From the NCBI RefSeq assembly GCF_003149185.1, contig NZ_QGDO01000003.1, positions 576,379-640,378 of the forward strand: a DNA stretch of 64,000 nt, in the 5' to 3' direction. Positions within the stretch are counted from its first letter, which is position 1; each line of letters begins with the position of its first letter. The position numbers and the translations under genes were made by a program. The notes below the pieces were generated by a model, which had not been told where the DNA came from, ran no database searches, and saw only the letters and a list, made by a program, of their open reading frames with translations. The DNA comes from Sediminitomix flava. Its GTDB lineage: Bacteria > Bacteroidota > Bacteroidia > Cytophagales > Flammeovirgaceae. Shown one piece after another: positions 1 through 64,000 of the stretch.

Positions 1-297
1 ATGGAGACAGAACCTATTACAGGAAGAACTCATCAATTAAGACTCCATTTTGGAAAAATAAGACACTATATTTTGGGCGATACGAGATACGGTGATAATA
101 AGCAGAATAAGATGTTAGAAGAGCAATTTCAGAACAAATTTTTGCTTTTGCACTGTAAAAAAATGTCATTCATTCACCCTTACACTAAGGAGACTGTTAC
201 TGTATCGGCGGCATTGTCAGAAAACTTTCACAATGTATCTAAAGCGATGGGATTATTAGAAAATGTAACATTACCGATAAGTTCTGTTTTAGATTAA
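1..297 (+). CDS. RluA-family pseudouridine synthase, C-terminal fragment (5' end outside window)
   Basis: TGRTHQLRLH motif typical of the RluA/TruA pseudouridine synthase catalytic region; the ORF runs off the window start. Confidence 0.55.
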   Translation: METEPITGRTHQLRLHFGKIRHYILGDTRYGDNKQNKMLEEQFQNKFLLLHCKKMSFIHPYTKETVTVSAALSENFHNVSKAMGLLENVTLPISSVLD

Positions 298-339
298 ATA
301 TTTACTTTAGCTTTTCATATATAAATAAGCTAATCAAAC

Positions 340-1533
340 ATGAAAAGAATTTATAGTATAGTTTTTAGCCTTTTACTTTTGGTAGGTTGTTCTTCAACAC
401 AGGAGAAATCCTCATCAGCGTCTAATTCTAAGATGGATATAAAAGTTGCAACATATAATTCCTCACTATACAGAAAAGCAAAGGGAGAATTGTTTAAGAG
501 TTTGAATAATGGTTGGGATATTCAAGCCCTTAACCTAGCTAAGGTTATTCAAGAAGTTCGTCCTGATGTTCTAATCCTTCAAGAGTTTGACTATGAAGAA
601 GGAGGAGAATCTTTAGATGTATTTGTAGATAAATACTTGAATAAAGATCAAGGAGATACGGAAGCAATCAATTATAAATATCGTTGGTCAGTGCCTACCA
701 ATACTGGATATGCAACAGGCGTTGATTTGGATGGTGATGGTAAATTGGGTGCTGGAGATTGTTTTGGTTTTGGTCAGTATGAAGGACAGTATGGTTTCGC
801 TATTCTTTCTAAATTCCCATTTGATCAATCACAAGCAAAAACTTTCCAAAAGTTCTTATGGAAAGATATGCCTAACGCAAACCTACCAGTAAAAGAGGAT
901 GGCCAAAGTTATTATTCAGATGAAGCGCTTGAGATATTCAGGTTGTCATCTAAAAATCATATAGACCTAACTGTAGATGTAAATGGTACTTCTGTTCATC
1001 TTCTAGTTGCACACCCTACACCTCCTGTTTTTGATGGCGAAGAAGACAGAAATGGTAAAAGAAATCATGATGAGATCAGACTTTTAGCTGATTATATCAG
1101 TGGAGGGGAGAAAGCTGTATATTTATATGATGACAAAGGAGAGAAGGGGGGATTAAAGCCGAACTCACATTTTATAGTCTTTGGAGATATGAATGCTGAT
1201 CCTATTGATGGAGATTCATTTAATTCGGCAATTCACCAATTGACAAAGCATTCTGAAATCAATAATGAAGCTTCAGAAGGCAAGTTTGTGCCTCAAAGAA
1301 CAGAAGTTGATTCAATTTCTTATGCTTTAGCTAAGAAATATAAGAAAAAAGGAGATGTGAAATTCCAAACTTCAGAGTTTGGGCTAAGAATCGATTATGT
1401 ACTTCCGAGTAATAATTTTGAAGTAAAAGGGTCTGGTATCTTTTGGCCTTCAGCTTCCGATTCACTTGGCTATTTGATGGAAAGAGATGCTTCTTCAGAT
1501 CATAGAATGGTATGGATGGAATTGGGTTTATAA
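340..1533 (+). CDS. Endonuclease/exonuclease/phosphatase (EEP) family lipoprotein
   Basis: Lipoprotein signal (LLLVGCSS). EEP-like motifs VLILQEFD, HLLVAHPTPP and C-terminal SDHRMVWMEL. Confidence 0.55.
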   Translation: MKRIYSIVFSLLLLVGCSSTQEKSSSASNSKMDIKVATYNSSLYRKAKGELFKSLNNGWDIQALNLAKVIQEVRPDVLILQEFDYEEGGESLDVFVDKYLNKDQGDTEAINYKYRWSVPTNTGYATGVDLDGDGKLGAGDCFGFGQYEGQYGFAILSKFPFDQSQAKTFQKFLWKDMPNANLPVKEDGQSYYSDEALEIFRLSSKNHIDLTVDVNGTSVHLLVAHPTPPVFDGEEDRNGKRNHDEIRLLADYISGGEKAVYLYDDKGEKGGLKPNSHFIVFGDMNADPIDGDSFNSAIHQLTKHSEINNEASEGKFVPQRTEVDSISYALAKKYKKKGDVKFQTSEFGLRIDYVLPSNNFEVKGSGIFWPSASDSLGYLMERDASSDHRMVWMELGL

Positions 1534-1644
1534 ATCCTTTTTAGTGATTCTATATTAGCGTAATTACGGATTTTTCTTACATCAATGAATGTTATGGTTG
1601 AAAGTGATTATAGAACTATCATTGTCAATCTTAATAGCTGAGTT

Positions 1645-2181
1645 GTGACGTATTCATTGATTGTAATAGTATTATATTTTCTGCCTTTTGTGGTTGTTGG
1701 ACAACAACAAAAGCCTAAGGCAGAAATTATAAGCAAATCAGAAGTTCCTTATAGGGTACTTGAAGCTGTATCAGAAGATTTTCCAAAGGCTGAAGTCAAA
1801 GACTATGTTCGAATCCCACAAGATATGTATGATCTAGATTGGGGAGATGATGTGGTTTTTAAAACAAGAGGCCCAGCACCTGACTTGTATAGGGTGAAAC
1901 TGAAAGGGAAGTATTCAAAGCGAGATTTGATTTATAATGAGGAAGGTAAGTTACTTTGGAGTGATCAGAAAGATAAGTATCATGAACTTCCTTTAGCTGT
2001 AAATCAGGCAATAGCTCAAGAATATGGTTCTGGTGTTATTTTTAAAAATAAACACTTTGTAAACCCCAATAGCGAAATCCCAGAATATTATAAAGTCAAG
2101 GTGCGAAGTGATAATTATGATACTCATGTGGTTTGGGTGGAGCCGAATGGAAATATCTTTAAATCTTATACTTACGACTGA
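1645..2181 (+). CDS. Secreted hypothetical protein, possibly PepSY-like
   Basis: GTG-initiated ORF with a hydrophobic N-terminal signal; no recognised catalytic motif. Confidence 0.35.
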   Translation: MTYSLIVIVLYFLPFVVVGQQQKPKAEIISKSEVPYRVLEAVSEDFPKAEVKDYVRIPQDMYDLDWGDDVVFKTRGPAPDLYRVKLKGKYSKRDLIYNEEGKLLWSDQKDKYHELPLAVNQAIAQEYGSGVIFKNKHFVNPNSEIPEYYKVKVRSDNYDTHVVWVEPNGNIFKSYTYD

Positions 2182-2268
2182 TATTGAACTGATAATAGTT
2201 AAAATTAAAAAAGCTATCTCAATTTCTTTTGAGATAGCTTTTTTAATTAGAAGAAACAGGTTTTACTC

Positions 2269-3780
2269 CTAGAAAATAGTAAGCATGTCTTGAGGTTTTT
2301 CGGCATTTTCTACTTCAGTACTGATTTTAAATCTAGCTATATTTTCAGTAGAAAAACCAAGAATCATGATGTCATTGGTTTGTTCTTGGTCAGATGCCCA
2401 AGTATCAAGTGCTTTGTTGAAAGCTGCTTCCTGTTGATACAATGGTGTTTTTTGGATTGATTCCAAGAATCGTAACAGCCTTGTTCGACCTAGCGCTACT
2501 TTATTTTCATTGAGTTGCTTTTCAAAACCATCAGAACAGATATAGAAATTCGTGATTTTATCTAGGTTTAACTCATGTATATCCCAATCATCTCTTTCAT
2601 GATTGGATTCACCAATTACATAATCATTTCCTTCGATAATTTTAGCCTCTTTATCCTCAAAATAGATAAAAGGTATTCCAGAACCTGAGTAAGTAAGTGT
2701 ATTCTTAGAGTGATTGATAATGCAGATACCAATATCTAAGGAACCAGATGTATTTGTCGTATCTTTCTTTAATACTTTTCTGAATTTTTGATTGATAGCA
2801 TTGATAATGAAGTCAGGTGAAATGATTTCATTTTTTTGTATTACTTCTTGAAAAATCTGAAATCCAATAAGTGATAAGAAGGCTCCTGAAATACCATGTC
2901 CCATAAAATCGGCTGCAATCAATATCGAAAAACGGCTAGTATGCTTGAACCAGTAAACATCACCACTAACGGTCTGTTTTGGTTTGTAATACATAAAGCT
3001 ATTCGGGATATAAACCTGAATTTTCTTCAAGCTAGGAAGCATCAAATCTTGAATACTTTTAGCGTAACTGATACTTTGTTCAAACTCTTGGTTGTAGTTT
3101 TCTAGCTTCGTATTATTTTTTCTAGTTCTGTCATTTGTGATTTTTAGGTCTCTAAGCTGTAAACTAATTTGCTTACGTTGTTTGTCTACGATCAAGTGAC
3201 TTAATTTTTTTCCTTCCTCATAAACAAAAAGGACAATCAAAAACCAGAACATTATCCCTGCAAGATTTATCAAGAAAGTCACTAAATGAGTTTCTTTATC
3301 AAAAGTGATACTTTCAAACGGATAGATGCTGTAGTGCCCTAATGTATAAACCCAAGCAGAAATTACTATAAACCAGAAGAAAGTACTGACTCTTCCGCCA
3401 TATACAAAACACGAAATAGGAGTGATAGCATGAAATATTAGAATTGGTGAGTTGATGCCACCTGTTTCTAGAACAATTCCATTAATGGCTAAAAATGAGA
3501 AAATAGAAGAAAGGTTTATGATAATTCCTTTTGGAACACGCTGTCTGATCATAAGAATAACAATTGTAGCGTTTACCACAAGTGCTAGGCTACTCACGAA
3601 ACTGATTCTTGCATCAAGGTATAGGAATAGCAAACTATAGCTTAACGCCATTAACATTGTGAGGAAATTGATGATTACAATGGAGATGGAATCGGAATAG
3701 CTAGTAGAGTGCTTATTTCTAAATTCTATGGGAAGAAATGGCTCAGCAAGAGAAATGAATAATTTTGTAATACTACTCAT
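2269..3780 (-). CDS. Polytopic membrane sensor fused to a PP2C/SpoIIE-family serine phosphatase
   Basis: The N-terminal ~200 aa has multiple hydrophobic helices. The C-terminus carries SpoIIE/PP2C-like motifs (GDVYWF...ILIAADFMGHGISGAF...FYICSDGF). Confidence 0.6.
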   Translation of the reverse strand: MSSITKLFISLAEPFLPIEFRNKHSTSYSDSISIVIINFLTMLMALSYSLLFLYLDARISFVSSLALVVNATIVILMIRQRVPKGIIINLSSIFSFLAINGIVLETGGINSPILIFHAITPISCFVYGGRVSTFFWFIVISAWVYTLGHYSIYPFESITFDKETHLVTFLINLAGIMFWFLIVLFVYEEGKKLSHLIVDKQRKQISLQLRDLKITNDRTRKNNTKLENYNQEFEQSISYAKSIQDLMLPSLKKIQVYIPNSFMYYKPKQTVSGDVYWFKHTSRFSILIAADFMGHGISGAFLSLIGFQIFQEVIQKNEIISPDFIINAINQKFRKVLKKDTTNTSGSLDIGICIINHSKNTLTYSGSGIPFIYFEDKEAKIIEGNDYVIGESNHERDDWDIHELNLDKITNFYICSDGFEKQLNENKVALGRTRLLRFLESIQKTPLYQQEAAFNKALDTWASDQEQTNDIMILGFSTENIARFKISTEVENAEKPQDMLTIF

Positions 3781-3939
3781 AAAAATGTAATTGTTCTACC
3801 TTAAAAAATATAGAGTGTTGACATTTTTAATAATGGAAAAAGTTAAATCAATTCCAAGTATAGTTTGATTTTTTATTCAGTAATAAACCGTTTTAATCCA
3901 TCGAAGCTTTACTTTTGTAGAAGAGGATAGATTTGAAAT

Positions 3940-4863
3940 ATGCAAAAGGATAAACTTACAGTTATACTCGGGCCAACAGCAAGTGGGAAAACACATTTAG
4001 CAGTTCATCTAGCTAATGATTTAGGAGGAGAGGTGATATCGGCGGATTCAAGGCAAGTATATCGAAAAATGGATATAGGAACTGGGAAAGATTTGAATGA
4101 ATACACCCTAGGTGAAAATAATATTCCTTATCATCTTATTGATATCTGTGAACCTGGTGAAAAGTATTTATTAAGTGACTTTCAAAAAGATTTTAAGACT
4201 TCATACCAAAAAATTCTTTCAAATAACCATTATCCAATCTTGTGTGGAGGAACGGGTTTGTATATCCAATCAATTTTAGAGAATTATCAATATGCATTTA
4301 TTCCCAATGATCAATCCCTAAGAGATTCTTTAGATGATTTGACACAAGACCAATTACTTAAACAACTAGATTTACTTCCCTTTTCTAAAGAGTTTCATGA
4401 TCGAAAGAATAGAAAAAGAACCATTAGAGCTATTGAAATTGGTACTTTCTTGAAGGATAATCCGAATACTGATAATATATCAAAAAACGAATTAGAGGCT
4501 GTAATCATAGGGATTGATATAGATCGTGATACTAGAAGGTCTAAAATAAGCAATAGACTCAAAGAGCGATTACAAGAAGGCATGATTGAAGAAGTTGAAA
4601 GTTTGCTCAAGTATATTCCTTCTGAAGACTTAATCTATTATGGTTTAGAATATAAATTTCTTACTGAATATCTCTTGGGAAAGCTTACTTATGATGAAAT
4701 GTATCAAAAACTAGAATCAGGAATCCATCAGTATGCAAAACGGCAGATGACTTGGTTTAGAGGCATGGAGAGGAAAGGCTATCAAATTAATTGGCTTTCT
4801 TTTGATATTCCGACAGATGAAAAAGTGCAAATCTGCAAAGAATTAATTCTTAAAAAAGTATAA
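3940..4863 (+). CDS. miaA: tRNA dimethylallyltransferase
   Basis: P-loop ILGPTASGKT followed by SADSRQVYRKMDIGTGK, diagnostic of MiaA/IPP transferase. Confidence 0.85.
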   Translation: MQKDKLTVILGPTASGKTHLAVHLANDLGGEVISADSRQVYRKMDIGTGKDLNEYTLGENNIPYHLIDICEPGEKYLLSDFQKDFKTSYQKILSNNHYPILCGGTGLYIQSILENYQYAFIPNDQSLRDSLDDLTQDQLLKQLDLLPFSKEFHDRKNRKRTIRAIEIGTFLKDNPNTDNISKNELEAVIIGIDIDRDTRRSKISNRLKERLQEGMIEEVESLLKYIPSEDLIYYGLEYKFLTEYLLGKLTYDEMYQKLESGIHQYAKRQMTWFRGMERKGYQINWLSFDIPTDEKVQICKELILKKV

Positions 4864-4922
4864 GGTTTTTAACTATTGATCATATTCTTCCGTTATAGCA
4901 TTCGGAAAATTTAAGATAAAAG

Positions 4923-5717
4923 ATGAGCAATAAGATTACAGTTTGGCAAGAAGATTTTAGTGTAAGAGCATATCAAGTTGATCATAGAGCAAAGTTAAAA
5001 CCTACAGCCGTAGCACAATTATTTCAAGAAGCGGCAGGAAATCATGCAACTGCCAATGGAGCAGGTTTTCATGATATTTTCAAAATGGGTAAAATGTGGG
5101 TCCTTAGCCGATTGAAGTTTGAGGTGAATGGTAGACCTGTTTTGTTTGACCAAGTAACGTTGAAAACATGGGTAAAATCCGTTAATGATTTCAACTCTGA
5201 AAGAGAGTTTGTTTTTGAAGATAAAGATGGGAATGTTTTGGTAAAAGGTTCTTCGTTATGGTTTATGCTTGATATGAAAACTAGAAGACCTTCTGCACTA
5301 GAGCCTGTCAAATCTTATTTTAACATAGAAGAAAATTTATCTTCAATAGGTGCGTTAGAAAAGATCAATGTTGAAGGGGAACTGAAATTTACAGATGCTA
5401 GAAATGTGAAATATTCAGACCTTGATCCTAATAATCATGTAAATAATGTGAAGTATTTAGAATGGGCACTGGATAGTTATCCATTTTCATATGTACAGAA
5501 AAATAAGTTATTAGGTTTTGAATTGAACTTTTTAGCAGAGACTCGAATGGGAGATGAGGTAATTCTTGAAACTCATGAAGTCAATCTTGAAAATAGAACT
5601 GTACTTTATACTAAGGTTAAAAATAAAGCAACTGATAAGCTAGTTTGTGTTGTCTCAACAGAATGGAAAAAGGCTAAAAAAGCCGTTGACCAAGCTAAAG
5701 AATTAGAATTAGCTTAA
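4923..5717 (+). CDS. Acyl-ACP thioesterase
   Basis: Length and hotdog-tandem organisation fit. The conserved N-terminal region (YQVD...KLKP..L..LFQEAAG.H) resembles FatA/B-type bacterial acyl-ACP thioesterases. Confidence 0.6.
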   Translation: MSNKITVWQEDFSVRAYQVDHRAKLKPTAVAQLFQEAAGNHATANGAGFHDIFKMGKMWVLSRLKFEVNGRPVLFDQVTLKTWVKSVNDFNSEREFVFEDKDGNVLVKGSSLWFMLDMKTRRPSALEPVKSYFNIEENLSSIGALEKINVEGELKFTDARNVKYSDLDPNNHVNNVKYLEWALDSYPFSYVQKNKLLGFELNFLAETRMGDEVILETHEVNLENRTVLYTKVKNKATDKLVCVVSTEWKKAKKAVDQAKELELA

Positions 5718-5820
5718 TATTCATAAATGAAATATAAAGAAACACATCAAGGTATGACTTTGGTGTGTTTTTTTGTTCTGCATAAAAATATATTTTCTTT
5801 GTAGAAAATTAGATAAAACT

Positions 5821-6465
5821 ATGATTGAAGTTAAAAAATTTACGTTCAATGATTTTTCTGAGAATACATATATCCTCTCAGATGAGACAAAGTCTTCAAT
5901 AATCATTGATCCGGGATGCTTGTATGAAAAAGAAAGAAATGAAATCTTAAAATATATTTCTGATAATGAGCTGAAAGTAGAAAAGATTGTAAATACTCAT
6001 TGTCATCTTGATCATGTTTTTGGGAATAGATTTTTAAAAGATACTCTGAATGTGCCTTTAGCTATTCCAAAGGATGAGATAGAAGTATTTAATGCTGCAC
6101 CTTTAATGTCAAAAGCATATGGACTTCCAGAGGTAGAAGTATGTGAGTACGATGAGCTAATTGAGAATGAAGGACAAATTAGTTTCGGAAATTCTTCTTT
6201 AGAAATTCTTTATGTACCAGGGCACTCTCCAGGACACCTAGCATTTTATAGTGCCGAAGATAAATTCGTTATTAATGGAGATGTTCTATTCTTTGGCGGG
6301 ATTGGCCGTACAGATTTACCAGGCGGTAATTATAATACGCTAGAGAATAGTATCCGTACTAAAATGTATGCTTTACCAGAAGATACAAAAGTCTATTGTG
6401 GACATGGTCCAGAAACGACTATAGCGAATGAGAAACAATTTAATTCTTTTGTAAGACCAGAATAG
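5821..6465 (+). CDS. MBL-fold metallo-hydrolase (hydroxyacylglutathione hydrolase-like)
   Basis: HCHLDH (HxHxDH) zinc motif, plus downstream GHSPGH and CGHG. The start is placed at the internal ATG (5821); the ORF track starts at 5773. Confidence 0.65.
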   Translation: MIEVKKFTFNDFSENTYILSDETKSSIIIDPGCLYEKERNEILKYISDNELKVEKIVNTHCHLDHVFGNRFLKDTLNVPLAIPKDEIEVFNAAPLMSKAYGLPEVEVCEYDELIENEGQISFGNSSLEILYVPGHSPGHLAFYSAEDKFVINGDVLFFGGIGRTDLPGGNYNTLENSIRTKMYALPEDTKVYCGHGPETTIANEKQFNSFVRPE

Positions 6466-6474
6466 GGAAGCGTT

Positions 6475-7176
6475 ATGAATATTAAGAAACAAATCCCTAA
6501 TATTATTACTAGTGGAAACTTAGTAAGTGGTTGTCTAGGAATTATTGAGATTATAGAAGGTAACCTTGTCTTAGGTACTTATTTCATGATTTTGGCTGCT
6601 GTTTTCGATTTCTTTGATGGATTTGCAGCAAGGTTGCTTAAGGTGTCTTCACCAATGGGGAAAGAAATGGATTCATTGGCAGATATGGTGACATTTGGGG
6701 TATTGCCAGGAATGCTTATGATGCAGTTGCTAACTCAAGTTTTACCAAAAGATTCTTACCTAGTTTATGCAGGGCTTATTCTACCTGTATTTTCAGCGTT
6801 TAGATTGGCTAAATTCAATATTGATACGCGACAAACAGATACATTCTTGGGAGTGCCAACACCGGCAATGACTTTGTTGGTTTGTACATTACCATTCTTG
6901 TTTGATGAATTTCTTGAGATTGGACAGTTTTTGAATAATGCATGGTTTTTAATCTCAATCTCTATTATCATTTCAATACTTATGGTCTCTGATATCCCAA
7001 TGCTTGCGATGAAGTTCAAGAATTACAGTTGGGGAGATAATAAGGCGAGGTATATTTTTGCTTTAGGAGCAGTTCCACTCTTAATCTATTTTTCTGTTGG
7101 TGGAATACCATTTGTAATGATGTGGTATATTTTACTTTCAGTTTTGAATAACTTGAATGCTAAAGATAAATCATAA
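6475..7176 (+). CDS. pssA: CDP-alcohol phosphatidyltransferase (phosphatidylserine synthase, Bacteroidetes type)
   Basis: DG(x)2AR(x)8G(x)3D(x)3D motif (DGFAARLLKVSSPMGKEMDSLADMV) in a polytopic membrane protein. Confidence 0.6.
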   Translation: MNIKKQIPNIITSGNLVSGCLGIIEIIEGNLVLGTYFMILAAVFDFFDGFAARLLKVSSPMGKEMDSLADMVTFGVLPGMLMMQLLTQVLPKDSYLVYAGLILPVFSAFRLAKFNIDTRQTDTFLGVPTPAMTLLVCTLPFLFDEFLEIGQFLNNAWFLISISIIISILMVSDIPMLAMKFKNYSWGDNKARYIFALGAVPLLIYFSVGGIPFVMMWYILLSVLNNLNAKDKS

Positions 7177-7180
7177 AAAA

Positions 7181-7217
7181 AAGAGCCATTTCTACATAGA
7201 AATGGCTCTTTTTTTAT
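7181..7217. terminator. Bidirectional rho-independent terminator between convergent pssA and the D-TA-family gene
   Basis: 13-bp perfect stem (aagagccatttct / agaaatggctctt) with a 4-nt loop, flanked by an A-run upstream and a T-run downstream. Confidence 0.7.
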
Positions 7218-7224
7218 CTCAAAA

Positions 7225-8325
7225 TTATGACTTCATACATTCAATGATCTCACCATCTAAAGTGACTAACTTCTTAAGTTCATTAACAGTTAAGCAACTG
7301 TGTACTGGTAAGATTCCAATCACATCACCGACATTAACTTTGTCAAAATACTCTTGACTGGCTTTTATGATTCCGTGCTCTTGTGATAAAGATGCAAGGT
7401 ACATTCCATCTATTGGGTCACTCCATGAGTTTTCTTCAAGAAAAACAATATTTCCAAAGAACTTTGCACCCTTGTCAAAATAAAGATGGTCTTTAGATAA
7501 ATGAACAGCACCTCCGTATAATACAATCTCAAATCGATCTTCATGTTTTGCAACCACAGGACATGCCAGAGCTACTGCGATTTGTTTGGTTGAACAAGAA
7601 GTGATAAAGTTTTGCATTACATCATAGAATACAAAATTTCCAGGTCTTATCTCATCTAACCCTTCAAAGTTGTCAGCAACGCTACAAGACGGAGTGTCCC
7701 CAACGGATAAAATCAGATTAGGGTAATTTGGAAGAAAGTATTCTTTGAGTTCAAGCATAATACTTTTACTTTCTTCATGGATTTCAAGTATTTGTTCTTT
7801 TTCCCTAGCATGGTAAGTATGACCAGCATGAGCTAAGAAACCTTTAAATACGGTCTTATCTGATTTATCTATCTGTTGAGTTAAACTCGTAAGAAGCTCT
7901 TTTTTATATGCTTGGATACCTGTTCTGTGTGTTCCAACATCTATTTTAATAAATAAATGAACCGAATACTCAAGCTTATCTTGGAGTCTAATTATGGTGT
8001 CAATATCTTCAACTAGCAAATTCAGTTGTATTTTTTGAGCTAGCTTGTTTATCGTGTTTATCTCTAAAATATTTGTAGGGAAAGCCACCGTAATATCATT
8101 CCATCCGTCTTCTGCAAAATATTCAGCCATTTTTAAAGAAGACACAGTGATTGCTTTCACTCCAAAATCTCTGAACCAATTTCCAATCTCCTTACTCTGA
8201 TGTGTCTTGAAATGAGGCCTCAAAGCTATTTTATTAAGGAAGGCTTTATCGGTCATATCCTCAATATTTCTAAGGCATTTCTTCTTATCTAATAAAAGTG
8301 TTGGACTCGTGATATTATGATTCAT
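7225..8325 (-). CDS. D-TA/DSD1-family PLP-dependent enzyme (alanine racemase-fold; D-threonine aldolase / D-serine dehydratase-like)
   Basis: N-terminal PTLLLD...RPHFKTH motif typical of the DSD1 family; length ~366 aa. Confidence 0.55.
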   Translation of the reverse strand: MNHNITSPTLLLDKKKCLRNIEDMTDKAFLNKIALRPHFKTHQSKEIGNWFRDFGVKAITVSSLKMAEYFAEDGWNDITVAFPTNILEINTINKLAQKIQLNLLVEDIDTIIRLQDKLEYSVHLFIKIDVGTHRTGIQAYKKELLTSLTQQIDKSDKTVFKGFLAHAGHTYHAREKEQILEIHEESKSIMLELKEYFLPNYPNLILSVGDTPSCSVADNFEGLDEIRPGNFVFYDVMQNFITSCSTKQIAVALACPVVAKHEDRFEIVLYGGAVHLSKDHLYFDKGAKFFGNIVFLEENSWSDPIDGMYLASLSQEHGIIKASQEYFDKVNVGDVIGILPVHSCLTVNELKKLVTLDGEIIECMKS

Positions 8326-8661
8326 AGATGTACTTGATTGTATGCTTGAAAAAATGAATCAGAAATGTAAAAAAATTCTTTTTTATAAGGTGTGTCTTTA
8401 ACTTCTTTTAGAGCAAAAAAAAACAGATCGAAATACGACCTGCCTTTCCATTGCTTGTATAGTATTGTGTAACAAATATGCTTGATATACTAACTACTAA
8501 TTCGTTTGAATTAGAGCTGTATTATCAAGTGACGAATTTGGACTTTATACATTACTTAAGAACTACGCCTTTGTTAAGTAAAGGGTAATTGTTGTAATAG
8601 ATATGTTTTTTGAATTCATATTGCATTAACATTTGGTTTTTGATTAGATAATTTCTGAAAT

Positions 8662-9912
8662 ATGCCGTTTAGGTTTCTAGATGAGAATCAGACGCTTTCA
8701 AAGAGTTTGATCCAATTGTTACATATTCTTAATACTGTATTTTTTTTAGCAAGTTCTTTTCTAAGTTATCAGTATATATCTAAACATTTATTCTTGTCAT
8801 TATTAGGTTTATTGTTTCAAATTCAATTTTTCTTTTTGAATAGAAACCTGCTTGCTTATGTCGTTTTGACTTCGGGTTTACATATTTTGAGTCTTTTTCC
8901 TTTCTATAATAATCTTAGTTTAGTTTTACTCGCGCCTCTATTAGTACACCTTGTTTGTTCGATCTATTTAATAGCGACTTCTCAGAAAAAATCTATCTTT
9001 TGGATTATAGTAGTACATGTGTTCATGTTGGGAGGGCTTTTTATCGTGAATGTGTTCTCGGATGGGATAGAAGCATATAGTTTGGTTGTGCAGGAGTTTG
9101 AATATATTTCAATGGTATATTCATTACTAAGTATTTTATTCATATTGAGTTTTACATTTTATAGTTACACTCAATTAGAAAAAAGAGTAGTTTCTTTCAC
9201 TGAAAGAAATGAAAAGGTTTTAGCGGATAATCGCTCTTATGGAGGAGAGCTTAAAAGATTGACCGATAAAGTTTCTCGATTCCAGAAAGAAAAGGATGAT
9301 GAAAAGTGGATTTCAGAATTACACACCTATTTCATAGAAATAATTAGAGACTTACAAGAGAATGATGATATCTATGATGTGCTTTTGAGGCAACTTGCGC
9401 TTAAGATGGATTTAAATCAGTTGAGTATTTTCATCACTAAAAACTCTGAGAGTTCAAAGGCAAAATTGATTAAAGTAGCTTCATATGCTTTTGATGTTAC
9501 TAAGCATGAAGCGCATGAAGAAATTGAGGAGGGGGAAACACTATTAGGACAGTGCTTATTAGAAAAACAACAGGTAATCATTGACGATCTTCCTGAAGGG
9601 TATCTATATATTAGTTCTGGGTTAGGAGATGCATCTGCTAAATTCTTATTGATACAACCTTTATTATTTCATGAGACTCTAGAAGGAGTAATTGAAATCG
9701 CATCTTTCCATAAAATACCCTCACATCATCTGAAGTTCATCGAATTAATCTCAATCGAAATAGCCTCGATGATTAGGGGTAAGAAAACTGATAAGGTGAG
9801 TGATGAACTCTACAATCAGGTTTCTAGAAAAATGGAAATTTTAAAAGAAGAGAATAAGAGCCTAAAATTGAGATTAAAAGATTTTGAGAAGAATGACTCT
9901 ATAGATGCTTAG
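8662..9912 (+). CDS. Membrane protein with a C-terminal GAF-like domain and a coiled-coil tail
   Basis: About 170 aa of multi-pass hydrophobic N-terminus, then a GAF-like block (LLGQCLLEKQQVIIDDLPEG...GVIEIASF) and a charged coiled-coil C-terminus. No output domain recognised. Confidence 0.4.
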   Translation: MPFRFLDENQTLSKSLIQLLHILNTVFFLASSFLSYQYISKHLFLSLLGLLFQIQFFFLNRNLLAYVVLTSGLHILSLFPFYNNLSLVLLAPLLVHLVCSIYLIATSQKKSIFWIIVVHVFMLGGLFIVNVFSDGIEAYSLVVQEFEYISMVYSLLSILFILSFTFYSYTQLEKRVVSFTERNEKVLADNRSYGGELKRLTDKVSRFQKEKDDEKWISELHTYFIEIIRDLQENDDIYDVLLRQLALKMDLNQLSIFITKNSESSKAKLIKVASYAFDVTKHEAHEEIEEGETLLGQCLLEKQQVIIDDLPEGYLYISSGLGDASAKFLLIQPLLFHETLEGVIEIASFHKIPSHHLKFIELISIEIASMIRGKKTDKVSDELYNQVSRKMEILKEENKSLKLRLKDFEKNDSIDA

Positions 9913-9954
9913 CTGAGTCTTTGTTTAAGATTCCTGTTATATATTTCCCTTAAA

Positions 9955-10935
9955 TTATTGCCAATGCTTTCGGAAAACTTTAGGCCCCATAAATTGAGAT
10001 GGCTTTTTGACCTTAGGAGTGGGAATTGAATTTATAGTATCTAAAGACGGTTGCCCAGCGTTTACCCATGCTGTGAGCCAAATAGAAGCTGTGTAATAAA
10101 TAGATTTTTGTAACTGTGAAGTAACTAATTCTTTTTGATTTTGATAATAGACCTTTAAAAAGCGATTTGAGTACGATAGCTTGCTATATCTTGAATTACT
10201 TTTCCATTGATATTTCTTATTACCTACTTCATTAGATAATTTTTTCTCTGCTTCAAGTACTTCTTTACTTTTTTGGTAAACGTCCAATATCTCGCCCCAT
10301 ATTAAACCCTTAGGATTTTCTAGATAATCAGCCTTTTCTGTGAATAAATCATATTCATTATAATGTGCTTCAACAATCTCAGTTTCCCACAGTTTATGAA
10401 TACCATATTGGTTACTCAATTGTCCATTATAATTTTTGGTAGTGTGCAGTGGAACCATGAGGTCTGATATATAATGAGCTATTTCACTTGAAAGCTTTAA
10501 AATCTTCTTTTGATCTTTTTTGTAAAATGCCGTGGAGAGTTGTTTTTCTAATTTGAAAATATGCCATGGTCCAATACCCCAAATTTGAAGGCTGTCATTG
10601 GGGTAAAGCTCATTTAATTCATACCAATTTGTCCAATTACTATCTAAATCAGTGTAGAACTCCATATTAATAAAATGTTTTGGAGCTTCATCTTCTACTG
10701 TGTATCGTCTACTGTCAGGTGTTGTTGATTGTTGAATAAGGTAATTGATATGCTTTTTGTAAAAGGGATAAATTTCATGGGGTAAAACATAAATTGCGTT
10801 TTCTATAATCTTCTCATGAGCAAAAAATCCCCAATCCGAATTGGCTATCAAGGGGTTAAGAATTATTGCAATTGTGGTTATGATATGTTTTGTTAATCTT
10901 TTTGGGTTAATCTGTTCAACAAAATAAGTGTTCAT
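9955..10935 (-). CDS. S1/P1 nuclease / zinc-dependent phospholipase C superfamily protein (secreted)
   Basis: Signal peptide followed by W-G...H. The HYISDLMVPLH motif resembles the HFxGDxHQPLH zinc-ligand motif of P1 nuclease. Confidence 0.5.
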   Translation of the reverse strand: MNTYFVEQINPKRLTKHIITTIAIILNPLIANSDWGFFAHEKIIENAIYVLPHEIYPFYKKHINYLIQQSTTPDSRRYTVEDEAPKHFINMEFYTDLDSNWTNWYELNELYPNDSLQIWGIGPWHIFKLEKQLSTAFYKKDQKKILKLSSEIAHYISDLMVPLHTTKNYNGQLSNQYGIHKLWETEIVEAHYNEYDLFTEKADYLENPKGLIWGEILDVYQKSKEVLEAEKKLSNEVGNKKYQWKSNSRYSKLSYSNRFLKVYYQNQKELVTSQLQKSIYYTASIWLTAWVNAGQPSLDTINSIPTPKVKKPSQFMGPKVFRKHWQ

Positions 10936-11162
10936 TATATTGTCATGTTTTTTAATAAATGTTACTGTTAAAAACTCAATTAGGTTTAAGGTGTTGTTAA
11001 TCAGTGTTTTGTGTTTTTACATCTGTCTACTATCAAGAATTGTTATTAACAAATAGATTATTTCTATAGCTAGATTGAAAATATCTATATTGATAAATGC
11101 ATGTTAACTTGCTCGTTCGTTTAATCATTTATACATTTGTTTAAACAAAATGATCAAAAGAC

Positions 11163-11672
11163 ATGACAGCCCTAGAATTCTCATTTTCATTAGATCAAGC
11201 ACAGTCTTCTTTAAAGCCTTTCGCATTGAAGTTGACAAGAGATATGGAAGATGCAAATGACTTGCTTCAAGAAACAATGTTGAAGGCTTATTCCAACAGA
11301 GAGAAGTTCTCTGAGGGGACTAACCTTAAAGCATGGTTGTATACGATCATGAAAAATACATTTATCACGAACTATCAGCGTCTTTCAAGAAGAAACACGT
11401 TTATTGATACAACGGAAAATTTACACTACATCAATTCATCCGATCATGTTACGCAAAACATGGCTTACTCTCACTTTGCATTAGATGATATGAACGATGC
11501 TATTGAGGCCTTAGATGATGTGTATAAGGTTCCTTTTATGATGCATTTCAAAGGCTTCAAGTACCACGAAATAGCAGATCATTTACAAATTCCTATTGGT
11601 ACAGTAAAAAACAGAATACATATAGCTCGTAAAGAACTAAAGACGAAATTGAAAGTATATAAAGATAGATAA
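11163..11672 (+). CDS. RNA polymerase sigma-70 factor, ECF subfamily
   Basis: Region 2 ([10 protein letters not shown]...[12 protein letters not shown]) and region 4 HTH ([23 protein letters not shown]); ~170 aa. Confidence 0.75.
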
Positions 11673-11736
11673 TTTGTGAAATTGTCTGAAGATATAAATT
11701 TTGGCCAGCTACAAGGATTTGTAGCTGGTTTTTTGT

Positions 11737-12948
11737 TTATCTAGGGTGGCAGATAAAGTATTTGTTGATTGATTTTGTCATTGACTTGGCATTGAACAAC
11801 TCTGAAGCTTCTAACAAATCGACAATATCTCCTTTTTTAGTTTTGATTAGAATACGATCATTGGAGCCGTAAAGTGAATTACTTATAGAGTTTGTGTTGA
11901 ACATATAGGTCATTTCACTATCAGTGAATCCAAATTTTTTCTGAACGGCATTTTTTTGTTCTTCTATGAATGCTACGGATAAAGGCTCATTGAACATATG
12001 AACTTTAAATATTTTTCGCTCGACTAAATGTTCACTTAATGTTCTCAGTACAAAATCATCGTGGAATAGCCAGAATTTAATACTCCCCCAAATATCATAA
12101 TCATCTAGAAGTACGAAGTTTTTCAAAACTGATTCTTCGCTTTCAAATCTTTCGAATGATATATCTTCTTTCATAAATGGAGCTAAAGCAGGCGTGCAGG
12201 TTACTTCTACTCCTTCTCTTGTAAGGTGTTTAGCCCTTCTAATTACTTGAACAAGCATATGTTCCGTACTAACAGTTGTTTTGTGAAGATAAACCTGCCA
12301 ATACATCATTCTTCTTGCATTCAAGAAATTTTCAATACTATATATCCCTTTTTCTTCAATAACTATCTGGTCATCTACTATATCAATCATTTGAATAAGT
12401 CGATCAGCCCCAATACTGCCTTCTATAACTCCTGTGAAAAAACAATCTCTTTGTAAATAGTCCATTCGATCCATGTCCAACTGAGAAGAGATTAATTGAT
12501 GAAAAAATGCTCTGTTATATTCATTTTTGAACATTCTTATTGCTAGATCTAATTTCCCATCAAACTCTTGATTCAGTTTATCCATTAATAAGGATGAAAT
12601 ATTTTCATGATGAACCTCTTTAAGAATAGTATATTCTAAAGCATGTGAAAATGGCCCATGTCCAATATCGTGTAGAAGAATGGCGATCATTGCCGCTTCA
12701 TACTCTTCCTCAGATATTTCATGTCCTTTTGCTATTAAAATATCTAAGGTTCTTCTCATGAGATGCATAGCACCTAGTGCATGATGAAAACGAGTGTGTA
12801 AGGCTCCTGGGTAAACAAAACTTGTTAAACCTAGCTGCTTTATTCTTCTCAGTCTCTGAAAATATGGATGTGAAACCAAGTCATAGATCAACTGATGATT
12901 GATTCTGATAAATCCATAGACAGGGTCGTTTATGATTTTAGCTTTCAT
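11737..12948 (-). CDS. HD-domain phosphohydrolase (dGTPase-like)
   Basis: HD motif H...HD (HHALGAMHLM...LLHDIGHGPFSH). Confidence 0.7.
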   Translation of the reverse strand: MKAKIINDPVYGFIRINHQLIYDLVSHPYFQRLRRIKQLGLTSFVYPGALHTRFHHALGAMHLMRRTLDILIAKGHEISEEEYEAAMIAILLHDIGHGPFSHALEYTILKEVHHENISSLLMDKLNQEFDGKLDLAIRMFKNEYNRAFFHQLISSQLDMDRMDYLQRDCFFTGVIEGSIGADRLIQMIDIVDDQIVIEEKGIYSIENFLNARRMMYWQVYLHKTTVSTEHMLVQVIRRAKHLTREGVEVTCTPALAPFMKEDISFERFESEESVLKNFVLLDDYDIWGSIKFWLFHDDFVLRTLSEHLVERKIFKVHMFNEPLSVAFIEEQKNAVQKKFGFTDSEMTYMFNTNSISNSLYGSNDRILIKTKKGDIVDLLEASELFNAKSMTKSINKYFICHPR

Positions 12949-13165
12949 TGTATTCTTCTATAATGGTATTTTTCTACTTCTAAAGTAAACAGGACGGAGA
13001 ATAAAAAGAATACTTAAAGGATATTTTCAAGGGTATATGTTGATTTTTAACCTCTGTGATCACATTTATTACTCTATTTCTTTAAAGAATAGCTTATATA
13101 AAAACAATTTTCATTTTGAATACTTTATTTATGTGTGATTATTCAAATACATTTTAGAATAGGAA

Positions 13166-14074
13166 ATGGAGTTTGGGAAGTTAAAAGACATTAGTACAGT
13201 AGATTTTAAGATACCTACTGATCATTATAGAAATAGAGAAGTACTATCAACAGGTAGAAATGACGGAAAAGGAGAAATCTATTTTGGTTGTCCCTCATGG
13301 ACGTCAAAAGATTGGTTAGGTAAGTTATATCCGTCTAAGTTGAAAAGTGCAGAATTTTTTGAAAACTATACGAAGCACTTTTCGACCATAGAGTTTAATT
13401 CTTCTCATTATGCATTGCCAAGTAAATCACAAGTTGAGAAATGGGTTAATGAAAGTCCAACACAATTTACTTTTTGTCCAAAAGTTCCACAAGAAATAAG
13501 TCATTGGAAACGCTTGGATAGAGTGGGAGTACAACTAGATACTTTTATGCAGACTGTGGCAGGGTTTGAGAAACATTTAGGATGTAGCTTTTTACAACTT
13601 CCTCCCGATTTTGGAGTAGAATCTCTTTCAATGCTTGATTCATTTTTAGATCGAATTCCTGATCAATATCCATTATCAATTGAGTTTCGAGATCCTTCTT
13701 GGTTTGAGAAAAATGAGGCTTTTGAATATATCACGAAACGAATGGAAGAAAAAAAGCTTCCAATGTGTCTGACCGACGTAGCAGGAAGAAGAGACGTGTT
13801 GCATATGCGTTTAACAAGTCCAATTGTAGCAGTGAGATTTGTTGGAAATCAGTTACACGATACTGATTATGTGCGAATGAGGGCTTGGGCTCAAAGAATT
13901 GCAGAGTGGCGAGCACAAGGTTTAGAAAAGATATTTTTCTTTTTGCATCAACCAGAAGATAGACTTTGCCCAGAGACCGCTGTATATTTTGTAGAATGTA
14001 TTAATGATACTTGTGGTGTCAATTTACCAATTCCTAAATTATATCAATCTGGAATACAGACGAGTTTATTTTAA
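13166..14074 (+). CDS. DUF72 (UPF0759) family protein
   Basis: N-terminal YFGCPSWTSKDWLGKLYP signature of DUF72 proteins. Confidence 0.55.
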   Translation: MEFGKLKDISTVDFKIPTDHYRNREVLSTGRNDGKGEIYFGCPSWTSKDWLGKLYPSKLKSAEFFENYTKHFSTIEFNSSHYALPSKSQVEKWVNESPTQFTFCPKVPQEISHWKRLDRVGVQLDTFMQTVAGFEKHLGCSFLQLPPDFGVESLSMLDSFLDRIPDQYPLSIEFRDPSWFEKNEAFEYITKRMEEKKLPMCLTDVAGRRDVLHMRLTSPIVAVRFVGNQLHDTDYVRMRAWAQRIAEWRAQGLEKIFFFLHQPEDRLCPETAVYFVECINDTCGVNLPIPKLYQSGIQTSLF

Positions 14075-14140
14075 GGTTTCTTTAAACAATCCTACTTTGG
14101 GCTAGTTTATTAAGCAAATTTTTAGGAGAAATAGATTAAG

Positions 14141-14653
14141 ATGAATACGATCGACGCAAAAACTTATAGAGATGGAATGAGCTTGCTTCCAGCAGCTGTT
14201 ACTGTTGTTACTACAGATGGTGAAGCTGGCAAAGGAGGTATGACAGTCTCTGCAATTACTTCTGTTACAGATACTCCAGCCACACTCTTGATTTGTATCA
14301 ACCAAAATTCTAAAATGAATGAAATGTTGAAAACAAATGCTCGTTTTGTGGTAAATATTCTACAAGCTTCAAATGAAGAAATTTCAAATAGAATGGCAGG
14401 TTTTGATGGAAGTGAGCCTTCTGAGAGATTTGACTTGGGAGAATGGAAAGAAGGAACTTTAAAACAGCCAATTCTAAAAAATGCCTCAGCCGCTTTTGAA
14501 TGTGAAATTGTAAAAACGGACGAAGTTGGAACACATTCAGTTATATATGGTGAAGTAAAAGAGTTACATACTTTTGAGAAAGAAGAGTCTCCTCTTATGT
14601 ATTTCAACAGATCTTATCAGCAATTTCGAGTAGATGAAACGGTTACTCCGTAA
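14141..14653 (+). CDS. Flavin reductase-like (NAD(P)H-flavin oxidoreductase) domain protein
   Basis: LLPAAVTVVTTDGEAGKGGMTVSAITSVTDTPATLLICIN matches the flavin-reductase-like FMN-binding fold. Confidence 0.6.
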   Translation: MNTIDAKTYRDGMSLLPAAVTVVTTDGEAGKGGMTVSAITSVTDTPATLLICINQNSKMNEMLKTNARFVVNILQASNEEISNRMAGFDGSEPSERFDLGEWKEGTLKQPILKNASAAFECEIVKTDEVGTHSVIYGEVKELHTFEKEESPLMYFNRSYQQFRVDETVTP

Positions 14654-15257
14654 TTGTAAGAAATGATTCTTTTGAAAGGATATTCTTCTGTTCTACTACT
14701 ATCGTTTTTTCAGAAGTTAAGGATAAAAAGTTTTTGATAGCCTCTTTAGCTTTACTTTGATGTTTGATGAGTAGAGGATCGCTTACGGCTTTTTTATAAA
14801 TAATACCTTTTGCCTTTGTTAGAGCTTTTGTTACAATATTTGATGAAGAAAAGAAGGTGTTTGTTTCATTAAAAACAGATGAGTTTTCATGATCTATCAC
14901 AACATCACAAATCTCAAGATTTGGTATTTGAATAAAAATGCTATCGTTAGTGATAAGGATATCCTTTTTTTCAATTTTTGAAAGATCAATGCAAAGATTT
15001 ACATGACCTTTTATGTGTAGGTCTATGCTTGGATCTGGCCACCAATCTACGGGTTCTTTATATTTGATAATATCTGTATAATGTTGCTCCCCAAATACTA
15101 GTTTACTTTTAGAAACAAATTTGTCATAGATTTTTGCTTGTAGTAATATCGCTTCAGCTTTCAATCTTTCACTTTCTTTGAAGTCAAAATAGTACTTTAT
15201 CCCTATTCCAATTGAGGTGAAAAGTAAAATGAAGAATAAATATTTGAGCGATTTCAT
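14643..15257 (-). CDS. Hypothetical membrane-anchored protein (possibly DUF4230-like)
   Basis: Single N-terminal TM helix; ~200 aa; no catalytic motif. Confidence 0.3.
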   Translation of the reverse strand: MKSLKYLFFILLFTSIGIGIKYYFDFKESERLKAEAILLQAKIYDKFVSKSKLVFGEQHYTDIIKYKEPVDWWPDPSIDLHIKGHVNLCIDLSKIEKKDILITNDSIFIQIPNLEICDVVIDHENSSVFNETNTFFSSSNIVTKALTKAKGIIYKKAVSDPLLIKHQSKAKEAIKNFLSLTSEKTIVVEQKNILSKESFLTITE

Positions 15258-15383
15258 AAAAAGTATATTATTTGATTCTAAAAAATAATTACAACATCCG
15301 TACCTAGATTTTTATAAAAATCAATATATGGAATATGTGAGAAAAGAAGGATTACTTTAATAGTAAAGTAATCCTTCTTTCTT

Positions 15384-16109
15384 TTATATCAAATCGAAAA
15401 CATCTTTGACTTTTATTTGAGAGGATTTAGTGAATCCTTCAGCAAAAGTACAATTTGCAATTTTACCCATTTCTCTAGCTCTACCTTCAATGAAGTGTTT
15501 GAAGTCTGGAGTGGAAATGAAAGTCTGATCTCCTTTAGCACTTTCTTCTGCATTAGTGTGGAACTGTGAAGAAAAGGCTTCAATAGATTGTACTTTCTGT
15601 TCCCAAGATTCTGTAACATCAACTACAAAGTCAGGTTTGATGTGCTCACTCTGAATCATATGGAAAATATTTTTAGGTCTCCATGCCTCTTGTTCTTTCC
15701 CGTCTAGTTCAGTTACCACTTTTTTCAAACCACTGATAAAACAAGCATCCACTACTAATTGAGCTGCTTTGCCATGATCAGGATGTCTGTCATATTCAGC
15801 ATTTGTGAAAACTATATCTGGTTTATATTTACGAAGCATTTTCACAACTTCTAACTGGTGAGCTTCATCGTTTTTAAAAAATACATCTCTAAAACCGAGA
15901 TTTTCACGAGCACTTAACCCCATGATTTCACCAGCTGCTTGAGCCTCTTTCAATCGAAGTTCTGGTGTACCTCGAGTACCCATTTCTCCTTGAGTAAAAT
16001 CAATAATTCCGACCTTATATCCTTGTTTAATGTGGTTAATCAGCGTGCCAGAGCAACTTAATTCTACATCATCAGGATGTGCAACTAGTGCTAGTATATC
16101 TAATTTCAT
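15384..16109 (-). CDS. bshB1: PIG-L/LmbE-family deacetylase (bacillithiol biosynthesis deacetylase-like)
   Basis: AHPDDVE zinc motif near the N-terminus, plus HPDH downstream; 241 aa. Confidence 0.65.
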   Translation of the reverse strand: MKLDILALVAHPDDVELSCSGTLINHIKQGYKVGIIDFTQGEMGTRGTPELRLKEAQAAGEIMGLSARENLGFRDVFFKNDEAHQLEVVKMLRKYKPDIVFTNAEYDRHPDHGKAAQLVVDACFISGLKKVVTELDGKEQEAWRPKNIFHMIQSEHIKPDFVVDVTESWEQKVQSIEAFSSQFHTNAEESAKGDQTFISTPDFKHFIEGRAREMGKIANCTFAEGFTKSSQIKVKDVFDLI

Positions 16110-16259
16110 ATGTTTAAACTATATCAACTATTAAAGAACGAAGATACGGGGAAATGGTTTAAAGAAGAAGAATTGTACAATAATGGGTGTTGAATATGGA
16201 AGAGGAGAACCTTTTATATTATTGAATTAGCTAGTATTTTTGCAGGCTTAAAGAAGGTT

Positions 16260-16862
16260 ATGAAAAAATATAAATATTATTTGATTTATAAGCCTTTCGG
16301 TATGCTTCCTCAATTTTCAGATAATGAAGGAAGGCCAACATTGAAAGATTTATATGATTTCCCTAAGGATGTGTATTCAGTTGGACGATTAGATATGGAC
16401 TCAGAGGGTTTGCTAATTCTCACAAATGATAAAAGTCTAAATCATAAGCTATTGCATCCTTCATTTAAGCATGATCGAGAATACTTGGTTCAAGTGGATG
16501 GAGATATAACCGAGGAAGCGATTATGCAATTGGCAAAAGGAGTAGTTATTTCTGTAAATAAGAAAAAACATAATACTTTGCCAGCAAAAGCTAGGAAGAA
16601 ACAAGAGCCGAATTGGTTGGAAGAGCGTAATCCACCCGTACGTTTTAGAAAATCTATACCAACTTCCTTTGTTTCTTTGTCTTTAATTGAAGGGAAAAAT
16701 AGACAAGTTCGTAAAATGACTGCTTCAGTAGGTTTTCCTACTCTTAGACTAATTAGAACAAGGATTGAAGGAATTACTTTGAATGGAATGAAAATAGGAG
16801 AGGTTAAAGAGGTGAACCGAAACCTAATCTATAAATTACTTTTTGAAAACAATAAGAAATAA
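16260..16862 (+). CDS. rRNA pseudouridine synthase, RsuA/RluE family
   Basis: Catalytic GRLDMDSEGLLILTND motif. Confidence 0.7.
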   Translation: MKKYKYYLIYKPFGMLPQFSDNEGRPTLKDLYDFPKDVYSVGRLDMDSEGLLILTNDKSLNHKLLHPSFKHDREYLVQVDGDITEEAIMQLAKGVVISVNKKKHNTLPAKARKKQEPNWLEERNPPVRFRKSIPTSFVSLSLIEGKNRQVRKMTASVGFPTLRLIRTRIEGITLNGMKIGEVKEVNRNLIYKLLFENNKK

Positions 16863-16917
16863 AAATAGGAGAGCGTCAATAAAGAGGCTCTCCTAAATTT
16901 TTTAGCTTAAAATTGAA

Positions 16918-18225
16918 TTAAGCAATTACAGTTTCTTTTGCCACTGTTCTGTCTTCTGGGTAAGCTCTGTGAGTTTCACCAGTATAAACCTGACGAGGTC
17001 TAGAGATTGGTTGAACCATTTCACGAGACTCTTTCCATTGTGCAATCCAACCTGGTAGACGACCAAGAGCGAATAACACTGTAAACATTTCAGTAGGGAA
17101 TCCTAATGCTTTATAGATAATACCTGAGTAGAAGTCTACGTTAGGGTAAAGTTTCTTCTCAACAAAGTAAGGGTCAGTTAAAGCAATGTCTTCCAATTTC
17201 TTAGCGATATCCAATAACGGGTCATTTACGCCAAGACGGTCTAAGATATCATCAGCAGCTTTCTTGATGATTCTAGAACGAGGATCAAAGTTTTTATATA
17301 CTCTATGTCCAAATCCCATCAAACGGAACGGATCATTCTTATCTTTTGCTTTCGCGATGAATTTATCAATGTTTCCACCATCAGCTTGGATAGTTTCTAG
17401 CATCTCAATAACAGCTTGGTTAGCTCCACCGTGAAGGCTACCCCAAAGTGCATTGATACCTGCAGAAACAGCTACATATAATGAAGATAATGATGAACCT
17501 ACTACTCTTACTGTAGCAGCTGAACAGTTTTGCTCATGATCTGCATGAAGAATAAGAAGTTTATTCATAGCATCCATAATGACTGGATCTACATCATAAT
17601 CCATATGCTTGTTTTTGAACATCATTTGCATGAAGTTACTAACGTAGTCATTTTTAGCGTTAGGATATTCCAATGGAAGACCTTGGCTATTTTTGAATGA
17701 CCAAGCAGCAAGCGTAGGAAGTTTTGCAAGAAGTCTTACAATTGTTAAATCGATTGCAGCAGAGTCTCTATTAGGATCAATTGATTCTGGGTGGAATGCT
17801 GTCAAAGAAGTAACTAAAGAAGAAAGAACTCCCATTGGATGTGCTGTAGAAGGGAAACCGTCAAAAATCTTACGGATATCTTCGTGCACAAGAGAGTGCT
17901 TCATGATGCGGCTTGACCAATTTTCAAAAGTCTGTGCATCTGGAAGCTCGCCATATATTAATAAGTAAGCAACTTCAAGGAAAGAAGATTTTTCTGCCAA
18001 ATCTTCAATAGAATAACCTCTGTGACGAAGAATACCTTTTTCTCCATCTAGGAAAGTTACATTCGAAGTTGTAGAACCCGTGTTTTTGAAACCTACATCT
18101 AGAGTTATGAGACCAGAAGTAGCTCTTAATTTAGAAATGTCTAGTGCTTTTTCGCCTTCAGAGCCTTCTAGAACTGGGATTTCATATGTGTTGCCGTCGT
18201 ATTGTAGTTGTGCTGTTTTATTCAT
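16918..18225 (-). CDS. gltA: Citrate synthase
   Basis: GFGHRVYKNFDPR signature; ~435 aa. Confidence 0.9.
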   Translation of the reverse strand: MNKTAQLQYDGNTYEIPVLEGSEGEKALDISKLRATSGLITLDVGFKNTGSTTSNVTFLDGEKGILRHRGYSIEDLAEKSSFLEVAYLLIYGELPDAQTFENWSSRIMKHSLVHEDIRKIFDGFPSTAHPMGVLSSLVTSLTAFHPESIDPNRDSAAIDLTIVRLLAKLPTLAAWSFKNSQGLPLEYPNAKNDYVSNFMQMMFKNKHMDYDVDPVIMDAMNKLLILHADHEQNCSAATVRVVGSSLSSLYVAVSAGINALWGSLHGGANQAVIEMLETIQADGGNIDKFIAKAKDKNDPFRLMGFGHRVYKNFDPRSRIIKKAADDILDRLGVNDPLLDIAKKLEDIALTDPYFVEKKLYPNVDFYSGIIYKALGFPTEMFTVLFALGRLPGWIAQWKESREMVQPISRPRQVYTGETHRAYPEDRTVAKETVIA

Positions 18226-18716
18226 ATGTTCTTTAAATAATTTAGAATGTATAGTCTATAGGTAGTTTAATTGCATAACCGCTTATCAATAACTCAAGAT
18301 TTAGAATTATTGTTTAAATAATTGTTATTAAAGAATGTTAGTTATTGATTTTCTCGCCTAATATATTTGAAAAAATTGTCATTAGCAAAGTTTTAATTGG
18401 TTGTACCATATATATGATTGGATTTTAGTCCATTTAATTCAATACTTCCAAAATAATGTTAAATAATAATATCCAGTACATTCATTCGGCTTTGAAATAT
18501 TTGTCTGAAAGACTGTAGTGTTAAAGGTGAGAATTGGACTATATTTTATCTTTTTAGTTGTGATTTGTTTTTAAAAGAGTCTATCTTGTTTGAGATTTTT
18601 GCCGAAAATTATGCTATTATTGCCCTAAATGCATTGTTCTTTTAGGAATTGAGGCACTTTCATTATTTTTTTTAAGTCTTTTAAAGACATTGGAATTTTA
18701 AATTAACCTGGACAAG

Positions 18717-21194
18717 ATGTCAAAAAATCTAGTCATCGTAGAGTCCCCAGCTAAGGCAAAGACGATCGAGAAGTATTTGGGGAAAGACTTTACAGTAAGA
18801 TCAAGTTACGGCCACATACGAGATTTACCGAAAGGTGATAAAGCTATTGATATTGAGAATGATTTCACCCCTGTTTATGAAGTTTCTTCAGATAAGAAGG
18901 AAGTCATAAAAGAGTTGAACAAGGAAGTGAAGGATGCTGAATATATATGGTTAGCGACCGATGATGACCGCGAGGGAGAAGCGATATCTTGGCACTTGTA
19001 CGAGACGCTAAAATTAAATAATGATAATACGAAAAGGATTGTTTTCCGAGAAATTACGAAATCAGCAATCCTTAAAGCAATAGATTCTCCAAGAACAATT
19101 GATATAGATTTGGTGAATGCTCAGCAAGCGCGTCGTATTCTAGACCGTTTAGTTGGTTATGAATTATCACCAGTTCTTTGGAAAAAAATTAAAAGAGGTC
19201 TTTCTGCTGGCCGTGTTCAATCGGTTGCCGTAAGATTAGTTGTTGAAAGGGAACGAGAAGTGGAGGCTTTTACTCCTGAGTCTTCTTTTAAGGTAGTTGC
19301 AGAATTTGACTTAGATCAAGGTAAAGTATTAAAGGCGGAGCTCCCTAAGAAATTCAAAACCGAAGAAGAAGCCAGAGTATTCTTAGAAGCTTGTCTAAAA
19401 GGAGAATATCAAATTGCTGATTTGCAGAAAAAGCCTGGTAAAAGAACTCCAGCAGCTCCTTTTACTACTTCAACTTTACAACAAGAGGCAAGTAGAAAAT
19501 TAGGTTACTCTGTTTCTCAGACAATGATTCTAGCTCAGAAATTGTACGAGTCTGGTAAGATTACCTATATGCGTACAGATTCTGTTAACATCTCAGAAGA
19601 AGCTAAAGCTGCCGCAGCTGATGTTATTTCTTCAACTTATGGAGAAGAGTACGTAGAGACTAGACATTTCAAAACAAAATCGAAATCTGCTCAAGAGGCT
19701 CACGAAGCTATCAGACCTACTAATTTCTCAATTCCGTCTGTGAATGATGTTGATGACAACCGAGAAGCTCGTCTTTATGAGTTGATTTGGAAAAGAGCAA
19801 TCGCATCTCAAATGTCTAATGCTAGACTTGAAAAGACAATTGCTAAGATTAGTGTTTCAACAGCTGAGGAACAATTTACCGCATCTGGTGAGGTGATAGT
19901 TTTTGACGGTTTCTTGAAAGTATATATAGAATCTAAGGATGAAGATGATGCCGATAATGATGGTGATAGTTCAATGTTACCGCCATTGTCTGTCGGACAA
20001 TCTTTAGCTTTAAGTCAAATGGATGCCATTCAAAGATTTACAAGACCTGCAGCAAGATATACAGAAGCAAGTCTTGTGAAAAAGCTTGAAGAAATGGGCA
20101 TTGGTCGTCCATCTACTTATGCTCCAACAATCTCAACGATCCAAAAGCGTGATTATGTTGTGAAGGAGGCTAGAGATGGTAAAGAAAGAAAGTATCGTCA
20201 TCTAAGATTGAAAGATGGCGCAATTAAAGATACTGACCAAACTGAAATTGTAGGTAACGAGAAGAATAAACTATTCCCTACTAATATTGGAATGGTTGTT
20301 AATGATTTCTTGGTGAAGTATTTCCCTGACATTGTTGACTATTCTTTTACAGCCCAAGTTGAAGAACAATTTGATGAGATTGCCAATGGAGGAAAAGAAT
20401 GGAATTCAATGATCAAGAATTTCTATGGTTCTTTCCATGAAACAGTAGAAACAACTACAGAAAAGGCTGATCGCTCAGAAATTGGTGGTTCAAGAGTTCT
20501 TGGTACTGATCCAGTTTCAGGAAAAGAAGTAACTGTACGTTTAGGTAAGTTTGGCCCAATAGCTCAAATCGGAACAACTCCTGAAGAAGGAGACGAGGAG
20601 GCTGAAAAACCAAAGTATGCTTCTTTAAGAAAAGGTCAATATTTAGAGAGTATTACTTTAGAAGATGCCTTAGAATTATTCAAATTACCTAGAACTGTAG
20701 GAGAGTTTGAAGATAAAGTAGTAGTAGCTGCAATTGGTAGATTTGGACCTTATATTCGTCACGATGGTAAGTTTGTATCTATCGGCAAAGAACTTGCGCC
20801 TGAAACTATTACTTTGGATGAAGCAATCGCTTTGATTTTGGCTAAAAGAGAAGCTGATGCAAAGAAATTTATCAAAGCTTTTGATGAAGATCCTGAAATT
20901 CAAATTTTAAATGGTCGTTGGGGACCTTATATTTCTTACAAAAAGAAGAACTATAAAATCCCTAAAGAAACAGAAGCTTCTGAATTGACTTTTGAGGAAA
21001 CTATGAAGTTGATTGAAGAGGGAATGAAAGCACCTGCTAAAAAGAAAGGTGCAGCTGCTAAGAAGACGACTGCTGCTGAAAAGAAAACAACAGCAACTAA
21101 AGCAAAGACGACAACGAAAAAAACAACTACTAAAAAAGCAACAACAGCTAAGAAAACAACGGCTACAAAAAGGAAAACTGTTGCGAAAAAATAA
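18717..21194 (+). CDS. topA: DNA topoisomerase I with a lysine/threonine-rich C-terminal tail
   Basis: TOPRIM N-terminus (LVIVESPAKAKTIEKYLG, ATDDDREGEAI). The C-terminal ~55 aa is KKTTA-type low complexity. Confidence 0.9.
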   Translation: MSKNLVIVESPAKAKTIEKYLGKDFTVRSSYGHIRDLPKGDKAIDIENDFTPVYEVSSDKKEVIKELNKEVKDAEYIWLATDDDREGEAISWHLYETLKLNNDNTKRIVFREITKSAILKAIDSPRTIDIDLVNAQQARRILDRLVGYELSPVLWKKIKRGLSAGRVQSVAVRLVVEREREVEAFTPESSFKVVAEFDLDQGKVLKAELPKKFKTEEEARVFLEACLKGEYQIADLQKKPGKRTPAAPFTTSTLQQEASRKLGYSVSQTMILAQKLYESGKITYMRTDSVNISEEAKAAAADVISSTYGEEYVETRHFKTKSKSAQEAHEAIRPTNFSIPSVNDVDDNREARLYELIWKRAIASQMSNARLEKTIAKISVSTAEEQFTASGEVIVFDGFLKVYIESKDEDDADNDGDSSMLPPLSVGQSLALSQMDAIQRFTRPAARYTEASLVKKLEEMGIGRPSTYAPTISTIQKRDYVVKEARDGKERKYRHLRLKDGAIKDTDQTEIVGNEKNKLFPTNIGMVVNDFLVKYFPDIVDYSFTAQVEEQFDEIANGGKEWNSMIKNFYGSFHETVETTTEKADRSEIGGSRVLGTDPVSGKEVTVRLGKFGPIAQIGTTPEEGDEEAEKPKYASLRKGQYLESITLEDALELFKLPRTVGEFEDKVVVAAIGRFGPYIRHDGKFVSIGKELAPETITLDEAIALILAKREADAKKFIKAFDEDPEIQILNGRWGPYISYKKKNYKIPKETEASELTFEETMKLIEEGMKAPAKKKGAAAKKTTAAEKKTTATKAKTTTKKTTTKKATTAKKTTATKRKTVAKK

Positions 21195-21232
21195 TAGTTT
21201 GTTTTAAAATAATATAGTTTCTTAAAAATCAC

Positions 21233-21270
21233 AGAACCGTAGGTAAAACATAACCTACGGTTCTTTTTTA
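21233..21270 (+). terminator. Rho-independent terminator downstream of topA
   Basis: 12-bp perfect stem (agaaccgtaggt / acctacggttct) with an 8-nt loop, followed by TTTTTT. Confidence 0.75.
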
Positions 21271-21414
21271 TGTGCTATATTTGACTTGGCGATGTAAAGT
21301 TTTCTTTTATTTGCATAGGCAATTATGATATGAGTTAACTTTTGTTTAAAATTGCTCTTAATAGAGCTAAATATTAAGATTCCAAGTTATTTAATACCCC
21401 TAAAGGGAACTTCT

Positions 21415-22611
21415 ATGAATATACATGAGTATCAGGCGAAAGAGCTATTAAAAAGACACAACGTAGCAATCGGTGAAGGTATTTTGGCGAATACGCCAGA
21501 GGAAGCTGTAGCAGCAGCTGAAGCTTTAACTGAGCAAACTGGAACGCAAAAGTGGGCTGTAAAAGCTCAAATTCATGCTGGTGGTCGTGGTAAAGGCGGC
21601 GGAGTAAAAATTGCTAGCAATCTTGAAGAAGTAAAAGAACATGCTTCTAATATTATCGGGATGCAGCTTGTGACTCCACAAACTGGCGCAGAAGGTAAAA
21701 AAGTTTATAAAGTACTAGTACAAGAAAATACATATTATCCAGGAGAGTCTGAGCTTTCTGAGATTTACATGTCTATCTTATTGAATAGAGGTACAGGACG
21801 TAACATGGTTATGTACTCTACAGAAGGTGGAATGGATATCGAGGAAGTTGCTGAAAAAACTCCTCATTTGATCTTTACTGAAGATATCGATCCTAAAGTA
21901 GGTTTGACTGGTTTCCAAGCTAGAAGAATTGCTTTTAACCTAGGTCTTTCAGGTAAAGCTTTCAAAGAAATGGTGAAATTCGTTTCAGGTCTTTACAATG
22001 TATATGTAAAAGAAGATGCTGAAATGATCGAAATCAACCCTGTTCTTAAAACAACAGATGATAGAATCTTGGCAGTAGATGCAAAGATTTCTCTAGAAGA
22101 AAATGCTCTTTACCGTCACAAAGATAATCAAGAGTTCCGTGACTTGACTGAAGAAGACCCTTCTGAAGTTGAAGCAGGAAAATATAACTTGAACTACGTG
22201 AAGCTTGATGGTAACGTAGGTTGTATGGTAAATGGTGCTGGTCTTGCAATGGCTACAATGGACATGATTAAATTGTCTGGTGGTGAGCCTGCAAACTTCC
22301 TTGATGTTGGAGGTTCTGCGAATGCTGAGACAGTAGAGAATGGTTTCCGTATCATCCTTTCTGACCCTAAAGTAAAAGCAATCTTGATCAACGTATTCGG
22401 TGGTATCGTTCGTTGTGACCGTGTTGCTAAAGGTGTAATTGAAGCATACAAAAATATTGGTAACATTGAAGTTCCAATTATTGTAAGACTTCAAGGTACT
22501 AATGCAGAAGAGGCTGCTCAATTGATCAATGAGTCTGGTCTTAAAGTAATTTCTGCAGTAGTATTGAAAGATGCAGCAGAGAAAGTAAAAGAAGCTTTAG
22601 CTTCTGCTTAA
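21415..22611 (+). CDS. sucC: Succinate--CoA ligase (ADP-forming) beta subunit
   Basis: Canonical MNIHEYQAKELL N-terminus (start placed at the internal ATG 21415) and ATP-grasp motifs. Confidence 0.9.
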   Translation: MNIHEYQAKELLKRHNVAIGEGILANTPEEAVAAAEALTEQTGTQKWAVKAQIHAGGRGKGGGVKIASNLEEVKEHASNIIGMQLVTPQTGAEGKKVYKVLVQENTYYPGESELSEIYMSILLNRGTGRNMVMYSTEGGMDIEEVAEKTPHLIFTEDIDPKVGLTGFQARRIAFNLGLSGKAFKEMVKFVSGLYNVYVKEDAEMIEINPVLKTTDDRILAVDAKISLEENALYRHKDNQEFRDLTEEDPSEVEAGKYNLNYVKLDGNVGCMVNGAGLAMATMDMIKLSGGEPANFLDVGGSANAETVENGFRIILSDPKVKAILINVFGGIVRCDRVAKGVIEAYKNIGNIEVPIIVRLQGTNAEEAAQLINESGLKVISAVVLKDAAEKVKEALASA

Positions 22612-22630
22612 GAAATATTTGAAATGATTT

Positions 22631-22667
22631 AAGCCTGTTCAATCTAATTGGACAGGCTTTTTTTGTT
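22631..22667 (+). terminator. Rho-independent terminator downstream of sucC
   Basis: aagcctgt...acaggctt stem followed by a T7 run. Confidence 0.6.
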
Positions 22668-22679
22668 TAAATTTAGGCT

Positions 22680-23729
22680 ATGAATAATGTGTTGAAAACG
22701 GTATTACGTCCTTTGGGTGGATTGTACGGAGGAATTATGTCCTTCAGAAACTTTTTATATAAGAAAAATATTTTTAGGGCTTCTCAGTTTGATCTAAAGA
22801 TTATATCTGTTGGAAACCTTTCTGTAGGTGGTACAGGGAAGACTCCTCATGTTGAATTACTAGTTTCCTTGTTTGAGGATGAATATAATTTGGGGATTTT
22901 AAGTAGAGGGTATGGAAGAAGAACGAAAGGTTTTTTATTGGCTAATGAACATCCTACAGCACAAGAAATAGGGGATGAGCCTGCGCAATACCAATCTAAA
23001 TTTGGAGAGAAACATGTTGTGGCTGTTGGGGAAGAACGAGCAATGGCAATTCCTCAAATGCTTTATCAGCATGAAAATATAAATATGATTATTCTCGATG
23101 ATGCTTTTCAACATAGAGCTGTAGATCGAGATGTAAATATTATGCTCACTGAATTTCAACGTCCTTTTTATGATGATTTCATCATGCCAGCTGGTAGGCT
23201 GAGGGAGAAAAGAATAGGAGCAAGTAGAGCTGATATTGTAATTATTACAAAATGTCCTGCTGATTTATCAAAAACTCAAGCGGCTCAAATGAGTACTGAG
23301 GTTCAAAGATATGCTGGAGAGGATACGCCTGTATTTTTTAGTTCTATAAAATATGGTAAGTTGAAATCTGTTCAAAATCATAATGAGACTCTAGATTGGG
23401 CAGATAAGACATACTTGCTAACTGGAATAGCAAATGCTAATCCGATGAAAGAATATATTTCTCACTATTCTCAAATTATTCATCATGATGAGAAAGCAGA
23501 TCATTTTCATTACTCAGAGTTTAGAGTAGAGAAAATACTAGAAAGGTTCGAAAAAGAAACTTCTGGAAATGGAATGATTGTGACAACAGAGAAGGATATG
23601 GTCAAACTAACAAATCCTTCAATCCTAGAGTTATTAAAAGGGAAGTCAATTGCTTATCTTCCTATAGAAATTGATATTCTTTTTGATAAAAAAGACGAAC
23701 TGAAATCTGAAATAACAAAAAAACTATAA
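22680..23729 (+). CDS. lpxK: Tetraacyldisaccharide 4'-kinase
   Basis: ISVGNLSVGGTGKTP P-loop and overall LpxK architecture. Confidence 0.8.
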   Translation: MNNVLKTVLRPLGGLYGGIMSFRNFLYKKNIFRASQFDLKIISVGNLSVGGTGKTPHVELLVSLFEDEYNLGILSRGYGRRTKGFLLANEHPTAQEIGDEPAQYQSKFGEKHVVAVGEERAMAIPQMLYQHENINMIILDDAFQHRAVDRDVNIMLTEFQRPFYDDFIMPAGRLREKRIGASRADIVIITKCPADLSKTQAAQMSTEVQRYAGEDTPVFFSSIKYGKLKSVQNHNETLDWADKTYLLTGIANANPMKEYISHYSQIIHHDEKADHFHYSEFRVEKILERFEKETSGNGMIVTTEKDMVKLTNPSILELLKGKSIAYLPIEIDILFDKKDELKSEITKKL

Positions 23730-23762
23730 AGACTAACTTTTTTATAAACTAATCATTACCTG

Positions 23763-24875
23763 ATGACTGCTATTTTAACTGCTTTAGGAACTGCTGTTCC
23801 AGAATATAAAATCTCCCAATCAGAGCTTGTACCTTTTATGTCTAAGCTTCTGAAATTAGATCATGTTGAAGAGCGTAAGCTATCTATTTTATATAGAGCG
23901 ACAGGTATTCAGCATCGGCATTCGGTAATTCCAGATTTTGAAAAAAAAGAGCAGTTAGAATTTTTTAGAGAAGATGATTTAGATTTTTCTCCTCCAATCT
24001 CACAGCGAATGCAATATTATGAGAAGTCAGCTTTGGGATTAGCAAAAAATGCAGTTTTAGATGCTTTTCAAGGTCTTGAAGATGAGATTTATGATGAAAT
24101 AACGCATTTAATTACGGTAAGTTGTACAGGAATGTACGCACCAGGTTTAGATATTGAGTTGGTTCAAGAGTTACCGCTTAAATCTTCAATACAACGGACT
24201 GCCGTAAACTTTATGGGTTGCTATGGTGCATTCAATGCTTTAAAGTTAGCAAAGTCTATTTGTGAAGCGGATAAAAATAGTAAGGTCTTAGTTGTTTCAG
24301 TTGAGTTATGTACGCTTCATTTTCAGCATTCTAAAGATGAAGAACAACTTCTTGCCGCTTCATTGTTTGCAGATGGATCAGCAGCAGCATTAGTTGAAGG
24401 AAAAGTAGATGCTCCGAGAAAGTTTCAGTTAGAATTGAATACTTTTTTTGCAGATTTAGTACCACAGGGTAAAACAGAAATGCAATGGCATATTGAAGAT
24501 CATGGTTTTAAAATGGGTTTGACAACCCTAGTTCCGGAGTTGATCAGAGATGAAATGGATGTTCTGATACAAAATCTATTTTCAAAATCGTCAGCTAATC
24601 AGGATGAAGTAGACTTTTATGCAATTCACCCTGGAGGGAAGAAAATTCTACAAGAAGTTGAGAAGAAATTAGGGATTACAAAAGAGCAAAATGCAGTCGC
24701 TCATGAAGTCCTTAGAGATTACGGAAATATGTCTTCTGCTACAATTCTGTTCGTTCTGAAAAAACTACTTACTGAGATAAACGAGGTTGAAGAACCGAAA
24801 ATAATATTGGGTATGGCGTTTGGTCCAGGCTTAACAATTGAGTCTATGATTGTACGTTTATTACCAACTGATTAA
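23763..24875 (+). CDS. Type III polyketide synthase (chalcone/stilbene synthase family)
   Basis: Active-site Cys context (VSCTGMYAPGLD), GCYGAFNAL, and the C-terminal GFGPG-like block (AFGPGLT). Confidence 0.8.
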   Translation: MTAILTALGTAVPEYKISQSELVPFMSKLLKLDHVEERKLSILYRATGIQHRHSVIPDFEKKEQLEFFREDDLDFSPPISQRMQYYEKSALGLAKNAVLDAFQGLEDEIYDEITHLITVSCTGMYAPGLDIELVQELPLKSSIQRTAVNFMGCYGAFNALKLAKSICEADKNSKVLVVSVELCTLHFQHSKDEEQLLAASLFADGSAAALVEGKVDAPRKFQLELNTFFADLVPQGKTEMQWHIEDHGFKMGLTTLVPELIRDEMDVLIQNLFSKSSANQDEVDFYAIHPGGKKILQEVEKKLGITKEQNAVAHEVLRDYGNMSSATILFVLKKLLTEINEVEEPKIILGMAFGPGLTIESMIVRLLPTD

Positions 24876-24905
24876 TATAAACACTATACTAAACTTAAAC
24901 ACTTT

Positions 24906-25802
24906 TTGAAAATGGTAAAAACTATTGATTTAAACTTCTTGGGGAAGGATGAGGCAATTGCATCATTTATCATTCCTACTTCTGAAGGTCCTGTATTGGT
25001 TGAAACAGGTCCTTATTCAACCTATCCTAACCTAGAAAAAGCAATAGAACTAGCAGGGTATAAAGTTTCAGATGTGAAACATGTTTTACTAACTCATATC
25101 CACCTCGACCACGCTGGTGCAGCATGGAAATTTGCTGAAATGGGAGCAACGATTTACATGCACCCATTTGGCAAAAGACACATGGTCGATCCATCTAAGT
25201 TGATGGCTTCAGCTAGAATGATTTACAAAGATCAGATGGATGTACTTTGGGGAGACATGAAAAATATCCCTGAGGAAAAAATTGTGGAAGTTCAAGATGA
25301 CCAAGTATTTCAATTTGGCGATACAGAAATCAAAGCGTGGTACACTCCTGGTCATGCAAAACACCATATTGCGTGGCAATTGGGTGATAGTCTGTTCACA
25401 GGAGATGTAGCTGGAGTGAAAATTGGCAATGGTCCTGTAGTTTCTCCTTGTCCTCCTCCAGATATCAATTTGGAAGATTGGAAAGTATCTCTAGATCTGA
25501 TTCGTAAGATTGCACCTGCAAGACTTTTCTTAACGCATTATGGCGAAATCACGGAAGTAGAAGCTCATTTGGATGCTTTGGAAAAAGATCTTCATACTGT
25601 TGCAAACTGGATTAGAGCGCGAATGAAACCAAGAGTTGATGTTTTAGAGTTAACGAAAGAGTTTAATGCTTTTTGCCAAGAAGAACTACGTAAACAAGGA
25701 GTAGATGAAGTAGGTATAGCTCAATATGATGCTGCAAACCCTGCATGGATGAGTGTGGCTGGTTTAATGCGTTATTGGACAAAGAAGGCTGAAATTGTTT
25801 AG
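24906..25802 (+). CDS. MBL-fold metallo-hydrolase
   Basis: THIHLDHAG (HxHxDH) plus downstream His/Asp ligands. Confidence 0.65.
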   Translation: MKMVKTIDLNFLGKDEAIASFIIPTSEGPVLVETGPYSTYPNLEKAIELAGYKVSDVKHVLLTHIHLDHAGAAWKFAEMGATIYMHPFGKRHMVDPSKLMASARMIYKDQMDVLWGDMKNIPEEKIVEVQDDQVFQFGDTEIKAWYTPGHAKHHIAWQLGDSLFTGDVAGVKIGNGPVVSPCPPPDINLEDWKVSLDLIRKIAPARLFLTHYGEITEVEAHLDALEKDLHTVANWIRARMKPRVDVLELTKEFNAFCQEELRKQGVDEVGIAQYDAANPAWMSVAGLMRYWTKKAEIV

Positions 25803-25814
25803 TAATTAAATTTT

Positions 25815-25849
25815 GAGAATGCTTGAGTTGTTGCCAACTCAAGCATTCT
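25815..25849. terminator. Bidirectional hairpin terminator between convergent genes
   Basis: 15-bp inverted repeat (gagaatgcttgagttg / caactcaagcattct) with a 4-nt loop. Confidence 0.55.
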
Positions 25850-27660
25850 TATTTCGATTTATTTCTTAGTTCTATAAGGCTATGTTTACCAGGTGTTAGT
25901 TCTATTTTTCCATCATTTATTTTAAATCCATTATATAGAATTTGGTAGTTTTTAATGCTATGAAAAATAGCGGTCATATTATTTGGTATCTCAAATTCAT
26001 ATGACAGATTTCCATCTTTATCTAAATTATAAGTAGCTATAATTTCCCCTTTTAAAGTAGGTACTTTTATAGTAGAATATTTCAGATTGTGTAGTTGAGG
26101 TTTTATTTCTGCAATTTTGAATCCAGCGGAAGTTGGTTTTATACCCCAAAGATTTCTAGTGATAATATTGAGTGGAGCAGTACCCCAAGCATGATTCCAA
26201 TCTAGGTTTTCCTTGTATTTTTTATCCCAAACCTCCATCGTCATAGTAGAGCCTGCCTCTATCATATTCCACCACGATCTAGTCTTTTTAGTTTCAGTAA
26301 TAAGTTGTAAAGCATACTCAGATTCGTAATGTTGTAATAGTGTTTCTAGTAAGTATTGAGCACCATATACACTACAACTCATTTCCTTTTCCTTAATAAA
26401 TTCAATAACTGTTTTAGTATGTTCTTTTGGAACAAGTCCCATTGCTAAAGAAAAGAAATTGGCATGTAAAGAGTAATGAGAGGCTTCTTCTCCATCTTTA
26501 TATATCCCCAATTTCTCATCAAAAAAAACATCATTGTAACTCTCTTTCAATTTTTTGGCCTTCTCAAGGTAAAAATTAGCTTCATCTTTTTTGCCTATGG
26601 TACTAGCTATAAGAGACAACATAGAAAGATTTTCATAGTAAAATGCATTTACTACTGTGTTGTACGGTTTGAATTGGAAGTTATTTCTTTCAACAGCTGG
26701 CCAGTCTACTATGTCTTTGATTTGAGTATTGACCTTTTTAAATCCTATGGTTTTGTGCAATGAATCTCCAGAAACTAAAGAGCTTGTACTTATTAGCCCA
26801 TCTTCTCTTTCTAGTGCTATGAGCGACCTTGCTTTTAATTTTTCGTAGTTCTCTTTTAAATATTTAGTATCTCCAGAGTACAAATAGTCGGTGTAGAAAA
26901 GTTTTGCGGTATGAAGAATCCATTCTGTAGGCCATGTCGGATTGTCAATGAAATATTGATTGGTATTTTGAGCAATATCATAATTGGTATCAACACAGTA
27001 ATGACTGAGTTGATTGATAAAAGCATCAGCTTCATAAGGCTTTCTTTCCCTGTGTCCATCTATGTAATAACCTGTAAAACTAGTAGCTTTTATTGTGTGT
27101 TTACATAAATCCCATATCTGATTTAAGATTGTGTCTGATGAAGTAAACGAACTTTTATGATCGTTAAAAGAATAGTGAAGCGCTTTTAAATTTATCTTTA
27201 TAGATTCGATAGGGATTTGTAAATTCTGAATTTCACAGTATCTAAATGGTATAACTTCTTGAAACTCTTTTGGAGCTGATACCGCAGAACGACGAGGTAA
27301 ATACTTTTCAGGAATGGCGATATCTATCAATTCATGATTTGGAATTTGATCTAGCTTTATGCGGCAATAATTTATATATCCACCAGGTTTTTTATCTATT
27401 CTATTTTGGTCGTTTAGTTTTTCACCTAGATCAATAATTAACTTTTTACCTTGTTTTTGGCTAGTTTGAATTTGTAAAGTACCAAAGTAAGCTTTACCAA
27501 AATCAATTAGATAATGTCCTTTTTTTAGTTCAGTGATAGTCTTGGGAGTAATAATGGAATGTTCAAAGTTTTCAGCTTTTGGAGAGTAAGCTTTTTGTGC
27601 AAAAGAATGAAAAGTGAAATATAGGGTAGTAGAAAATAGCAATATTAGCTGTTTCAACAT
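25849..27660 (-). CDS. Secreted GH78-like (alpha-L-rhamnosidase six-hairpin) glycoside hydrolase, short form
   Basis: Signal peptide. DGHRERKPYEADAF and WPTEWILHTAKLFYTDYLYSGDTKYLKENYEKLK resemble the GH78 catalytic-domain motifs (RERLGWTGDA; GDTRILEEQYPSMK). It lacks the usual N-terminal beta-sandwich domains. Confidence 0.5.
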   Translation of the reverse strand: MLKQLILLFSTTLYFTFHSFAQKAYSPKAENFEHSIITPKTITELKKGHYLIDFGKAYFGTLQIQTSQKQGKKLIIDLGEKLNDQNRIDKKPGGYINYCRIKLDQIPNHELIDIAIPEKYLPRRSAVSAPKEFQEVIPFRYCEIQNLQIPIESIKINLKALHYSFNDHKSSFTSSDTILNQIWDLCKHTIKATSFTGYYIDGHRERKPYEADAFINQLSHYCVDTNYDIAQNTNQYFIDNPTWPTEWILHTAKLFYTDYLYSGDTKYLKENYEKLKARSLIALEREDGLISTSSLVSGDSLHKTIGFKKVNTQIKDIVDWPAVERNNFQFKPYNTVVNAFYYENLSMLSLIASTIGKKDEANFYLEKAKKLKESYNDVFFDEKLGIYKDGEEASHYSLHANFFSLAMGLVPKEHTKTVIEFIKEKEMSCSVYGAQYLLETLLQHYESEYALQLITETKKTRSWWNMIEAGSTMTMEVWDKKYKENLDWNHAWGTAPLNIITRNLWGIKPTSAGFKIAEIKPQLHNLKYSTIKVPTLKGEIIATYNLDKDGNLSYEFEIPNNMTAIFHSIKNYQILYNGFKINDGKIELTPGKHSLIELRNKSK

Positions 27661-27771
27661 GGGTCTGTTTAGTCTAGTTTATTAACTTTGAAACTAGAAC
27701 AGACTAGAGAGAAAGATTAGTTTTAAAAAGTAATATTCTAACTGAAAATTTAATCAAGGGACTAAGCTCAT

Positions 27772-28596
27772 TTAAAGTTGAATATGTATATGATCATCAT
27801 GTCGGACAGCATGACAACCATGGAATCGTACTTTGCTATGAGTTAGTTTCATTCGACTTTTTAAATGAGGTTCAATAAATATCTTTTGAATATCGGAATT
27901 ACGGATGATGGCATTCATAAGTGCCATGGTTCTTTCTATATCAAGAATCATCTCTGCTTGACTCCAACTAGGACTTAGGTATTTAGCTAAATCATATTGG
28001 ATAAAACCATTTTCTAGACATCGTTTATTCGTGTTTTCTTCTCCTTTTTTAGCTTCTTCAAAAGCGCCATAACCAATCCAAGATGGTGCAGTATCTTCAA
28101 GTACTTCTCCATTTTCAGATTTATAATAAAATGCTAAATCAATTTTTTGTCCATCGTTATGACTTAAGTGAGGTATCAATGGGAATCCATCCCAAAATGG
28201 AAAGTTTGCATCTAGATAAATTAGACTAGAATGTGGATAAGAATTCTGAAAGTCAGTGGCAATTTCTTCTAGAGAATTTTTCAGCTTATGATTTACATAA
28301 TGTCTATTCAATAGTATAGTGATCTTGTTTAATGGTTTTATACTTTCAGAATTGTAAGGCAAGGGAGTTCTTCCAAAAAATGGGGCAATGCTAGGAACTA
28401 AGAAAAGTGAAAAGAGTAAATAAAGAGAGAGGTAGATAATTGTTGAACTAAAGAAATTAAATCGGAATTGTTTTCTTTTAAGAAGACGAAGAAGGAAATA
28501 GTGAAGCAGTAACACAATTCCTCCAATCTGTGTTAGTATAATCAGAAAAATAAAAAGTACGCTTCTGAAAACTGATCTTAAAAAGTTTGGTTTCAT
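27772..28596 (-). CDS. Hypothetical membrane protein with a His-rich C-terminus
   Basis: Two N-terminal TM helices; C-terminal HGCHAVRHDDHIHIQ cluster; no family recognised. Confidence 0.3.
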   Translation of the reverse strand: MKPNFLRSVFRSVLFIFLIILTQIGGIVLLLHYFLLRLLKRKQFRFNFFSSTIIYLSLYLLFSLFLVPSIAPFFGRTPLPYNSESIKPLNKITILLNRHYVNHKLKNSLEEIATDFQNSYPHSSLIYLDANFPFWDGFPLIPHLSHNDGQKIDLAFYYKSENGEVLEDTAPSWIGYGAFEEAKKGEENTNKRCLENGFIQYDLAKYLSPSWSQAEMILDIERTMALMNAIIRNSDIQKIFIEPHLKSRMKLTHSKVRFHGCHAVRHDDHIHIQL

Positions 28597-28639
28597 AAAT
28601 TATATTTATTTGGCTATAAAACTAATAAACTAAAATTGG

Positions 28640-29167
28640 ATGATGAGAAACTTAAAATATATTATTTCTCTTTTGGTCTTGTCGAGCTGTTTGGGTTATC
28701 CTAAAACTGTAGAGCCTGTAAAAGATTTTGAATTGGATAGTTATTTAGGAACATGGTACGAGGTGGCACGATTGGATCACTCTTTCGAGCGAGGTTTGGA
28801 ACAAGTATCCGCTACGTATTCTATGCGATCGGATGGAGGTGTAAAAGTTTTGAATAAAGGTTTTGATACTGAAAAAGGAGAGTGGTCAGATGCAGAAGGG
28901 AAAGCCTTTTTCGTCAGAGAAAAAGATGAAGCTTATCTAAAAGTATCTTTTTTCGGTCCTTTTTATGGCAGTTATGTTGTGTTCGAATTGGATAAAAAGA
29001 ATTATCAGTATGCTTTTATTTCTGGTGATAGTGAAAAGTATTTATGGTTCCTTTCTCGTACACCAGTAGTCAGTGATGAGTTGAAAAATCATTTTATTGA
29101 AAAAGCAAAAAGCTTAGGGTTTCCTACCGATCAATTGATATTTGTAAATCAAATTCCGAAAGATTAA
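28640..29167 (+). CDS. blc: Bacterial lipocalin (Blc-like outer-membrane lipoprotein)
   Basis: Lipoprotein signal (SSC) and lipocalin SCR1 motif LDSYLGTWYEVARLDHSFE. Confidence 0.8.
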   Translation: MMRNLKYIISLLVLSSCLGYPKTVEPVKDFELDSYLGTWYEVARLDHSFERGLEQVSATYSMRSDGGVKVLNKGFDTEKGEWSDAEGKAFFVREKDEAYLKVSFFGPFYGSYVVFELDKKNYQYAFISGDSEKYLWFLSRTPVVSDELKNHFIEKAKSLGFPTDQLIFVNQIPKD

Positions 29168-30783
29168 TCTATAGCTTTCCATTCTAAATAAATAAACTTC
29201 GCGGACTTGAAATTTGGAGGACATACAAGTTTGGTCAATAATCCTTTCTGAAAAACAAAAGCACTCATCGCACTAAGGTCTACTTGATGGGCTAATGTAT
29301 TCGAACTAATCAACTCAATTTCTTTAGGACTTAATTTATTCAGATGTGATCGGTGAAAAACATTTAAACCAGTGAAAGTATCATAGTACTGATGGAAGCA
29401 AATAAGTAGTCCTAGCGTTTGAACTGTGGAGTCATCACATTCTATTTTTTTCATTAAAGAATGAAAAGGAATATGTGTTTTTATCTCTGTTGAGAAATTC
29501 TGATTCCAAGGAATGATTTGCCCTTTTTCAAGCTCAAAATAGAAGGCGTCTGTAAGTGTTTTTGTTCCTAAAATATGAGCTGAAATATTGGTCAAATTCT
29601 GATTAAAGATATCAATTTGTAGTTCTTTACTTAGTTCGTTTTTGTATTCAATATGATTTGAAATCTGATTTAGAATTTTGTTTCGTTCCGTTTCTGTATA
29701 AATAGGTGGAAGTAACGCGCCTCCTCTATAACTCATTTTTCGATACAGATTAACCATGATTTTTTCATTGATATCATTATCGTAGGCAGACATGGCTGTC
29801 TTCATCCTAAATCTGATATTCTCTCTGAGCCGTTTTGGACTAATGACTTTTACGCCATCTCCAAAGCCAAGAATATCTTTTTCCAACTCGAAATTATGTT
29901 GCACTTTCAGCGAAATGATGATTCCAAACTGATTTTGTTCCTCTAACTTTTGTGACGCATGAAATGGCTTTGTAAGTACATAGGGAGCATGTTTTTGAGT
30001 GACAAATAATCTCACATCTTCTCCTTTCTGATTGGGATTGACGGTCACACCAATGGTATCCTTGAAATACGACTGCGGATCAAAATCGGGGCTTTCCGTA
30101 TATGGCTGTTCACTTGCTTTTATATCAAGAATTCGATCAAGTGCCAAATTGAAAATACCTTTGTTTCCTCCCAATTTCCCGATAATAAACCATCTATTTC
30201 TAAACTCTTTCAAAAGGTATGGAGACATATGAAAGTCTTTCGGGTATCGAGACTTGAAAGATTGATAGTTTAGCGTGATTGTTCGTTTTTGAGTAATGGC
30301 TTTGTATAAAGGGTCAAGCCATTTTAATCCTTTCAAATTTTCATTCTTCTCAAAGTCAATCACAGATGCTGTCTGATTCTTCTGAGAGTAAATGTGGTCT
30401 TCCAATTTTTGCACCATTCCGTCCAATTCTCTGAAATGTGAAAAACCTTGGAACTGTTTCATAAACTCTATGGCTTCTAAAAGCTTTCCTAGATCTTGTT
30501 GAGAGATGGGAATATTTGTAATACTATAGTTAGCATCTTCATACTGATAATACTTCTTCTCCTTAACTATAATTGGTGCATTATAGCCCAGTTTATCACT
30601 ACGCATCATCTGAATATCAGATTGTATGGTGCGTTTACTTATACCTTTGTCAATTCCTTCATATTCGTATAAAGCTTCCGAACAAGCCTCAATCAAATCT
30701 TCTAAAGTCCATTTTCTGAAGTTGTTTTGCAGACATTGGTCAATGGTTTTGTAGCGTATTAAAGCGTTTCTATTTACTGGCAT
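29164..30783 (-). CDS. WYL-domain transcriptional regulator with an extra ~230-aa C-terminal domain
   Basis: N-terminal wHTH (MPVNRNALIRYKTIDQCL...) and WYL domain (ITLNYQSFKSRYPKDFHMSPYLLKEFRNRWFIIG). The start is placed at the internal ATG (30783); the ORF extends to 30852. Confidence 0.7.
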   Translation of the reverse strand: MPVNRNALIRYKTIDQCLQNNFRKWTLEDLIEACSEALYEYEGIDKGISKRTIQSDIQMMRSDKLGYNAPIIVKEKKYYQYEDANYSITNIPISQQDLGKLLEAIEFMKQFQGFSHFRELDGMVQKLEDHIYSQKNQTASVIDFEKNENLKGLKWLDPLYKAITQKRTITLNYQSFKSRYPKDFHMSPYLLKEFRNRWFIIGKLGGNKGIFNLALDRILDIKASEQPYTESPDFDPQSYFKDTIGVTVNPNQKGEDVRLFVTQKHAPYVLTKPFHASQKLEEQNQFGIIISLKVQHNFELEKDILGFGDGVKVISPKRLRENIRFRMKTAMSAYDNDINEKIMVNLYRKMSYRGGALLPPIYTETERNKILNQISNHIEYKNELSKELQIDIFNQNLTNISAHILGTKTLTDAFYFELEKGQIIPWNQNFSTEIKTHIPFHSLMKKIECDDSTVQTLGLLICFHQYYDTFTGLNVFHRSHLNKLSPKEIELISSNTLAHQVDLSAMSAFVFQKGLLTKLVCPPNFKSAKFIYLEWKAID

Positions 30784-30959
30784 CTCAAAAAATTTTGAGA
30801 AAAATAGGAAATATTTTCTTCTACGCAAAAAGACTGCGCAGTAGGTGTTCACCTTTGAATTGTAAGTTAAACGGAAGGTAGTTTCAGAAGGGCTACACGG
30901 TGTTTGAGCAATCGCAAAAAATATACTGTCTGTTTAGTTTACTAGCAATAAGGTTCTCT

Positions 30960-31145
30960 GAGATAGAGGTTCGAATCCTCTCCTTTAAGGTGGTGCAAGG
31001 GTGAGCACGCAGAGGTTTTGCACTGTTTACGGAGGTTCGAATCCTCCCTTCGAAAGAAGTAGCATAGGGGTTAATGCACAGTTACACGTTTGTTGTCGGT
31101 TCGAATCCGACCTGTTTAAATACAGTAGTTCAATTGGCAGAACAA
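30960..31145 (+). ncRNA. Cluster of tRNA-like elements: three tandem T-arm motifs plus D-arm-like hairpins (pseudo-tRNAs / tRNA-like ncRNA)
   Basis: GGTTCGAATCC within 5-bp stems at ~30965-30981, 31031-31047 and 31095-31111. D-arm-like hairpins occur at 30993-31008, 31062-31077 and 31128-31143. Unit 2 (30984-31055) has acceptor, D and T arms but an unpaired anticodon arm. Confidence 0.35.
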
Positions 31146-31450
31146 TTTCCGAAGTCTGTTTCGCTTCTAAAACTGAAACACCATAAGGTAAGTACTCTTA
31201 GTACATGGCAGATAAGCTAGACTTAGATGCACATTGACCAGTACTTTGAGCAGTAAAGGATACCGTTAGTTGTATTTGATGAGATGAAATTATGTATCAA
31301 TTGCTTTTTTAAACTCATAAGATTTTTTGATGCAATGATAGCATGAGTTCATCTTTTTTAAACAGCAAACTCAATGGATGCCCGTATTCGGCAATGATGT
31401 ATTAAGAGGCTTACTCTTTTTTTATAGAGAACAATAACCAATACATAAAA

Positions 31451-32551
31451 ATGAAAAAGGTAAGAATAAACAAAGGGAAAATAGGTCTCGTTTACCGAGC
31501 GAAGGATTTGAACAGAGTAATATTAGACGGAGTCTATTGGCTTTCACCATTTGAACAAGTTGAAATCTTGGAGATGGAAGGTGCTTTTAAGCCTAGCCGA
31601 AATTTAAATCTTTACTTAGTTCATGAAGATTTATCTGAGCATTTGGATGTGATAGAAATCAAAGATCAAGAAATCGCTTTACGATATGAAAATGGAGTTT
31701 TCAAAGAAGTTTTGAGCACGACAGGTAAGCATGCTTATTGGAAAGGATTAAACTCTAATAGTTTTATCAAACAGAAGATTTCTGATGTAGAAATTCCATC
31801 TGATTTTGATCTAAATAAATTAAGCTTGGCTGGTGTATTTCCATTTGTACGTTCATTTCATATTGATACTTTCGAGAAAGGGTTACTTTATGTTGATGGC
31901 GATTTCTACAAAGAATTAGGTGCAGGTTATCACTATTTTTGGAAGAATGCACACAACATATCTTTACGAAAAGTGGATTTGCGTGAGCGCCAACAAGAGA
32001 TTGTTGGGCAAGAGATATTGACCAAAGATAAAGCTGCTTTACGCATCAATTTTACAGCACAATTCAAAGTAACAGATATCCGAAAAGCGTTAGAGGATAA
32101 TCAAGACTATGAGAAACAATTATATGTTTTGACGCAATTGGCTTTGAGAGCTTTTGTTGGTTCTTTGACTTTGGATGAGCTTTTGGAAAGAAAAGAAAGT
32201 ATATCGAAAGAGGTATTAGATAGCTTGAAAGAGAAAGTCTCAGACTTGGGTGTCTCATTGATTGATGCTGGAATAAAGGATATTATTTTGCCGGGTGAAG
32301 TGAAAGAAATCATGAAGCAAGTTTTGGTAGCTCAGAAACAAGCTCAGGCAAATATTATCACTCGAAGAGAGGAAACAGCTTCTACCCGAAGCTTATTGAA
32401 TACCGCAAAATTGATGGAAGACAATCAAATGCTCTTCAAATTGAAAGAGATGGAATACATTGAGAAGATCGCAGATAAGATCAATACTATTTCCGTCTCT
32501 GGAGGGAATCAGGTCGTAGACCAATTAAGAGACTTGTTTATCAGAAATTAG
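31451..32551 (+). CDS. SPFH/band-7 domain protein
   Basis: Band-7 core (ILTKDKAALRINFTAQFKVTD...) and a C-terminal coiled-coil typical of the stomatin/HflKC superfamily. Confidence 0.65.
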   Translation: MKKVRINKGKIGLVYRAKDLNRVILDGVYWLSPFEQVEILEMEGAFKPSRNLNLYLVHEDLSEHLDVIEIKDQEIALRYENGVFKEVLSTTGKHAYWKGLNSNSFIKQKISDVEIPSDFDLNKLSLAGVFPFVRSFHIDTFEKGLLYVDGDFYKELGAGYHYFWKNAHNISLRKVDLRERQQEIVGQEILTKDKAALRINFTAQFKVTDIRKALEDNQDYEKQLYVLTQLALRAFVGSLTLDELLERKESISKEVLDSLKEKVSDLGVSLIDAGIKDIILPGEVKEIMKQVLVAQKQAQANIITRREETASTRSLLNTAKLMEDNQMLFKLKEMEYIEKIADKINTISVSGGNQVVDQLRDLFIRN

Positions 32552-32559
32552 AAAAAGCA

Positions 32560-33333
32560 ATGAAAGAACAGATCAATAAAGTATTTGAAGGGAGGGAGGA
32601 AATCCCTCTTTTCTATATCGAAAGTGGAAGTCGACTTTGGAATATAGCAAGTCCCGATAGCGATTATGATGTTCGAGGTATTCACCTTCAATCTATAGCT
32701 CAAAAGTATGATTTTCAGAAACACAGAGATGTGATTGAAGTAATGGATGGTGACTTCGATTTTGTCTCTTATGATTTAGATAAGTTTCTGAATTTACTTT
32801 TAGATGGTAATGCTACCATATTGGAATGGTTCCGATCTGACATCATTTATTTCTCAGATATAAAAAACTTTGAAGCATATCAGTTGAAGATTTTAGATCA
32901 TGTCAATTTTAAGTCCATATTCTATCATTATATATCTTTGGCAAAGAAGCATTATCAACTTTTAGAAAGTGGAAAGAAGTTTACATACAAAGTGATCTTT
33001 TACTGTATTCGAGCTTTGTTATCTGCTGATTTAGCTGCTCAAAATAGATTAGCAGAATTGGATATTGAAAAGCTCTTTTCTCAATTTGACGAAGAAAATG
33101 AGGTGATTGTCCTTGCAAAATCTTGTTTAGATCAGAAACGAGCAGGAAATGAAAAGCAGTATGTTGAAGAAGAAAAACGAGAGCATATTCTTAGGGTGTT
33201 AAATGTATATAGAGAACGCTTACTGTTGAATCTTCCAAATGAGAATCACAATAAAGAGAAGCTTCGAGAGCTTTTAAGAGCATTTGCTTTTGAAGTTAAA
33301 TCAAGTTTTTACCATAAAGCAGAAATTGCTTGA
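32560..33333 (+). CDS. Predicted nucleotidyltransferase (PF10127/RlaP-like, RtcB-associated)
   Basis: N-terminal GSRLWNIASPDSDYDVRG (a GS...D.D pol-beta-like NTase motif); immediately upstream of RtcB. Confidence 0.5.
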   Translation: MKEQINKVFEGREEIPLFYIESGSRLWNIASPDSDYDVRGIHLQSIAQKYDFQKHRDVIEVMDGDFDFVSYDLDKFLNLLLDGNATILEWFRSDIIYFSDIKNFEAYQLKILDHVNFKSIFYHYISLAKKHYQLLESGKKFTYKVIFYCIRALLSADLAAQNRLAELDIEKLFSQFDEENEVIVLAKSCLDQKRAGNEKQYVEEEKREHILRVLNVYRERLLLNLPNENHNKEKLRELLRAFAFEVKSSFYHKAEIA

Positions 33334-33371
33334 ACGGTAAATGATTTTTTAAACGATTAAAGAATTAAGAA

Positions 33372-34778
33372 ATGAAATATACATCTAAAGATATTATTTC
33401 AATTGGCTTTGAAGGAAAAGCGATTAGTTTGGCTTTAGAATACATGAGTCAAATAGCAGAAGAAGATGTAGCCGATGCCCTTGATACCTTAAAGCTATTA
33501 CATACGGATGTTACACTTTTTGTTGAACATCCCGATTTGAAGGATTTGGCAAATTGTCTTCTAGATAAAAAAGAAGCTCCTCAGCCAATTGAAATCTTAG
33601 ATCAAGCTTTACCCTATGAGATTTATGGGGCTAATGGAATAGAAGATGGGGCTTTAAACCAAATGGAAACAGTCATGAAATTACCCGTGGCGAGAAAGGG
33701 AGCTTTGATGCCCGATGCTCATCAAGGGTATGGCTTACCAATTGGTGGTGTTTTAGCGACTGAAAGTTCAATCATTCCTTATGCAGTGGGTGTAGATATT
33801 GGTTGTAGAATGTGTATGAGTATTTTTGATCTTCCAGTTTCTATGTTAGAAGATCGAAAAGGAGAGCTGAAAACGATTTTGAATAATGAAACTCGATTTG
33901 GGAGAGATACTTTCAGAAATCCTATAGATCATGAAATTTTGGCGAGTCCTCTTTTTAATGAAATTGATATCGTCAAAAAGTTGAAAGATAGAGCTGCTAA
34001 ACAAATCGGTTCTTCGGGTGGCGGAAATCACTTTGTGGAGTTTGGAATTACTGAAATTCACGAAGATGATCATGAATTGGGTTTGAAAAAAGGGAAATAT
34101 TTGGCACTGCTTTCACATTCGGGTTCGAGAGGATTAGGTGCTACTATTGCCAATCATTACACCAAAATAGCCATGAATCAATGTCTTTTACCAAAAGAAG
34201 CAAAACATCTGGCTTGGTTAGATTTGAATAAAGAAGAAGGACAAGAGTATTGGCTTGTTATGAATTTGGCAGGGGATTACGCCTCGGCTTGTCATCATCA
34301 AATTCATGATCGAATAGCAAAAGTATTGAATGAAAAACCTCTCGCTATGTTAGAAAATCATCACAATTTTGCTTGGAAGGAAGTCGATCAGAATGGGAAA
34401 GAATATATTGTTCATCGGAAAGGAGCGACACCAGCTGGAGAAGGCGTTTTAGGTGTTATTCCTGGTTCTATGACTGCGCCCGGTTTTATTGTTCGAGGAA
34501 AAGGAAATCCACTTTCGGTAGATTCGGCAGCACATGGAGCAGGGCGTCAGATGTCAAGAACTGCGGCTAAAAAGACCTTGCAGAAAAGTGATGTGATTCA
34601 GCATTTGAATGATCACGGAATTGAATTACTCGGAGCAGGACTCGATGAAGCACCTATGGCTTACAAGGATATTCATTCGGTAATGGAGCACCAAAAAGAT
34701 TTGGTGGATATCGTCGGTACATTTCTACCTAAAGTGGTCAGAATGTGTGGCGATTCTAGCTTTAAAGAAGTAGATTGA
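33372..34778 (+). CDS. rtcB: RNA-splicing ligase RtcB (3'-phosphate/5'-hydroxyl RNA ligase)
   Basis: All RtcB metal/GTP motifs are present: MPDAHQGYG, GGGNHF, HSGSRGLG, ENHHNFAWKE and HRKGATPA. Confidence 0.85.
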   Translation: MKYTSKDIISIGFEGKAISLALEYMSQIAEEDVADALDTLKLLHTDVTLFVEHPDLKDLANCLLDKKEAPQPIEILDQALPYEIYGANGIEDGALNQMETVMKLPVARKGALMPDAHQGYGLPIGGVLATESSIIPYAVGVDIGCRMCMSIFDLPVSMLEDRKGELKTILNNETRFGRDTFRNPIDHEILASPLFNEIDIVKKLKDRAAKQIGSSGGGNHFVEFGITEIHEDDHELGLKKGKYLALLSHSGSRGLGATIANHYTKIAMNQCLLPKEAKHLAWLDLNKEEGQEYWLVMNLAGDYASACHHQIHDRIAKVLNEKPLAMLENHHNFAWKEVDQNGKEYIVHRKGATPAGEGVLGVIPGSMTAPGFIVRGKGNPLSVDSAAHGAGRQMSRTAAKKTLQKSDVIQHLNDHGIELLGAGLDEAPMAYKDIHSVMEHQKDLVDIVGTFLPKVVRMCGDSSFKEVD

Positions 34779-34786
34779 TGAAGAAA

Positions 34787-34816
34787 GTCTGTGCACAAGA
34801 AACACAGGCTTTTTTT
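34787..34816 (+). terminator. Rho-independent terminator after rtcB
   Basis: 7-bp stem gtctgtg/cacaggc (one G.U pair) with a 9-nt loop, followed by T7. Confidence 0.55.
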
Positions 34817-34852
34817 CATTTATAGGATAATAGGGAGTTAAAGTTTTTAACT

Positions 34853-37800
34853 TTGTACCTTCAAAAGTTTCAAAACAGACTTCCAAAAATTCTCATGATT
34901 ACGAATTCTTTACTTGATAGCTATACTGACTTTGAACAAAAAATTCAAAGATACCCAGAAGATCAACAACTCAAGCTTGTCACGCTAATGTTGTATGTGG
35001 GCTATTCGGGAGAGTCTATTCAGACCATCAAAAGGGATTTTTATAGAGTGATAGAAGTATCTCAAGCGTTCAATCAATCCGAATTGAATCTGTTACTCGA
35101 AGAAGTGTTTGTCTGTAAATTTTTAGATGATGAATCTTTCCAGTTTCAACGTATTTATAAAGTAGATTCTGCTGATCTTTTTGTGAGTTGTGCACACTAT
35201 TTCTTTTTTACCTTAAATCAGCATTCTCTTTTTGAAACTTACCAATCCAATCTGAGTGCAAAACAAAGCAGTAAGTATAATTCATATTGGAATGAGCGAG
35301 TGAAACAAGATAATATCATTCGTGACTTCTTTATAGATCAGCCAATTTCTGAAAGGCTTGTTCAGCTTAGTTATCTGTTAGCTACAGTTGAGTTTTCTCA
35401 ATCTCCAATTGCTGCAGATTTAGTTTTGAGTTTTGTAGCTCTCTGCCAACTGAAAAAATGTTTTCCATCTTTCTTAATTGAAGATGATTACAATTTGAAT
35501 CAGATCACTCAACTTTTATTGAAGGAGCTTTATCATGGAAAGTTAGCATTGGAGAGGCTCACAAACTGTTTAACTACGCTTTACGAATTGACTTCTAGCG
35601 AAAGATTTCTAATGCTAAAGTCACTCTTAAATCATCAGTTTAAAGGGAAAGAGTTTGCTATAAAAAATGAGCTTAAGTCCGATTTTTATCAAAGACTAAT
35701 TCCATATGCTAACCTTATAAATCATAAGAATAGTGAAGTCCTAAAGAATTTTTTGTCAGAAAGTGGAATCGCTGATCTTTCCAAAGAAGCGAAGAAGAAA
35801 TCGTCTAAGAATTGGAAGTTACTTTCTCAGCAAAAGGAAGTATTGTTGGTGTTTTTTCTACTTCGAGAAGAATATACGCACAGAGACTTTTTATTCAACA
35901 GATATAAATTTCTCCTCAAATCAAATACCACTCAAATCCTTTTTTACGAACATCTGATTGATCTTCTTATTCTTTTTAAAACAGAAATAGATGTCGATTG
36001 TAAAAATTACAAAGAGGATGTATTGAGCTATTGGAAAAGCTATTTCGATGATGCTTTCAAACAGCTTTCCCCTCTTTCGTTTCCAATCATTTTATTTCTG
36101 CTCAAAGAAGTTTTCAAAAATGAGTTTTATGTCACTGATGAAATTGTTGAACAACTCAATTTCAGAGCTTCAAGTTATCATCGAAAAGGGTTGAATTGGT
36201 ATGCTTCTATAACCGCAGAACTCTGTGTGCGATTTAACGATGAATGGCTGCAACCTCAGTTTGAAAGAATGCTTGTAGAAGATGGGTTTCAGTTGAAAAA
36301 TATCTTTGAGCAAGAAGACCCGAACGATTGGAAAGCTTTAGTGGCCAAAATGGAAAAACTTGCTGACAGGCTTAAAGAAATTGATGAGGAAAAGAAAGAA
36401 CAAGAGAACGCCACGCAGCATCGTTTGATTTGGGTGGTTTCTCCAAAGTACCTTCAAGTCAAACCCTTTGAGCAGAATCGTTTGAAATCTGGGAAGTGGG
36501 GTAAGCCGAAAAAGATTTCAGATCAGAAGTTAATCTCAAAAGATATAAAAGGGGCTATTGAACTGGATTTTGAAATTCTGAATCATGCATACCAAACCAA
36601 TAAAGGGTATTATGAAGATTATGTAGCCTATGAAGTTCTCGAAGTTTGGAAACGATTGGAAGGACATCCAAATGTTGTTTTGGAAGAAAATATAGATCAG
36701 TCAGTGACGGTGACTAAAGAAGAAATCGAAATATCAGTTGCTGAAAATGGAGATTTCTATGAACTGAATTTTGGACAAGATTTCAATATGAACTTTCCTG
36801 TCAAGCAAGAGAGTACGACACGTTTTACTTATTTCAATGTCGATGAAAAAGTAAAAGAGTGGTTTAGCACCTTTCCACAAGGTGTTCTGATTCCGAAAGA
36901 AGCGAAGAATGAATTGAAAGCAGTTGTAGGACAGTTGAGCAGAAATCTTCATGTGCATTCTAAGGTTGATGAGATCAGAGAAGAGCTTCCCGAAATCTCT
37001 GCTGATACGCAGCTTTATGCTTTGCTTACACCAAAAGGAAATAACATTCAACTGAATTTATATTTCAAGCCTTTTTCTACACAGTTACCTTATGTTGTTC
37101 CGACCAAAGGAAAGGAAGCTTTGATCGAGGATGTGCAACGTGTGCGTACAAGAGCTGTTCGTGATTTTAGAGTAGAAGAGGAAATTATACGAAACTTTTT
37201 TGTCGATAGACCGAATCTTTTCAATACCCATGATGGGCATTTTTCTTGGGAATTGACTGACCGAGTAGAAGCACTGAATGCACTAATGGAATTGCAGTCG
37301 GGAGCTTTCAAAGCAATTATAGAATGGCCAAAAGGAGTGAAGTTTCAGTTATTGGCTTCAGCAGATGTTTCTCAATTGTCGATGTCTGTAAAAATGAAAA
37401 AGACCGATTGGTTTCATTTGGATGGCGAGCTGAAAATCAATGAAGAAATTGTCGTTTCTCTGATGGAACTTCTTTCCAAATACAAAGAAAATCCAAGTTT
37501 ACAGTTTGTAGAGGTTCGGGAAAATCAATTTATCTCTTTGACCAATAAACTGAGAACTCAGTTGGCAGCCTTTGAGAATTTTGCTGAAGACTTTAGGCAG
37601 GGAATTGATATGCATCCTTTAGTGACCTATGGCATTCTTCATGAGTTGAAAGAGAAAATAAATCTTGATGCAGATCAAGCATGGACAGAATTTGAGGATA
37701 GAGTAGAAACAGCTTATGCTACTGAGTTCTCATTACCAAAAAATCTTCAAGCTACCCTAAGAGATTATCAGTTGGACGGTTATCAATGGCTTTCAATACT

Positions 37801-39142
37801 TTCTGCTTCTGGGGCAGGAGCGTGTTTGGCAGATGACATGGGACTGGGGAAAACTTTACAAGCAATTACGCTACTTTTAGCACAAGCTAAAGATGGTGCT
37901 TCTTTAGTAATCGCTCCTTCCTCAGTGACTTTCAATTGGGTGAAAGAAATACAGAAGTTTGCACCAACGCTCAACGTACATTTGCTTTCTGAAGTCTCTA
38001 AGCGAGAAACACTGATTAAATCTTTAGGGCAGAATGATGTTTTGATCTGTAGTTATGGACTTTTACAGACGGGTATTCCTGCACTCAGAAAAAAAGGCTG
38101 GAATGTAATTATTTTGGATGAAGCGCAAGCCATCAAGAACAGATCGACTAAACGTTCTGAAGAGGCGATGAAGCTGAAAGCAAAAACTAGAATTCTGACG
38201 ACGGGAACACCTATTGAAAATAATTTGGGCGAACTCTGGAATCTCTTCCAGTTTATCAATCCAGGTTTGTTGGGAGATTGGGAGTCATTCAATGACAACT
38301 ATATCTTAAGAATCACGTCTGATGATGACCTTCATGCTAAAGTAGCTCGTCGAAATCTTCGAAAAATTATTGCTCCTTTTATTCTTAGAAGAACGAAGAG
38401 TGAGGTGTTGGAAGAGTTACCACAGAAAACAGAAATGGTGCTCAATGTAAAAATGTCAGAAGAAGAGTCAATTTACTATGAGGCATTGAGAAGAACGGCA
38501 ATTGGTGAGATTGAGGACATCATTGAAAAGAAAAAAGAAGGCGGGGCTTTCAAAGTCTTGGCAGAGCTGACCAAACTTCGTCAAGCCTGTTGTCACCCAA
38601 CATTGATCAATCACGAATGGCAATGGGAGAGTAGTAAACTAAGTCTTTTCTTAGAAACCGTAAAAGAATTAAAAGCAGGAGGGCACAGAGCACTTGTCTT
38701 TAGCCAGTTTGTGAGTTATCTGAATATTCTAAAGGTCGAACTAGAAAAAGAAGGCGTTTCTTATCAGTATTTAGATGGTTCTACCACTCTTAAGAATCGA
38801 GAAAAAGCAGTCAATGATTTCCAAAGTGGAGAAGGAGATGTCTTCTTGATTTCTCTAAAGGCTGGAGGAACAGGGTTAAATCTCACTACAGCAGATTATG
38901 TCATTCATATGGATCCGTGGTGGAATCCTGCCGTAGAAGACCAAGCCACAGACAGAGCTTACAGAATTGGGCAAGAAAGACCTGTGACGGTCTACAGACT
39001 AATCACACAAAATACAATTGAAGAAAAAATGATTCAGTTGCATCATGAAAAAAGACAATTGGCGGATGATCTATTAAGTGAAAGTGCGACCACAACAAAA
39101 CTAGATACGAAAGAACTTTTGAAGCTAATTACTGAGTTTTAA
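34853..39142 (+). CDS. SNF2/Swi2-family ATPase with a ~950-aa uncharacterised N-terminal region
   Basis: The C-terminal third has SNF2 motifs (LRDYQLDGYQWL, DDMGLGKTLQAI, DEAQAIKN, helicase-C block). The N-terminal region matches no family I recognise. Confidence 0.7.
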   Translation: MYLQKFQNRLPKILMITNSLLDSYTDFEQKIQRYPEDQQLKLVTLMLYVGYSGESIQTIKRDFYRVIEVSQAFNQSELNLLLEEVFVCKFLDDESFQFQRIYKVDSADLFVSCAHYFFFTLNQHSLFETYQSNLSAKQSSKYNSYWNERVKQDNIIRDFFIDQPISERLVQLSYLLATVEFSQSPIAADLVLSFVALCQLKKCFPSFLIEDDYNLNQITQLLLKELYHGKLALERLTNCLTTLYELTSSERFLMLKSLLNHQFKGKEFAIKNELKSDFYQRLIPYANLINHKNSEVLKNFLSESGIADLSKEAKKKSSKNWKLLSQQKEVLLVFFLLREEYTHRDFLFNRYKFLLKSNTTQILFYEHLIDLLILFKTEIDVDCKNYKEDVLSYWKSYFDDAFKQLSPLSFPIILFLLKEVFKNEFYVTDEIVEQLNFRASSYHRKGLNWYASITAELCVRFNDEWLQPQFERMLVEDGFQLKNIFEQEDPNDWKALVAKMEKLADRLKEIDEEKKEQENATQHRLIWVVSPKYLQVKPFEQNRLKSGKWGKPKKISDQKLISKDIKGAIELDFEILNHAYQTNKGYYEDYVAYEVLEVWKRLEGHPNVVLEENIDQSVTVTKEEIEISVAENGDFYELNFGQDFNMNFPVKQESTTRFTYFNVDEKVKEWFSTFPQGVLIPKEAKNELKAVVGQLSRNLHVHSKVDEIREELPEISADTQLYALLTPKGNNIQLNLYFKPFSTQLPYVVPTKGKEALIEDVQRVRTRAVRDFRVEEEIIRNFFVDRPNLFNTHDGHFSWELTDRVEALNALMELQSGAFKAIIEWPKGVKFQLLASADVSQLSMSVKMKKTDWFHLDGELKINEEIVVSLMELLSKYKENPSLQFVEVRENQFISLTNKLRTQLAAFENFAEDFRQGIDMHPLVTYGILHELKEKINLDADQAWTEFEDRVETAYATEFSLPKNLQATLRDYQLDGYQWLSILSASGAGACLADDMGLGKTLQAITLLLAQAKDGASLVIAPSSVTFNWVKEIQKFAPTLNVHLLSEVSKRETLIKSLGQNDVLICSYGLLQTGIPALRKKGWNVIILDEAQAIKNRSTKRSEEAMKLKAKTRILTTGTPIENNLGELWNLFQFINPGLLGDWESFNDNYILRITSDDDLHAKVARRNLRKIIAPFILRRTKSEVLEELPQKTEMVLNVKMSEEESIYYEALRRTAIGEIEDIIEKKKEGGAFKVLAELTKLRQACCHPTLINHEWQWESSKLSLFLETVKELKAGGHRALVFSQFVSYLNILKVELEKEGVSYQYLDGSTTLKNREKAVNDFQSGEGDVFLISLKAGGTGLNLTTADYVIHMDPWWNPAVEDQATDRAYRIGQERPVTVYRLITQNTIEEKMIQLHHEKRQLADDLLSESATTTKLDTKELLKLITEF

Positions 39143-39292
39143 TTGGAATTTTCTGATTTAACTCTAAAAATCTTATCAGAAATGATGGTTTTTAATAGGG
39201 ATCCTTACTTCTAGTTTTGAATCTTAAAGTTGAAAACCCTCATTTGTGTCCGAATTAACTATTGACCTATTAACTTAACCTAATTTACTATT

Positions 39293-40471
39293 TTGAATCA
39301 GACACTAACTAAAAAGTGTACAGTAAGACTGTATGCAACATTTCTTCTTGCCTTATTTTCTATTTCTTCAACCTTTGCAGATGATTGTACATTCACCAAA
39401 AATGCTGGTAACTGGGGGAAAGCTAGTAATTGGAGTTGTGGACATGTACCTGATCCATCTGTAGACAATGTAATTATTCCAGCAGGTTCTGAAGTAAATA
39501 ACAATGTAGGAGACATTGTTTTTACAGGTGGAACGACACTCACTATCAATGGAACTCTCGACATGAAAGGGAATAAGCTTGAAATGAAAGGTTCAGGAGG
39601 TGACGCTTCAACTTTTTTTGTAGCTTCTACAGGTGATCTAAAAGATGCGAGTGAATTTTTTATACTAGAAGATGCACAAGGTACGGTTGCTTCTGGCGGT
39701 TCAATAACGGTCTTAGAACATCTAAAAGTTGACGATAATGGAGCTTTTGAAGTAAACAGTAATGATGTTGAGGTTACGGATAAGTTTGAAAACTTGGGAA
39801 ATGGAAATATTAGTGGCTCAGGTATCGTAACTTTTTCTGGAACTATTGGGAATTACACTGATAATTCCTCAGTCGACATATCTGTTTGTGTATCTTCTGA
39901 CGGAACAAATTGTGATATCAATGAAGATAACGATACACCACTTCCAGTAAAGTTTATCTCTTTTCATGTAACCACAGTTAAAGAGGGTGTTCTAGCTGAA
40001 TGGGCGACAGGTTCTGAGTTTGATAATAAATCATTTAGAGTGGAAAGGTCTATTGATCATATCAATTGGATGTCATTGGTAGAGCTAGAAGGAAGAGGGA
40101 ATTCAGAGGTTATAACTGAATATTCATTTGTAGATCGAGAGGCTGTTCATGGTATCAATTTTTACAGGATTGTACAGGTTGATTTGGATGGTTCAATTTC
40201 CTATTCTCCTGTGCAGACTATTGTGAAAGATCGATTTGAAGTAGAAGAATTGATTTTAAGCAGAAGAGGTACAAACAATTATATGTTAGAAGGAGAGGGG
40301 CACTTGCTTGAAGATTTACAAATTTATTGTATTCAAGGAAAGAAGCTGAACCATAGGGTTGATCTGAATCAATTGTCAAATACAAACCTATCATTTTCAT
40401 TGGATGGTTTGCCAAGTGGAGTTTATATACTTCGTACAAATGAACATGCTCTTCGAGTAATAAAGCACTAA
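39293..40471 (+). CDS. Secreted protein with a T9SS C-terminal sorting domain
   Basis: Signal peptide. The C-terminal ~80 aa (YSFVDREAVHGINFYRIVQVDLDGSISYSP...GVYILRTNEHALRVIKH) resemble the Por secretion-tail domain. Confidence 0.5.
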   Translation: MNQTLTKKCTVRLYATFLLALFSISSTFADDCTFTKNAGNWGKASNWSCGHVPDPSVDNVIIPAGSEVNNNVGDIVFTGGTTLTINGTLDMKGNKLEMKGSGGDASTFFVASTGDLKDASEFFILEDAQGTVASGGSITVLEHLKVDDNGAFEVNSNDVEVTDKFENLGNGNISGSGIVTFSGTIGNYTDNSSVDISVCVSSDGTNCDINEDNDTPLPVKFISFHVTTVKEGVLAEWATGSEFDNKSFRVERSIDHINWMSLVELEGRGNSEVITEYSFVDREAVHGINFYRIVQVDLDGSISYSPVQTIVKDRFEVEELILSRRGTNNYMLEGEGHLLEDLQIYCIQGKKLNHRVDLNQLSNTNLSFSLDGLPSGVYILRTNEHALRVIKH

Positions 40472-40512
40472 ACTATTCTTCATTTTTATACCAAATTCAA
40501 ATCGCTTAGTAA

Positions 40513-40995
40513 ATGATCAATGGAATCAAAAAAATGGATCATGTTGGTATTACTGTACCAGATTTAGCACAAGCTTCTCTATATTTTAAGGAATGGTTCG
40601 ATGCTGAAATAATTGGAGAGGCATGGGGGTTTAAATCGGATGATTACTGGATGAAAGATTACCTAAATGTTCATCCAAGAGCTGAAATTCATAATATTCA
40701 AATGATGAAACTACCTGATGGAACAGTGCTAGAATTGTTTGAGTATGAATCTCCTGATCAGAATGTAGAGTATCCTAAAAATAGTGATCATGGAGGACAT
40801 CATTTAGCGTTTGAGGTAGATAATATTGATGAAGTTGTAAAAGTTCTACATCAGAATAATGTGCCTGTACATGGTCATGAAGCTACTTTTAATGATCCTT
40901 CAGCAGATAATACAAAAGGCTCATTTAAGAATATCAAGTGGATTTACTTTCAAACCCCTTGGGGAATGGATATTGAGCTAGTTCAAAAATTATAA
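40513..40995 (+). CDS. VOC-family (glyoxalase/bleomycin-resistance/dioxygenase fold) protein
   Basis: MDHVGITVPDL...HHLAFEVDNIDE metal-ligand pattern. An alternative start lies at 40534. Confidence 0.6.
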   Translation: MINGIKKMDHVGITVPDLAQASLYFKEWFDAEIIGEAWGFKSDDYWMKDYLNVHPRAEIHNIQMMKLPDGTVLELFEYESPDQNVEYPKNSDHGGHHLAFEVDNIDEVVKVLHQNNVPVHGHEATFNDPSADNTKGSFKNIKWIYFQTPWGMDIELVQKL

Positions 40996-41136
40996 GTGAT
41001 TGAAAAAGCAAAAGGCATTGAGTATTTATCAATGCCTTTCATTTTATATTAGAAGAACCAAAAGTGAATATTTAGTAATTGAGTTTGCAAAACTGATCAC
41101 TTTTTGGATAAGAATCTGAGTTATGAAAAGTGTTCT

Positions 41137-43389
41137 TTATTGGTTTTTCATCTTAAAAATAATTTCAGCCCCATCAACCAAATCGGAGTGATTGATGAAA
41201 AAAGATTTTTGCTTTTTACCATTTACATAAATCGCATCAATCAAGTTCGAATTTCCTTCTTTCTTGATCGTGATTTTTTCCCCTTTCCAATGGTTTTGAT
41301 CTAAGGTAATCGTGATCTGGTCAAAGGCTGGAGTGGTTAAAGCATACCTCGGAACAGCTGGTGCATCTGGATAAATTCCCATCATTGAGAAGACTGTCCA
41401 AGCTGACATTGTTCCTGTATCGTCATTTCCTGCAATTCCATCGGGCTGATTGGTGAAATGTTCTTCACGAAGTTTCAAGACACGCTCTTGTGTTTTGTAT
41501 TCGTAACCTTTCATATAATTGTAGATGTATGGATATGCGATATCTGGTTCGTTTGCCATATCGTAATGCCCTTCTTCAAAGATCATTTCCAAACGCTTGT
41601 CGATTTCTTTAGTTCCTCCAAACAATTTGATGAGTTGAGGAATGTCAAACTGCGCCATCAGGTTGTATTGGTATGCATTTCCTTCTACATATCCGATGTT
41701 GTGTTGGAAGTTTGCCCCATGCGCAGGATCGAAAGGCTCATGCCATTTTCCATTTGCATATTTAGGACGAAGGAATTTGCTGTTTTTGTCAAATAACTTT
41801 CGGTAACCGTAAGCTCTTTCTAAAAATTCTTTATGCTTTTCTTTATTGCCTATGGCTTTTGCGTATTGAGAAATACTCCAGTCAGCCACAGCATATTCTA
41901 AAGTAGTGGAAACGGAACCCCAAACTTTTTCATCTAGTTCTACATCTACAGGAACATAGCCATTTTCAATGTATTCAGCTACTCCCGGTCTTACAGGGTT
42001 TCCACTCTCAATAGGGTATGCATTTTTTAGAATTGCTTCAAATGCTTTTTGCTCATCAAATTTGTCCAATCCTTTTAGGTAAGTATCGGCAATCACGATA
42101 GAGGCAGGGTCTCCCACCATGGTGAAAGTTTCTGTCGAGTTCAATTCCCATTTAGGCAACCAACCCGACTCGTCGTAGATGGCTAACATGCTATTGACCA
42201 TATCCAATTGCTGCTCAGGGTAAAGTAAAGTCAGAAGCGGATGAAGACTACGGTAGGTGTCCCAAAGTGAGAAAACTGTATAACGATCGCCATTTTCTAC
42301 CTTGCCTGTTTTACGCGTTTTGGATACAGGATAATCACCGTTTTCATCATTGATGATATTTGGATGAATCATGCTATGGTACAATGACGTATAGAAAACG
42401 GTTTTGTCATCTTCCGAACCGCCTTCTACAGCTACATTTGAAAGTACTTCGTTCCATTGTGCTTTTGCATTTCCTACAACTTGCTCAAAGTTCTTTTCTC
42501 CAATTTCTTTTTCAAGGTTTTCCCTTGCATTTTCAATACTTACATAAGAAACCCCAATTTTCACTTCTACTTGGGTAGGCTCAGCAAAATCATATGAGAA
42601 AAAAGCACCGAGTGAATCTCCAAGCACAGGGAAATAAGCATCTTCTAAAATACGGTTCTGACCATTGTAAGCCGCCATCCAGTTTCCTTCTACACCATTG
42701 TTTTTGCGGTGTTTCTGCCAAATTCCTTTGCGTTCAGCTGTTTGATCTACTTTCATTACAAAGTAGACAGGATAAATAGAAGTTGGGTCGTTGTAACAGA
42801 ATGTCCCGACCATTCGCATGCCTTCAATTTCTTGCTCATTGACCATTTTCACCATTCCACCACTTTCATTGGAAAGGGCTTGCCCGAGGTTCATCATAAT
42901 ATTTGCTTCGCCTGCGGGGAAATGAAAACGGCTAATTCCTGCTCTTTGTGTCGCACTGACTTCTGTTTTTACACCATAACGATCTAATACATTGGTATAA
43001 TAACCTGCACTAGCATCTTCTTGTGAATAAGTAGTGGCATATTCTTCTGTTTCTACTTTTAATTCACCAGTAGTTGGCATAAGGATGATCGCTCCAAGGT
43101 CTGGACAGCCTACACCACTTAAATTGACGTGACTAAAGCCCGAAAATAATGTATTGGTATGATCGTAGGGAAAAGAAACCCAATCCGAATCCTTTTCTTT
43201 TCCTGTTCCTTCTCCTGCGGTGTTGAATGGCACAACAGAGACCATCCCTCTAGGTACTATAGCTCCAGGATTTGTAGCACCATAATTGGTACTTCCTATA
43301 AATGGGTTGACGTATTCGCTTAGGTCTTGTGCAAAACTGCTGAGTATGCTAAGACAGAGTGATATATGGAATAAGATTATTTTTTTCAT
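41137..43389 (-). CDS. GH92-family alpha-mannosidase (secreted)
   Basis: Signal peptide. GH92 motifs GFSHVNLSGVGCPD, TSLYHS, HPLLTLL and C-terminal GNEP/GNDDTG blocks. Confidence 0.85.
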   Translation of the reverse strand: MKKIILFHISLCLSILSSFAQDLSEYVNPFIGSTNYGATNPGAIVPRGMVSVVPFNTAGEGTGKEKDSDWVSFPYDHTNTLFSGFSHVNLSGVGCPDLGAIILMPTTGELKVETEEYATTYSQEDASAGYYTNVLDRYGVKTEVSATQRAGISRFHFPAGEANIMMNLGQALSNESGGMVKMVNEQEIEGMRMVGTFCYNDPTSIYPVYFVMKVDQTAERKGIWQKHRKNNGVEGNWMAAYNGQNRILEDAYFPVLGDSLGAFFSYDFAEPTQVEVKIGVSYVSIENARENLEKEIGEKNFEQVVGNAKAQWNEVLSNVAVEGGSEDDKTVFYTSLYHSMIHPNIINDENGDYPVSKTRKTGKVENGDRYTVFSLWDTYRSLHPLLTLLYPEQQLDMVNSMLAIYDESGWLPKWELNSTETFTMVGDPASIVIADTYLKGLDKFDEQKAFEAILKNAYPIESGNPVRPGVAEYIENGYVPVDVELDEKVWGSVSTTLEYAVADWSISQYAKAIGNKEKHKEFLERAYGYRKLFDKNSKFLRPKYANGKWHEPFDPAHGANFQHNIGYVEGNAYQYNLMAQFDIPQLIKLFGGTKEIDKRLEMIFEEGHYDMANEPDIAYPYIYNYMKGYEYKTQERVLKLREEHFTNQPDGIAGNDDTGTMSAWTVFSMMGIYPDAPAVPRYALTTPAFDQITITLDQNHWKGEKITIKKEGNSNLIDAIYVNGKKQKSFFINHSDLVDGAEIIFKMKNQ

Positions 43390-43548
43390 GATGGCGAAAT
43401 CATCTGTTATTTTTTGATGATAGAGACGTTCATTTTTGGAATCTCATCAGTTTATTTGAGGTAAATACTAGGACAAAGTAAAACGAATATTCTATTGTTA
43501 CTATCCTTAGAATTTGCGAAGCTATCTAAGGATTTATTTATGAACGAA

Positions 43549-43598
43549 AGAGTCTTCAGACTCGAAAAACTTACTAAAATATCGAGTCTTAAGACTCT
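43549..43598. promoter_or_regulatory. Long imperfect inverted repeat in the GH92 promoter region (candidate operator)
   Basis: Arms agagtcttcagactcg / cgagtcttaagactct (16 nt, 1 mismatch) separated by 17 nt. A second perfect 8-bp IR (atccttag...ctaaggat) lies at 43503-43533. Confidence 0.3.
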
Positions 43599-43781
43599 AA
43601 TTCCCATTTCTTAATTCGAAGATGCTGCACTCGCTCACTTCGTTAATTCTTCGAATAGAATACCGGTAATCATTTGTCCTAGTACTTAAGATTTACAGTT
43701 TAGAAACTGACTAGGCATGGATATTATTGATATAAAATGAAGGCGGAGCAAAACCCCGCCTTCAAGCTGTACTATATATAA

Positions 43782-46700
43782 TTATTCCTCAATCACAATC
43801 TCGTCAGTGAACATCCAAGTGTTGTTTCCTGCACCTGGGTGCCAAGCTGGAAGTTTCATATAAGGAACAGCTTCTACTTTGATGTAGCGAGCATTTGTTC
43901 CTTCGGCCGTTGCCTGAGCAAATCTGCGAACATTGATTCTTGGATGATTATTTGGCATGTCGGTTCCAGTTCTTCCTACTTCTGTGAAGTTTTCTCCATC
44001 TTCAGAAACTGAGAAGATCACTTCTTTCGGAAGGAATACCCATGAACCTGTATTTTCCAAGAAACCAATAGAGATATTGCTTACACTTTTAGCATCGCCC
44101 AAATCAACGATAGCTTCAAAGTTTTGGCCAGAAATACCATCCCATTTTCCATCTCTCAAATTATCTGAAGCATATACACCGTCAATCAATCCGTTTGTTC
44201 CAGAGTAGTATGACGGATGCTTTTTGTAGTTGATTGAAAGACTAGGGAATGTATCACCAGTATTATAATATGCATTTTTGAAATCAAAATCAGCTACAGC
44301 ACTTGTGTTTCCGTCTGTGTCTACAGCTATTGCTTTTACCAATGTAGAAGAGGTGACTTCAAATGGATTTGTATATGTCGTACTGTTTGTCGTTGGTGTA
44401 GAACCGTCTAGGGTATAGAAGATCTCAACGCCATCTATAACATTTTTAAGCTCTACTGTAGTCTCTGCATTGAAGATCAATGACTCATTTGTGACGTATG
44501 GTCTGAAAATGTAAGGCTCATCGTCAGTGATTTGATCGGCTTCAGAAGGAAGAATTGCAAATGAAGTAGGTCTTGCTTCTAGAGCTGTACCCCAATCTGA
44601 TTTTGCAGTAGCCATATCAAATGAGAGAATTCCACCTTTTTCAATTTGCTCATGCGTAATCATGGTCATAGGGTGGTTTTCGCCATTCAATTTTGCGGAT
44701 TGAATATAGATAGCCTCATCACTTGTTTTTGGAGCTTCGATCACAAAGTCATTTCCATTATCCATATGGATTGTCACTTTAGGGAAGATTGGGCTACCAA
44801 TAATGTATTCGCCATTGGCAGGGTTTACAGGGTAGAAGCCCATGGCAGAATAAACATACCAAGCAGACATTTGTCCACAGTCTTCATTTCCACTCAATCC
44901 ATCACGTTCAGCCGTATACATTTCGTTCATTACTTGACGGATACGCTCTTGTGTTTTCCAAGGCTGACCCGCAAAGTTGTAAAGGTAAATCACATGGTGA
45001 GAAGGCTCATTTCCTTGTGCATACTGTCCGATAAGTCCTGTAACATCATGTGCCATATGGTTATCGTTTACGGCTTCTTGCAAGAACATTTCGTCAATCA
45101 ATTTGGCAAATTTTTCATCTCCTCCGTGCAATGCCATCAAGCCATTTACATCTTGTGGCGCAAAGAAGTTGTAGTGCCAAGCATTTCCTTCCGTATAATC
45201 ACCAGCTCCTAGCAATGAAATAGCCATTGGGTCAAAGTCTTTTGCCCAAACACCGTACATGTCTTTACTTCTTATAAATCCTGTTTCAGCATCGAAAAGG
45301 TTTTTATAATAAGTAGCTCTCTTGCTGTATTTCTCAAAATCTTCTGTTTTGCCCAATGCTTTTGCCATTTGAGCAACACACCACATATCGTATGCGTATT
45401 CTACTTGTTTAGAAACAGAGTTTGATTCTTTTTCTCTAGGAATAAATCCTTCTTTATTGAACCAGTACAAACCTCTGTCTTCGTCTTCTGCTGCTGCAAC
45501 AATTGCTTCATAGGCTATTTCAGGATCAAAGTTGGTTTGTCCTTTCAAGAATGCATCTACAATCACAGGTACAGAATGGAAACCGATCATAGTTCCTGTC
45601 TCATTTGCTGAAAGCTCCCAAATTGGCAATTGGCCGTATTGCTCATATTTGGCAATCATCGATTTGATAAAATCATTATTTTGCTCAGGTGCTACCAATG
45701 TGAAAAGTGGGTGTGTAGAACGGAATGTATCCCAAAGCGAGAACAAAGTATGGTTGGTGAAGCCTGTTGCGGTATGAATTTTTTGATCCATACCTCTGTA
45801 CTGATGATCTACATCCATGTAAACATTAGGAGCGATCATTGAGTGGTAAAGTGCAGTGTAGAAAACAGTGTTTTGCTCTTTAGAACCACCTTCAGTTTCT
45901 ATTTTGCTTAACATGGTATTCCATGTTCTTTCAGCTTCTTTTTGTACTCGGTCAAAATCGAAGTCAGTTACTTCTGCATTTAAGTTTTTACGAGCACCAT
46001 CTACGCTTACGGCTGAGATTGCTACTTTAACTACAATCGGTTCGTTTTCTTCCGTATTGAAGTTCAATACAGCTTTTACTCCTTTTTCACCTTCTAGTTT
46101 TTTTACATTCTCTAAAAGTTCACCTTCTCTATCACCAGCTACGGAAGCGAATGGTTTAGAGAATTGAGCTACGAAATAGACATATTGATCTCTAGCCCAT
46201 CCCGAAGATTTACGAAGACCTACAATCTCATTTTCAGAAGTAACTTCAAACCACGTATCTCTTGGAGAATCAGAGATTCCGTGCTTGAGGTCTAAAATGA
46301 TATGTGCGTCATCTGATTTCGGGAAAGTATATCTATGAACACCTACACGTGTAGTTGAAGTAAGCTCGGCTTGAATGCCATAATCCTTCAAGTTTACGCT
46401 GTAATATCCTGCTGAAGCTTTTTCTTCTGCTTTATCGAAACGTGAGCGGTAGCCTTCATCTGGATTAGCTTTTGTGCCTGGTTCTGTCTTGATTTCTCCA
46501 ACTGTTGGCATCAATAGAATATCTCCATAATCACCTCCACCAGTTCCAGAAAGGTGCGTATGAGAAAATCCCATGACTGAGCTGTCTGAAGCATGATATC
46601 CAGAACACCAGTCCCAACCTTCAATGCCCGTATCTGGGCTTAGTTGTACCATACCGAAAGGTACAGTAGCCCCCGGGAAGGTATGACCATGACCGTCTGT

Positions 46701-46826
46701 TCCGATAAATGGGTCAACAAATTGGGTATATTTAAGTGATGTGCTAGTGTTCGTAGTCGTTTTGATTTGCGAGCTACATCCCACTAGCATTATAAGCACG
46801 CTAAGTATAGGAATATTCAGTTTCAT
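43782..46826 (-). CDS. GH92-family alpha-mannosidase with a C-terminal F5/8 type C (discoidin)-like carbohydrate-binding extension
   Basis: Lipoprotein-like signal (LVGCSS). GH92 motifs (GFSHTHLSGTGGGD, HPLFTLV, GNEPSHH). There is ~260 extra C-terminal residues with a beta-sandwich-like composition. Confidence 0.85.
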   Translation of the reverse strand: MKLNIPILSVLIMLVGCSSQIKTTTNTSTSLKYTQFVDPFIGTDGHGHTFPGATVPFGMVQLSPDTGIEGWDWCSGYHASDSSVMGFSHTHLSGTGGGDYGDILLMPTVGEIKTEPGTKANPDEGYRSRFDKAEEKASAGYYSVNLKDYGIQAELTSTTRVGVHRYTFPKSDDAHIILDLKHGISDSPRDTWFEVTSENEIVGLRKSSGWARDQYVYFVAQFSKPFASVAGDREGELLENVKKLEGEKGVKAVLNFNTEENEPIVVKVAISAVSVDGARKNLNAEVTDFDFDRVQKEAERTWNTMLSKIETEGGSKEQNTVFYTALYHSMIAPNVYMDVDHQYRGMDQKIHTATGFTNHTLFSLWDTFRSTHPLFTLVAPEQNNDFIKSMIAKYEQYGQLPIWELSANETGTMIGFHSVPVIVDAFLKGQTNFDPEIAYEAIVAAAEDEDRGLYWFNKEGFIPREKESNSVSKQVEYAYDMWCVAQMAKALGKTEDFEKYSKRATYYKNLFDAETGFIRSKDMYGVWAKDFDPMAISLLGAGDYTEGNAWHYNFFAPQDVNGLMALHGGDEKFAKLIDEMFLQEAVNDNHMAHDVTGLIGQYAQGNEPSHHVIYLYNFAGQPWKTQERIRQVMNEMYTAERDGLSGNEDCGQMSAWYVYSAMGFYPVNPANGEYIIGSPIFPKVTIHMDNGNDFVIEAPKTSDEAIYIQSAKLNGENHPMTMITHEQIEKGGILSFDMATAKSDWGTALEARPTSFAILPSEADQITDDEPYIFRPYVTNESLIFNAETTVELKNVIDGVEIFYTLDGSTPTTNSTTYTNPFEVTSSTLVKAIAVDTDGNTSAVADFDFKNAYYNTGDTFPSLSINYKKHPSYYSGTNGLIDGVYASDNLRDGKWDGISGQNFEAIVDLGDAKSVSNISIGFLENTGSWVFLPKEVIFSVSEDGENFTEVGRTGTDMPNNHPRINVRRFAQATAEGTNARYIKVEAVPYMKLPAWHPGAGNNTWMFTDEIVIEE

Positions 46827-46857
46827 ATAAATGTTGTTTGAAGTCGTTGTTTAGATT

Positions 46858-49074
46858 TTAGTTGAAGAATTCAAGCGTTCCTCCTTGCATCAGTTCGTTG
46901 TGACTAATTTTCCAATCTTTAATCTCTTTACCATTAAATGTCACCTTTTTGGCAGTTGGGTTTTCATCAGAAATATGAGAAGCGATTACTTTTAGTGTTT
47001 TACCATTTCCGAGTGTTACTTCTGCTTCTTTGAAAAGTGGAACTCCAATGTCGTAGATGCCTTTTCCTGGATTTACAGGGTAAATTCCTAATGAACTAAG
47101 GATATACCACGAAGACATTTGTCCACAATCTTCGTTTCCACAAACACCATCAGGTGTCGATTTATACTGTGTTTTCAGAATTTCACGAATGCGTTTTTGT
47201 GCTTTCTCTGGCTTATCGATGTAGTTGTACAAGTAAGCGACATGGTGCGAAGGCTCATTTCCGTGTGCATATTGTCCAATCATACCCGTAGAGAAAATTG
47301 GGAGTTTATCTTCAGGCAGTGGGAAGAAAGTAAACATAGAATCTAATCTTTGTTCAAAACGCTCAGCACCACCCATGGCATCCATCAGACCTTCAATGTT
47401 TTGAGGGACATAGAAGAAATATTGCCATGCATTACTTTCGCAGAAGTGGTCTGTATAGTCTTTCGGATTAAAATCTTTGATGAAGTTTCCTTTATGATCT
47501 TTCGGACGCATAAAGCTAGATTCTGCATCGTAAGCATTTCTCCAGTTTTCCCCTCTTTGGGCAAAGTATGCTGCATCTTCTTTTTTACCTAAAGCTTCTG
47601 CGAGCTGTGCGATACACCAGTCATCATAGGCATATTCTAAGGTCTTAGAAACAGACCAGTTTTCATGATCGAAATTCAAAGGTGCGTAGCCTAATTCAAT
47701 GTATTCTTTCATGGCATCGCCTTCTACATTCATGGCTGAGGCTTTGCAAGCTTCGTACGCTTTTTCGTAGTCAATACCTTGAATTCCTTTGAAATATGCA
47801 TCTGTGATAATCGGCACCGCATGATACCCGATCATCATATTTGTTTCATTACCCATCATAGACCAAACTGGTAATAAGCCCGCTTCATCGTAATGTGCCA
47901 AAAACGAATTGATCATGTCGGGTACACGTGGTGTATGGATAAGTGTGTATAATGGATGCGCTGCACGATATGTATCCCAAAGAGAAAATGTATCATATCT
48001 GGTGTAGCCTTCTGCTTTGTGTTGTTTCTGATCAGCTCCTTTGTAGCCACCATCTACATCAGAATAAGTAGTAGGGGCTAATAAAGATTGATACATGGCT
48101 GTATAGAAAACTCTTTTTTCTTCGAGGTCTTCTGTTGTGATCTTGATCTTTTGAAGTTCTTTTTCCCAAATGTCGGAAGCATCTTTTCTGACTTGATCAA
48201 AGTCCCAAGTGTTTGCTTCTTTCTCAAGATTTTTTCGAGCACCTTCAATGCTATGAGAAGAAAGAGCAACTTTTACTTGAACAATGTTTTCTTCTTCTGG
48301 TGTATCGAAATCTAGGTAAGCTCTTGTTCGGAGGGCTTGTTTTTCATTGCCTTCTACTTCAGCCATCGGATTTTCTTTATCTGTTGTGAAAATCTTGTAG
48401 GATTTAATTGGCTGATCAAACTGAGCTACAAAATATGTTTTTTGCACATTTGCCCAACCTGATGAAAAACGGTAGCCTTCTACGGTATGCTCATCTACTA
48501 CTTTTATATAAGTATCTGTAGGACCGTCCCAGTTTAGGGCATAGCCAAGGTTGATATAGATTTTTGAATCATCAGCTTTTGGGAAGGTGTATCTGTGAAA
48601 TCCGACACGTTGTGTAGTGGTCAGTTCTGCGTGGATATCATAATCTAAAAGATCAACTTCATAAAAGCCTGGTTCGGCATGTTCTTGATCGTGCGTAAAT
48701 AGCGAACTATGTCTTTGTACACCTTCTTGCATGATTCTGCTGCTTTTGCCGTTTAGTGGCATTACAAGGATATCGTACAAATCTCCTGCGCCAGTACCCG
48801 AAAGGTGTGTATGAGAAAAACCAGCGATGGTTGTGTCTGGCCAGAAGTAACCTGCAATTCTGTCCCAACCCGAATAGCCGTTGTCTGGGCTTAGCTGAAT
48901 CATTCCGTGAGGTACGGTTGCACCAGGGTATGTATTTCCTGGACCGTCTGTACCTACAAATGGGTTAACAAAAGAGGTGTATCTCGTTTGCGATTGTTGA
49001 ATATTTTTCTGACATGAAGTCAGAAAAAGTGCGATTGTTAGTAAGTTTATTAAGTGTTTAGTCATAATAATCAA
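46858..49074 (-). CDS. GH92-family alpha-mannosidase
   Basis: GFSHTHLSGTGAGD, HPLYTLI, GNEPSHHVAYLYNY and GNEDCGQMS motifs. Confidence 0.85.
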   Translation of the reverse strand: MIIMTKHLINLLTIALFLTSCQKNIQQSQTRYTSFVNPFVGTDGPGNTYPGATVPHGMIQLSPDNGYSGWDRIAGYFWPDTTIAGFSHTHLSGTGAGDLYDILVMPLNGKSSRIMQEGVQRHSSLFTHDQEHAEPGFYEVDLLDYDIHAELTTTQRVGFHRYTFPKADDSKIYINLGYALNWDGPTDTYIKVVDEHTVEGYRFSSGWANVQKTYFVAQFDQPIKSYKIFTTDKENPMAEVEGNEKQALRTRAYLDFDTPEEENIVQVKVALSSHSIEGARKNLEKEANTWDFDQVRKDASDIWEKELQKIKITTEDLEEKRVFYTAMYQSLLAPTTYSDVDGGYKGADQKQHKAEGYTRYDTFSLWDTYRAAHPLYTLIHTPRVPDMINSFLAHYDEAGLLPVWSMMGNETNMMIGYHAVPIITDAYFKGIQGIDYEKAYEACKASAMNVEGDAMKEYIELGYAPLNFDHENWSVSKTLEYAYDDWCIAQLAEALGKKEDAAYFAQRGENWRNAYDAESSFMRPKDHKGNFIKDFNPKDYTDHFCESNAWQYFFYVPQNIEGLMDAMGGAERFEQRLDSMFTFFPLPEDKLPIFSTGMIGQYAHGNEPSHHVAYLYNYIDKPEKAQKRIREILKTQYKSTPDGVCGNEDCGQMSSWYILSSLGIYPVNPGKGIYDIGVPLFKEAEVTLGNGKTLKVIASHISDENPTAKKVTFNGKEIKDWKISHNELMQGGTLEFFN

Positions 49075-49141
49075 AGATTATCTGGTCTAAAGAGTTGTAT
49101 GTTTATCAAGGTGTCTAGCTACTGTTGCTCAAGTGAAAATG

Positions 49142-50122
49142 CTACCATTCCATTTTGTAAGGAGCATCTTCCATTCGATTCCCGTTTTTCTTATCTACTA
49201 CAGCAAAGTTAAATCCGCTTCTGATGCCATACCCTCCGTATTCTCCGTCTTTATTTAAGGCTAAGAATCCTACTTGAAGATTTTCCATACGGTTTTTATG
49301 GGTATTCATGATTCTTTTTACCGCTATTTCACATGCTTCTCTAGGAGATTTTCCCATACGCATATATTCGACAACCATGGCAGAACCTGCCGTACGAATT
49401 ACGGCTTCACCTAAACCGGTTGCACATGCAGCTCCAACTTCACCATCTACAAACAAACCTGCACCTATGATCGGAGAGTCTCCAACTCTACCATGCATTT
49501 TGTAGGCAGCACCCGAAGTGGTACATGCTCCAGCCAAATTTCCGTCAGCATCTAATGCAAGAGCTCCAATTGTATCATGATTCTCTATATTAATAACTGG
49601 TTTGTATTTTGATGTCTCCATCCATTTTTCCCAGTCCTTTTTAGATTGCTCAATAAGGAGTTCTTCTTCCTCGAAGCCGTTGGCTAAAGCAAATTGTTTT
49701 GCACCTTCTCCTACAAGCATTACATGAGGTGTATTTTCCATAACCAATCGAGCTACAGAAATAGGATGTTTGATACCTTGAAGAAAAGCGACACTTCCAC
49801 AATCGTGTTTGTGGTCCATAATACATGCATCTAAGGTTACTTTTCCTTCTCGATCAGGTAAGCCTCCGTATCCGACACTACGTTCTTTAGGGTCAGCTTC
49901 GGGTACTCTTACTCCGTATTCAACGGCATCAAGAGCACTTCCTCCTTCTTTAAGATATTCCCAACCTGCTTCATTGGCTCCAAAACCATGGTTCCAAGTC
50001 GAGATCATGATTGGCTTCATACCCTCTTTCTTTATAGAAGAAGAAAAGCTAAATAGAGTTGAGCTAAGAAGCCCTCCACCTACTGTTAGTGACTTTTTTA
50101 TAAATGACCTTCTATTTTGCAT
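49142..50122 (-). CDS. N4-(beta-N-acetylglucosaminyl)-L-asparaginase (glycosylasparaginase; Ntn-hydrolase)
   Basis: Tat-like signal (RRSFIKKSLTVGGGLL). Ntn motifs HDTIGALALD and GRVGDSPIIGAG. Confidence 0.75.
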   Translation of the reverse strand: MQNRRSFIKKSLTVGGGLLSSTLFSFSSSIKKEGMKPIMISTWNHGFGANEAGWEYLKEGGSALDAVEYGVRVPEADPKERSVGYGGLPDREGKVTLDACIMDHKHDCGSVAFLQGIKHPISVARLVMENTPHVMLVGEGAKQFALANGFEEEELLIEQSKKDWEKWMETSKYKPVINIENHDTIGALALDADGNLAGACTTSGAAYKMHGRVGDSPIIGAGLFVDGEVGAACATGLGEAVIRTAGSAMVVEYMRMGKSPREACEIAVKRIMNTHKNRMENLQVGFLALNKDGEYGGYGIRSGFNFAVVDKKNGNRMEDAPYKMEW

Positions 50123-50179
50123 GTTATAGCATGTGTTTGTTTTACAATTTTAAAACTACGTAAACATTCATAAATATGC

Positions 50180-50230
50180 ATGTTCGTGCAAATACATGTA
50201 ACACATATTAACGAAGTTTGCACTTATTTT
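50180..50230. promoter_or_regulatory. Candidate operator: inverted GTGCAAA / TTTGCAC half-sites in the divergent DeoR/asparaginase intergenic region
   Basis: cgtGCAAAtacatg at ~50187 and agTTTGCac at ~50214. Related TTTGCAT/TTTGCGT copies lie at ~50500 and ~50580. Confidence 0.25.
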
Positions 50231-50650
50231 AAAAATAATAAGAATATATAAACGATGAAAATATTATGAGTGCTTGTTTTATAGGGTGTTGAGTGATTTT
50301 ATGAATGATGCTTGTTTAAAAAACTAAATACTGACTGTGCTTTTTAAATAAATAATAACATGCATGAATCGACATTAGATGATTGCAATTTATAAGTTAA
50401 AAAGCTGATGTTTTTCTTGGGTTTATCTCTCTTTTTGTTTGTAAGTAGTTGATATTTAGGGTTCAGTTTGTTTTGTGTGCGAGGTGTGGAAGAGTATGCA
50501 CGTTTGCATGTTTTTATATTTTTAAACGTCTCTTTACAATTATTATGGCTTAATTTTGAAAAATCATTAAAATGTATTTGCGTGTTTTTGCCTGTTTCTC
50601 TATGTTTGCAGTGTAGTTGAGACACTTTAAGAGACTAAACAAGATTAACA

Positions 50651-51427
50651 ATGCTGAAGGACGAACGACATACTTTTATTTTAAATGAGATTAAGAAGAA
50701 TAATAGAGTACTCTCTTCTGAATTGAGTTTAAGTTTAGGTGTATCAGAAGACACGATTCGACGTGACTTAAGAGAATTATCTGATGTAGGTAAAATCAGA
50801 AGAGTACACGGTGGAGCGGTTCAGCATCAAGAAGCAGAAGGGAATACAGTCTCAAATTATATTCCTTTTAGTTATGAAGATCGGGAAGTGTATGGCAAGA
50901 ATGCAAAACAGTTGATTGCAGATAAGGCTGTCTCATTAATCAATGACGATATGGTTATCTTAATTGATGGTGGGACAACAAATCTTGAAATCGTAAAAAG
51001 ATTGCCTTTAGAACTTAAAGCAACCTTTATTACAAACTGTTTGCCAGTTGCTATAGCTTTAGCTAATTACAGATTTGTAGATGTTCATTATTTGGGTGGT
51101 AAGGTTTTGCCTAATGCCCAAGTGACGGTGGGGTATCCATTATTGAAAGAATTATCGGATATTCAGGCAGATATTTGCTTTATGGGAACACGAAGCATAG
51201 ATCTTAAGAGAGGTATTACAGATATCGATAGAGAAGAGGTACAGGTAAAGTATGAAATGAGTTGCTCTGCTAAGAAAGTAGTAGCGGTTGCTTCATCAGA
51301 CAAATTAAATTCGTCTCAACCATTTGTCGCTGTACCATTATCCAACATTCATATGTTGATTACCGAATTGGAGCCAACGGATATTAGTCTTTTACCATTT
51401 GCAGAAGCTAATGTTTCCGTTATTTGA
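50651..51427 (+). CDS. DeoR/GlpR-family transcriptional regulator
   Basis: N-terminal DeoR HTH (RHTFILNEIKKNNRVLSSELSLSLGVSEDTIRRDLREL) and a C-terminal sugar-phosphate-binding domain. Confidence 0.75.
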   Translation: MLKDERHTFILNEIKKNNRVLSSELSLSLGVSEDTIRRDLRELSDVGKIRRVHGGAVQHQEAEGNTVSNYIPFSYEDREVYGKNAKQLIADKAVSLINDDMVILIDGGTTNLEIVKRLPLELKATFITNCLPVAIALANYRFVDVHYLGGKVLPNAQVTVGYPLLKELSDIQADICFMGTRSIDLKRGITDIDREEVQVKYEMSCSAKKVVAVASSDKLNSSQPFVAVPLSNIHMLITELEPTDISLLPFAEANVSVI

Positions 51428-51674
51428 CATTGAAAACTTACAAGCAAACAATTATATAGTACACACTTAGTCAATAAACAATCTTTCTTACAAAGGTGAA
51501 GAGGGATGAGTTATAGGCTCTTTTACCACATTTATAGTCAATTACGCAGTTGATTCTTAATGAGGATGGGAGAGGTACATCCCTCTGAAACCTATTTAAA
51601 ATCAATTACTAGGTTAGGTTTTTCTTTGAAAATACCTCTATTCTAATCGTTTTTACTAATAACTAAACACAAAC

Positions 51675-54600
51675 ATGAGAAACACACTTTTTTGGTTATT
51701 TAGCATGTCAATGCTGATGCTAAATACCGCATATGCACAAGAGCGTACAGTCAAGGGGGTAGTGACTGATGCATCAGACAAATCACCCTTACCAGGTGTG
51801 AATGTTATAATTAAGGGTAGTGCTTCGGGAACGGTAACTAATTTTGATGGAGAATATGAAATCTCAATTGATTCAGATGCCTCTGTTTTGACATTCTCCT
51901 CAATCGGTTACAAAAGCATAGATAAAGTTGTTGGTAATGCTTCAACTATAAATTTAGCATTAGAGGTAGATGCTGAAGAATTGGAAGAGGTTGTTGTTAC
52001 AGCCTTGGGTATTGAAAGAGATAAAAGATCTCTTGGATATGCTACTACAGAAGTTGGAGCGGATGAAATTGGTTCTGCAGGGGTTTCATCTAACATGATG
52101 AACTCGCTATCGGGTAAAGTAGCCGGTGTACAAATTGCTCCTGTTGGAGGTGGTGCTGGTTCTTCATCTCGTGTGGTAATTCGTGGTGCGGCTCTATTAG
52201 GACAAAGTAACCAACCTTTGTACGTAATTGATGGTGTACCAATGACCAATGAGAGTGTGAAGGATGCAGGTGGTTCTTCTGATAGTGGTGATGTTTCAAC
52301 CGGTGACGGTCTTTCTTCAATCAACCCAGATGATATCGAATCTATGTCGGTATTGAAAGGTGGTGCTGCAACCGCTCTTTATGGTTCTAGAGCAATTAAC
52401 GGTGTAATCCTTATTACTACAAAGAGTGGTCAGAAAGGAGAAAAACTAGGGATTGACTTTAGTACGGGTGTAAACTTTGACATGGTCGGTATTACTCCAA
52501 ATGATCAAAAAAGATATGGACAAGGTACTTTAGGAGCTTTACCTTCTAACCCTAAAGCACAAACTTCAATGTGGGGACCAAGAATTACTGGTCAAGAAAA
52601 CAATGCTTATTACGATGGGCAAACTCGTAACTTGAAAGCATACGATAACTACAATGATTTTTATAATACAGGAGTAACATTCAACACTAACGTTGCTCTT
52701 ACAGGAGGTACAGAGAATTCAAGTATTCGTTTCTCATACAATAATCTTGACAGTGATGGAATGGTAGATAACTCTACGTTTAAGCGTAACAGCTTCAACT
52801 TAAGATCAAAAACATCATTGATGAATGATAAATTGAAACTGGATTCAAGGGTTACTTATACTAACCAAAAAGCACATAACCGTATGGAAATGGGTAACTC
52901 TGTTCATAACTATGCTGGTATGTTATTAGGAATTCCTACAACAAACAATGTAAACTGGTTGAAAGATTATAAAAACCCTGATGGTACAGCAAGAGGATAT
53001 AACGATAAAGAATCGAACCCTTACTGGACTATGAACGAGGTTGTCAACGAAGATGAGTTGAACAGAATCTTGGGTATGGTTAGCTTAACTTATGAGTTTA
53101 CAGATTACTTGAAGTTGATGGGACGTGCAGGTACTGATTTTAACTCTTTCAGACAAAATACTCTGCAACCGATGTATACTCCATGGTTTGAGCAAGGTAG
53201 AGCATTTGAAATGACAAACTTGAGCAGAGAAGATAACTACGATTTCTTATTGATGTTCAACAAGAAGTTTGGCGACTTTGATATCAATGCAAATGCAGGT
53301 GGTTCTTACATGAAAAACACCGTGAATTATTCTGAAAATGGTTCGATCGGGTTTACTTCTCCAAACTTCCAAAATCCAATTGCTGGTAGAGATCGTTTCT
53401 TAGATTACAAAACTTTTGAAAGTGCAATCTCATCGTTCTACGCAACAGCCTCAATCGGATATAAAGGTTATTTATTCTTAGATGTATCTGCTCGTAATGA
53501 CTGGTCATCTACACTTCCAATGGATAATAACTCATTCTTCTATCCTTCAGTAAGTGGTTCATGGGTATTCTCAGATATGGATTGGAAAATGCCTGATTGG
53601 TTGTCATTTGGTAAGTTGAGAGCATCATGGGCGCAAGTAGGTTCGGCTACAGACCCATATATGTTGGCTCTTCAGTACAACTTTGATGGTCAAAACCACA
53701 ACGGAATTAACGTAGGTGGTATTGAAGGAAATGTAATTCCAAATAGAAACTTGAAACCATCTATTCAAACTTCTCACGAAATCGGTTTAGATCTTAGAAT
53801 GTTTAACAACCGTGTTGGAGTAGATGTAGCTTACTATAAATCTTCAGCAACAGATCAAATCTTGGCAGTAGATGTATCTCAAGGTTCGGGTTATTCTCAA
53901 GCAATGATTAACGCTGGTCAGATTGATAACCAAGGTTGGGAAGTAATGTTGAATGTAGTTCCTGTTCAAACAGATAATTTTACTTGGGACATGACATTCA
54001 ATGCTTCATACAATGATAATCAAGTCGTTTCATTGTCAGAAGGAGTTGATCAATACAATCTATTCTCTCAAGGGGATGTATCAATTCAAGCTAGACCAGG
54101 AGAGGCTTACGGTGTAATTGTAGGTTCTAAATACTTGAGAGATGATGCTGGAAACATTGTAGTGGATTCAGAAGGTCGTCCGCAAAAAGAAGATGGTGTA
54201 CATGAAATTGGTCAAGGTGTTCAACCTTGGATGGCTGGTTTGAGAAACACATTTAAGTACAAAAACTTCAGTCTGTCTTTCTTGATTGATAGTAAATGGG
54301 GTGGTCAAATCTACTCGAATACTGAAGCAGCAATGTATTCTTCAGGTAAGCACGAGGCAACTCTTGTGGGTAGAGACGAATACTACAGCACAGGACACTG
54401 GAATCCTGGAGGTCTTGTAAATGCAGATGGAACGGCATTTACAGGAAGTGTTGATCCAGAGTTATACTACGGAGCTATGTCAGGAATAAGTGAGCAGTTT
54501 ATCTACGATGCTTCTTTCATCAAATTAAGAGAGGTTTCTATCACTTACATGATGCCTCACAAATTTATCCAGAAAACACCATTCAGAAACTTAGCAGTTT

Positions 54601-54752
54601 CAGCAACAGGGTTTAACCTTGGTTATCTGTGGAGAAAAACAGACAACATTGATCCAGAAAGTACTTTCACAAATGGAAATGCACAAGGTATCGAGATGTC
54701 TAACATGAGTATTCCAAGATCATTCGGATTTAAATTGAATGCTAACTTCTAA
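51675..54752 (+). CDS. SusC/RagA-family TonB-dependent outer-membrane transporter
   Basis: Signal peptide, carboxypeptidase-regulatory-like domain (VKGVVTDASDKSPLPGVNVIIKG), TonB box/plug, and a C-terminal beta-barrel ending in F. Confidence 0.85.
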   Translation: MRNTLFWLFSMSMLMLNTAYAQERTVKGVVTDASDKSPLPGVNVIIKGSASGTVTNFDGEYEISIDSDASVLTFSSIGYKSIDKVVGNASTINLALEVDAEELEEVVVTALGIERDKRSLGYATTEVGADEIGSAGVSSNMMNSLSGKVAGVQIAPVGGGAGSSSRVVIRGAALLGQSNQPLYVIDGVPMTNESVKDAGGSSDSGDVSTGDGLSSINPDDIESMSVLKGGAATALYGSRAINGVILITTKSGQKGEKLGIDFSTGVNFDMVGITPNDQKRYGQGTLGALPSNPKAQTSMWGPRITGQENNAYYDGQTRNLKAYDNYNDFYNTGVTFNTNVALTGGTENSSIRFSYNNLDSDGMVDNSTFKRNSFNLRSKTSLMNDKLKLDSRVTYTNQKAHNRMEMGNSVHNYAGMLLGIPTTNNVNWLKDYKNPDGTARGYNDKESNPYWTMNEVVNEDELNRILGMVSLTYEFTDYLKLMGRAGTDFNSFRQNTLQPMYTPWFEQGRAFEMTNLSREDNYDFLLMFNKKFGDFDINANAGGSYMKNTVNYSENGSIGFTSPNFQNPIAGRDRFLDYKTFESAISSFYATASIGYKGYLFLDVSARNDWSSTLPMDNNSFFYPSVSGSWVFSDMDWKMPDWLSFGKLRASWAQVGSATDPYMLALQYNFDGQNHNGINVGGIEGNVIPNRNLKPSIQTSHEIGLDLRMFNNRVGVDVAYYKSSATDQILAVDVSQGSGYSQAMINAGQIDNQGWEVMLNVVPVQTDNFTWDMTFNASYNDNQVVSLSEGVDQYNLFSQGDVSIQARPGEAYGVIVGSKYLRDDAGNIVVDSEGRPQKEDGVHEIGQGVQPWMAGLRNTFKYKNFSLSFLIDSKWGGQIYSNTEAAMYSSGKHEATLVGRDEYYSTGHWNPGGLVNADGTAFTGSVDPELYYGAMSGISEQFIYDASFIKLREVSITYMMPHKFIQKTPFRNLAVSATGFNLGYLWRKTDNIDPESTFTNGNAQGIEMSNMSIPRSFGFKLNANF

Positions 54753-54763
54753 TTCGGGAAACA

Positions 54764-56623
54764 ATGAATATCAAAAAATATATACTAGGAACTGCTTTAG
54801 CAGCTACTACACTGTTTAGTTGTACTGATGGGTTTGATGAAATGAATGAAAACCCATGGACAGGTAATGATTTGGATGTAAAACATCAGTTTACTTATAC
54901 GCAGCTGAAAATGTTTGCAAGTGGACATGAAGGTTTTAGAGGTAACCTAATCATGACAGGACCTTATGCTGGAAATACAGCAAACCTGTATTCAACAGGG
55001 ATTGGCTTTGGCTTGAGTGATAGTTATACAAATGCCACTTGGGAATTGATTTACGGAGATGTAATGAAAAACCTTGTTGATGCCATGGGACGTCTAGAGG
55101 CTGAAGGTGGTCAAGATGATAAGATTGCTCAATTCCGCATAGTAAAAGTTGTGAACCTTTTGAGAGCAACTCTTCTTTATGGTGATATCCCTTATTTTGA
55201 TGCAGGAAAAGGTTATTCTGATTTGATCTATTATCCTAAATATGATCGACAAGAAGATATCCTAAAAGATATGGTCAATGAGTTGAGAGAGTCTAGAGAC
55301 TTGTTAGCAGCTAGCGGTTCTGAAATCTTTACTTATGATCTTTATGATTCTGGTGTTGCTGGGCCAACAAAATATATCAAGTTAGCCAATTCATTATTGA
55401 TGCGTATCGGACTTACAATGTCTGAAGCTGATGCCACTGAAGGAGCTTCAATTTTCCAAGAGGCTTATACAAATGATGGTGGATATATTTCAAACTGGGG
55501 TGAAGCAGTTTATGTGAGACACGTTGAGGATGGTGGTCCTTGGGGACAACATGTAAACGGTACTGGTGTTGCTATTGAAGGTCAAGTAGGTGGTTTCTCA
55601 TATGGTTATATGAGTGAAAAAGCCTTGAAATCGATGCAAGAAAAAGAAGATCCACGTATTTTCCGTTTAGTTAGTCACTTGACTTATGAAAGTGGTATTT
55701 CTAAATCTATGACTGATGTTGCTAAGTACAGAGACTTTGATCCATTTGCTCAAGCAGGTGAAGATGGAGAGTTCAAGCGAGTTCATTACAGAGGAGTAAG
55801 AATGGGTGACCGAGGAGATGGAAACCGTGGTTTGTATTATAAACCAAGCGAAGAAAAAGTTTACCATGCTTCTTATTGGGTTAACCAAAATACAGACTAC
55901 AAATTTGAAGAAGGTGGACAGTTCGCTACTCTTGCAGGTTTGAGTCCTGCCACTTTCAACCGATTAACTCCTACAATGGTCATGGGAGCTGATGAAGTTC
56001 AGTTCATGATTGCTGAAGCGGCAAACATTGGGTATATCGGTGCAGATGCAAGATCAGCATTCCAAGCAGGTATTGAGTTTGCATTATCTAAATATGATGC
56101 AATGCCATACCCTGGTAAAGAGACTGAGCAGACTTATGAAGCTTTGTATATCAGTCAAACGAATCCAAGTTATAATCATGAGACAGCGGTATCAAATTAT
56201 ATTCAAAACGCTATGGATAGATATGATGCTGCTTCAGATAAGAGAGAAGAAATTATCTATGAGCACTGGATGGCAGATCTAGGTGATGGTTATAAATCAT
56301 ATGAAATCTGGAATAGAACACACATGCCAAGTATGGTTGTGCCAGATATCAATGCAGCAGGTGAAGATTATGTAGAACTTGCTTCATTTGAAGGAGATCC
56401 AACTATTGATCATGATTTAGATCCGATTGGGTCAGAGTCTATTCATTTGCATACTGGTGGTGTGACAGACGGAATTCGTCCTAGTCGTTTCCCTTATCCA
56501 AACAGAGAGCTTACAGTAAATTCAGCTAATGCAGACGAGGCAATGCAAAGACAAAGAAGCGAAAGTGGAACTGGAGCTGCTACAAACTTTATTGCCGTGA
56601 AACAATGGTATAGCCACAAATAA
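54764..56623 (+). CDS. SusD/RagB-family nutrient-binding outer-membrane lipoprotein
   Basis: Lipoprotein signal (LFSCTDG), immediately downstream of SusC, with TPR-like composition. Confidence 0.8.
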   Translation: MNIKKYILGTALAATTLFSCTDGFDEMNENPWTGNDLDVKHQFTYTQLKMFASGHEGFRGNLIMTGPYAGNTANLYSTGIGFGLSDSYTNATWELIYGDVMKNLVDAMGRLEAEGGQDDKIAQFRIVKVVNLLRATLLYGDIPYFDAGKGYSDLIYYPKYDRQEDILKDMVNELRESRDLLAASGSEIFTYDLYDSGVAGPTKYIKLANSLLMRIGLTMSEADATEGASIFQEAYTNDGGYISNWGEAVYVRHVEDGGPWGQHVNGTGVAIEGQVGGFSYGYMSEKALKSMQEKEDPRIFRLVSHLTYESGISKSMTDVAKYRDFDPFAQAGEDGEFKRVHYRGVRMGDRGDGNRGLYYKPSEEKVYHASYWVNQNTDYKFEEGGQFATLAGLSPATFNRLTPTMVMGADEVQFMIAEAANIGYIGADARSAFQAGIEFALSKYDAMPYPGKETEQTYEALYISQTNPSYNHETAVSNYIQNAMDRYDAASDKREEIIYEHWMADLGDGYKSYEIWNRTHMPSMVVPDINAAGEDYVELASFEGDPTIDHDLDPIGSESIHLHTGGVTDGIRPSRFPYPNRELTVNSANADEAMQRQRSESGTGAATNFIAVKQWYSHK

Positions 56624-56649
56624 TATCATTTAGTAATCAACAATTCAAT

Positions 56650-56683
56650 AAGCCTCTTTCCAAAGGGGAGGGGCTTATTTTCA
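56650..56683 (+). terminator. Terminator after susD
   Basis: 12-bp stem (aagcctctttcc / ggggaggggctt, with G.U pairs), an AAA loop, and a U-rich tail. Confidence 0.5.
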
Positions 56684-56765
56684 AATTAACAAGTGTGTGA
56701 TAAGGAAAAGTGATTCAATAAATCATTAAATTGAAGTCTAACTTTTTCTCTAATTCTATAAAACT

Positions 56766-58997
56766 ATGTCATTAAGTAAGAATATAATTCGAGTAGGAAA
56801 AGCAGTTCTTGCACTATGGCTTACTACTGGACTGACTGCCTGTGAAACCCAACAAGATAACCAATCATTAATCCAATATGTAAACCCATTTATCGGCACA
56901 GGAGGACACGGACATACTTTCCCCGGTGCTACATTACCTTTTGGAGGAGTACAAGTTAGCCCTGTAAATGGACAGAGCGGTTGGGACTGGGTTTCTGGTT
57001 ACCATTATTCAGATTCATTGTTAGTTGGCTTTGGACATTTACACCTAAGTGGAACAGGTATCGGAGATTTAAACGATATTTTAATTCTACCTACAACACA
57101 AGCATATCCATTAGATGCTAAAATCAATCAAAGAGATAAATTACCTTACCTAGAAAAATATACCCATGCCAATGAAGTAGCTCAAGCAGGTTACTATAAA
57201 ACTCATTTGCTAAATAGCGACATTATTGCTGAAGTAACAGCAGGGAAAAGAGTAGGCTTTCACCAATGGACTTTTCCTGAAAATACACAAAAACCATCAG
57301 CTATCATTGACCTAGGTTTTGCAGTAAATTGGGATGGTGCAGTAGATACAGAATTTGAACAAGTAGATAAATATACGCTAAGAGGAAAAAGATTCTCAAA
57401 AGGTTGGGCAGAAGATCAACGTGTCTTTTTCCAAGTAAAAACTTCTGAGGAAGTAGAAAAAGTAGAGATCAATAAAGAAGGAAAACGTTTGGTTGCTCAA
57501 GTTTTCTTCAAAAACACCGATGAAAACAAGCAAGTACGAATTGCAGTTGGTATTTCTTCGGCTTCATATAATGGAGCACATTTAGCATTGCTAGAAGAAG
57601 CAAACAATTGGACTTTCGAAGAAAAGAAAAAAGAAGCACAATCAGTTTGGGAGAAAGCTTTAAATCAAGTGCAAATCACTAGCTCTGACGAAAAACAGAA
57701 AGAGATTTTCTATACAGCCCTTTATCATTCTAAAATAGCACCAGTAACTCACTCTGATGCAGAAGGCTTTTACAAAGGAGCAGATCATGAGGTTCATAAA
57801 ACAAAAGGTGGAGATTTCTATAGTACATTCTCTCTTTGGGATACTTTTAGAGCCGTGCATCCACTTTTTACCATTTTAGAACCTGAAAAATTCAATGCAG
57901 ATTTGATCAATTCAATGTTGGCACATTATGATCAAACAGGTATTCTTCCAGTTTGGGCATTGGCAGGTAACGAAACTAATTGTATGACAGGTTATCATTC
58001 TATGCCTGTACTTGCAGATGCAGTATTGAAAGGTATCAAAGGAATTGATGCAGAGAAAGTTTTTGAAGCAATGAAGGCAACTTCACTACAAGATGCCAGA
58101 GGACTAAAATTATATAAGGAATATGGTTTTATTCCTGCAGACCTTGAAGATGAGTCTGTAACTACAACCTTGGAATATGCTTATGATGATTGGTGCATAG
58201 CTCAAGTCGCGAAACATCTAGGTAAAGAAGAGGACTACAAAGTATACATGAAACGTTCGGAAGGTTATAAACCACTTTTCGATAAGGAAACAGGTTTTAT
58301 GAGAGGGCGACAAACGGATGGTACTTTCCGTACTCCTTTCGACCCTAAAGAAGCAAATCATAGAGAAAATACAGATTATACAGAAGGGAATGCATTCCAA
58401 CATTCTTGGTTTGTATTGCATGATGTTCAAGGTCTGATCAATATGTTTGGTTCAAACGAAGCATTTGTAGCGAAGCTTGATGAGTTATTTACAGAGAGTT
58501 CAGAAATTAGTGGGGAGCATGTATCTCCTGATATTTCTGGAATGATCGGTCAGTATGCACATGGCAATGAACCTTCACATCATATTGCTTACTTATATAA
58601 TTACGCAGGGCAGGCTTGGAAAACCCAAGAGAAAGTGAGAGAAATCCTTGAGACTCAATATGACAATACTCCTGACGGAATTAGTGGTAATGAAGACTGT
58701 GGTCAAATGTCTGCTTGGTATGTATTTAGTAGTGCAGGCTTGTACCCAGTAAACCCAGCAAATGGATATTATGATATAGGTAGTCCGTTATTTGAAAATG
58801 TAAAACTTAATACGTCTTCAGGGAAAACCTTCGAGATTATTTCTAATAATGTTTCTGATCAAAATATTTATATTCAATCTGCAAGTTTGAATGGAGAACC
58901 TTTAAATACTTACCGAATCTCCCACAAACAATTAATGAATGGAGGAACTTTAGTTCTTGAAATGGGACCAAAACCATTGAAAGAAATTAACCTCTAA
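56766..58997 (+). CDS. GH92-family alpha-mannosidase (lipoprotein)
   Basis: GFGHLHLSGTGIGD, HPLFTIL, GNEPSHHIAYLYNY and GNEDCGQMSAWY motifs. Confidence 0.85.
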   Translation: MSLSKNIIRVGKAVLALWLTTGLTACETQQDNQSLIQYVNPFIGTGGHGHTFPGATLPFGGVQVSPVNGQSGWDWVSGYHYSDSLLVGFGHLHLSGTGIGDLNDILILPTTQAYPLDAKINQRDKLPYLEKYTHANEVAQAGYYKTHLLNSDIIAEVTAGKRVGFHQWTFPENTQKPSAIIDLGFAVNWDGAVDTEFEQVDKYTLRGKRFSKGWAEDQRVFFQVKTSEEVEKVEINKEGKRLVAQVFFKNTDENKQVRIAVGISSASYNGAHLALLEEANNWTFEEKKKEAQSVWEKALNQVQITSSDEKQKEIFYTALYHSKIAPVTHSDAEGFYKGADHEVHKTKGGDFYSTFSLWDTFRAVHPLFTILEPEKFNADLINSMLAHYDQTGILPVWALAGNETNCMTGYHSMPVLADAVLKGIKGIDAEKVFEAMKATSLQDARGLKLYKEYGFIPADLEDESVTTTLEYAYDDWCIAQVAKHLGKEEDYKVYMKRSEGYKPLFDKETGFMRGRQTDGTFRTPFDPKEANHRENTDYTEGNAFQHSWFVLHDVQGLINMFGSNEAFVAKLDELFTESSEISGEHVSPDISGMIGQYAHGNEPSHHIAYLYNYAGQAWKTQEKVREILETQYDNTPDGISGNEDCGQMSAWYVFSSAGLYPVNPANGYYDIGSPLFENVKLNTSSGKTFEIISNNVSDQNIYIQSASLNGEPLNTYRISHKQLMNGGTLVLEMGPKPLKEINL

Positions 58998-59035
58998 AAC
59001 GGTAAGACAAACTTTAACCTAAGAATTTATAAAAG

Positions 59036-59794
59036 ATGACAACACGATTAGAAATATGTTCATATTCGGTAGAGTCGGCAATTAAGGCTCAAAGCGGTGG
59101 AGCTGACCGAATAGAACTATGTGGTGGGAGATTAGAAGGAGGGACAACTCCAAGCTATGGAATGATTCAGCAAGCTCGAAAATATATCCATGTTGATTTA
59201 CATACGATCATTCGTCCTAGAGGTGGTGATTTTGTGTATTCAGAACTTGAATTTGAGGAAATGGTTCAAGACATCAGAATGGCCAAAAATATTGGTTGTG
59301 ATGGTGTAGTAATCGGTTCTTTAACAATAGATGGAAAAGTTGATATTGAAGGGAACAAACGCTTGATCAAAGAAGCAAGGCCAATGAAAGTGACATTTCA
59401 TAGAGCATTTGATATGGTAGATAATCCTTCTGAAGCACTTGAGGAATTGATAAACTTAGGCGTAGATGGAGTGTTAACTTCTGGGCAATGTATGACTGCC
59501 GAAGAAGGAATCGAACTAATAGCAGATTTAGCAAAGCAAGCTGCAGGTCGAATAGATATTATACCCGCAAGTGGAATTAACCCGAGTAATGTACAACGAA
59601 TTCAGAGTGAAGGTGGGGTGAATTGGATGCATTCTTCCGCATCTGTTACTGTAGAAAGTAAGATGAGATACAGAAATAATTCCGTTACGATGAGTAAAGA
59701 GTCTCGTTCATCTGAGTTTGAAATTACTGCAGTTGATGAAGAAACAGTAAAAGCAATGAAGAAGGCTTTGTTTGTTTATTCGAATACTATTTGA
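59036..59794 (+). CDS. cutC: CutC-family TIM-barrel protein
   Basis: N-terminal LEICSYSVESAIKAQSGGADRIELC, characteristic of CutC. Confidence 0.7.
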   Translation: MTTRLEICSYSVESAIKAQSGGADRIELCGGRLEGGTTPSYGMIQQARKYIHVDLHTIIRPRGGDFVYSELEFEEMVQDIRMAKNIGCDGVVIGSLTIDGKVDIEGNKRLIKEARPMKVTFHRAFDMVDNPSEALEELINLGVDGVLTSGQCMTAEEGIELIADLAKQAAGRIDIIPASGINPSNVQRIQSEGGVNWMHSSASVTVESKMRYRNNSVTMSKESRSSEFEITAVDEETVKAMKKALFVYSNTI

Positions 59795-59862
59795 TAGACA
59801 GATGACGTACAGACTTCAAATTTTTTCTGAGAACGAATAGATTTAAAAAGGATAGTGGATAA

Positions 59863-61107
59863 ATGAAAAAGTTACTTTTTTATATTCTCCCTCTAGTAGG
59901 CTTGTGTGTTGCATGCGGGCCAAAAGAGGTTCCTTCCATCGGAAGTAAAAGCTACCAAGTTTTTGACAAAGAGCATTTGTACTTTGATCCCGAAATCAAT
60001 AAAAATGGGATTCAAGTCAGTGAGACAGATCCATTTTATATAGAGTCGGGAAGGATCATGCTCAAAAAATTGACGATTCCGAAATTTGAAAGAGAAACAA
60101 AAGTCAAAATCACAGTAGAAGAAACCTCTGCAGGAGATCGTTGGGATAAATCTGGTTCTGTATTTATGATGCCTGCAAATGGTGTAAATATGTTGTCTGT
60201 AGCTAAGAAAGAGTATGAATTGAAAAATTCTGAAAATGCTGAAGAAACAGATAGTTTTCCAGGAATTATTGCAGAAGGAGAATATCAGCCAACAGTAGAG
60301 CTGATGCGTTTCATGACGCCATTTGGTGTTGGGTTCTACTCAGAGCAAGATACATCGAAGTACCCAAACAGAATGCCTGTTTATATTGATGGTTGGGCTA
60401 AAAAAGCCGTTTGGGAGCAAGATATTACACACCTTATTCCACTTTTGGAAGGTGAAATTTATGTAGGTGTTCATATAGACACATGGACAAAAGAAGGCTA
60501 CAATATCTCAGTTCGTTTGGATTTTGAAGAAAGTGAAAATGCTTACGAACCAGCAAGGAAGAGATGGGTAAGCCCAGTCATGAATACAGTAAGATACATA
60601 CCTCCCCAACGTGGCTGTGACCAGTTCCAACGTAAAGATGTTGGTACAACTGTAAATGTCCCTGCGGGTGCAAAAACTGTAAATATTGGCTATATCACCA
60701 CAGGTCACGGAGGGCACAGTGGCGGAGATGAGTTTGTTCCTACAGAAAATATTATAAAAGTAGATGATGAAATATTCCACAGTTTTACGCCTTGGCGAAC
60801 AGACTGTGCATCATTCAGAAGATTTAATCCTACTTCTGGGGTATGGTTGAAAAAACGAAAAGTAGATTATATCGACTGGGAGAAGAAAAAATACCAAACA
60901 AAAGAGATCGAGGAGCCAGAAGCATCTTCTGACCTTTCGAGGTCAAATTGGTGTCCGGGTTCAGACGTACCACCTCTTATTTTACCAATGAGCATTGGAT
61001 CGGGCGAGCATAAGATTACAGTCAGCATGCCAACGTCTCAAGTCCAAGCAGAGAATGAACACAATTTCTGGTTCGTATCCGCATATTTATTCGGCGAACT
61101 AAACTAA
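59863..61107 (+). CDS. PNGase F-like peptide-N-glycosidase lipoprotein (putative)
   Basis: Lipoprotein signal (LCVACG). SNWCPGSDVPPLILPM resembles the PNGase F AGWCPGMAVPTRIDVL motif. It sits inside the N-glycan PUL. Confidence 0.5.
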   Translation: MKKLLFYILPLVGLCVACGPKEVPSIGSKSYQVFDKEHLYFDPEINKNGIQVSETDPFYIESGRIMLKKLTIPKFERETKVKITVEETSAGDRWDKSGSVFMMPANGVNMLSVAKKEYELKNSENAEETDSFPGIIAEGEYQPTVELMRFMTPFGVGFYSEQDTSKYPNRMPVYIDGWAKKAVWEQDITHLIPLLEGEIYVGVHIDTWTKEGYNISVRLDFEESENAYEPARKRWVSPVMNTVRYIPPQRGCDQFQRKDVGTTVNVPAGAKTVNIGYITTGHGGHSGGDEFVPTENIIKVDDEIFHSFTPWRTDCASFRRFNPTSGVWLKKRKVDYIDWEKKKYQTKEIEEPEASSDLSRSNWCPGSDVPPLILPMSIGSGEHKITVSMPTSQVQAENEHNFWFVSAYLFGELN

Positions 61108-61259
61108 CAAATAAGGTGAATTCTAAATTAACCTTAATCTGATCTGGAGAGTAGTTTCGCCCCACTAATCTTTTCCTTTTATTAGGGAAGAATAGTTGGG
61201 GCAACTATGGTATAAAACAATGTTGACATCTGATTCAAGAAAAACACTTAACCTTCATC

Positions 61260-63845
61260 ATGAAAATACATCGCAACATATCTTTTTACCTGATATCCCT
61301 TTTTGCTCTCTTAGCTATAAGTTGCAGCTCTAAACAGCAGAAGATAGCTAAGCAAGAGATCGACCTAAATGCTGGATGGGAGTTCAAGCAGAGTTCGAAG
61401 GAAAAGTGGTATCCAGCTACAGTTCCGGGAACAGTTCATACAGATTTGTATGCCAATGACCTTATTCCCGATCCTTTTTACCGCCAAAATGAAAAAGATC
61501 TTCAGTGGATTGAAAATGAAGCATGGGAGTACAAAAAAACATTTGATGCCCCTGCTATAAAAAACAAAGATTTCAATTTTAGCCTTCAGTTTGATGGACT
61601 AGACACCTATGCAGATGTTTTTCTGAATGATAAAAAGATACTGAGTGCTGACAATATGTTTGTCGGTTATGAAAGTGAAGTAACTTCTTTGCTGAAAGAA
61701 AAAGGGAATGAACTCCGTATTCTTTTCCATTCTCCAATCAAAAAGACAGAAGGGTTGAGACAAAAAGCAGGCTTCGAATATCCTGCAGGAAATGACGCAA
61801 GTGAAGAAAAGCTAAGTGTTTATGCCCGAAAAGCACCTTATCATTATGGTTGGGATTGGGGACCTCGTTTTGTGACTTCCGGCATTTGGCGAGATGTGAA
61901 GTTGGTACAACGAAAAACAGCCACAATCAAAGACCTTCATATCATTCAAGAATCTTTGGATGAGCAAAAAGCAGAACTAGCCATAGAACTAGAAATAGAA
62001 GCCTTTAAAGCAATTGATGATGCTCAAGTTCAACTCCTTATTGGAGAAAAGAATGTGAACAGTAGCCAAAAAATTAGCTTGAAAGAAGGTTTAAACCAAT
62101 TGAAATTTAAAGCGCAGATCGATACGCCACAACTTTGGTGGCCCAATGGATTGGGAGAACAACATCGTTATGAAATTTCAGCTCGACTTTTCCAAGCTGA
62201 TGAACAACTTGATGAAAATGTTCAAAAGATAGGTCTCAGAACAATTGAGGTTGTCAATGAGCCAGATAGCATAGGAGAAAGTTTCTATGTCAAAGTCAAC
62301 GGACAGCCTGTTTTCATGAAAGGTGTCAACTACATTCCTCAAGATAGTTTCCTTCCTTCTGTAACCAAAGAGCGTTACGATTGGATGTTTGAAAGTATGA
62401 TAGATGCCAACATGAATATGGTTCGTGTATGGGGTGGAGGAATTTATGAAGATGATTATTTCTATGAGCTATGTGACGAAAAAGGATTGCTTCTTTGGCA
62501 AGATTTTATGTTTGCTTGTACGATGTACCCCGGCGATGAAGATTTCTTGAAAAAAGTAGAAGAAGAAGCCATTTACAACATCAAGAGAATCCGTAACAGA
62601 CCATCTTTAGCCCTTTGGTGTGGAAACAACGAAATTCAAGTAGGATGGGAAAACTGGGGGTGGCAAACGGAGTTCAAATGGTCTGAAGGAGTACAGCAAA
62701 AGCTGATTTCAGATTACAATAAATTGTTCAAAGAGTTATTACCAAACTTGGTAAAAACACATGATGCCAACCGATTCTATTATCCTTCATCACCAATTAG
62801 TAACTGGGGAAATCTTGACGATTTCAAAATAGGAGATAACCACTACTGGGGAGTTTGGTGGGGTAAAAAAGAATTTGAGAGTTTCAAAGAATATGTACCT
62901 CGCTTTATGAGTGAGTTTGGTTTCCAATCATTCCCCGCAATGGAATCTATCAAAGCATTTTCTGAAGCAGAAGATTGGGATCTGAATTCTGATGTGATGA
63001 ATCAGCACCAAAAGAGTAGTATAGGTAATGTGACCATCAAAGAATACATGCAAAGGGATTATGAGGTTCCTTCAGACTTCCAAGATTTTGTATATGTAGG
63101 GCAATTACTCCAAGCAGAAGGAATGAAACTTGGTTTAGAAGTTCATCGCAGAAGAATGCCTTACTGTATGGGAACATTGTATTGGCAATTAAACGACTGT
63201 TGGCCTGCCGCATCTTGGTCTTCTATAGATTATTACGGAAAGTGGAAAGCACTTCATTATGCCGTTCGAGAGGCTTTCAGTACACAATTGGTCTCTACGG
63301 ATTTGGAAGGCGATCGCTTAAAAGTTTTTCTTGTAAATGATGAATGGCAAACAAAAGATGCACAACTACAAATCACTTGGAACGACTTTAAAGGCAACAT
63401 TCTGATGAAGAAAATTTCTGAATTAAAACTTGCCGCAAATTCAAGTGAAATCGTTATTGACAAACATCTGACAGAAGTGTTAGGGAAGTCAGTAAGTCCG
63501 ACAGAAAGACAAAATAGTTACCTCAAATTTGCCTTAGTCATTGACGGAAAAGAAGTGAGCAAAACATTTACTTTCCTAACAAAACCAAAGAATCAACAAT
63601 TACCAACGGTAAAAGTAGCAACTTCCATTATTGAAAAAGATGGAGAACTTTACGTCAAGTTAGCAACCGATGCTTTCACCACAGGTGTCGAAATCAGCTT
63701 TGACGGACAAAAAGAAATTCACCTTTCAGACAACTATTTCTATTTAGAAGCAAATGAAGAGAAACTCGTAAAAATCTCTCGTACTTCTTTAGATAAAGAG
63801 GATTTGAGCAAAATCATGAAAGTGAAGTGTCTGAATAATATTTGA
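61260..63845 (+). CDS. GH2-family beta-mannosidase
   Basis: Lipoprotein signal. GH2 sugar-binding N-terminus, NGQPVFMKGVNYIPQDSF, and the beta-mannosidase WCGNNE acid/base motif. Confidence 0.8.
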   Translation: MKIHRNISFYLISLFALLAISCSSKQQKIAKQEIDLNAGWEFKQSSKEKWYPATVPGTVHTDLYANDLIPDPFYRQNEKDLQWIENEAWEYKKTFDAPAIKNKDFNFSLQFDGLDTYADVFLNDKKILSADNMFVGYESEVTSLLKEKGNELRILFHSPIKKTEGLRQKAGFEYPAGNDASEEKLSVYARKAPYHYGWDWGPRFVTSGIWRDVKLVQRKTATIKDLHIIQESLDEQKAELAIELEIEAFKAIDDAQVQLLIGEKNVNSSQKISLKEGLNQLKFKAQIDTPQLWWPNGLGEQHRYEISARLFQADEQLDENVQKIGLRTIEVVNEPDSIGESFYVKVNGQPVFMKGVNYIPQDSFLPSVTKERYDWMFESMIDANMNMVRVWGGGIYEDDYFYELCDEKGLLLWQDFMFACTMYPGDEDFLKKVEEEAIYNIKRIRNRPSLALWCGNNEIQVGWENWGWQTEFKWSEGVQQKLISDYNKLFKELLPNLVKTHDANRFYYPSSPISNWGNLDDFKIGDNHYWGVWWGKKEFESFKEYVPRFMSEFGFQSFPAMESIKAFSEAEDWDLNSDVMNQHQKSSIGNVTIKEYMQRDYEVPSDFQDFVYVGQLLQAEGMKLGLEVHRRRMPYCMGTLYWQLNDCWPAASWSSIDYYGKWKALHYAVREAFSTQLVSTDLEGDRLKVFLVNDEWQTKDAQLQITWNDFKGNILMKKISELKLAANSSEIVIDKHLTEVLGKSVSPTERQNSYLKFALVIDGKEVSKTFTFLTKPKNQQLPTVKVATSIIEKDGELYVKLATDAFTTGVEISFDGQKEIHLSDNYFYLEANEEKLVKISRTSLDKEDLSKIMKVKCLNNI

Positions 63846-64000
63846 TAGTATTGAGACGGGAAAGAATAGATATGAAAGTTTTTTTTCATGTAAACCATTC
63901 AATCTCAGTAGGTATTTAATTTCTTGTTCAAATGTCTGTGTTCATTTCTTTCCTTGATGAAAGAAACGAACCAAAGAAAATCAAGCCACATAAAAAACGG

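Follow-up and report, generated by a model that had tools for sequence, protein, structure and literature searches.

A candidate WYL-regulated Band-7/RtcB RNA-repair locus with a bipartite structured RNA in Sediminitomix flava

What occupies the long gap between a WYL regulator gene and a divergent SPFH-RlaP-RtcB operon in Sediminitomix flava, and do the genes on its two sides belong to one RNA-repair system? The locus lies within a 64,000-nucleotide stretch of DNA (hereafter, the window). A preliminary description had read it as an RNA-damage response module with tRNA-like elements in a shared control region; its four ORFs are present at the places given, and Pfam agrees with their assignment to the WYL, SPFH, RlaP, and RtcB families. 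The features of the locus are as follows.

29164..30783, minus strand: WYL-family regulator, 539 aa (Pfam WYL and WCX; start from the conserved N-terminus)
30821..30844, no strand assigned: putative operator for the WYL protein, CTACGCAAAAAGACTGCGCAGTAG, made up of two TRCGCA hexamers with 7 bp between them (one match in the window; co-occurrence with WYL)
30850..30857, plus strand: predicted Bacteroidota-type -7 promoter box CACCTTTG ('CTTTG' spacing from the operator)
30863..30952, plus strand: RNA 5' leader, including a P1-like hairpin around 30899-30932 (weak match to model R1; boundaries tentative)
30953-31151, plus strand: Domain I of the RNA, three tandem circularly permuted tRNA-like modules, YrlA-like (models R1 and R3)
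30953..31017, plus strand: module 0, with closing stem CUCUG/CAGAG, T-arm, short acceptor-like hairpin, and D-arm (R3)
31020..31082, plus strand: module 1, with closing stem ACUGU/ACAGU, T-arm GGAGGUUCGAAUCCUCC, hairpin CUUC-GAAA-GAAG, and D-arm (R3 and R1)
31083..31151, plus strand: module 2, with T-arm GUCGGUUCGAAUCCGAC, hairpin CUGU-UUAAAU-ACAG, and D-arm UAGUUCAAUUGGCAGAAC (R3; overlap with Rfam YrlA)
31151..31179, plus strand: Domain I 3' element, a GUUUC/GAAAC hairpin whose loop CUUCUAAAA is conserved (R1 alignment)
31186..31421, plus strand: Domain II, rod-like RNA closed by a ~20-bp end-to-end helix, then U7 (model R2; duplex energy; covariation)
31451..32551, plus strand: SPFH/Band-7 ('slipin') protein, 366 aa (Pfam Band_7 PF01145, E 1.2e-32)
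32560..33333, plus strand: RlaP-family Pol-beta-type nucleotidyltransferase, 257 aa (Pfam PF10127, E 1.1e-40)
33372..34778, plus strand: RtcB 3'-phosphate/5'-OH RNA ligase, 468 aa, of which ~90 form an N-terminal extension (Pfam PF01139, E 6e-83)
34789..34816, plus strand: terminator-like hairpin CTGTG...CACAG, then GC and T7, after rtcB (read from the sequence)

The three operon genes are co-directional, and the intergenic gaps first reported, 8 bp between SPFH and RlaP (32551 to 32560) and 38 bp between RlaP and RtcB (33333 to 33372), are exact. The HMM match bears out the RlaP-like nature of the 257-aa protein, which contains the motif SGS...DSDYD. Likewise, the catalytic motifs of RtcB are intact, as had been claimed: in alignment to Pyrococcus horikoshii RtcB (PDB 1uc2/4dwq), counterparts are kept of Asp95 and Cys98 (GVDIGC), His203 (GGGNHF), His234 (HSGSRG), His329 (NHHNF), and the nucleophile His404 (AAHGAGR). 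The window RtcB scores below the NCBIfam cut-off for the PrfH-linked type. The terminator reported after rtcB was also found; it is missing from the plus-strand output of the terminator scan because its loop is 9 nt long, and the scan listed only an opposite-strand version at this end of the gene.

The SPFH protein is 100% identical to a Sediminitomix flava 'slipin family protein', and its predicted layout comprises three small beta modules, an SPFH core, and a long helix (AF2 model, pLDDT 74). No transmembrane segment is predicted in it (maximum Kyte-Doolittle value of 1.17 in a 19-residue window), and the 'membrane scaffold' role first proposed is therefore unsupported. Among the 50 Foldseek matches listed for the model, stomatin, HflK-C, and prohibitin were top-scoring (E 1e-11 to 1e-8), and the longest alignment was to the major vault protein, MVP (417-437 columns, E 5e-6); by fold the protein resembles cage-forming SPFH proteins as well as MVP. 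The beta modules, SPFH 'shoulder', and long helix recall the vault particle (MVP with TEP1/TROVE and vault RNA), a protein cage family also partnered with a small structured RNA. However, MVP has ~860 aa, the best-scoring folds are those of stomatin, HflK-C, and prohibitin, and the S. flava RNA is unrelated in sequence to vault RNA.

The WYL gene is divergent from the operon, as described, though not across 600 bp: its start codon is ATG 30783 (MPVNRNALIRYKTID), where the N-terminus shared by orthologues begins, and the intergenic region is thus 667 bp. An alternative start at GTG 30852 was rejected on the same grounds. Almost all of this region is a predicted bipartite structured RNA gene of ~560 nt on the operon strand, with a tRNA-like Domain I followed by a rod-like Domain II; it is absent from Rfam. 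The tRNA-like elements noticed earlier are real and non-random (the window contains three copies of GGTTCGAATCC, all in one 140-nt span, where chance would give 0.01 matches), but they are part of this RNA and not control-region motifs. Both domains covary strongly across relatives, in which they directly abut, and the RNA ends 25-60 nt before the SPFH start codon across loci (~30 nt in the window). The 5' leader matches the 5' part of model R1 weakly (2.6 bits); its P1-like element resembles by eye, and tentatively, the ATAG-hairpin-ATATGCTGCT element that is conserved among relatives.

Model R1 scores 80 bits in the window (E 4e-21) and places Domain I 250-550 nt upstream of SPFH in 74 of 80 related loci. 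In the family alignment of Domain I, 89% of cells across 55 pairs are paired, compared with 40-49% in slid controls; compensatory changes occur in 38 pairs, and the observed values were reached by 0 of 500 shuffles. The single-module model R3 recovers module 0 with 27.2 bits (E 2.4e-6, whole window searched), module 1 with 37.9 bits (E 4e-12, unfiltered search of a 341-nt region), and module 2 with 44 bits (E 8e-12); R1 also aligns 31020..31082 as module 1. In modules 0 and 1 the anticodon stem is opened into the closing helix, and the R1 alignment shows that the anticodon-like hairpin of the consensus is absent from the window RNA. Within the 3' element, the GAAG/CTTC helix is 96% paired in the family alignment and the hairpin stem shows compensatory changes; the GAAG that precedes the hairpin may form a pseudoknot with the loop CUUC.

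The order of parts in Domain I is that of YrlA (Rfam RF02553), in which T-arm, closed acceptor-like hairpin, and D-arm are likewise circularly permuted and the anticodon stem opened. An Rfam YrlA match at 31064-31173 overlaps module 2 but is sub-threshold, at 40 bits where the gathering score is 69 (E 3.7e-7). Unlike YrlA, the S. flava RNA has three tandem modules and an additional rod domain of ~235 nt, and the positions of the YrlA model's Ro-binding stem are mispaired in its alignment. No TROVE gene was present among the Pfam-scanned ORFs between 25.8 and 39.1 kb of the window.

Domain II is closed by pairing of 31188-31206 with 31397-31415 and contains the conserved GGAUACCG at 31258-31265. 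Its match to model R2 is weak (21.7 bits, E 8.5e-6, in an unfiltered search of a 701-nt region); the end-to-end duplex has an energy of -25.9 kcal/mol (shuffles, -15.4 +/- 3.2), and the terminal helix is supported in all 16 loci tested. Across the 58 loci of the family, 61 pairs are 88.7% paired (40-48% when slid), and 60 of the 61 show compensatory changes. Conservation does not extend to the U-tract that follows the terminal helix; loci L077 and L024, for example, have none.

The regulator matches Pfam WYL (PF13280, E 2.7e-10) and WCX (PF25583, E 3.6e-10), as well as the PADLOC WYL model (E 9e-26). Counted from M1 at 30783, its layout is a putative N-terminal HTH, weakly detected (Pfam HTH_11 E 0.12, below significance), WYL at aa ~156-222, WCX, and a C-terminal PhyH-like region at aa ~336-539. 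The latter aligns with a profile of PhyH-type orthologues (hhalign 96.3%, E 1.7e-9). Long orthologues carry a PhyH dioxygenase domain, intact in 16 of them and degenerate in S. flava; here WNQN stands in place of WHQD, and neither the distal His nor the distal Arg remains, so that the domain appears to be catalytically dead. The closest solved chains are 7tzv/7u02 ('WYL domain-containing protein') and 8tp8 ('DeoR-family transcriptional regulator'), which we take to be DriD; the ligand of DriD is ssDNA. The WYL-domain transcription factors DriD, PafBC, BrxR, and CapW share the HTH-WYL-WCX architecture, a divergent or auto-regulated gene arrangement with a repeat operator at the promoter, and the expectation of a nucleic-acid-derived ligand. 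They differ from the S. flava protein in controlling DNA-damage or phage-defence genes, where its own proposed target is an RNA-repair operon, and in lacking the extra degenerate PhyH-like domain.

The predicted operator, TACGCA-N7-TGCGCA in the window, has one match in the 64 kb against 0.01 expected; it lies 38-61 bp from the WYL start codon and overlaps the -33 region of the putative operon promoter. The Bacteroidota -7 box has the consensus TAnnTTTG, and in almost every WYL locus 'CTTTG' is found 10-14 nt 3' of the operator, pointing to 30850..30857 as a likely promoter with transcription starting near 30863. Operator motif and -7 box stand upstream of the cassette in 36 of 37 WYL-containing loci versus 12 of 43 others. 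The motif is duplicated in relatives where inserted genes separate WYL from the RNA; in 10 loci it is present with WYL absent within +/-6 kb. This co-occurrence is the basis on which the motif is predicted to be the target of the WYL protein.

The comparison set comprised 80 species-level related loci from several Bacteroidota orders. RtcB was found in 56 of these, WYL in 38, and RlaP in 6; WYL adjacency, with its co-occurring operator, thus extends well beyond one genome, contrary to the refuting case first named (adjacency in this genome only), and the exact WYL-SPFH-RlaP-RtcB set is uncommon because RlaP is so seldom present. The conserved core is the RNA with SPFH (and RtcB), RlaP being an occasional accessory, and the RNA family is almost always tied to this SPFH subfamily. 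Other accessory genes encode Thg1-like, AAA_33 kinase-like, RNase_T exonuclease, RF-1-domain (PrfH-like), and Y_phosphatase3 proteins; these are RNA-end-processing or repair enzymes, not effectors. Relatives' cassettes are associated with large tRNA arrays (real tRNAs in related loci score 50-70 bits), and in two loci (L062 and L068) the RNA-SPFH pair lies inside such arrays with no rtcB downstream. Many relatives also have a separate tRNA-Tyr-like gene, absent from the S. flava window.

On these sequence comparisons, we consider it probable that the locus is the S. flava copy of a Band-7(SPFH)/RtcB RNA-repair system, in a WYL-regulated Bacteroidota form, working as follows. The WYL protein would bind the two-hexamer motif and thereby control both divergent transcription units. 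By analogy with CARF in RtcR, its WYL domain would detect RNA damage through a nucleic-acid signal, the most plausible candidates being RNA fragments or the ends that metal-independent ribonucleases leave behind, and would turn the operon on, whether by activation or by relief of repression; the dead PhyH-like domain would probably serve as a binding or oligomerisation module only. The ~560-nt RNA would form the 5' portion of the operon transcript and, as its genomic linkage suggests, may assemble with an SPFH oligomeric ring or cage, in the manner of Ro and Y RNA or of vault MVP and vault RNA. Such a particle would recruit or present broken tRNAs or rRNA, on which RlaP would restore one or two 3' nucleotides and RtcB would join 3'-P or 2',3'-cyclic-P ends to 5'-OH ends.

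The RNA might instead act in cis, as a leader of the attenuator or riboswitch kind, and control read-through into SPFH-RlaP-rtcB (perhaps by capturing RtcB itself, or a factor that modifies or repairs tRNA); it would then be no trans partner of SPFH. Its invariable position on the operon strand, immediately upstream of SPFH and ending shortly before the start codon, is consistent with this, as are the U7 after the terminal helix in the window and the lack of any TAnnTTTG-type box, as read from the sequence, between the RNA and the SPFH ATG. We nevertheless regard a cis-leader as unlikely: the U-tract is not conserved, a helix closing ~200 nt would make an odd terminator, and the pairs in L062 and L068, because they sit in tRNA arrays with rtcB absent downstream, suggest an RNA that is processed and stable. 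YrlA, its nearest relative, is moreover a stable RNA found in an RNP, and it too is encoded within an rtcB operon (bioRxiv 10.1101/312249).

More doubtful still is a cassette that is in the first place a defence or antitoxin device, not a repair scaffold, whose modules would meet toxins directed at tRNA (anticodon nucleases or tRNA-modifying effectors) as decoys or as sensors. The modules do mimic the T-arm/acceptor/D-arm elbow, multiplied 2-3 times; WYL regulators are a usual feature of defence loci, and tRNA arrays accompany the relatives. However, with no anticodon-like hairpin in the window RNA and the stem opened in modules 0 and 1, the usual anticodon-nuclease target is missing; the neighbours are repair enzymes, and relatives of the SPFH subfamily were not found in IMG/VR. 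Hardly credible is an ordinary or decayed tRNA-Gln gene between unrelated neighbours, with WYL adjacent by chance. Both ARAGORN and Rfam call a tRNA at 30984-31055, but the call reaches only 34 bits, well short of the real tRNAs in related loci, and straddles two adjacent modules of the covarying permuted architecture; we therefore reject it as a mis-registration. Conservation of WYL adjacency and of the operator across orders also argues against chance.

The repair-system reading has precedents. The gene combination had been thought uncharacterised, but according to bioRxiv 10.1101/312249, Burroughs & Aravind (2016) defined computationally a system of RtcB, Band-7, a tRNA-like RNA ('b7a-tRNA'), and RlaP; this kind of cluster is thus a prediction of that year. 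The proposal that WYL acts as a CARF-like sensor of damaged RNA is reasonable and likewise already in the literature: WYL/CARF transcription factors have been proposed to sense cyclic-phosphate RNA and regulate RNA repair (PMC9503650), and PMC7824862 cites Burroughs & Aravind (2016) for the prediction of WYL in RNA repair. RlaP biochemistry is now published (PMC12776372); the Pseudomonas enzyme adds back one or two 3' nucleotides. In the second-hand summary of the Band-7/RtcB systems, RtcB similarly has a Band-7 protein as neighbour, together with a non-coding RNA that resembles tRNA, with RlaP associated, a YrlA-like RNA occasionally beside Band-7, and SPFH proposed as a scaffold or cofactor. 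Their RNA is there a single authentic-looking tRNA, in contrast to the ~560-nt bipartite RNA of S. flava, to whose cassette type the present analysis also assigns a predicted WYL operator and a fusion of WYL with PhyH. As far as could be checked, with the 2016 paper represented by later summaries, the RNA architecture, the operator, and the fusion are undescribed.

In Salmonella, damaged tRNAs induce the rtcBA operon (PMC7790460). The rsr-yrlBA-rtcBA locus of Salmonella and E. coli, controlled by RtcR, also encodes tRNA-like RNA(s) and a ring-shaped RNA-binding scaffold (the ring being proposed for S. flava) with RtcB, under a one-component regulator with a nucleic-acid-sensing domain (predicted for the S. 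flava WYL). The differences are a CARF-AAA+/sigma-54 regulator there and HTH-WYL here, SPFH in place of Ro60/TROVE, a Bacteroidota-type promoter, and RlaP instead of the RtcA cyclase. In Anabaena, slipin, rtcB, and a tRNA operon are co-induced under translation stress (PMC10272220); this regulon, with the single repressor TrcR over all three, mirrors the RNA-SPFH-RtcB cassettes in Bacteroidota tRNA arrays, although TrcR is a ribbon-helix-helix protein, no tRNA-like RNA partner is reported, and its genes are dispersed and not in one operon.

Related loci were fetched around homologs of the SPFH (Band-7) protein: 14 homologs were aligned, and 80 loci, one per species, were then taken from GTDB genomes (handles of the form L001). 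Their genera include Ohtaekwangia, Chryseosolibacter, Fulvivirga, Roseivirga, Carboxylicivirga, Draconibacterium, Pedobacter, Flavobacterium, and Runella, together with Saprospiraceae. The four ORFs of the preliminary description are all present in the window, and Pfam assignments agree with the families guessed for them; the gaps of 8 and 38 bp within the SPFH-RlaP-RtcB unit are likewise borne out, and a terminator-like hairpin follows rtcB. The WYL gene is indeed divergent from this unit. The intergenic region, however, given as 600 bp, measures 667 bp, because the N-terminus of the orthologs is MP(V/L)NRNAL, which places the start at ATG 30783; GTG 30852 was rejected as the start since the orthologs all begin with this motif.

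Features of the window locus (window positions)
29164-30852, minus strand, start revised to 30783: ORF of the WYL + WCX regulator (Pfam WYL E 2.7e-10, WCX E 3.6e-10)
30821-30844: predicted operator (single match in 64 kb, 0.01 expected)
30850-30857: putative -7 box
30953-31017, plus strand: tRNA-like module 0 (27 bits, single-module covariance model R3)
31020-31082, plus strand: tRNA-like module 1 (R3, 38 bits)
31083-31151, plus strand: tRNA-like module 2 (R3, 44 bits)
31451-32551, plus strand: Band_7/SPFH protein (Pfam E 1.2e-32)
32560-33333, plus strand: RlaP PF10127 nucleotidyltransferase (Pfam E 1.1e-40)
33372-34778, plus strand: RtcB (Pfam E 6.1e-83)
34789-34816: hairpin followed by T7, 3' of rtcB

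The catalytic motifs of RtcB were described as intact, and alignment to P. horikoshii RtcB agrees: counterparts of Asp95, Cys98, His203, His234, His329, and His404 are kept, and with them the metal ligands and the guanylylated histidine. By Pfam content, regulator and operon are not of the RtcR type, with WYL/WCX instead of a CARF-AAA+ sigma-54 RtcR, and with SPFH and RlaP but no RtcA cyclase. RlaP has no match among PDB sequences, and neither RlaP nor the WYL protein has an NCBIfam match. The N-terminal ~90 residues of RtcB (33372-33640) form an extension without Pfam match, which is conserved in relatives, as tblastn alignments begin at residues 1-7. An SNF2-family helicase of 1429 aa (34853-39142, plus strand) begins 75 nt past rtcB; its final ~460 aa hold the SNF2-rel_dom and Helicase_C domains, its N-terminal ~970 aa have no assignment, and its position next to the cassette is not conserved in relatives.

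The upstream part of the intergenic RNA (domain I) consists of tandem, circularly permuted tRNA-like modules. A 140-nt stretch there contains three copies of GGTTCGAATCC, a sequence otherwise absent from the 64 kb (0.01 matches expected by chance). ARAGORN and Rfam call a tRNA-Gln at 30984-31055, which scores 34.2 bits against 50-70 bits for genuine tRNAs in related loci and has an acceptor stem with one mismatch and two G-U pairs. A genuine tRNA-Gln gene was rejected because of the low score and because these bases are better explained by parts of modules 0 and 1, the ARAGORN call combining the D-arm of module 0 with the T-arm of module 1. A permissive Rfam scan also returned a match to YrlA (RF02553) at 31064-31173 (E 3.7e-7), which has the YrlA-like permuted order of T-arm, acceptor-like hairpin, and D-arm but, at 40 bits, does not reach the gathering score of 69. 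Pfam identified no TROVE domain (rsr/Ro60) among the large ORFs of window 25.8-39.1 kb, nor among the frequent neighbor families scanned in relatives.

Folding the window RNA alone gave energies no better than those of shuffled sequences (z = -0.87), single-sequence energy being uninformative here, and nhmmer searches by sequence only, using the window elements, recovered almost nothing in relatives, so that structure-aware models were needed. An alignment of 13 relatives, whose T-loops lie at the same place as in the window, folds into a 5' hairpin; a unit of closing stem, T-arm, closed acceptor-like hairpin, and D-arm; a second T-arm/hairpin/D-arm unit; an anticodon-like hairpin; and a 3' hairpin with loop CUUCUAAAA. 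In this 55-pair structure 89% of cells are paired, as compared with 40-49% when partners are slid, and 38 of the 55 pairs show compensatory changes, values that none of 500 shuffles reached. The resulting covariance model (R1) finds a full-length match in 74 of the 80 loci, on the same strand as SPFH and 250-550 nt ahead of its start, independently of whether a WYL gene is present; the window itself scores 80 bits (E 4e-21). Three modules stand head-to-tail in the window, and relatives mostly have two, a few three.

The six loci lacking an R1 match either have too little upstream sequence (L023, L042, L065) or a compact layout (L021, L027, L037). In L021 and L037, no RNA other than a tRNA-Tyr-like gene (about -113 to -29 from SPFH) is called in the stretch from the operator (about -170) to SPFH, and the operator of L023 and L027 has this position too. 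About 20 relatives carry such a class-II tRNA-Tyr(GUA)-like gene, called by ARAGORN and scoring only 36-41 bits in Rfam, between the promoter and the tandem RNA (e.g., L003 5250-5334, L045 5374-5456). This gene, which the window lacks, probably corresponds to the "b7a-tRNA" of the literature. Many relatives also have a conserved block, AAAAUCUUCC..GGAAGCGCGG..AAGACCUGAUGAG.GUUUCUGUAUGG, 30-80 nt upstream of the R1 match (e.g., L004 5410-5489), of which the window has a short version only (GGUAGUUUCAGAAGGG, 30875-30892); because this block precedes the modeled RNA, the RNA may reach further 5' than R1. The CUGAUGAG block, which lies upstream of the RNA in relatives, was considered as hammerhead-like; this reading was rejected, as the GAAA core partner is absent.

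RNA structure is also present in the ~270 nt that separate domain I from the SPFH start codon. In 16 of 16 diverse loci, one of them the window, the ~25 nt at either end of this stretch pair with each other despite differing sequences, with duplex energies of -21 to -40 kcal/mol as compared with -9 to -21 for shuffles. MAFFT and RNAalifold on 16 diverse domain II sequences returned no structure; RNAalifold within one clade returned a 61-pair rod with 31 compensatory pairs, which was then extended by a second covariance model (R2). R2 matches occur in 58 loci, always abutting the end of the R1 match and stopping 30-60 nt before SPFH. Across these 58 sequences 88.7% of cells are paired, against 40-48% when slid, with compensatory changes at 60 of 61 pairs; this alignment was fitted to R2 and so leans towards the structure, and the independent duplex test agrees with it. 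Domain II of the window is divergent (31186-31421; R2 21.7 bits, E 8.5e-6 in a 701-nt search), keeping GGAUACCG and the terminal helix, followed by U7. That helix was considered as a conserved intrinsic terminator and rejected, the U-tract not being conserved. Rfam 15 holds no family for either domain; the window and 12 relatives give only tRNA and sub-threshold YrlA matches.

The SPFH protein, 100% identical to a "slipin family protein" of Sediminitomix flava, had been described as a membrane scaffold, a reading that its sequence does not support: a hydrophobic segment is absent (maximum Kyte-Doolittle 1.17 in a 19-residue window), and the N-terminus is predicted to form beta modules and not a membrane anchor of the stomatin, HflK/C, or flotillin type. 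The AF2 model (pLDDT 74) comprises three small beta modules, an SPFH core, and a long helix; together with Foldseek, it supports assignment to proteins with an SPFH core and a long oligomerizing helix. The best Foldseek matches are stomatin, HflK/C, and prohibitin cages (E 1e-11 to 1e-8), and major vault protein (MVP) gives the longest alignments among the 50 matches listed (417-437 columns, E 5e-6).

The regulator has both the WYL and WCX domains of a WYL-domain transcription factor. A putative N-terminal helix-turn-helix gives a weak HTH_11 match only (E 0.12), and the N-terminal 90 aa are highly conserved among orthologs. The closest solved chains are the WYL domains 7tzv/7u02/8tp8, which we take to be Caulobacter DriD, a ssDNA-activated regulator. 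Orthologs are either short (336-350 aa) or long (514-603 aa). In 16 long orthologs (L002-L006, L008, L010-L012, L015, L020, L033, L040, L043, L050, L051) a C-terminal PhyH domain (PF05721 E 2e-11 in L010) keeps WHQD...H...RRV throughout, and this PhyH/2OG-Fe(II) dioxygenase domain is, to judge from its residues, apparently active. It is absent from 18 other WYL regulators and degenerate in four (window, L024, L073, L077). The C-terminus in the window is homologous to the PhyH-type orthologs (hhalign 96.3%, E 1.7e-9), with WNQN for WHQD and with the distal His and RRV (Arg) lost; owing to these changes the domain is probably catalytically dead.

Every WYL locus has, in the stretch from the WYL start to the RNA, the motif ACT[AG]CGCAAAAAGACTGCG[CT]AGT, followed 10-14 nt later by CTTTG. 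The Bacteroidota -7 box has the consensus TAnnTTTG, and the CTTTG was read as such a box. Motif and box lie upstream of the cassette in 36 of 37 WYL loci, as compared with 12 of 43 others, and they occur twice where extra genes separate WYL from the RNA. This co-variation of presence, the only evidence on the point, suggests that the WYL protein may bind the predicted operator. This site covers part of the -33 region of the putative operon promoter, at a distance of 38-61 bp from the start codon of WYL, a position that would fit repression or class-II-type activation, as well as autoregulation. A promoter/terminator scan showed no excess of sigma-70-type sites, Bacteroidota promoters lying outside the coverage of that tool. 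A palindrome (CTCAAAA-AA-TTTTGAG, 30784-30799) touches the WYL start codon on its 5'-UTR side, and comparable A/T-rich sequences are present in relatives.

Adjacency of the WYL gene is not confined to this genome. Querying with the window proteins (tblastn) identified orthologs of the first 335 aa of the WYL protein in 38 of 80 loci, at 49-65% identity; in 34 of these 38 the gene is directly upstream of the cassette and divergent, and in L054, L064, L075, and L078 it is divergent from rtcB itself. ORF clustering places RtcB in 56 of the 80 loci of this SPFH subfamily; RlaP homologs are present in only six, making RlaP an accessory component, and the exact four-gene set of the window is uncommon among relatives. 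Other recurring neighbors, from ORF clustering and Pfam, are a 174-aa TPR protein (27 loci), a Thg1-like enzyme, an AAA_33 kinase-like protein, an RNase_T exonuclease, an RF-1-domain (PrfH-like) protein, and a Y_phosphatase3 protein, a shuffled "syntax" of RNA-end repair systems. In most WYL-less loci the TPR gene separates SPFH from RtcB, at about +1150 counted from the start of SPFH (L014, L016, L019, L025, L028, and others), and its product appears to be an alternative accessory to RlaP. As IMG/VR viral contigs returned no relative of this SPFH subfamily, there is no evidence of phage origin.

A system of RtcB, Band-7, tRNA-like RNA, and RlaP was defined in 2016 by comparative genomics, with YrlA noted sometimes beside Band-7 (both as relayed in bioRxiv 10.1101/312249). 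Measured against that relayed definition (Burroughs & Aravind, 2016), the window has the intact RtcB, the linked SPFH, the adjacent tRNA-like RNA, and RlaP, but not the authentic-looking tRNA-Tyr-like form of relatives. It is not YrlA proper, given the score and the lack of rsr nearby, nor a canonical tRNA, an RtcR-type operon, an active PhyH enzyme, or a membrane-anchored SPFH. WYL/CARF regulators of RNA repair have been proposed to sense 2',3'-cyclic-phosphate RNA (PMC9503650), WYL regulators of RNA repair are also proposed in PMC7824862, citing Burroughs & Aravind (2016), and CARF-RtcR has been shown to respond to tRNA fragments (PMC7790460). The combination in the window, put forward as not characterized, is therefore not unrecognized: with the system defined in 2016 and WYL regulators already proposed, it is a member of a class that is predicted but experimentally untouched. 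In the literature searched, where Burroughs & Aravind (2016) is represented through citing papers, we found no description of the complete bipartite RNA of ~560 nt, with its rod domain and its 2-3 permuted modules in tandem, of the operator, of the fusion of WYL to PhyH and the decay of that fusion here, or of the membrane-free, MVP-like SPFH build; nor did we see a regulator-dioxygenase fusion described in an RNA-repair context.

The observation is confirmed and its earlier interpretation partly supported. The furthest-reaching reading is a tentative one, possible rather than probable: that the 667-bp region encodes a large, uncatalogued RNA of ~560 nt, with three permuted tRNA mimics and a ~235-nt rod; that a soluble, vault/MVP-like SPFH protein has this RNA as its obligate partner throughout Bacteroidota, the two jointly forming a Ro-/vault-like RNP that organizes RtcB/RlaP repair of broken tRNAs; and that a WYL sensor, with active PhyH in many species, switches the cassette via TRCGCA-N7-TGCGCA. 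In the mechanism taken as likely, the WYL protein would hold the promoter, and a damage-derived nucleic-acid ligand, plausibly RNA with 2',3'-cyclic-phosphate ends, would flip it. The operon transcript would then supply the bipartite RNA, the SPFH protein, RlaP, and RtcB; RNA and SPFH oligomer might form a scaffold analogous to Ro/Y RNA, with RlaP restoring lost 3' nucleotides, an activity already published for Pseudomonas RlaP (PMC12776372), and RtcB then ligating. The main rival to a scaffold role is that the RNA, lying ahead of SPFH on the same strand, is a cis-acting leader; a weaker one takes the tRNA mimics for decoys. In Anabaena, one repressor controls rtcB, a slipin gene, and a tRNA operon, all induced by translation stress (PMC10272220), and this co-control lends experimental support to a functional link between rtcB, slipin, and tRNA.

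The locus is a compact Bacteroidota version of an RtcB system with all parts mapped, among them a predicted operator, a regulator, and a large RNA whose covariation and size suit it to structural work, and since every component is mapped well enough, direct experiments are feasible. To our knowledge, RtcB systems are widespread in bacteria, with natural substrates, cofactors, and signals largely a blank outside enterobacteria. An SPFH protein without a predicted membrane segment could reveal a role for SPFH cages away from membranes, and an RNA-SPFH particle, if it exists, would link a bacterial machine for RNA repair with the biology of Ro/Y RNA and of vaults. The RNA family modeled by R1 and R2, absent from Rfam 15, is a strong candidate for a new entry; in the window and relatives alike, ARAGORN and the Rfam tRNA model at present mistake its modules for tRNA genes of low score.

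In several WYL-less relatives (L062, 4396-8663; L068, 4280-8634; L079, 4713-5351; L047; L029), the RNA-SPFH cassette lies inside tRNA gene arrays, whose tRNA genes score canonically (Rfam 50-70 bits). The tRNA model matches about 20 times each in L062 and L068, with some of the matches forming runs downstream of SPFH in the usual place of rtcB. These arrays resemble the stress-induced trn operon/slipin/rtcB regulon of Anabaena (PMC10272220).

Follow-up and report, generated by a model that had tools for sequence, protein, structure and literature searches.

YrlA is a bacterial Y RNA that is bound by Ro60/Rsr and often shares its locus with RtcB. Crystallography has confirmed that its tRNA-like module mimics tRNA; the module is circularly permuted, its acceptor stem is closed, and its elbow is a proposed binding site for an effector (bioRxiv 10.1101/312249). 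YrlA has also been suggested to serve as a decoy against anticodon nucleases (PMC7790460). Chen et al. (2014; PMC4201824) describe YrlA as a stable trans-acting RNA, use location within ~4 kb of a Ro60/Rsr (TROVE) gene as a criterion, report that in M. smegmatis YrlA is cut by RNase P and acquires CCA, and warn that tRNA dimers can mimic YrlA. A further group of tRNA-like RNAs, b7a-tRNA, was predicted beside Band-7 and RtcB genes by Burroughs & Aravind (2016); the summary of that work in bioRxiv 10.1101/312249 has b7a-tRNA "strongly resemble an authentic tRNA" and adds that YrlA itself occasionally occurs beside Band-7, an arrangement much like that of the locus studied here.

The DNA analysed here is a 64-kb stretch from Sediminitomix flava (64,000 nucleotides, hereafter the window), in which an array of tRNA-like arms lies between a divergent WYL regulator and a Band-7/SPFH – RlaP – RtcB operon. 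Judged from its sequence, the region very probably encodes, on the + strand, three tandem permuted tRNA mimics like the YrlA effector half, and this identity combined with a decoy or scaffold role is likely to be the best overall explanation of the array. The locus bears on the role of bacterial Y-like tRNA mimics within RtcB repair operons; together with its relatives it constitutes a clean Ro-independent version, with a soluble Band-7 protein, RtcB, RlaP and a predicted promoter and operator. The neighbouring genes are:

29164–30783, − strand: WYL-WCX transcription regulator (Pfam WYL 2.7e-10, WCX 3.4e-10), divergent from the RNA
31451–32551, + strand: Band-7/SPFH protein, slipin-like, 366 aa (Pfam Band_7 1.2e-32)
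32560–33333, + strand: RlaP nucleotidyltransferase, RNA repair pathway Pol-beta family (Pfam RlaP 1.1e-40)
33372–34778, + strand: RtcB RNA ligase (Pfam RtcB 6.1e-83)

The regulator more likely starts at ATG 30783 than at the GTG 30852 of the open reading frame list; its orthologue occupies the same position in nine of ten independent loci, where the gene start lies ~37 nt from the operator described below. Orthologues of the Band-7 protein, with 60–63% identity, are common in Bacteroidota, and inspection of the translation by eye revealed no hydrophobic anchor. RtcB follows Band-7 in 8/10 independent orthologous loci, and the RlaP protein is 100% identical to a Sediminitomix flava protein. The RNA is probably co-transcribed with the Band-7/SPFH – RlaP – RtcB genes.

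Three tandem modules in Sediminitomix flava

The T-arms agagg-ttcgaat-cctct (30965-30981), ggagg-ttcgaat-cctcc (31031-31047) and gtcgg-ttcgaat-ccgac (31095-31111) follow one another at start-to-start distances of 66 and 64 nt. They alternate with the D-arms gtgc/gcac (30993-31008), gcat/atgc (31062-31077) and gttc/gaac (31128-31143), each with a GG-containing 8-nt loop. The initial annotation had located all six arms correctly, as well as a gaagt/gcttc hairpin at 31151-31167, and its T-arm spacing of 64-66 nt agrees with our measurement. GGTTCGAATCC is found exactly three times on the two strands of the 64-kb window, always within the array; when one mismatch is allowed there are five matches against 0.54 expected from shuffles, and none of 100 shuffles reached five, a clustering far above chance. 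The initial annotation saw in 30960-31170 tRNAs that do not close. Instead, each unit is a permuted module with its own closing stem (a poor one in M3), and the feature runs further, from roughly 30866 to 31290. The units were scored with a covariance model of the T-arm, hairpin and D-arm (R1), whose training set comprised the orthologous loci and two of these same window units, and with a model R2:

30955–31015, + strand: module M1, an extra copy specific to S. flava (R1 31.8, R2 29.6 bits)
31022–31082, + strand: module M2 (R1 55.0, R2 40.2 bits)
31084–31150, + strand: module M3 (R1 63.7, R2 37.6 bits; Rfam YrlA 40 bits over 31064-31173)

No other substantial match to R1 exists in the 64-kb window. 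From 5' to 3', a module consists of the 5' strand of a closing stem, a variable loop of 4-5 nt, the T-arm, a capped acceptor-like hairpin, U8-N9, the D-arm and the 3' strand of the closing stem, which is the equivalent of an anticodon stem. M1 is closed by 6 bp (TCTCTG 30955-60 / CAGAGG 31010-15) and has the variable loop AGAT and U8-G9; its acceptor-like hairpin (CCTTTAAGG, 30982-30990) is weak, with no stability predicted. With 72% identity to M2, M1 is a lineage-specific duplicate of that module. M2 combines the closing stem ACTGT 31022-26 / ACAGT 31078-82 with the variable loop TTAC, U8-A9 and the GNRA-capped hairpin CTTC-GAAA-GAAG (31048-31059). M3 has U8-A9 and the hairpin CTGT-TTAAAT-ACAG (31112-31125); no convincing closing stem was found for it, three of its six closing pairs being non-standard. 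All three modules carry the nucleotides that make tertiary contacts in tRNA (T-loop UUCRA, D-loop GG, U8, A14 and R15-Y48), the 15-48 pair fitting as A15-U48 in M1 and M3 and as G15-C48 in M2, and they possess neither an anticodon loop nor a free CCA end. We hold with high confidence that each unit is a whole tRNA mimic in its own right, circularly permuted as in YrlA, the closing stem of M3 being doubtful. Since the RNAfold energy of 30930-31200 is no better than that of shuffles (z = -0.14), the support for the array is comparative and not thermodynamic; in single-sequence folding, the unconstrained fold mispairs the near-identical T-arms.

A conventional tRNA has nevertheless been called in the array. 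The initial annotation had described the segment 30984-31055 accurately, with its 6/7 acceptor pairs, a 22-nt D-to-T segment and an anticodon stem that does not pair, and had reasoned that a call of full functional tRNAs by tRNA-finding software would make the region an ordinary tRNA cluster. ARAGORN does report a tRNA-Gln(ttg), which formally contradicts that annotation, but the call is an artefact in which the M1 D-arm and the M2 T-arm are fused:

30984–31055, + strand: ARAGORN/Rfam tRNA-Gln(ttg) call, assembled from the M1 D-arm, one half each of two distinct closing stems and the M2 T-arm

The competing view is that a real though odd tRNA-Gln-UUG gene is flanked here by decayed tRNA fragments of a degenerating cluster. 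Besides the ARAGORN call and the acceptor and D-to-T geometry, it can claim an Rfam tRNA (RF00005) score of 34.2 bits, which exceeds the gathering score (29) but falls far short of the 49-67 bits reached by genuine tRNAs in related loci. The acceptor pairs compete with a conserved GAAA-capped hairpin, and the "anticodon stem", with two Watson-Crick pairs, two G-U pairs and one mismatch, is built from halves that belong to two different conserved closing stems. The modular fold (-32.9 kcal/mol) is favoured by 16 kcal/mol over the ARAGORN cloverleaf (-16.5 kcal/mol), and the tertiary 15-48 pair drawn across modules fits in 6/12 cases and fails in both window cases. In ten orthologues, ARAGORN made no tRNA call across modules; the D-to-T linkers of relatives measure 12-26 nt, and cross-module Rfam tRNA matches in orthologues are weak (40 bits, at two of the eight loci scanned). 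Furthermore, at 11-16 nt the T-to-D spacing leaves too little room for two acceptor strands of neighbouring tRNAs, and an array that begins with a T-arm and finishes with a D-arm can be divided into three entire permuted units but into no more than two entire conventional ones. A tRNA-Gln gene at this position is highly improbable, and the case carries a practical warning, namely that adjacent YrlA-like modules are miscalled as tRNA genes by standard software.

Conservation, covariation and the enclosing RNA

Tandem modules occupy the same place in all ten independent Bacteroidota loci with an orthologous Band-7 gene (L201, L202, L204, L205 and L207-L212; L213-L215 are near-copies of L202), a sample of ~10 independent relatives that all belong to Bacteroidota. 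The relatives carry two modules, as against three in S. flava. A check of conservation and covariation had been suggested in the initial annotation, and it bears that annotation out: the order of T-arm, hairpin and D-arm is kept and covaries. In 25 module sequences, 98.2% of cells are paired and 12/14 pairs change on both sides (36-54% paired in slid controls), and with the closing stem included the values are 94% and 18/20 (24 sequences), all counted on model-fitted alignments, which biases them in favour of the model. Each of the four inner closing pairs shows 7-9 double changes and forms in ~90% of sequences, and all five pairs of the acceptor-like hairpin covary (25 sequences). Within modules, the 15-48 (Levitt) pair fits in 22/25 cases, including four switches from G-C to A-U. 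The acceptor-like hairpins have stems of 3-7 bp, several of them capped by GNRA or UUCG tetraloops, and 20 of 23 are more stable than at least 95% of shuffles. Every module of the orthologues matches positions ~23-89 of the Rfam YrlA model, the tRNA-like core, at 33-49 bits. Most relatives also have an anticodon-arm-like hairpin after the last D-arm, which is absent from S. flava, and several have authentic-looking tRNAs upstream of the RNA (e.g. tRNA-Tyr-GTA in L202, L207 and L208), again absent from S. flava.

RtcB is a tRNA-half ligase, and circularly permuted tRNA genes exist in the red alga Cyanidioschyzon. By analogy, the modules could be permuted pre-tRNA-like precursors: after cleavage within the acceptor-like loop, the co-encoded RtcB would seal them at the closing stem, and the product would have the shape of a tRNA. 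The succession of T-arm, acceptor strands and D-arm is indeed that of a permuted tRNA, and RNase P cleavage and CCA addition in M. smegmatis YrlA, as described in PMC4201824, would be in keeping with such processing. Short acceptor-like stems of this kind, several sealed by stable loops, are nevertheless considered unfavourable substrates for RNase P (bioRxiv 10.1101/312249); the first modules offer no anticodon loop that could be restored, and no CCA is encoded. We regard a precursor function as very unlikely.

Other searches delimit the distribution of the RNA. A scan of genome collections anchored on RlaP returned 80 loci, among which only that of Siphonobacter (L002) has the RNA; RlaP is a poor anchor because it is found in many other contexts, and Band-7 is the right one. 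In metagenomes, a search for trios of T-arms at less than tRNA spacing yielded over 120 loci, only two of them near RtcB or Band-7 homologues, and model R2 found in these triple-T-arm loci only matches resembling tRNA-dimer junctions. The metagenome loci inspected as candidate family members were rejected, being arrays of shortened tRNA units (L187) or apparent repeats of tRNA 3' ends (L150). The latter locus, a repeated T-arm, acceptor strand and ACCA upstream of a distant Band-7 homologue, illustrates how duplicated tRNA 3' ends left by repeated integration of a mobile element at a tRNA gene might produce a comparable array. In S. flava, however, the three T-stems differ and each has its own D-arm after it, CCA-type ends are lacking and no integrase lies nearby, and the arrangement is kept with compensatory changes across families of Bacteroidota; integration scars are thus an exceedingly remote explanation. 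Conservation and covariation rule out both alternatives offered in the initial annotation, a decayed tRNA cluster and attachment-site scars.

In an alignment of 11 sequences, conservation extends from ~90 nt 5' of the first T-arm to ~145 nt 3' of the last D-arm, so that the modules are embedded in a larger RNA with the following elements:

30820–30842, no strand assigned: operator-like inverted repeat, TCTACGCA-AAAAGAC-TGCGCAGT (family consensus ACTACGCA-N7-TGCGTAGT)
30850–30857, + strand: CACCTTTG box, 7 bases after the operator in the window and kept beside the operator in most loci
30866–31290 (approximate), + strand: conserved structured RNA, at least ~425 nt, with a possible leader up to 31451
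30879–30895, + strand: 5' hairpin P1, TAGTT-TCAGAAG-GGCTA (family consensus xxGUU-UCUGUAU-AGCxx)
30900–30924, + strand: 5' hairpin P2, GTGTT...AATAT, apical part variable, 5-bp helix with 4 covarying positions
31151–31180, + strand: H-type pseudoknot, present in 9/11 loci examined
31258–31287, + strand: 3' motifs GGATACCG (31258-31265) and GTATTTGATGAGATGA (31272-31287), aligned in 9-10 of 11 sequences

Of the 12 loci scanned, window included, 11 have the inverted repeat at this position, among them the Ro60-type loci L002 and L212; it is the presumed binding site of the WYL regulator. The -7 promoter element of Bacteroidota is TAnnTTTG. The CACCTTTG box resembles it and may act as the promoter, and the RNA is predicted to start at ~30863-30868. 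A scan for sigma-70 promoters and terminators gave nothing useful, as expected in an AT-rich Bacteroidota genome. P1 is a 5-bp helix with four covarying positions (11 sequences). A hammerhead ribozyme, suggested by a conserved CUGAUGAG upstream of P1, was considered and rejected, there being no GAAA core or cleavage-site arrangement; a small protein from the open reading frame 31001-31186 was likewise rejected, as conservation tracks base-pairing and not the reading frame.

The hairpin at 31151-31167, which the initial annotation had noted for its GTT-containing loop, is present, but it is stem 1 of the conserved pseudoknot and not an anticodon arm. Stem 1 (GAAG 31151-54 / CTTC 31164-67) varies in relatives as a compensatory CAAG/CTTG and also as UAAG/CUUG; stem 2 (TGTTTCG 31157-63 / TGAAACA 31174-80) measures 4-7 bp across loci and is distinct in sequence in every locus, except for two that share the 5' strand; and the A-rich loop 3 (TAAAAC 31168-73) has the conserved form (C)UAAAAA. 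These features were tabulated sequence by sequence, as register errors of MAFFT made a formal pair count unreliable. RNAalifold returned no structure for the MAFFT alignment of the 3' domain. A long-range helix between 30927-30934 and 31207-31214 is a tentative candidate, complementary in nine loci but inconsistent in register. Rfam matched no family in the flanking domains, and in the modules only sub-threshold YrlA and one weak tRNA match.

The position of this RNA raises the question of whether it acts chiefly in cis, as the leader of the Band-7 – RlaP – RtcB mRNA, and not as a free RNA cofactor. The modules and the pseudoknot might then control expression of the downstream genes, for instance through attenuation, by binding a tRNA-recognising protein or as a damage sensor that is cut and re-ligated. 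The RNA shares the strand of Band-7 and directly precedes it, and no promoter is recognised between the two; the sole conserved promoter-like element and the operator are upstream of the RNA, conservation reaches to within ~160 nt of the Band-7 start codon, and two weak hairpin-plus-U-run candidates (~31312-31361 and ~31403-31425) precede that gene. On the other hand, the YrlA-like RNA of Siphonobacter L002 is downstream of the last gene, the terminator scan was empty and the fold of 31285-31455 contains no convincing terminator and is no better than shuffles, and the closest relative, YrlA, is a stable trans-acting RNA in the account of PMC4201824. A predominantly cis-acting leader, by any of these modes, seems to us rather unlikely, although leader and free-RNA roles are not mutually exclusive.

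Proposed role and relation to known systems

The best Rfam match for 31064-31173 is YrlA (RF02553), with 40 bits and E 2.9e-7 against a gathering score of 69, and a full-length YrlA alignment in the window has to be forced through the M2 D-arm. The window modules contain the parts of the YrlA effector module, i.e. T-arm, closed acceptor-like stem-loop, D-arm and closing helix (poor in M3), and all three have its tertiary-contact nucleotides; a Ro60-binding module, in which the 5' and 3' ends pair as a long helix, a score at the 69-bit threshold and a Ro60 gene within ~4 kb were not found. The RtcB context, the Rfam YrlA match and the covariation uphold the initial annotation in its view of a YrlA-like architecture without an anticodon arm. 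Its suggestion that the RNA accompanies RtcB/Ro holds for RtcB, encoded downstream, and not for Ro60: tblastn with a Bacteroidota Ro60 query detected no TROVE/Ro60 homologue in the 64-kb window (best E 0.3), Pfam showed none among the neighbouring genes, and the Ro-binding stem is absent.

A Ro60-dependent YrlA of the usual kind, or a set of three, with Ro60 encoded elsewhere in the S. flava genome, would agree with the Rfam match, and at two related loci, L212 and Siphonobacter L002, a TROVE/Ro60 gene does stand under the same operator. The sub-threshold score and the missing Ro60 homologue speak against such an RNA, as do the orthologues, which match only the tRNA-like core of YrlA, and the modules themselves, which abut head to tail with closing stems of 4-6 bp and leave no space for a long Ro-binding helix; moreover, 8/10 Band-7 loci have no Ro60 nearby. 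Ro60 dependence is accordingly improbable. Because it has neither a Ro60 gene nor a Ro-binding stem, the array RNA is YrlA-like but not a member of the YrlA family.

Building on the observed anatomy, conservation, covariation and synteny, we propose a putative mechanism, a multivalent tRNA-elbow decoy or scaffold, whose chances we place at even or somewhat below. The WYL regulator would switch the operon on at a promoter overlapped by the conserved inverted repeat. Each module would fold into a tRNA-like L-shape and offer its T-loop/D-loop elbow to tRNA-binding proteins; the two or three elbows and the pseudoknot are the only recognisable functional surfaces of the RNA. The modules would be proof against decoding, charging and anticodon nucleases, because they lack an anticodon loop and an acceptor end. 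The array could then recruit or hold the co-encoded soluble Band-7 oligomer, the RtcB ligase and the RlaP nucleotidyltransferase, with Band-7 as the counterpart of Ro60 in its role for YrlA.

In a broader and more tentative reading, which we consider possible but somewhat less than evenly supported, the array makes up the core of a family of large non-coding RNAs (~400-450 nt), previously undescribed and absent from Rfam 15, that would be the dedicated partner of soluble Band-7/SPFH proteins in WYL-controlled RtcB operons of Bacteroidota. Besides two or three Ro-independent mimics, such an RNA might comprise a pair of 5' hairpins, an H-type pseudoknot whose loop is A-rich and, optionally, a hairpin of the anticodon-arm type. 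If this is true, it would represent a second type of tRNA-mimicry ribonucleoprotein, parallel to Ro60-Y RNA, and would loosely recall vault particles, in which an SPFH-like shell protein is combined with a small RNA.

Compared with YrlA, the array RNA has the same permuted design, the same tertiary-contact nucleotides and an association with RtcB repair genes. It differs in having two to three modules head to tail, whereas YrlA has one module per RNA, and in surrounding them with further conserved RNA that includes 5' hairpins and a pseudoknot. Its score in Rfam is sub-threshold, it has no Ro60-binding module and no nearby Ro60 gene, and its locus has a Band-7/SPFH neighbour and a WYL regulator instead of RtcR. 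As a predicted tRNA-like non-coding RNA beside Band-7 and RtcB, it also answers in part to the description of b7a-tRNA; a Band-7-associated tRNA-like RNA had already been predicted, and the S. flava array is an unusual variant. In the summary of bioRxiv 10.1101/312249, b7a-tRNA looks like an authentic tRNA, whereas the window modules have no anticodon arm or free acceptor end; the tRNAs upstream of the RNA in relatives, such as the tRNA-Tyr-GTA mentioned above, may be b7a-tRNA.

With canonical or dimeric tRNAs the modules share T-arm and D-arm sequences, tertiary-contact nucleotides and probably an L-shaped fold. They are nonetheless strand-permuted, their acceptor is sealed by a loop and not formed by the ends, no anticodon stem is paired around a 7-nt anticodon loop, and they are not conserved as tRNA (RF00005). 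Where tRNA dimers were reported to mimic YrlA, the reverse happens in the window, in which adjacent YrlA-like modules mimic tRNA. The tRNA-like domain of tmRNA, viral 3' tRNA-like structures and MALAT1 mascRNA likewise use a tRNA shape to engage tRNA-binding proteins; they have a free acceptor/CCA end or serve as RNase P/Z processing signals, whereas the modules of the window are closed and arranged in tandem.

Permuted tRNA-like modules and their covariation

Three T-arms reported in the initial annotation (30965-30981, 31031-31047 and 31095-31111), with perfect 5-bp stems and a common loop context, GGTTCGAATCC, are borne out by the sequence, as are three D-arm-like hairpins with 4-bp stems and GG-containing 8-nt loops (30993-31008, 31062-31077 and 31128-31143). 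All three copies of this 11-mer in the 64-kb window lie inside the array; tolerating one mismatch raises the count to 5, where shuffles predict 0.54, and scanning both strands of the window revealed no further T-arm of this type. The array, which occupies part of the roughly 600 nt separating two divergent genes, has a T-arm at its start and a D-arm at its end, and holds three whole permuted units as against two whole conventional ones. These modules are referred to as M1 (30955-31015), M2 (31022-31082) and M3 (31084-31150).

Features of the array and its surroundings in the window
Other side of the gap, minus strand: WYL-WCX regulator gene
30820-30842: near-invariant 23-nt element, perfect 8-bp inverted repeat with 7-nt spacer, ACTACGCA-AAAAGAC-TGCGTAGT
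30879-30895: covarying hairpin P1 upstream of the array, consensus xxGUU-UCUGUAU-AGCxx
30900-30924: covarying hairpin P2 upstream of the array
30955-60 with 31010-15: M1 closing stem, TCTCTG/CAGAGG
31022-26 with 31078-82: M2 closing stem, ACTGT/ACAGT
31151-54 with 31164-67: pseudoknot stem 1
31157-63 with 31174-80: pseudoknot stem 2
31258-65: conserved motif GGATACCG, 3' of the pseudoknot
31272-87: conserved block, 3' of the pseudoknot
31451-32551, plus strand: Band-7/SPFH gene
32560-33333, plus strand: RlaP nucleotidyltransferase gene
33372-34778, plus strand: RtcB gene
34853-39142, plus strand: SNF2-family helicase gene (1429 aa), 75 nt after RtcB

RlaP proved an unproductive anchor for finding relatives, with a YrlA-like RNA in only 1 of 80 loci (Siphonobacter L002, where Ro60 and RlaP precede it and a WYL regulator of the same kind is present). 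Band-7 orthologs of about 60% identity are common among Bacteroidota, and they provided 10 independent loci (L201 Limibacter, L202 Cyclobacteriaceae, L204 Ekhidna, L205 Chitinophaga-like and L207-L212), besides the near-duplicates L203, L206 and L213-L215. In all ten ortholog gaps two units stand in tandem, each running T-arm, short hairpin, UA, D-arm; of these loci and the window, only that of S. flava has three.

The segment between T-arm and D-arm folds on itself as an acceptor-like hairpin, whose sequence changes between loci while pairing is kept, and stable tetraloops cap it in M2 (CTTC-GAAA-GAAG), L205 (CCCTG-GAAA-CAGGG), L201 (CCATC-GTAA-GATGG) and L208 (CCCGG-GCAA-CCGGG). For 20 of 23 such hairpins, at least 95% of shuffled sequences fold less well. 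A covariance model of T-arm, hairpin and D-arm matched three units in the window (63.7, 55.0 and 31.8 bits) and two per orthologous locus; in the alignment of 25 units paired cells make up 98.2%, as against 36-54% when the partner is slid by 1-3 columns, and both sides change in 12 of 14 pairs, including all five of the hairpin. Furthermore, first units possess a 4-6-bp closing stem in exact tRNA register, formed by the bases directly 5' of the 4-5-nt variable loop and those one position past the D-arm. A second model including this stem matched all three window units (40.2, 37.6 and 29.6 bits); in its alignment of 24 units 94% of cells are paired, with both-side changes in 18 of 20 pairs, and each of the four inner closing pairs forms in about 90% of the units and shows 7-9 double changes, values which, like those of the first alignment, are biased in favour of the model to which the units were fitted, although slid and shuffled controls still fall far lower.

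Given the closing stem, the acceptor-like hairpin and their covariation, the unit is therefore a permuted tRNA with a closed acceptor stem, like the circularly permuted tRNA of the YrlA effector module (PMC4201824; bioRxiv 10.1101/312249), and the YrlA-like architecture originally proposed stands. A permissive Rfam scan matched YrlA (RF02553) at 31064-31173 with 40 bits (E 2.9e-7), below the gathering score of 69. M1, whose acceptor-like hairpin is the weakest of the window units, is closest to M2 (72% identity), and M2 is the counterpart of the first Limibacter module and M3 of the second (69% each); M1 is therefore a lineage-specific tandem duplication.

The tRNA-Gln call across two modules

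The only gene that ARAGORN reports for the window is a tRNA-Gln(ttg) at 30984-31055, which coincides exactly with the stretch singled out as 'unit 2', and the Rfam tRNA model gives it 34.2 bits, slightly above the gathering score of 29. Such a call, according to the initial annotation, would make the array an ordinary tRNA cluster; formally the call exists, but five independent arguments, drawn from strands, linker, conservation, energy and a tertiary pair, mark it as an artefact. The 22-nt segment from the first D-arm to the second T-arm consists of G, CAGAGG (the 3' strand of the M1 closing stem), TTTTGC, ACTGT (the 5' strand of the M2 closing stem) and TTAC (the variable loop), and the called 'anticodon stem' joins halves of these two different helices. 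In relatives this linker measures 12-26 nt, mostly too short for an anticodon arm, and the would-be acceptor pairs at 2-6 of 7 positions. ARAGORN found no tRNA spanning units in any of 10 orthologs, and cross-unit Rfam tRNA matches are weak (40 bits, in 2 of 8 orthologous loci scanned, compared with 49-67 bits for genuine tRNAs in the comparison loci). For 30955-31083 the modular fold reaches -32.9 kcal/mol versus -16.5 for the cloverleaf. Finally, the 15-48 (Levitt) pair is compatible within the unit in 22 of 25 cases, with four G-C to A-U switches (window M1 and M3, and M2 of L202 and L211); when a D-arm is instead matched with the base preceding the T-arm of the following unit, only 6 of 12 cases fit, and both window cases fail.

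The larger RNA, its probable operator and linked genes

Conservation reaches well past the array on both sides, and P1 and P2 lie upstream. A tentative long-range helix around the array (30927-34 with 31207-14) is plausible. In most relatives a hairpin with a tRNA-like anticodon loop (e.g. AUGGA-CUGUUAA-UCCAU) directly follows the last D-arm; their last module is thus an entire cloverleaf in permuted form, with the break in the variable loop. The loop is a textbook C-U-NNN-A-A with a variable 'anticodon' (GUU three times, CAU, GAA, CAA, GCG and GAU). It was seen in L204 (3642-3662), L209 (2664-2682), L210 (2689-2706), L211, L212, L207, L208 and L201, and in L210 one ATGGA could pair upstream or downstream; S. 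flava lacks this hairpin. Further 3', 9 of 11 loci examined form an H-type pseudoknot. Stem 1 is NAAG/CUUN (GAAG/CUUC in seven loci, compensatory CAAG/CUUG in L204, UAAG/CUUG in L210), stem 2 has 4-7 bp of sequence distinct among loci except L207 and L208, which have a common 5' strand, and loop 3 is a conserved (C)UAAAAA. The 5-bp hairpin annotated at 31151-31167 does exist; as a 'GTT-loop hairpin', however, it is pseudoknot stem 1, its 'loop' being one strand of stem 2. Apart from YrlA/tRNA matches of the modules, scans of the window and of 8 orthologous loci matched no part of the RNA to an Rfam family.

In 11 of 12 loci scanned, window included, the inverted repeat separates the WYL gene from the RNA (among them L201 3415, L202 3159, L207 2010, L209 2041, L212 152, L002 3173). 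It adjoins every WYL-WCX regulator gene of this type and is common to Band-7-type loci and both Ro60-type loci. It is probably the WYL regulator's operator, overlapping the promoter. The sequence CACCTTTG, a few bases past it (7 in the window), is similar to the -7 promoter box of Bacteroidota, and we take it, from the published consensus, to be a promoter element. Together, operator and box suggest that a WYL-controlled promoter drives the RNA and the repair genes from a predicted start near 30865. The mechanical WYL reading frame from GTG 30852 would cross the operator, and comparison of orthologs suggests ATG 30783 as the true start.

Several relatives carry authentic-looking tRNA genes between this promoter and the RNA (L202 3267-3352, L207 2130-2213, L208 2066-2149, L213-L215, L204 2992-3142 and L210 2238-2384): Tyr-GTA in four lineages, Gln and Asp in one, Glu and Gln in another. 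Several of these isoacceptors are classic anticodon-nuclease targets. No authentic tRNA gene occupies this interval in S. flava. The upstream genes may be the literature's tRNA associated with Band-7 (b7a-tRNA).

The RNA is tightly linked to Band-7, which follows the gap in 10 of 10 independent loci, and usually to RtcB, next in 8; a divergent WYL-WCX gene borders the 620-1250-nt gap in 9, usually with PhyH at the C-terminus, and the presence of RlaP, HEPN, Thg1 and Ro60 genes varies. The SNF2-family gene is not conserved across orthologous loci, and no Ro60/TROVE gene was detectable within the 64-kb window. WYL proteins of L201, L202, L207-L209 and L211-L213 have a PhyH (2-oxoglutarate/Fe(II) dioxygenase-like) domain fused to WYL-WCX; the corresponding 200 residues in S. 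flava matched neither PhyH nor another domain in a Pfam search. The window's Band-7 protein shows two Band_7 stretches in Pfam and, by eye, no hydrophobic membrane anchor, and may be a soluble SPFH protein. Both it and the window's RlaP have 100% identity to S. flava proteins. Directly 3' of RtcB, some operons encode predicted RNases of the HEPN family (HEPN_Apea, HEPN_AbiU2) or a Thg1-like 3'-5' polymerase accompanied by a kinase-like gene (L202 6799-8262, L213 5789-6511, L212 5910-7125), which hints at nuclease-plus-repair cassettes.

Other tRNA-like repeats were seen in metagenome contigs. In L187 (2400-3000, minus strand) full tRNAs alternate with near-identical units that keep the 7-bp acceptor, D-arm and T-arm, 16 nt replacing the anticodon arm. 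The high-GC contigs L150 (2300-3161, minus strand) and L144 (1-420) contain repeats of T-arm, acceptor strand and ACCA, with other shortened tRNA-like units, upstream of distant homologs of Band-7 (34% identity) or RtcB (33%); these have the appearance of tRNA-3'-end repeats and not of YrlA-type modules.

Proposed role and comparison with known RNAs

These loci thus encode a conserved, covarying RNA with two to three tRNA-elbow mimics under a conserved operator. In YrlA the module adopts the L-shape of a tRNA and is modified by TruB and DusA, its conserved elbow has been proposed as a binding surface for an effector, and Band-7 together with a tRNA-like RNA has been suggested as an RtcB cofactor analogous to Ro60 and Y RNA (bioRxiv 10.1101/312249); YrlA has also been proposed as a competitive inhibitor of anticodon nucleases (PMC7790460). 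Our best inference is that the modules would act as a multivalent tRNA-elbow decoy and as a scaffold for the co-encoded repair proteins. The main rival, a leader with a cis-regulatory role, is compatible with this decoy and scaffold function.

According to the second-hand description in bioRxiv 10.1101/312249, Burroughs and Aravind (2016) predicted a b7a-tRNA beside Band-7 and RtcB and noted an occasional YrlA beside Band-7. As so described, the genomic definition of b7a-tRNA, a Band-7-associated tRNA-like RNA, fits the window RNA, whereas 'strongly resembles an authentic tRNA' does not. The RNA acts in the manner of YrlA's tRNA-like half, but differs in three defining features, having no Ro-binding module, no adjacent Ro60 and a score under the Rfam threshold. 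With the 2016 study known through that description, we found no account of modules arranged in tandem and independent of Ro, of the flanking domains, of the WYL operator or of the three-module form. A tRNA-like RNA of this kind is itself already known, and the S. flava RNA is filed as a variant of it.
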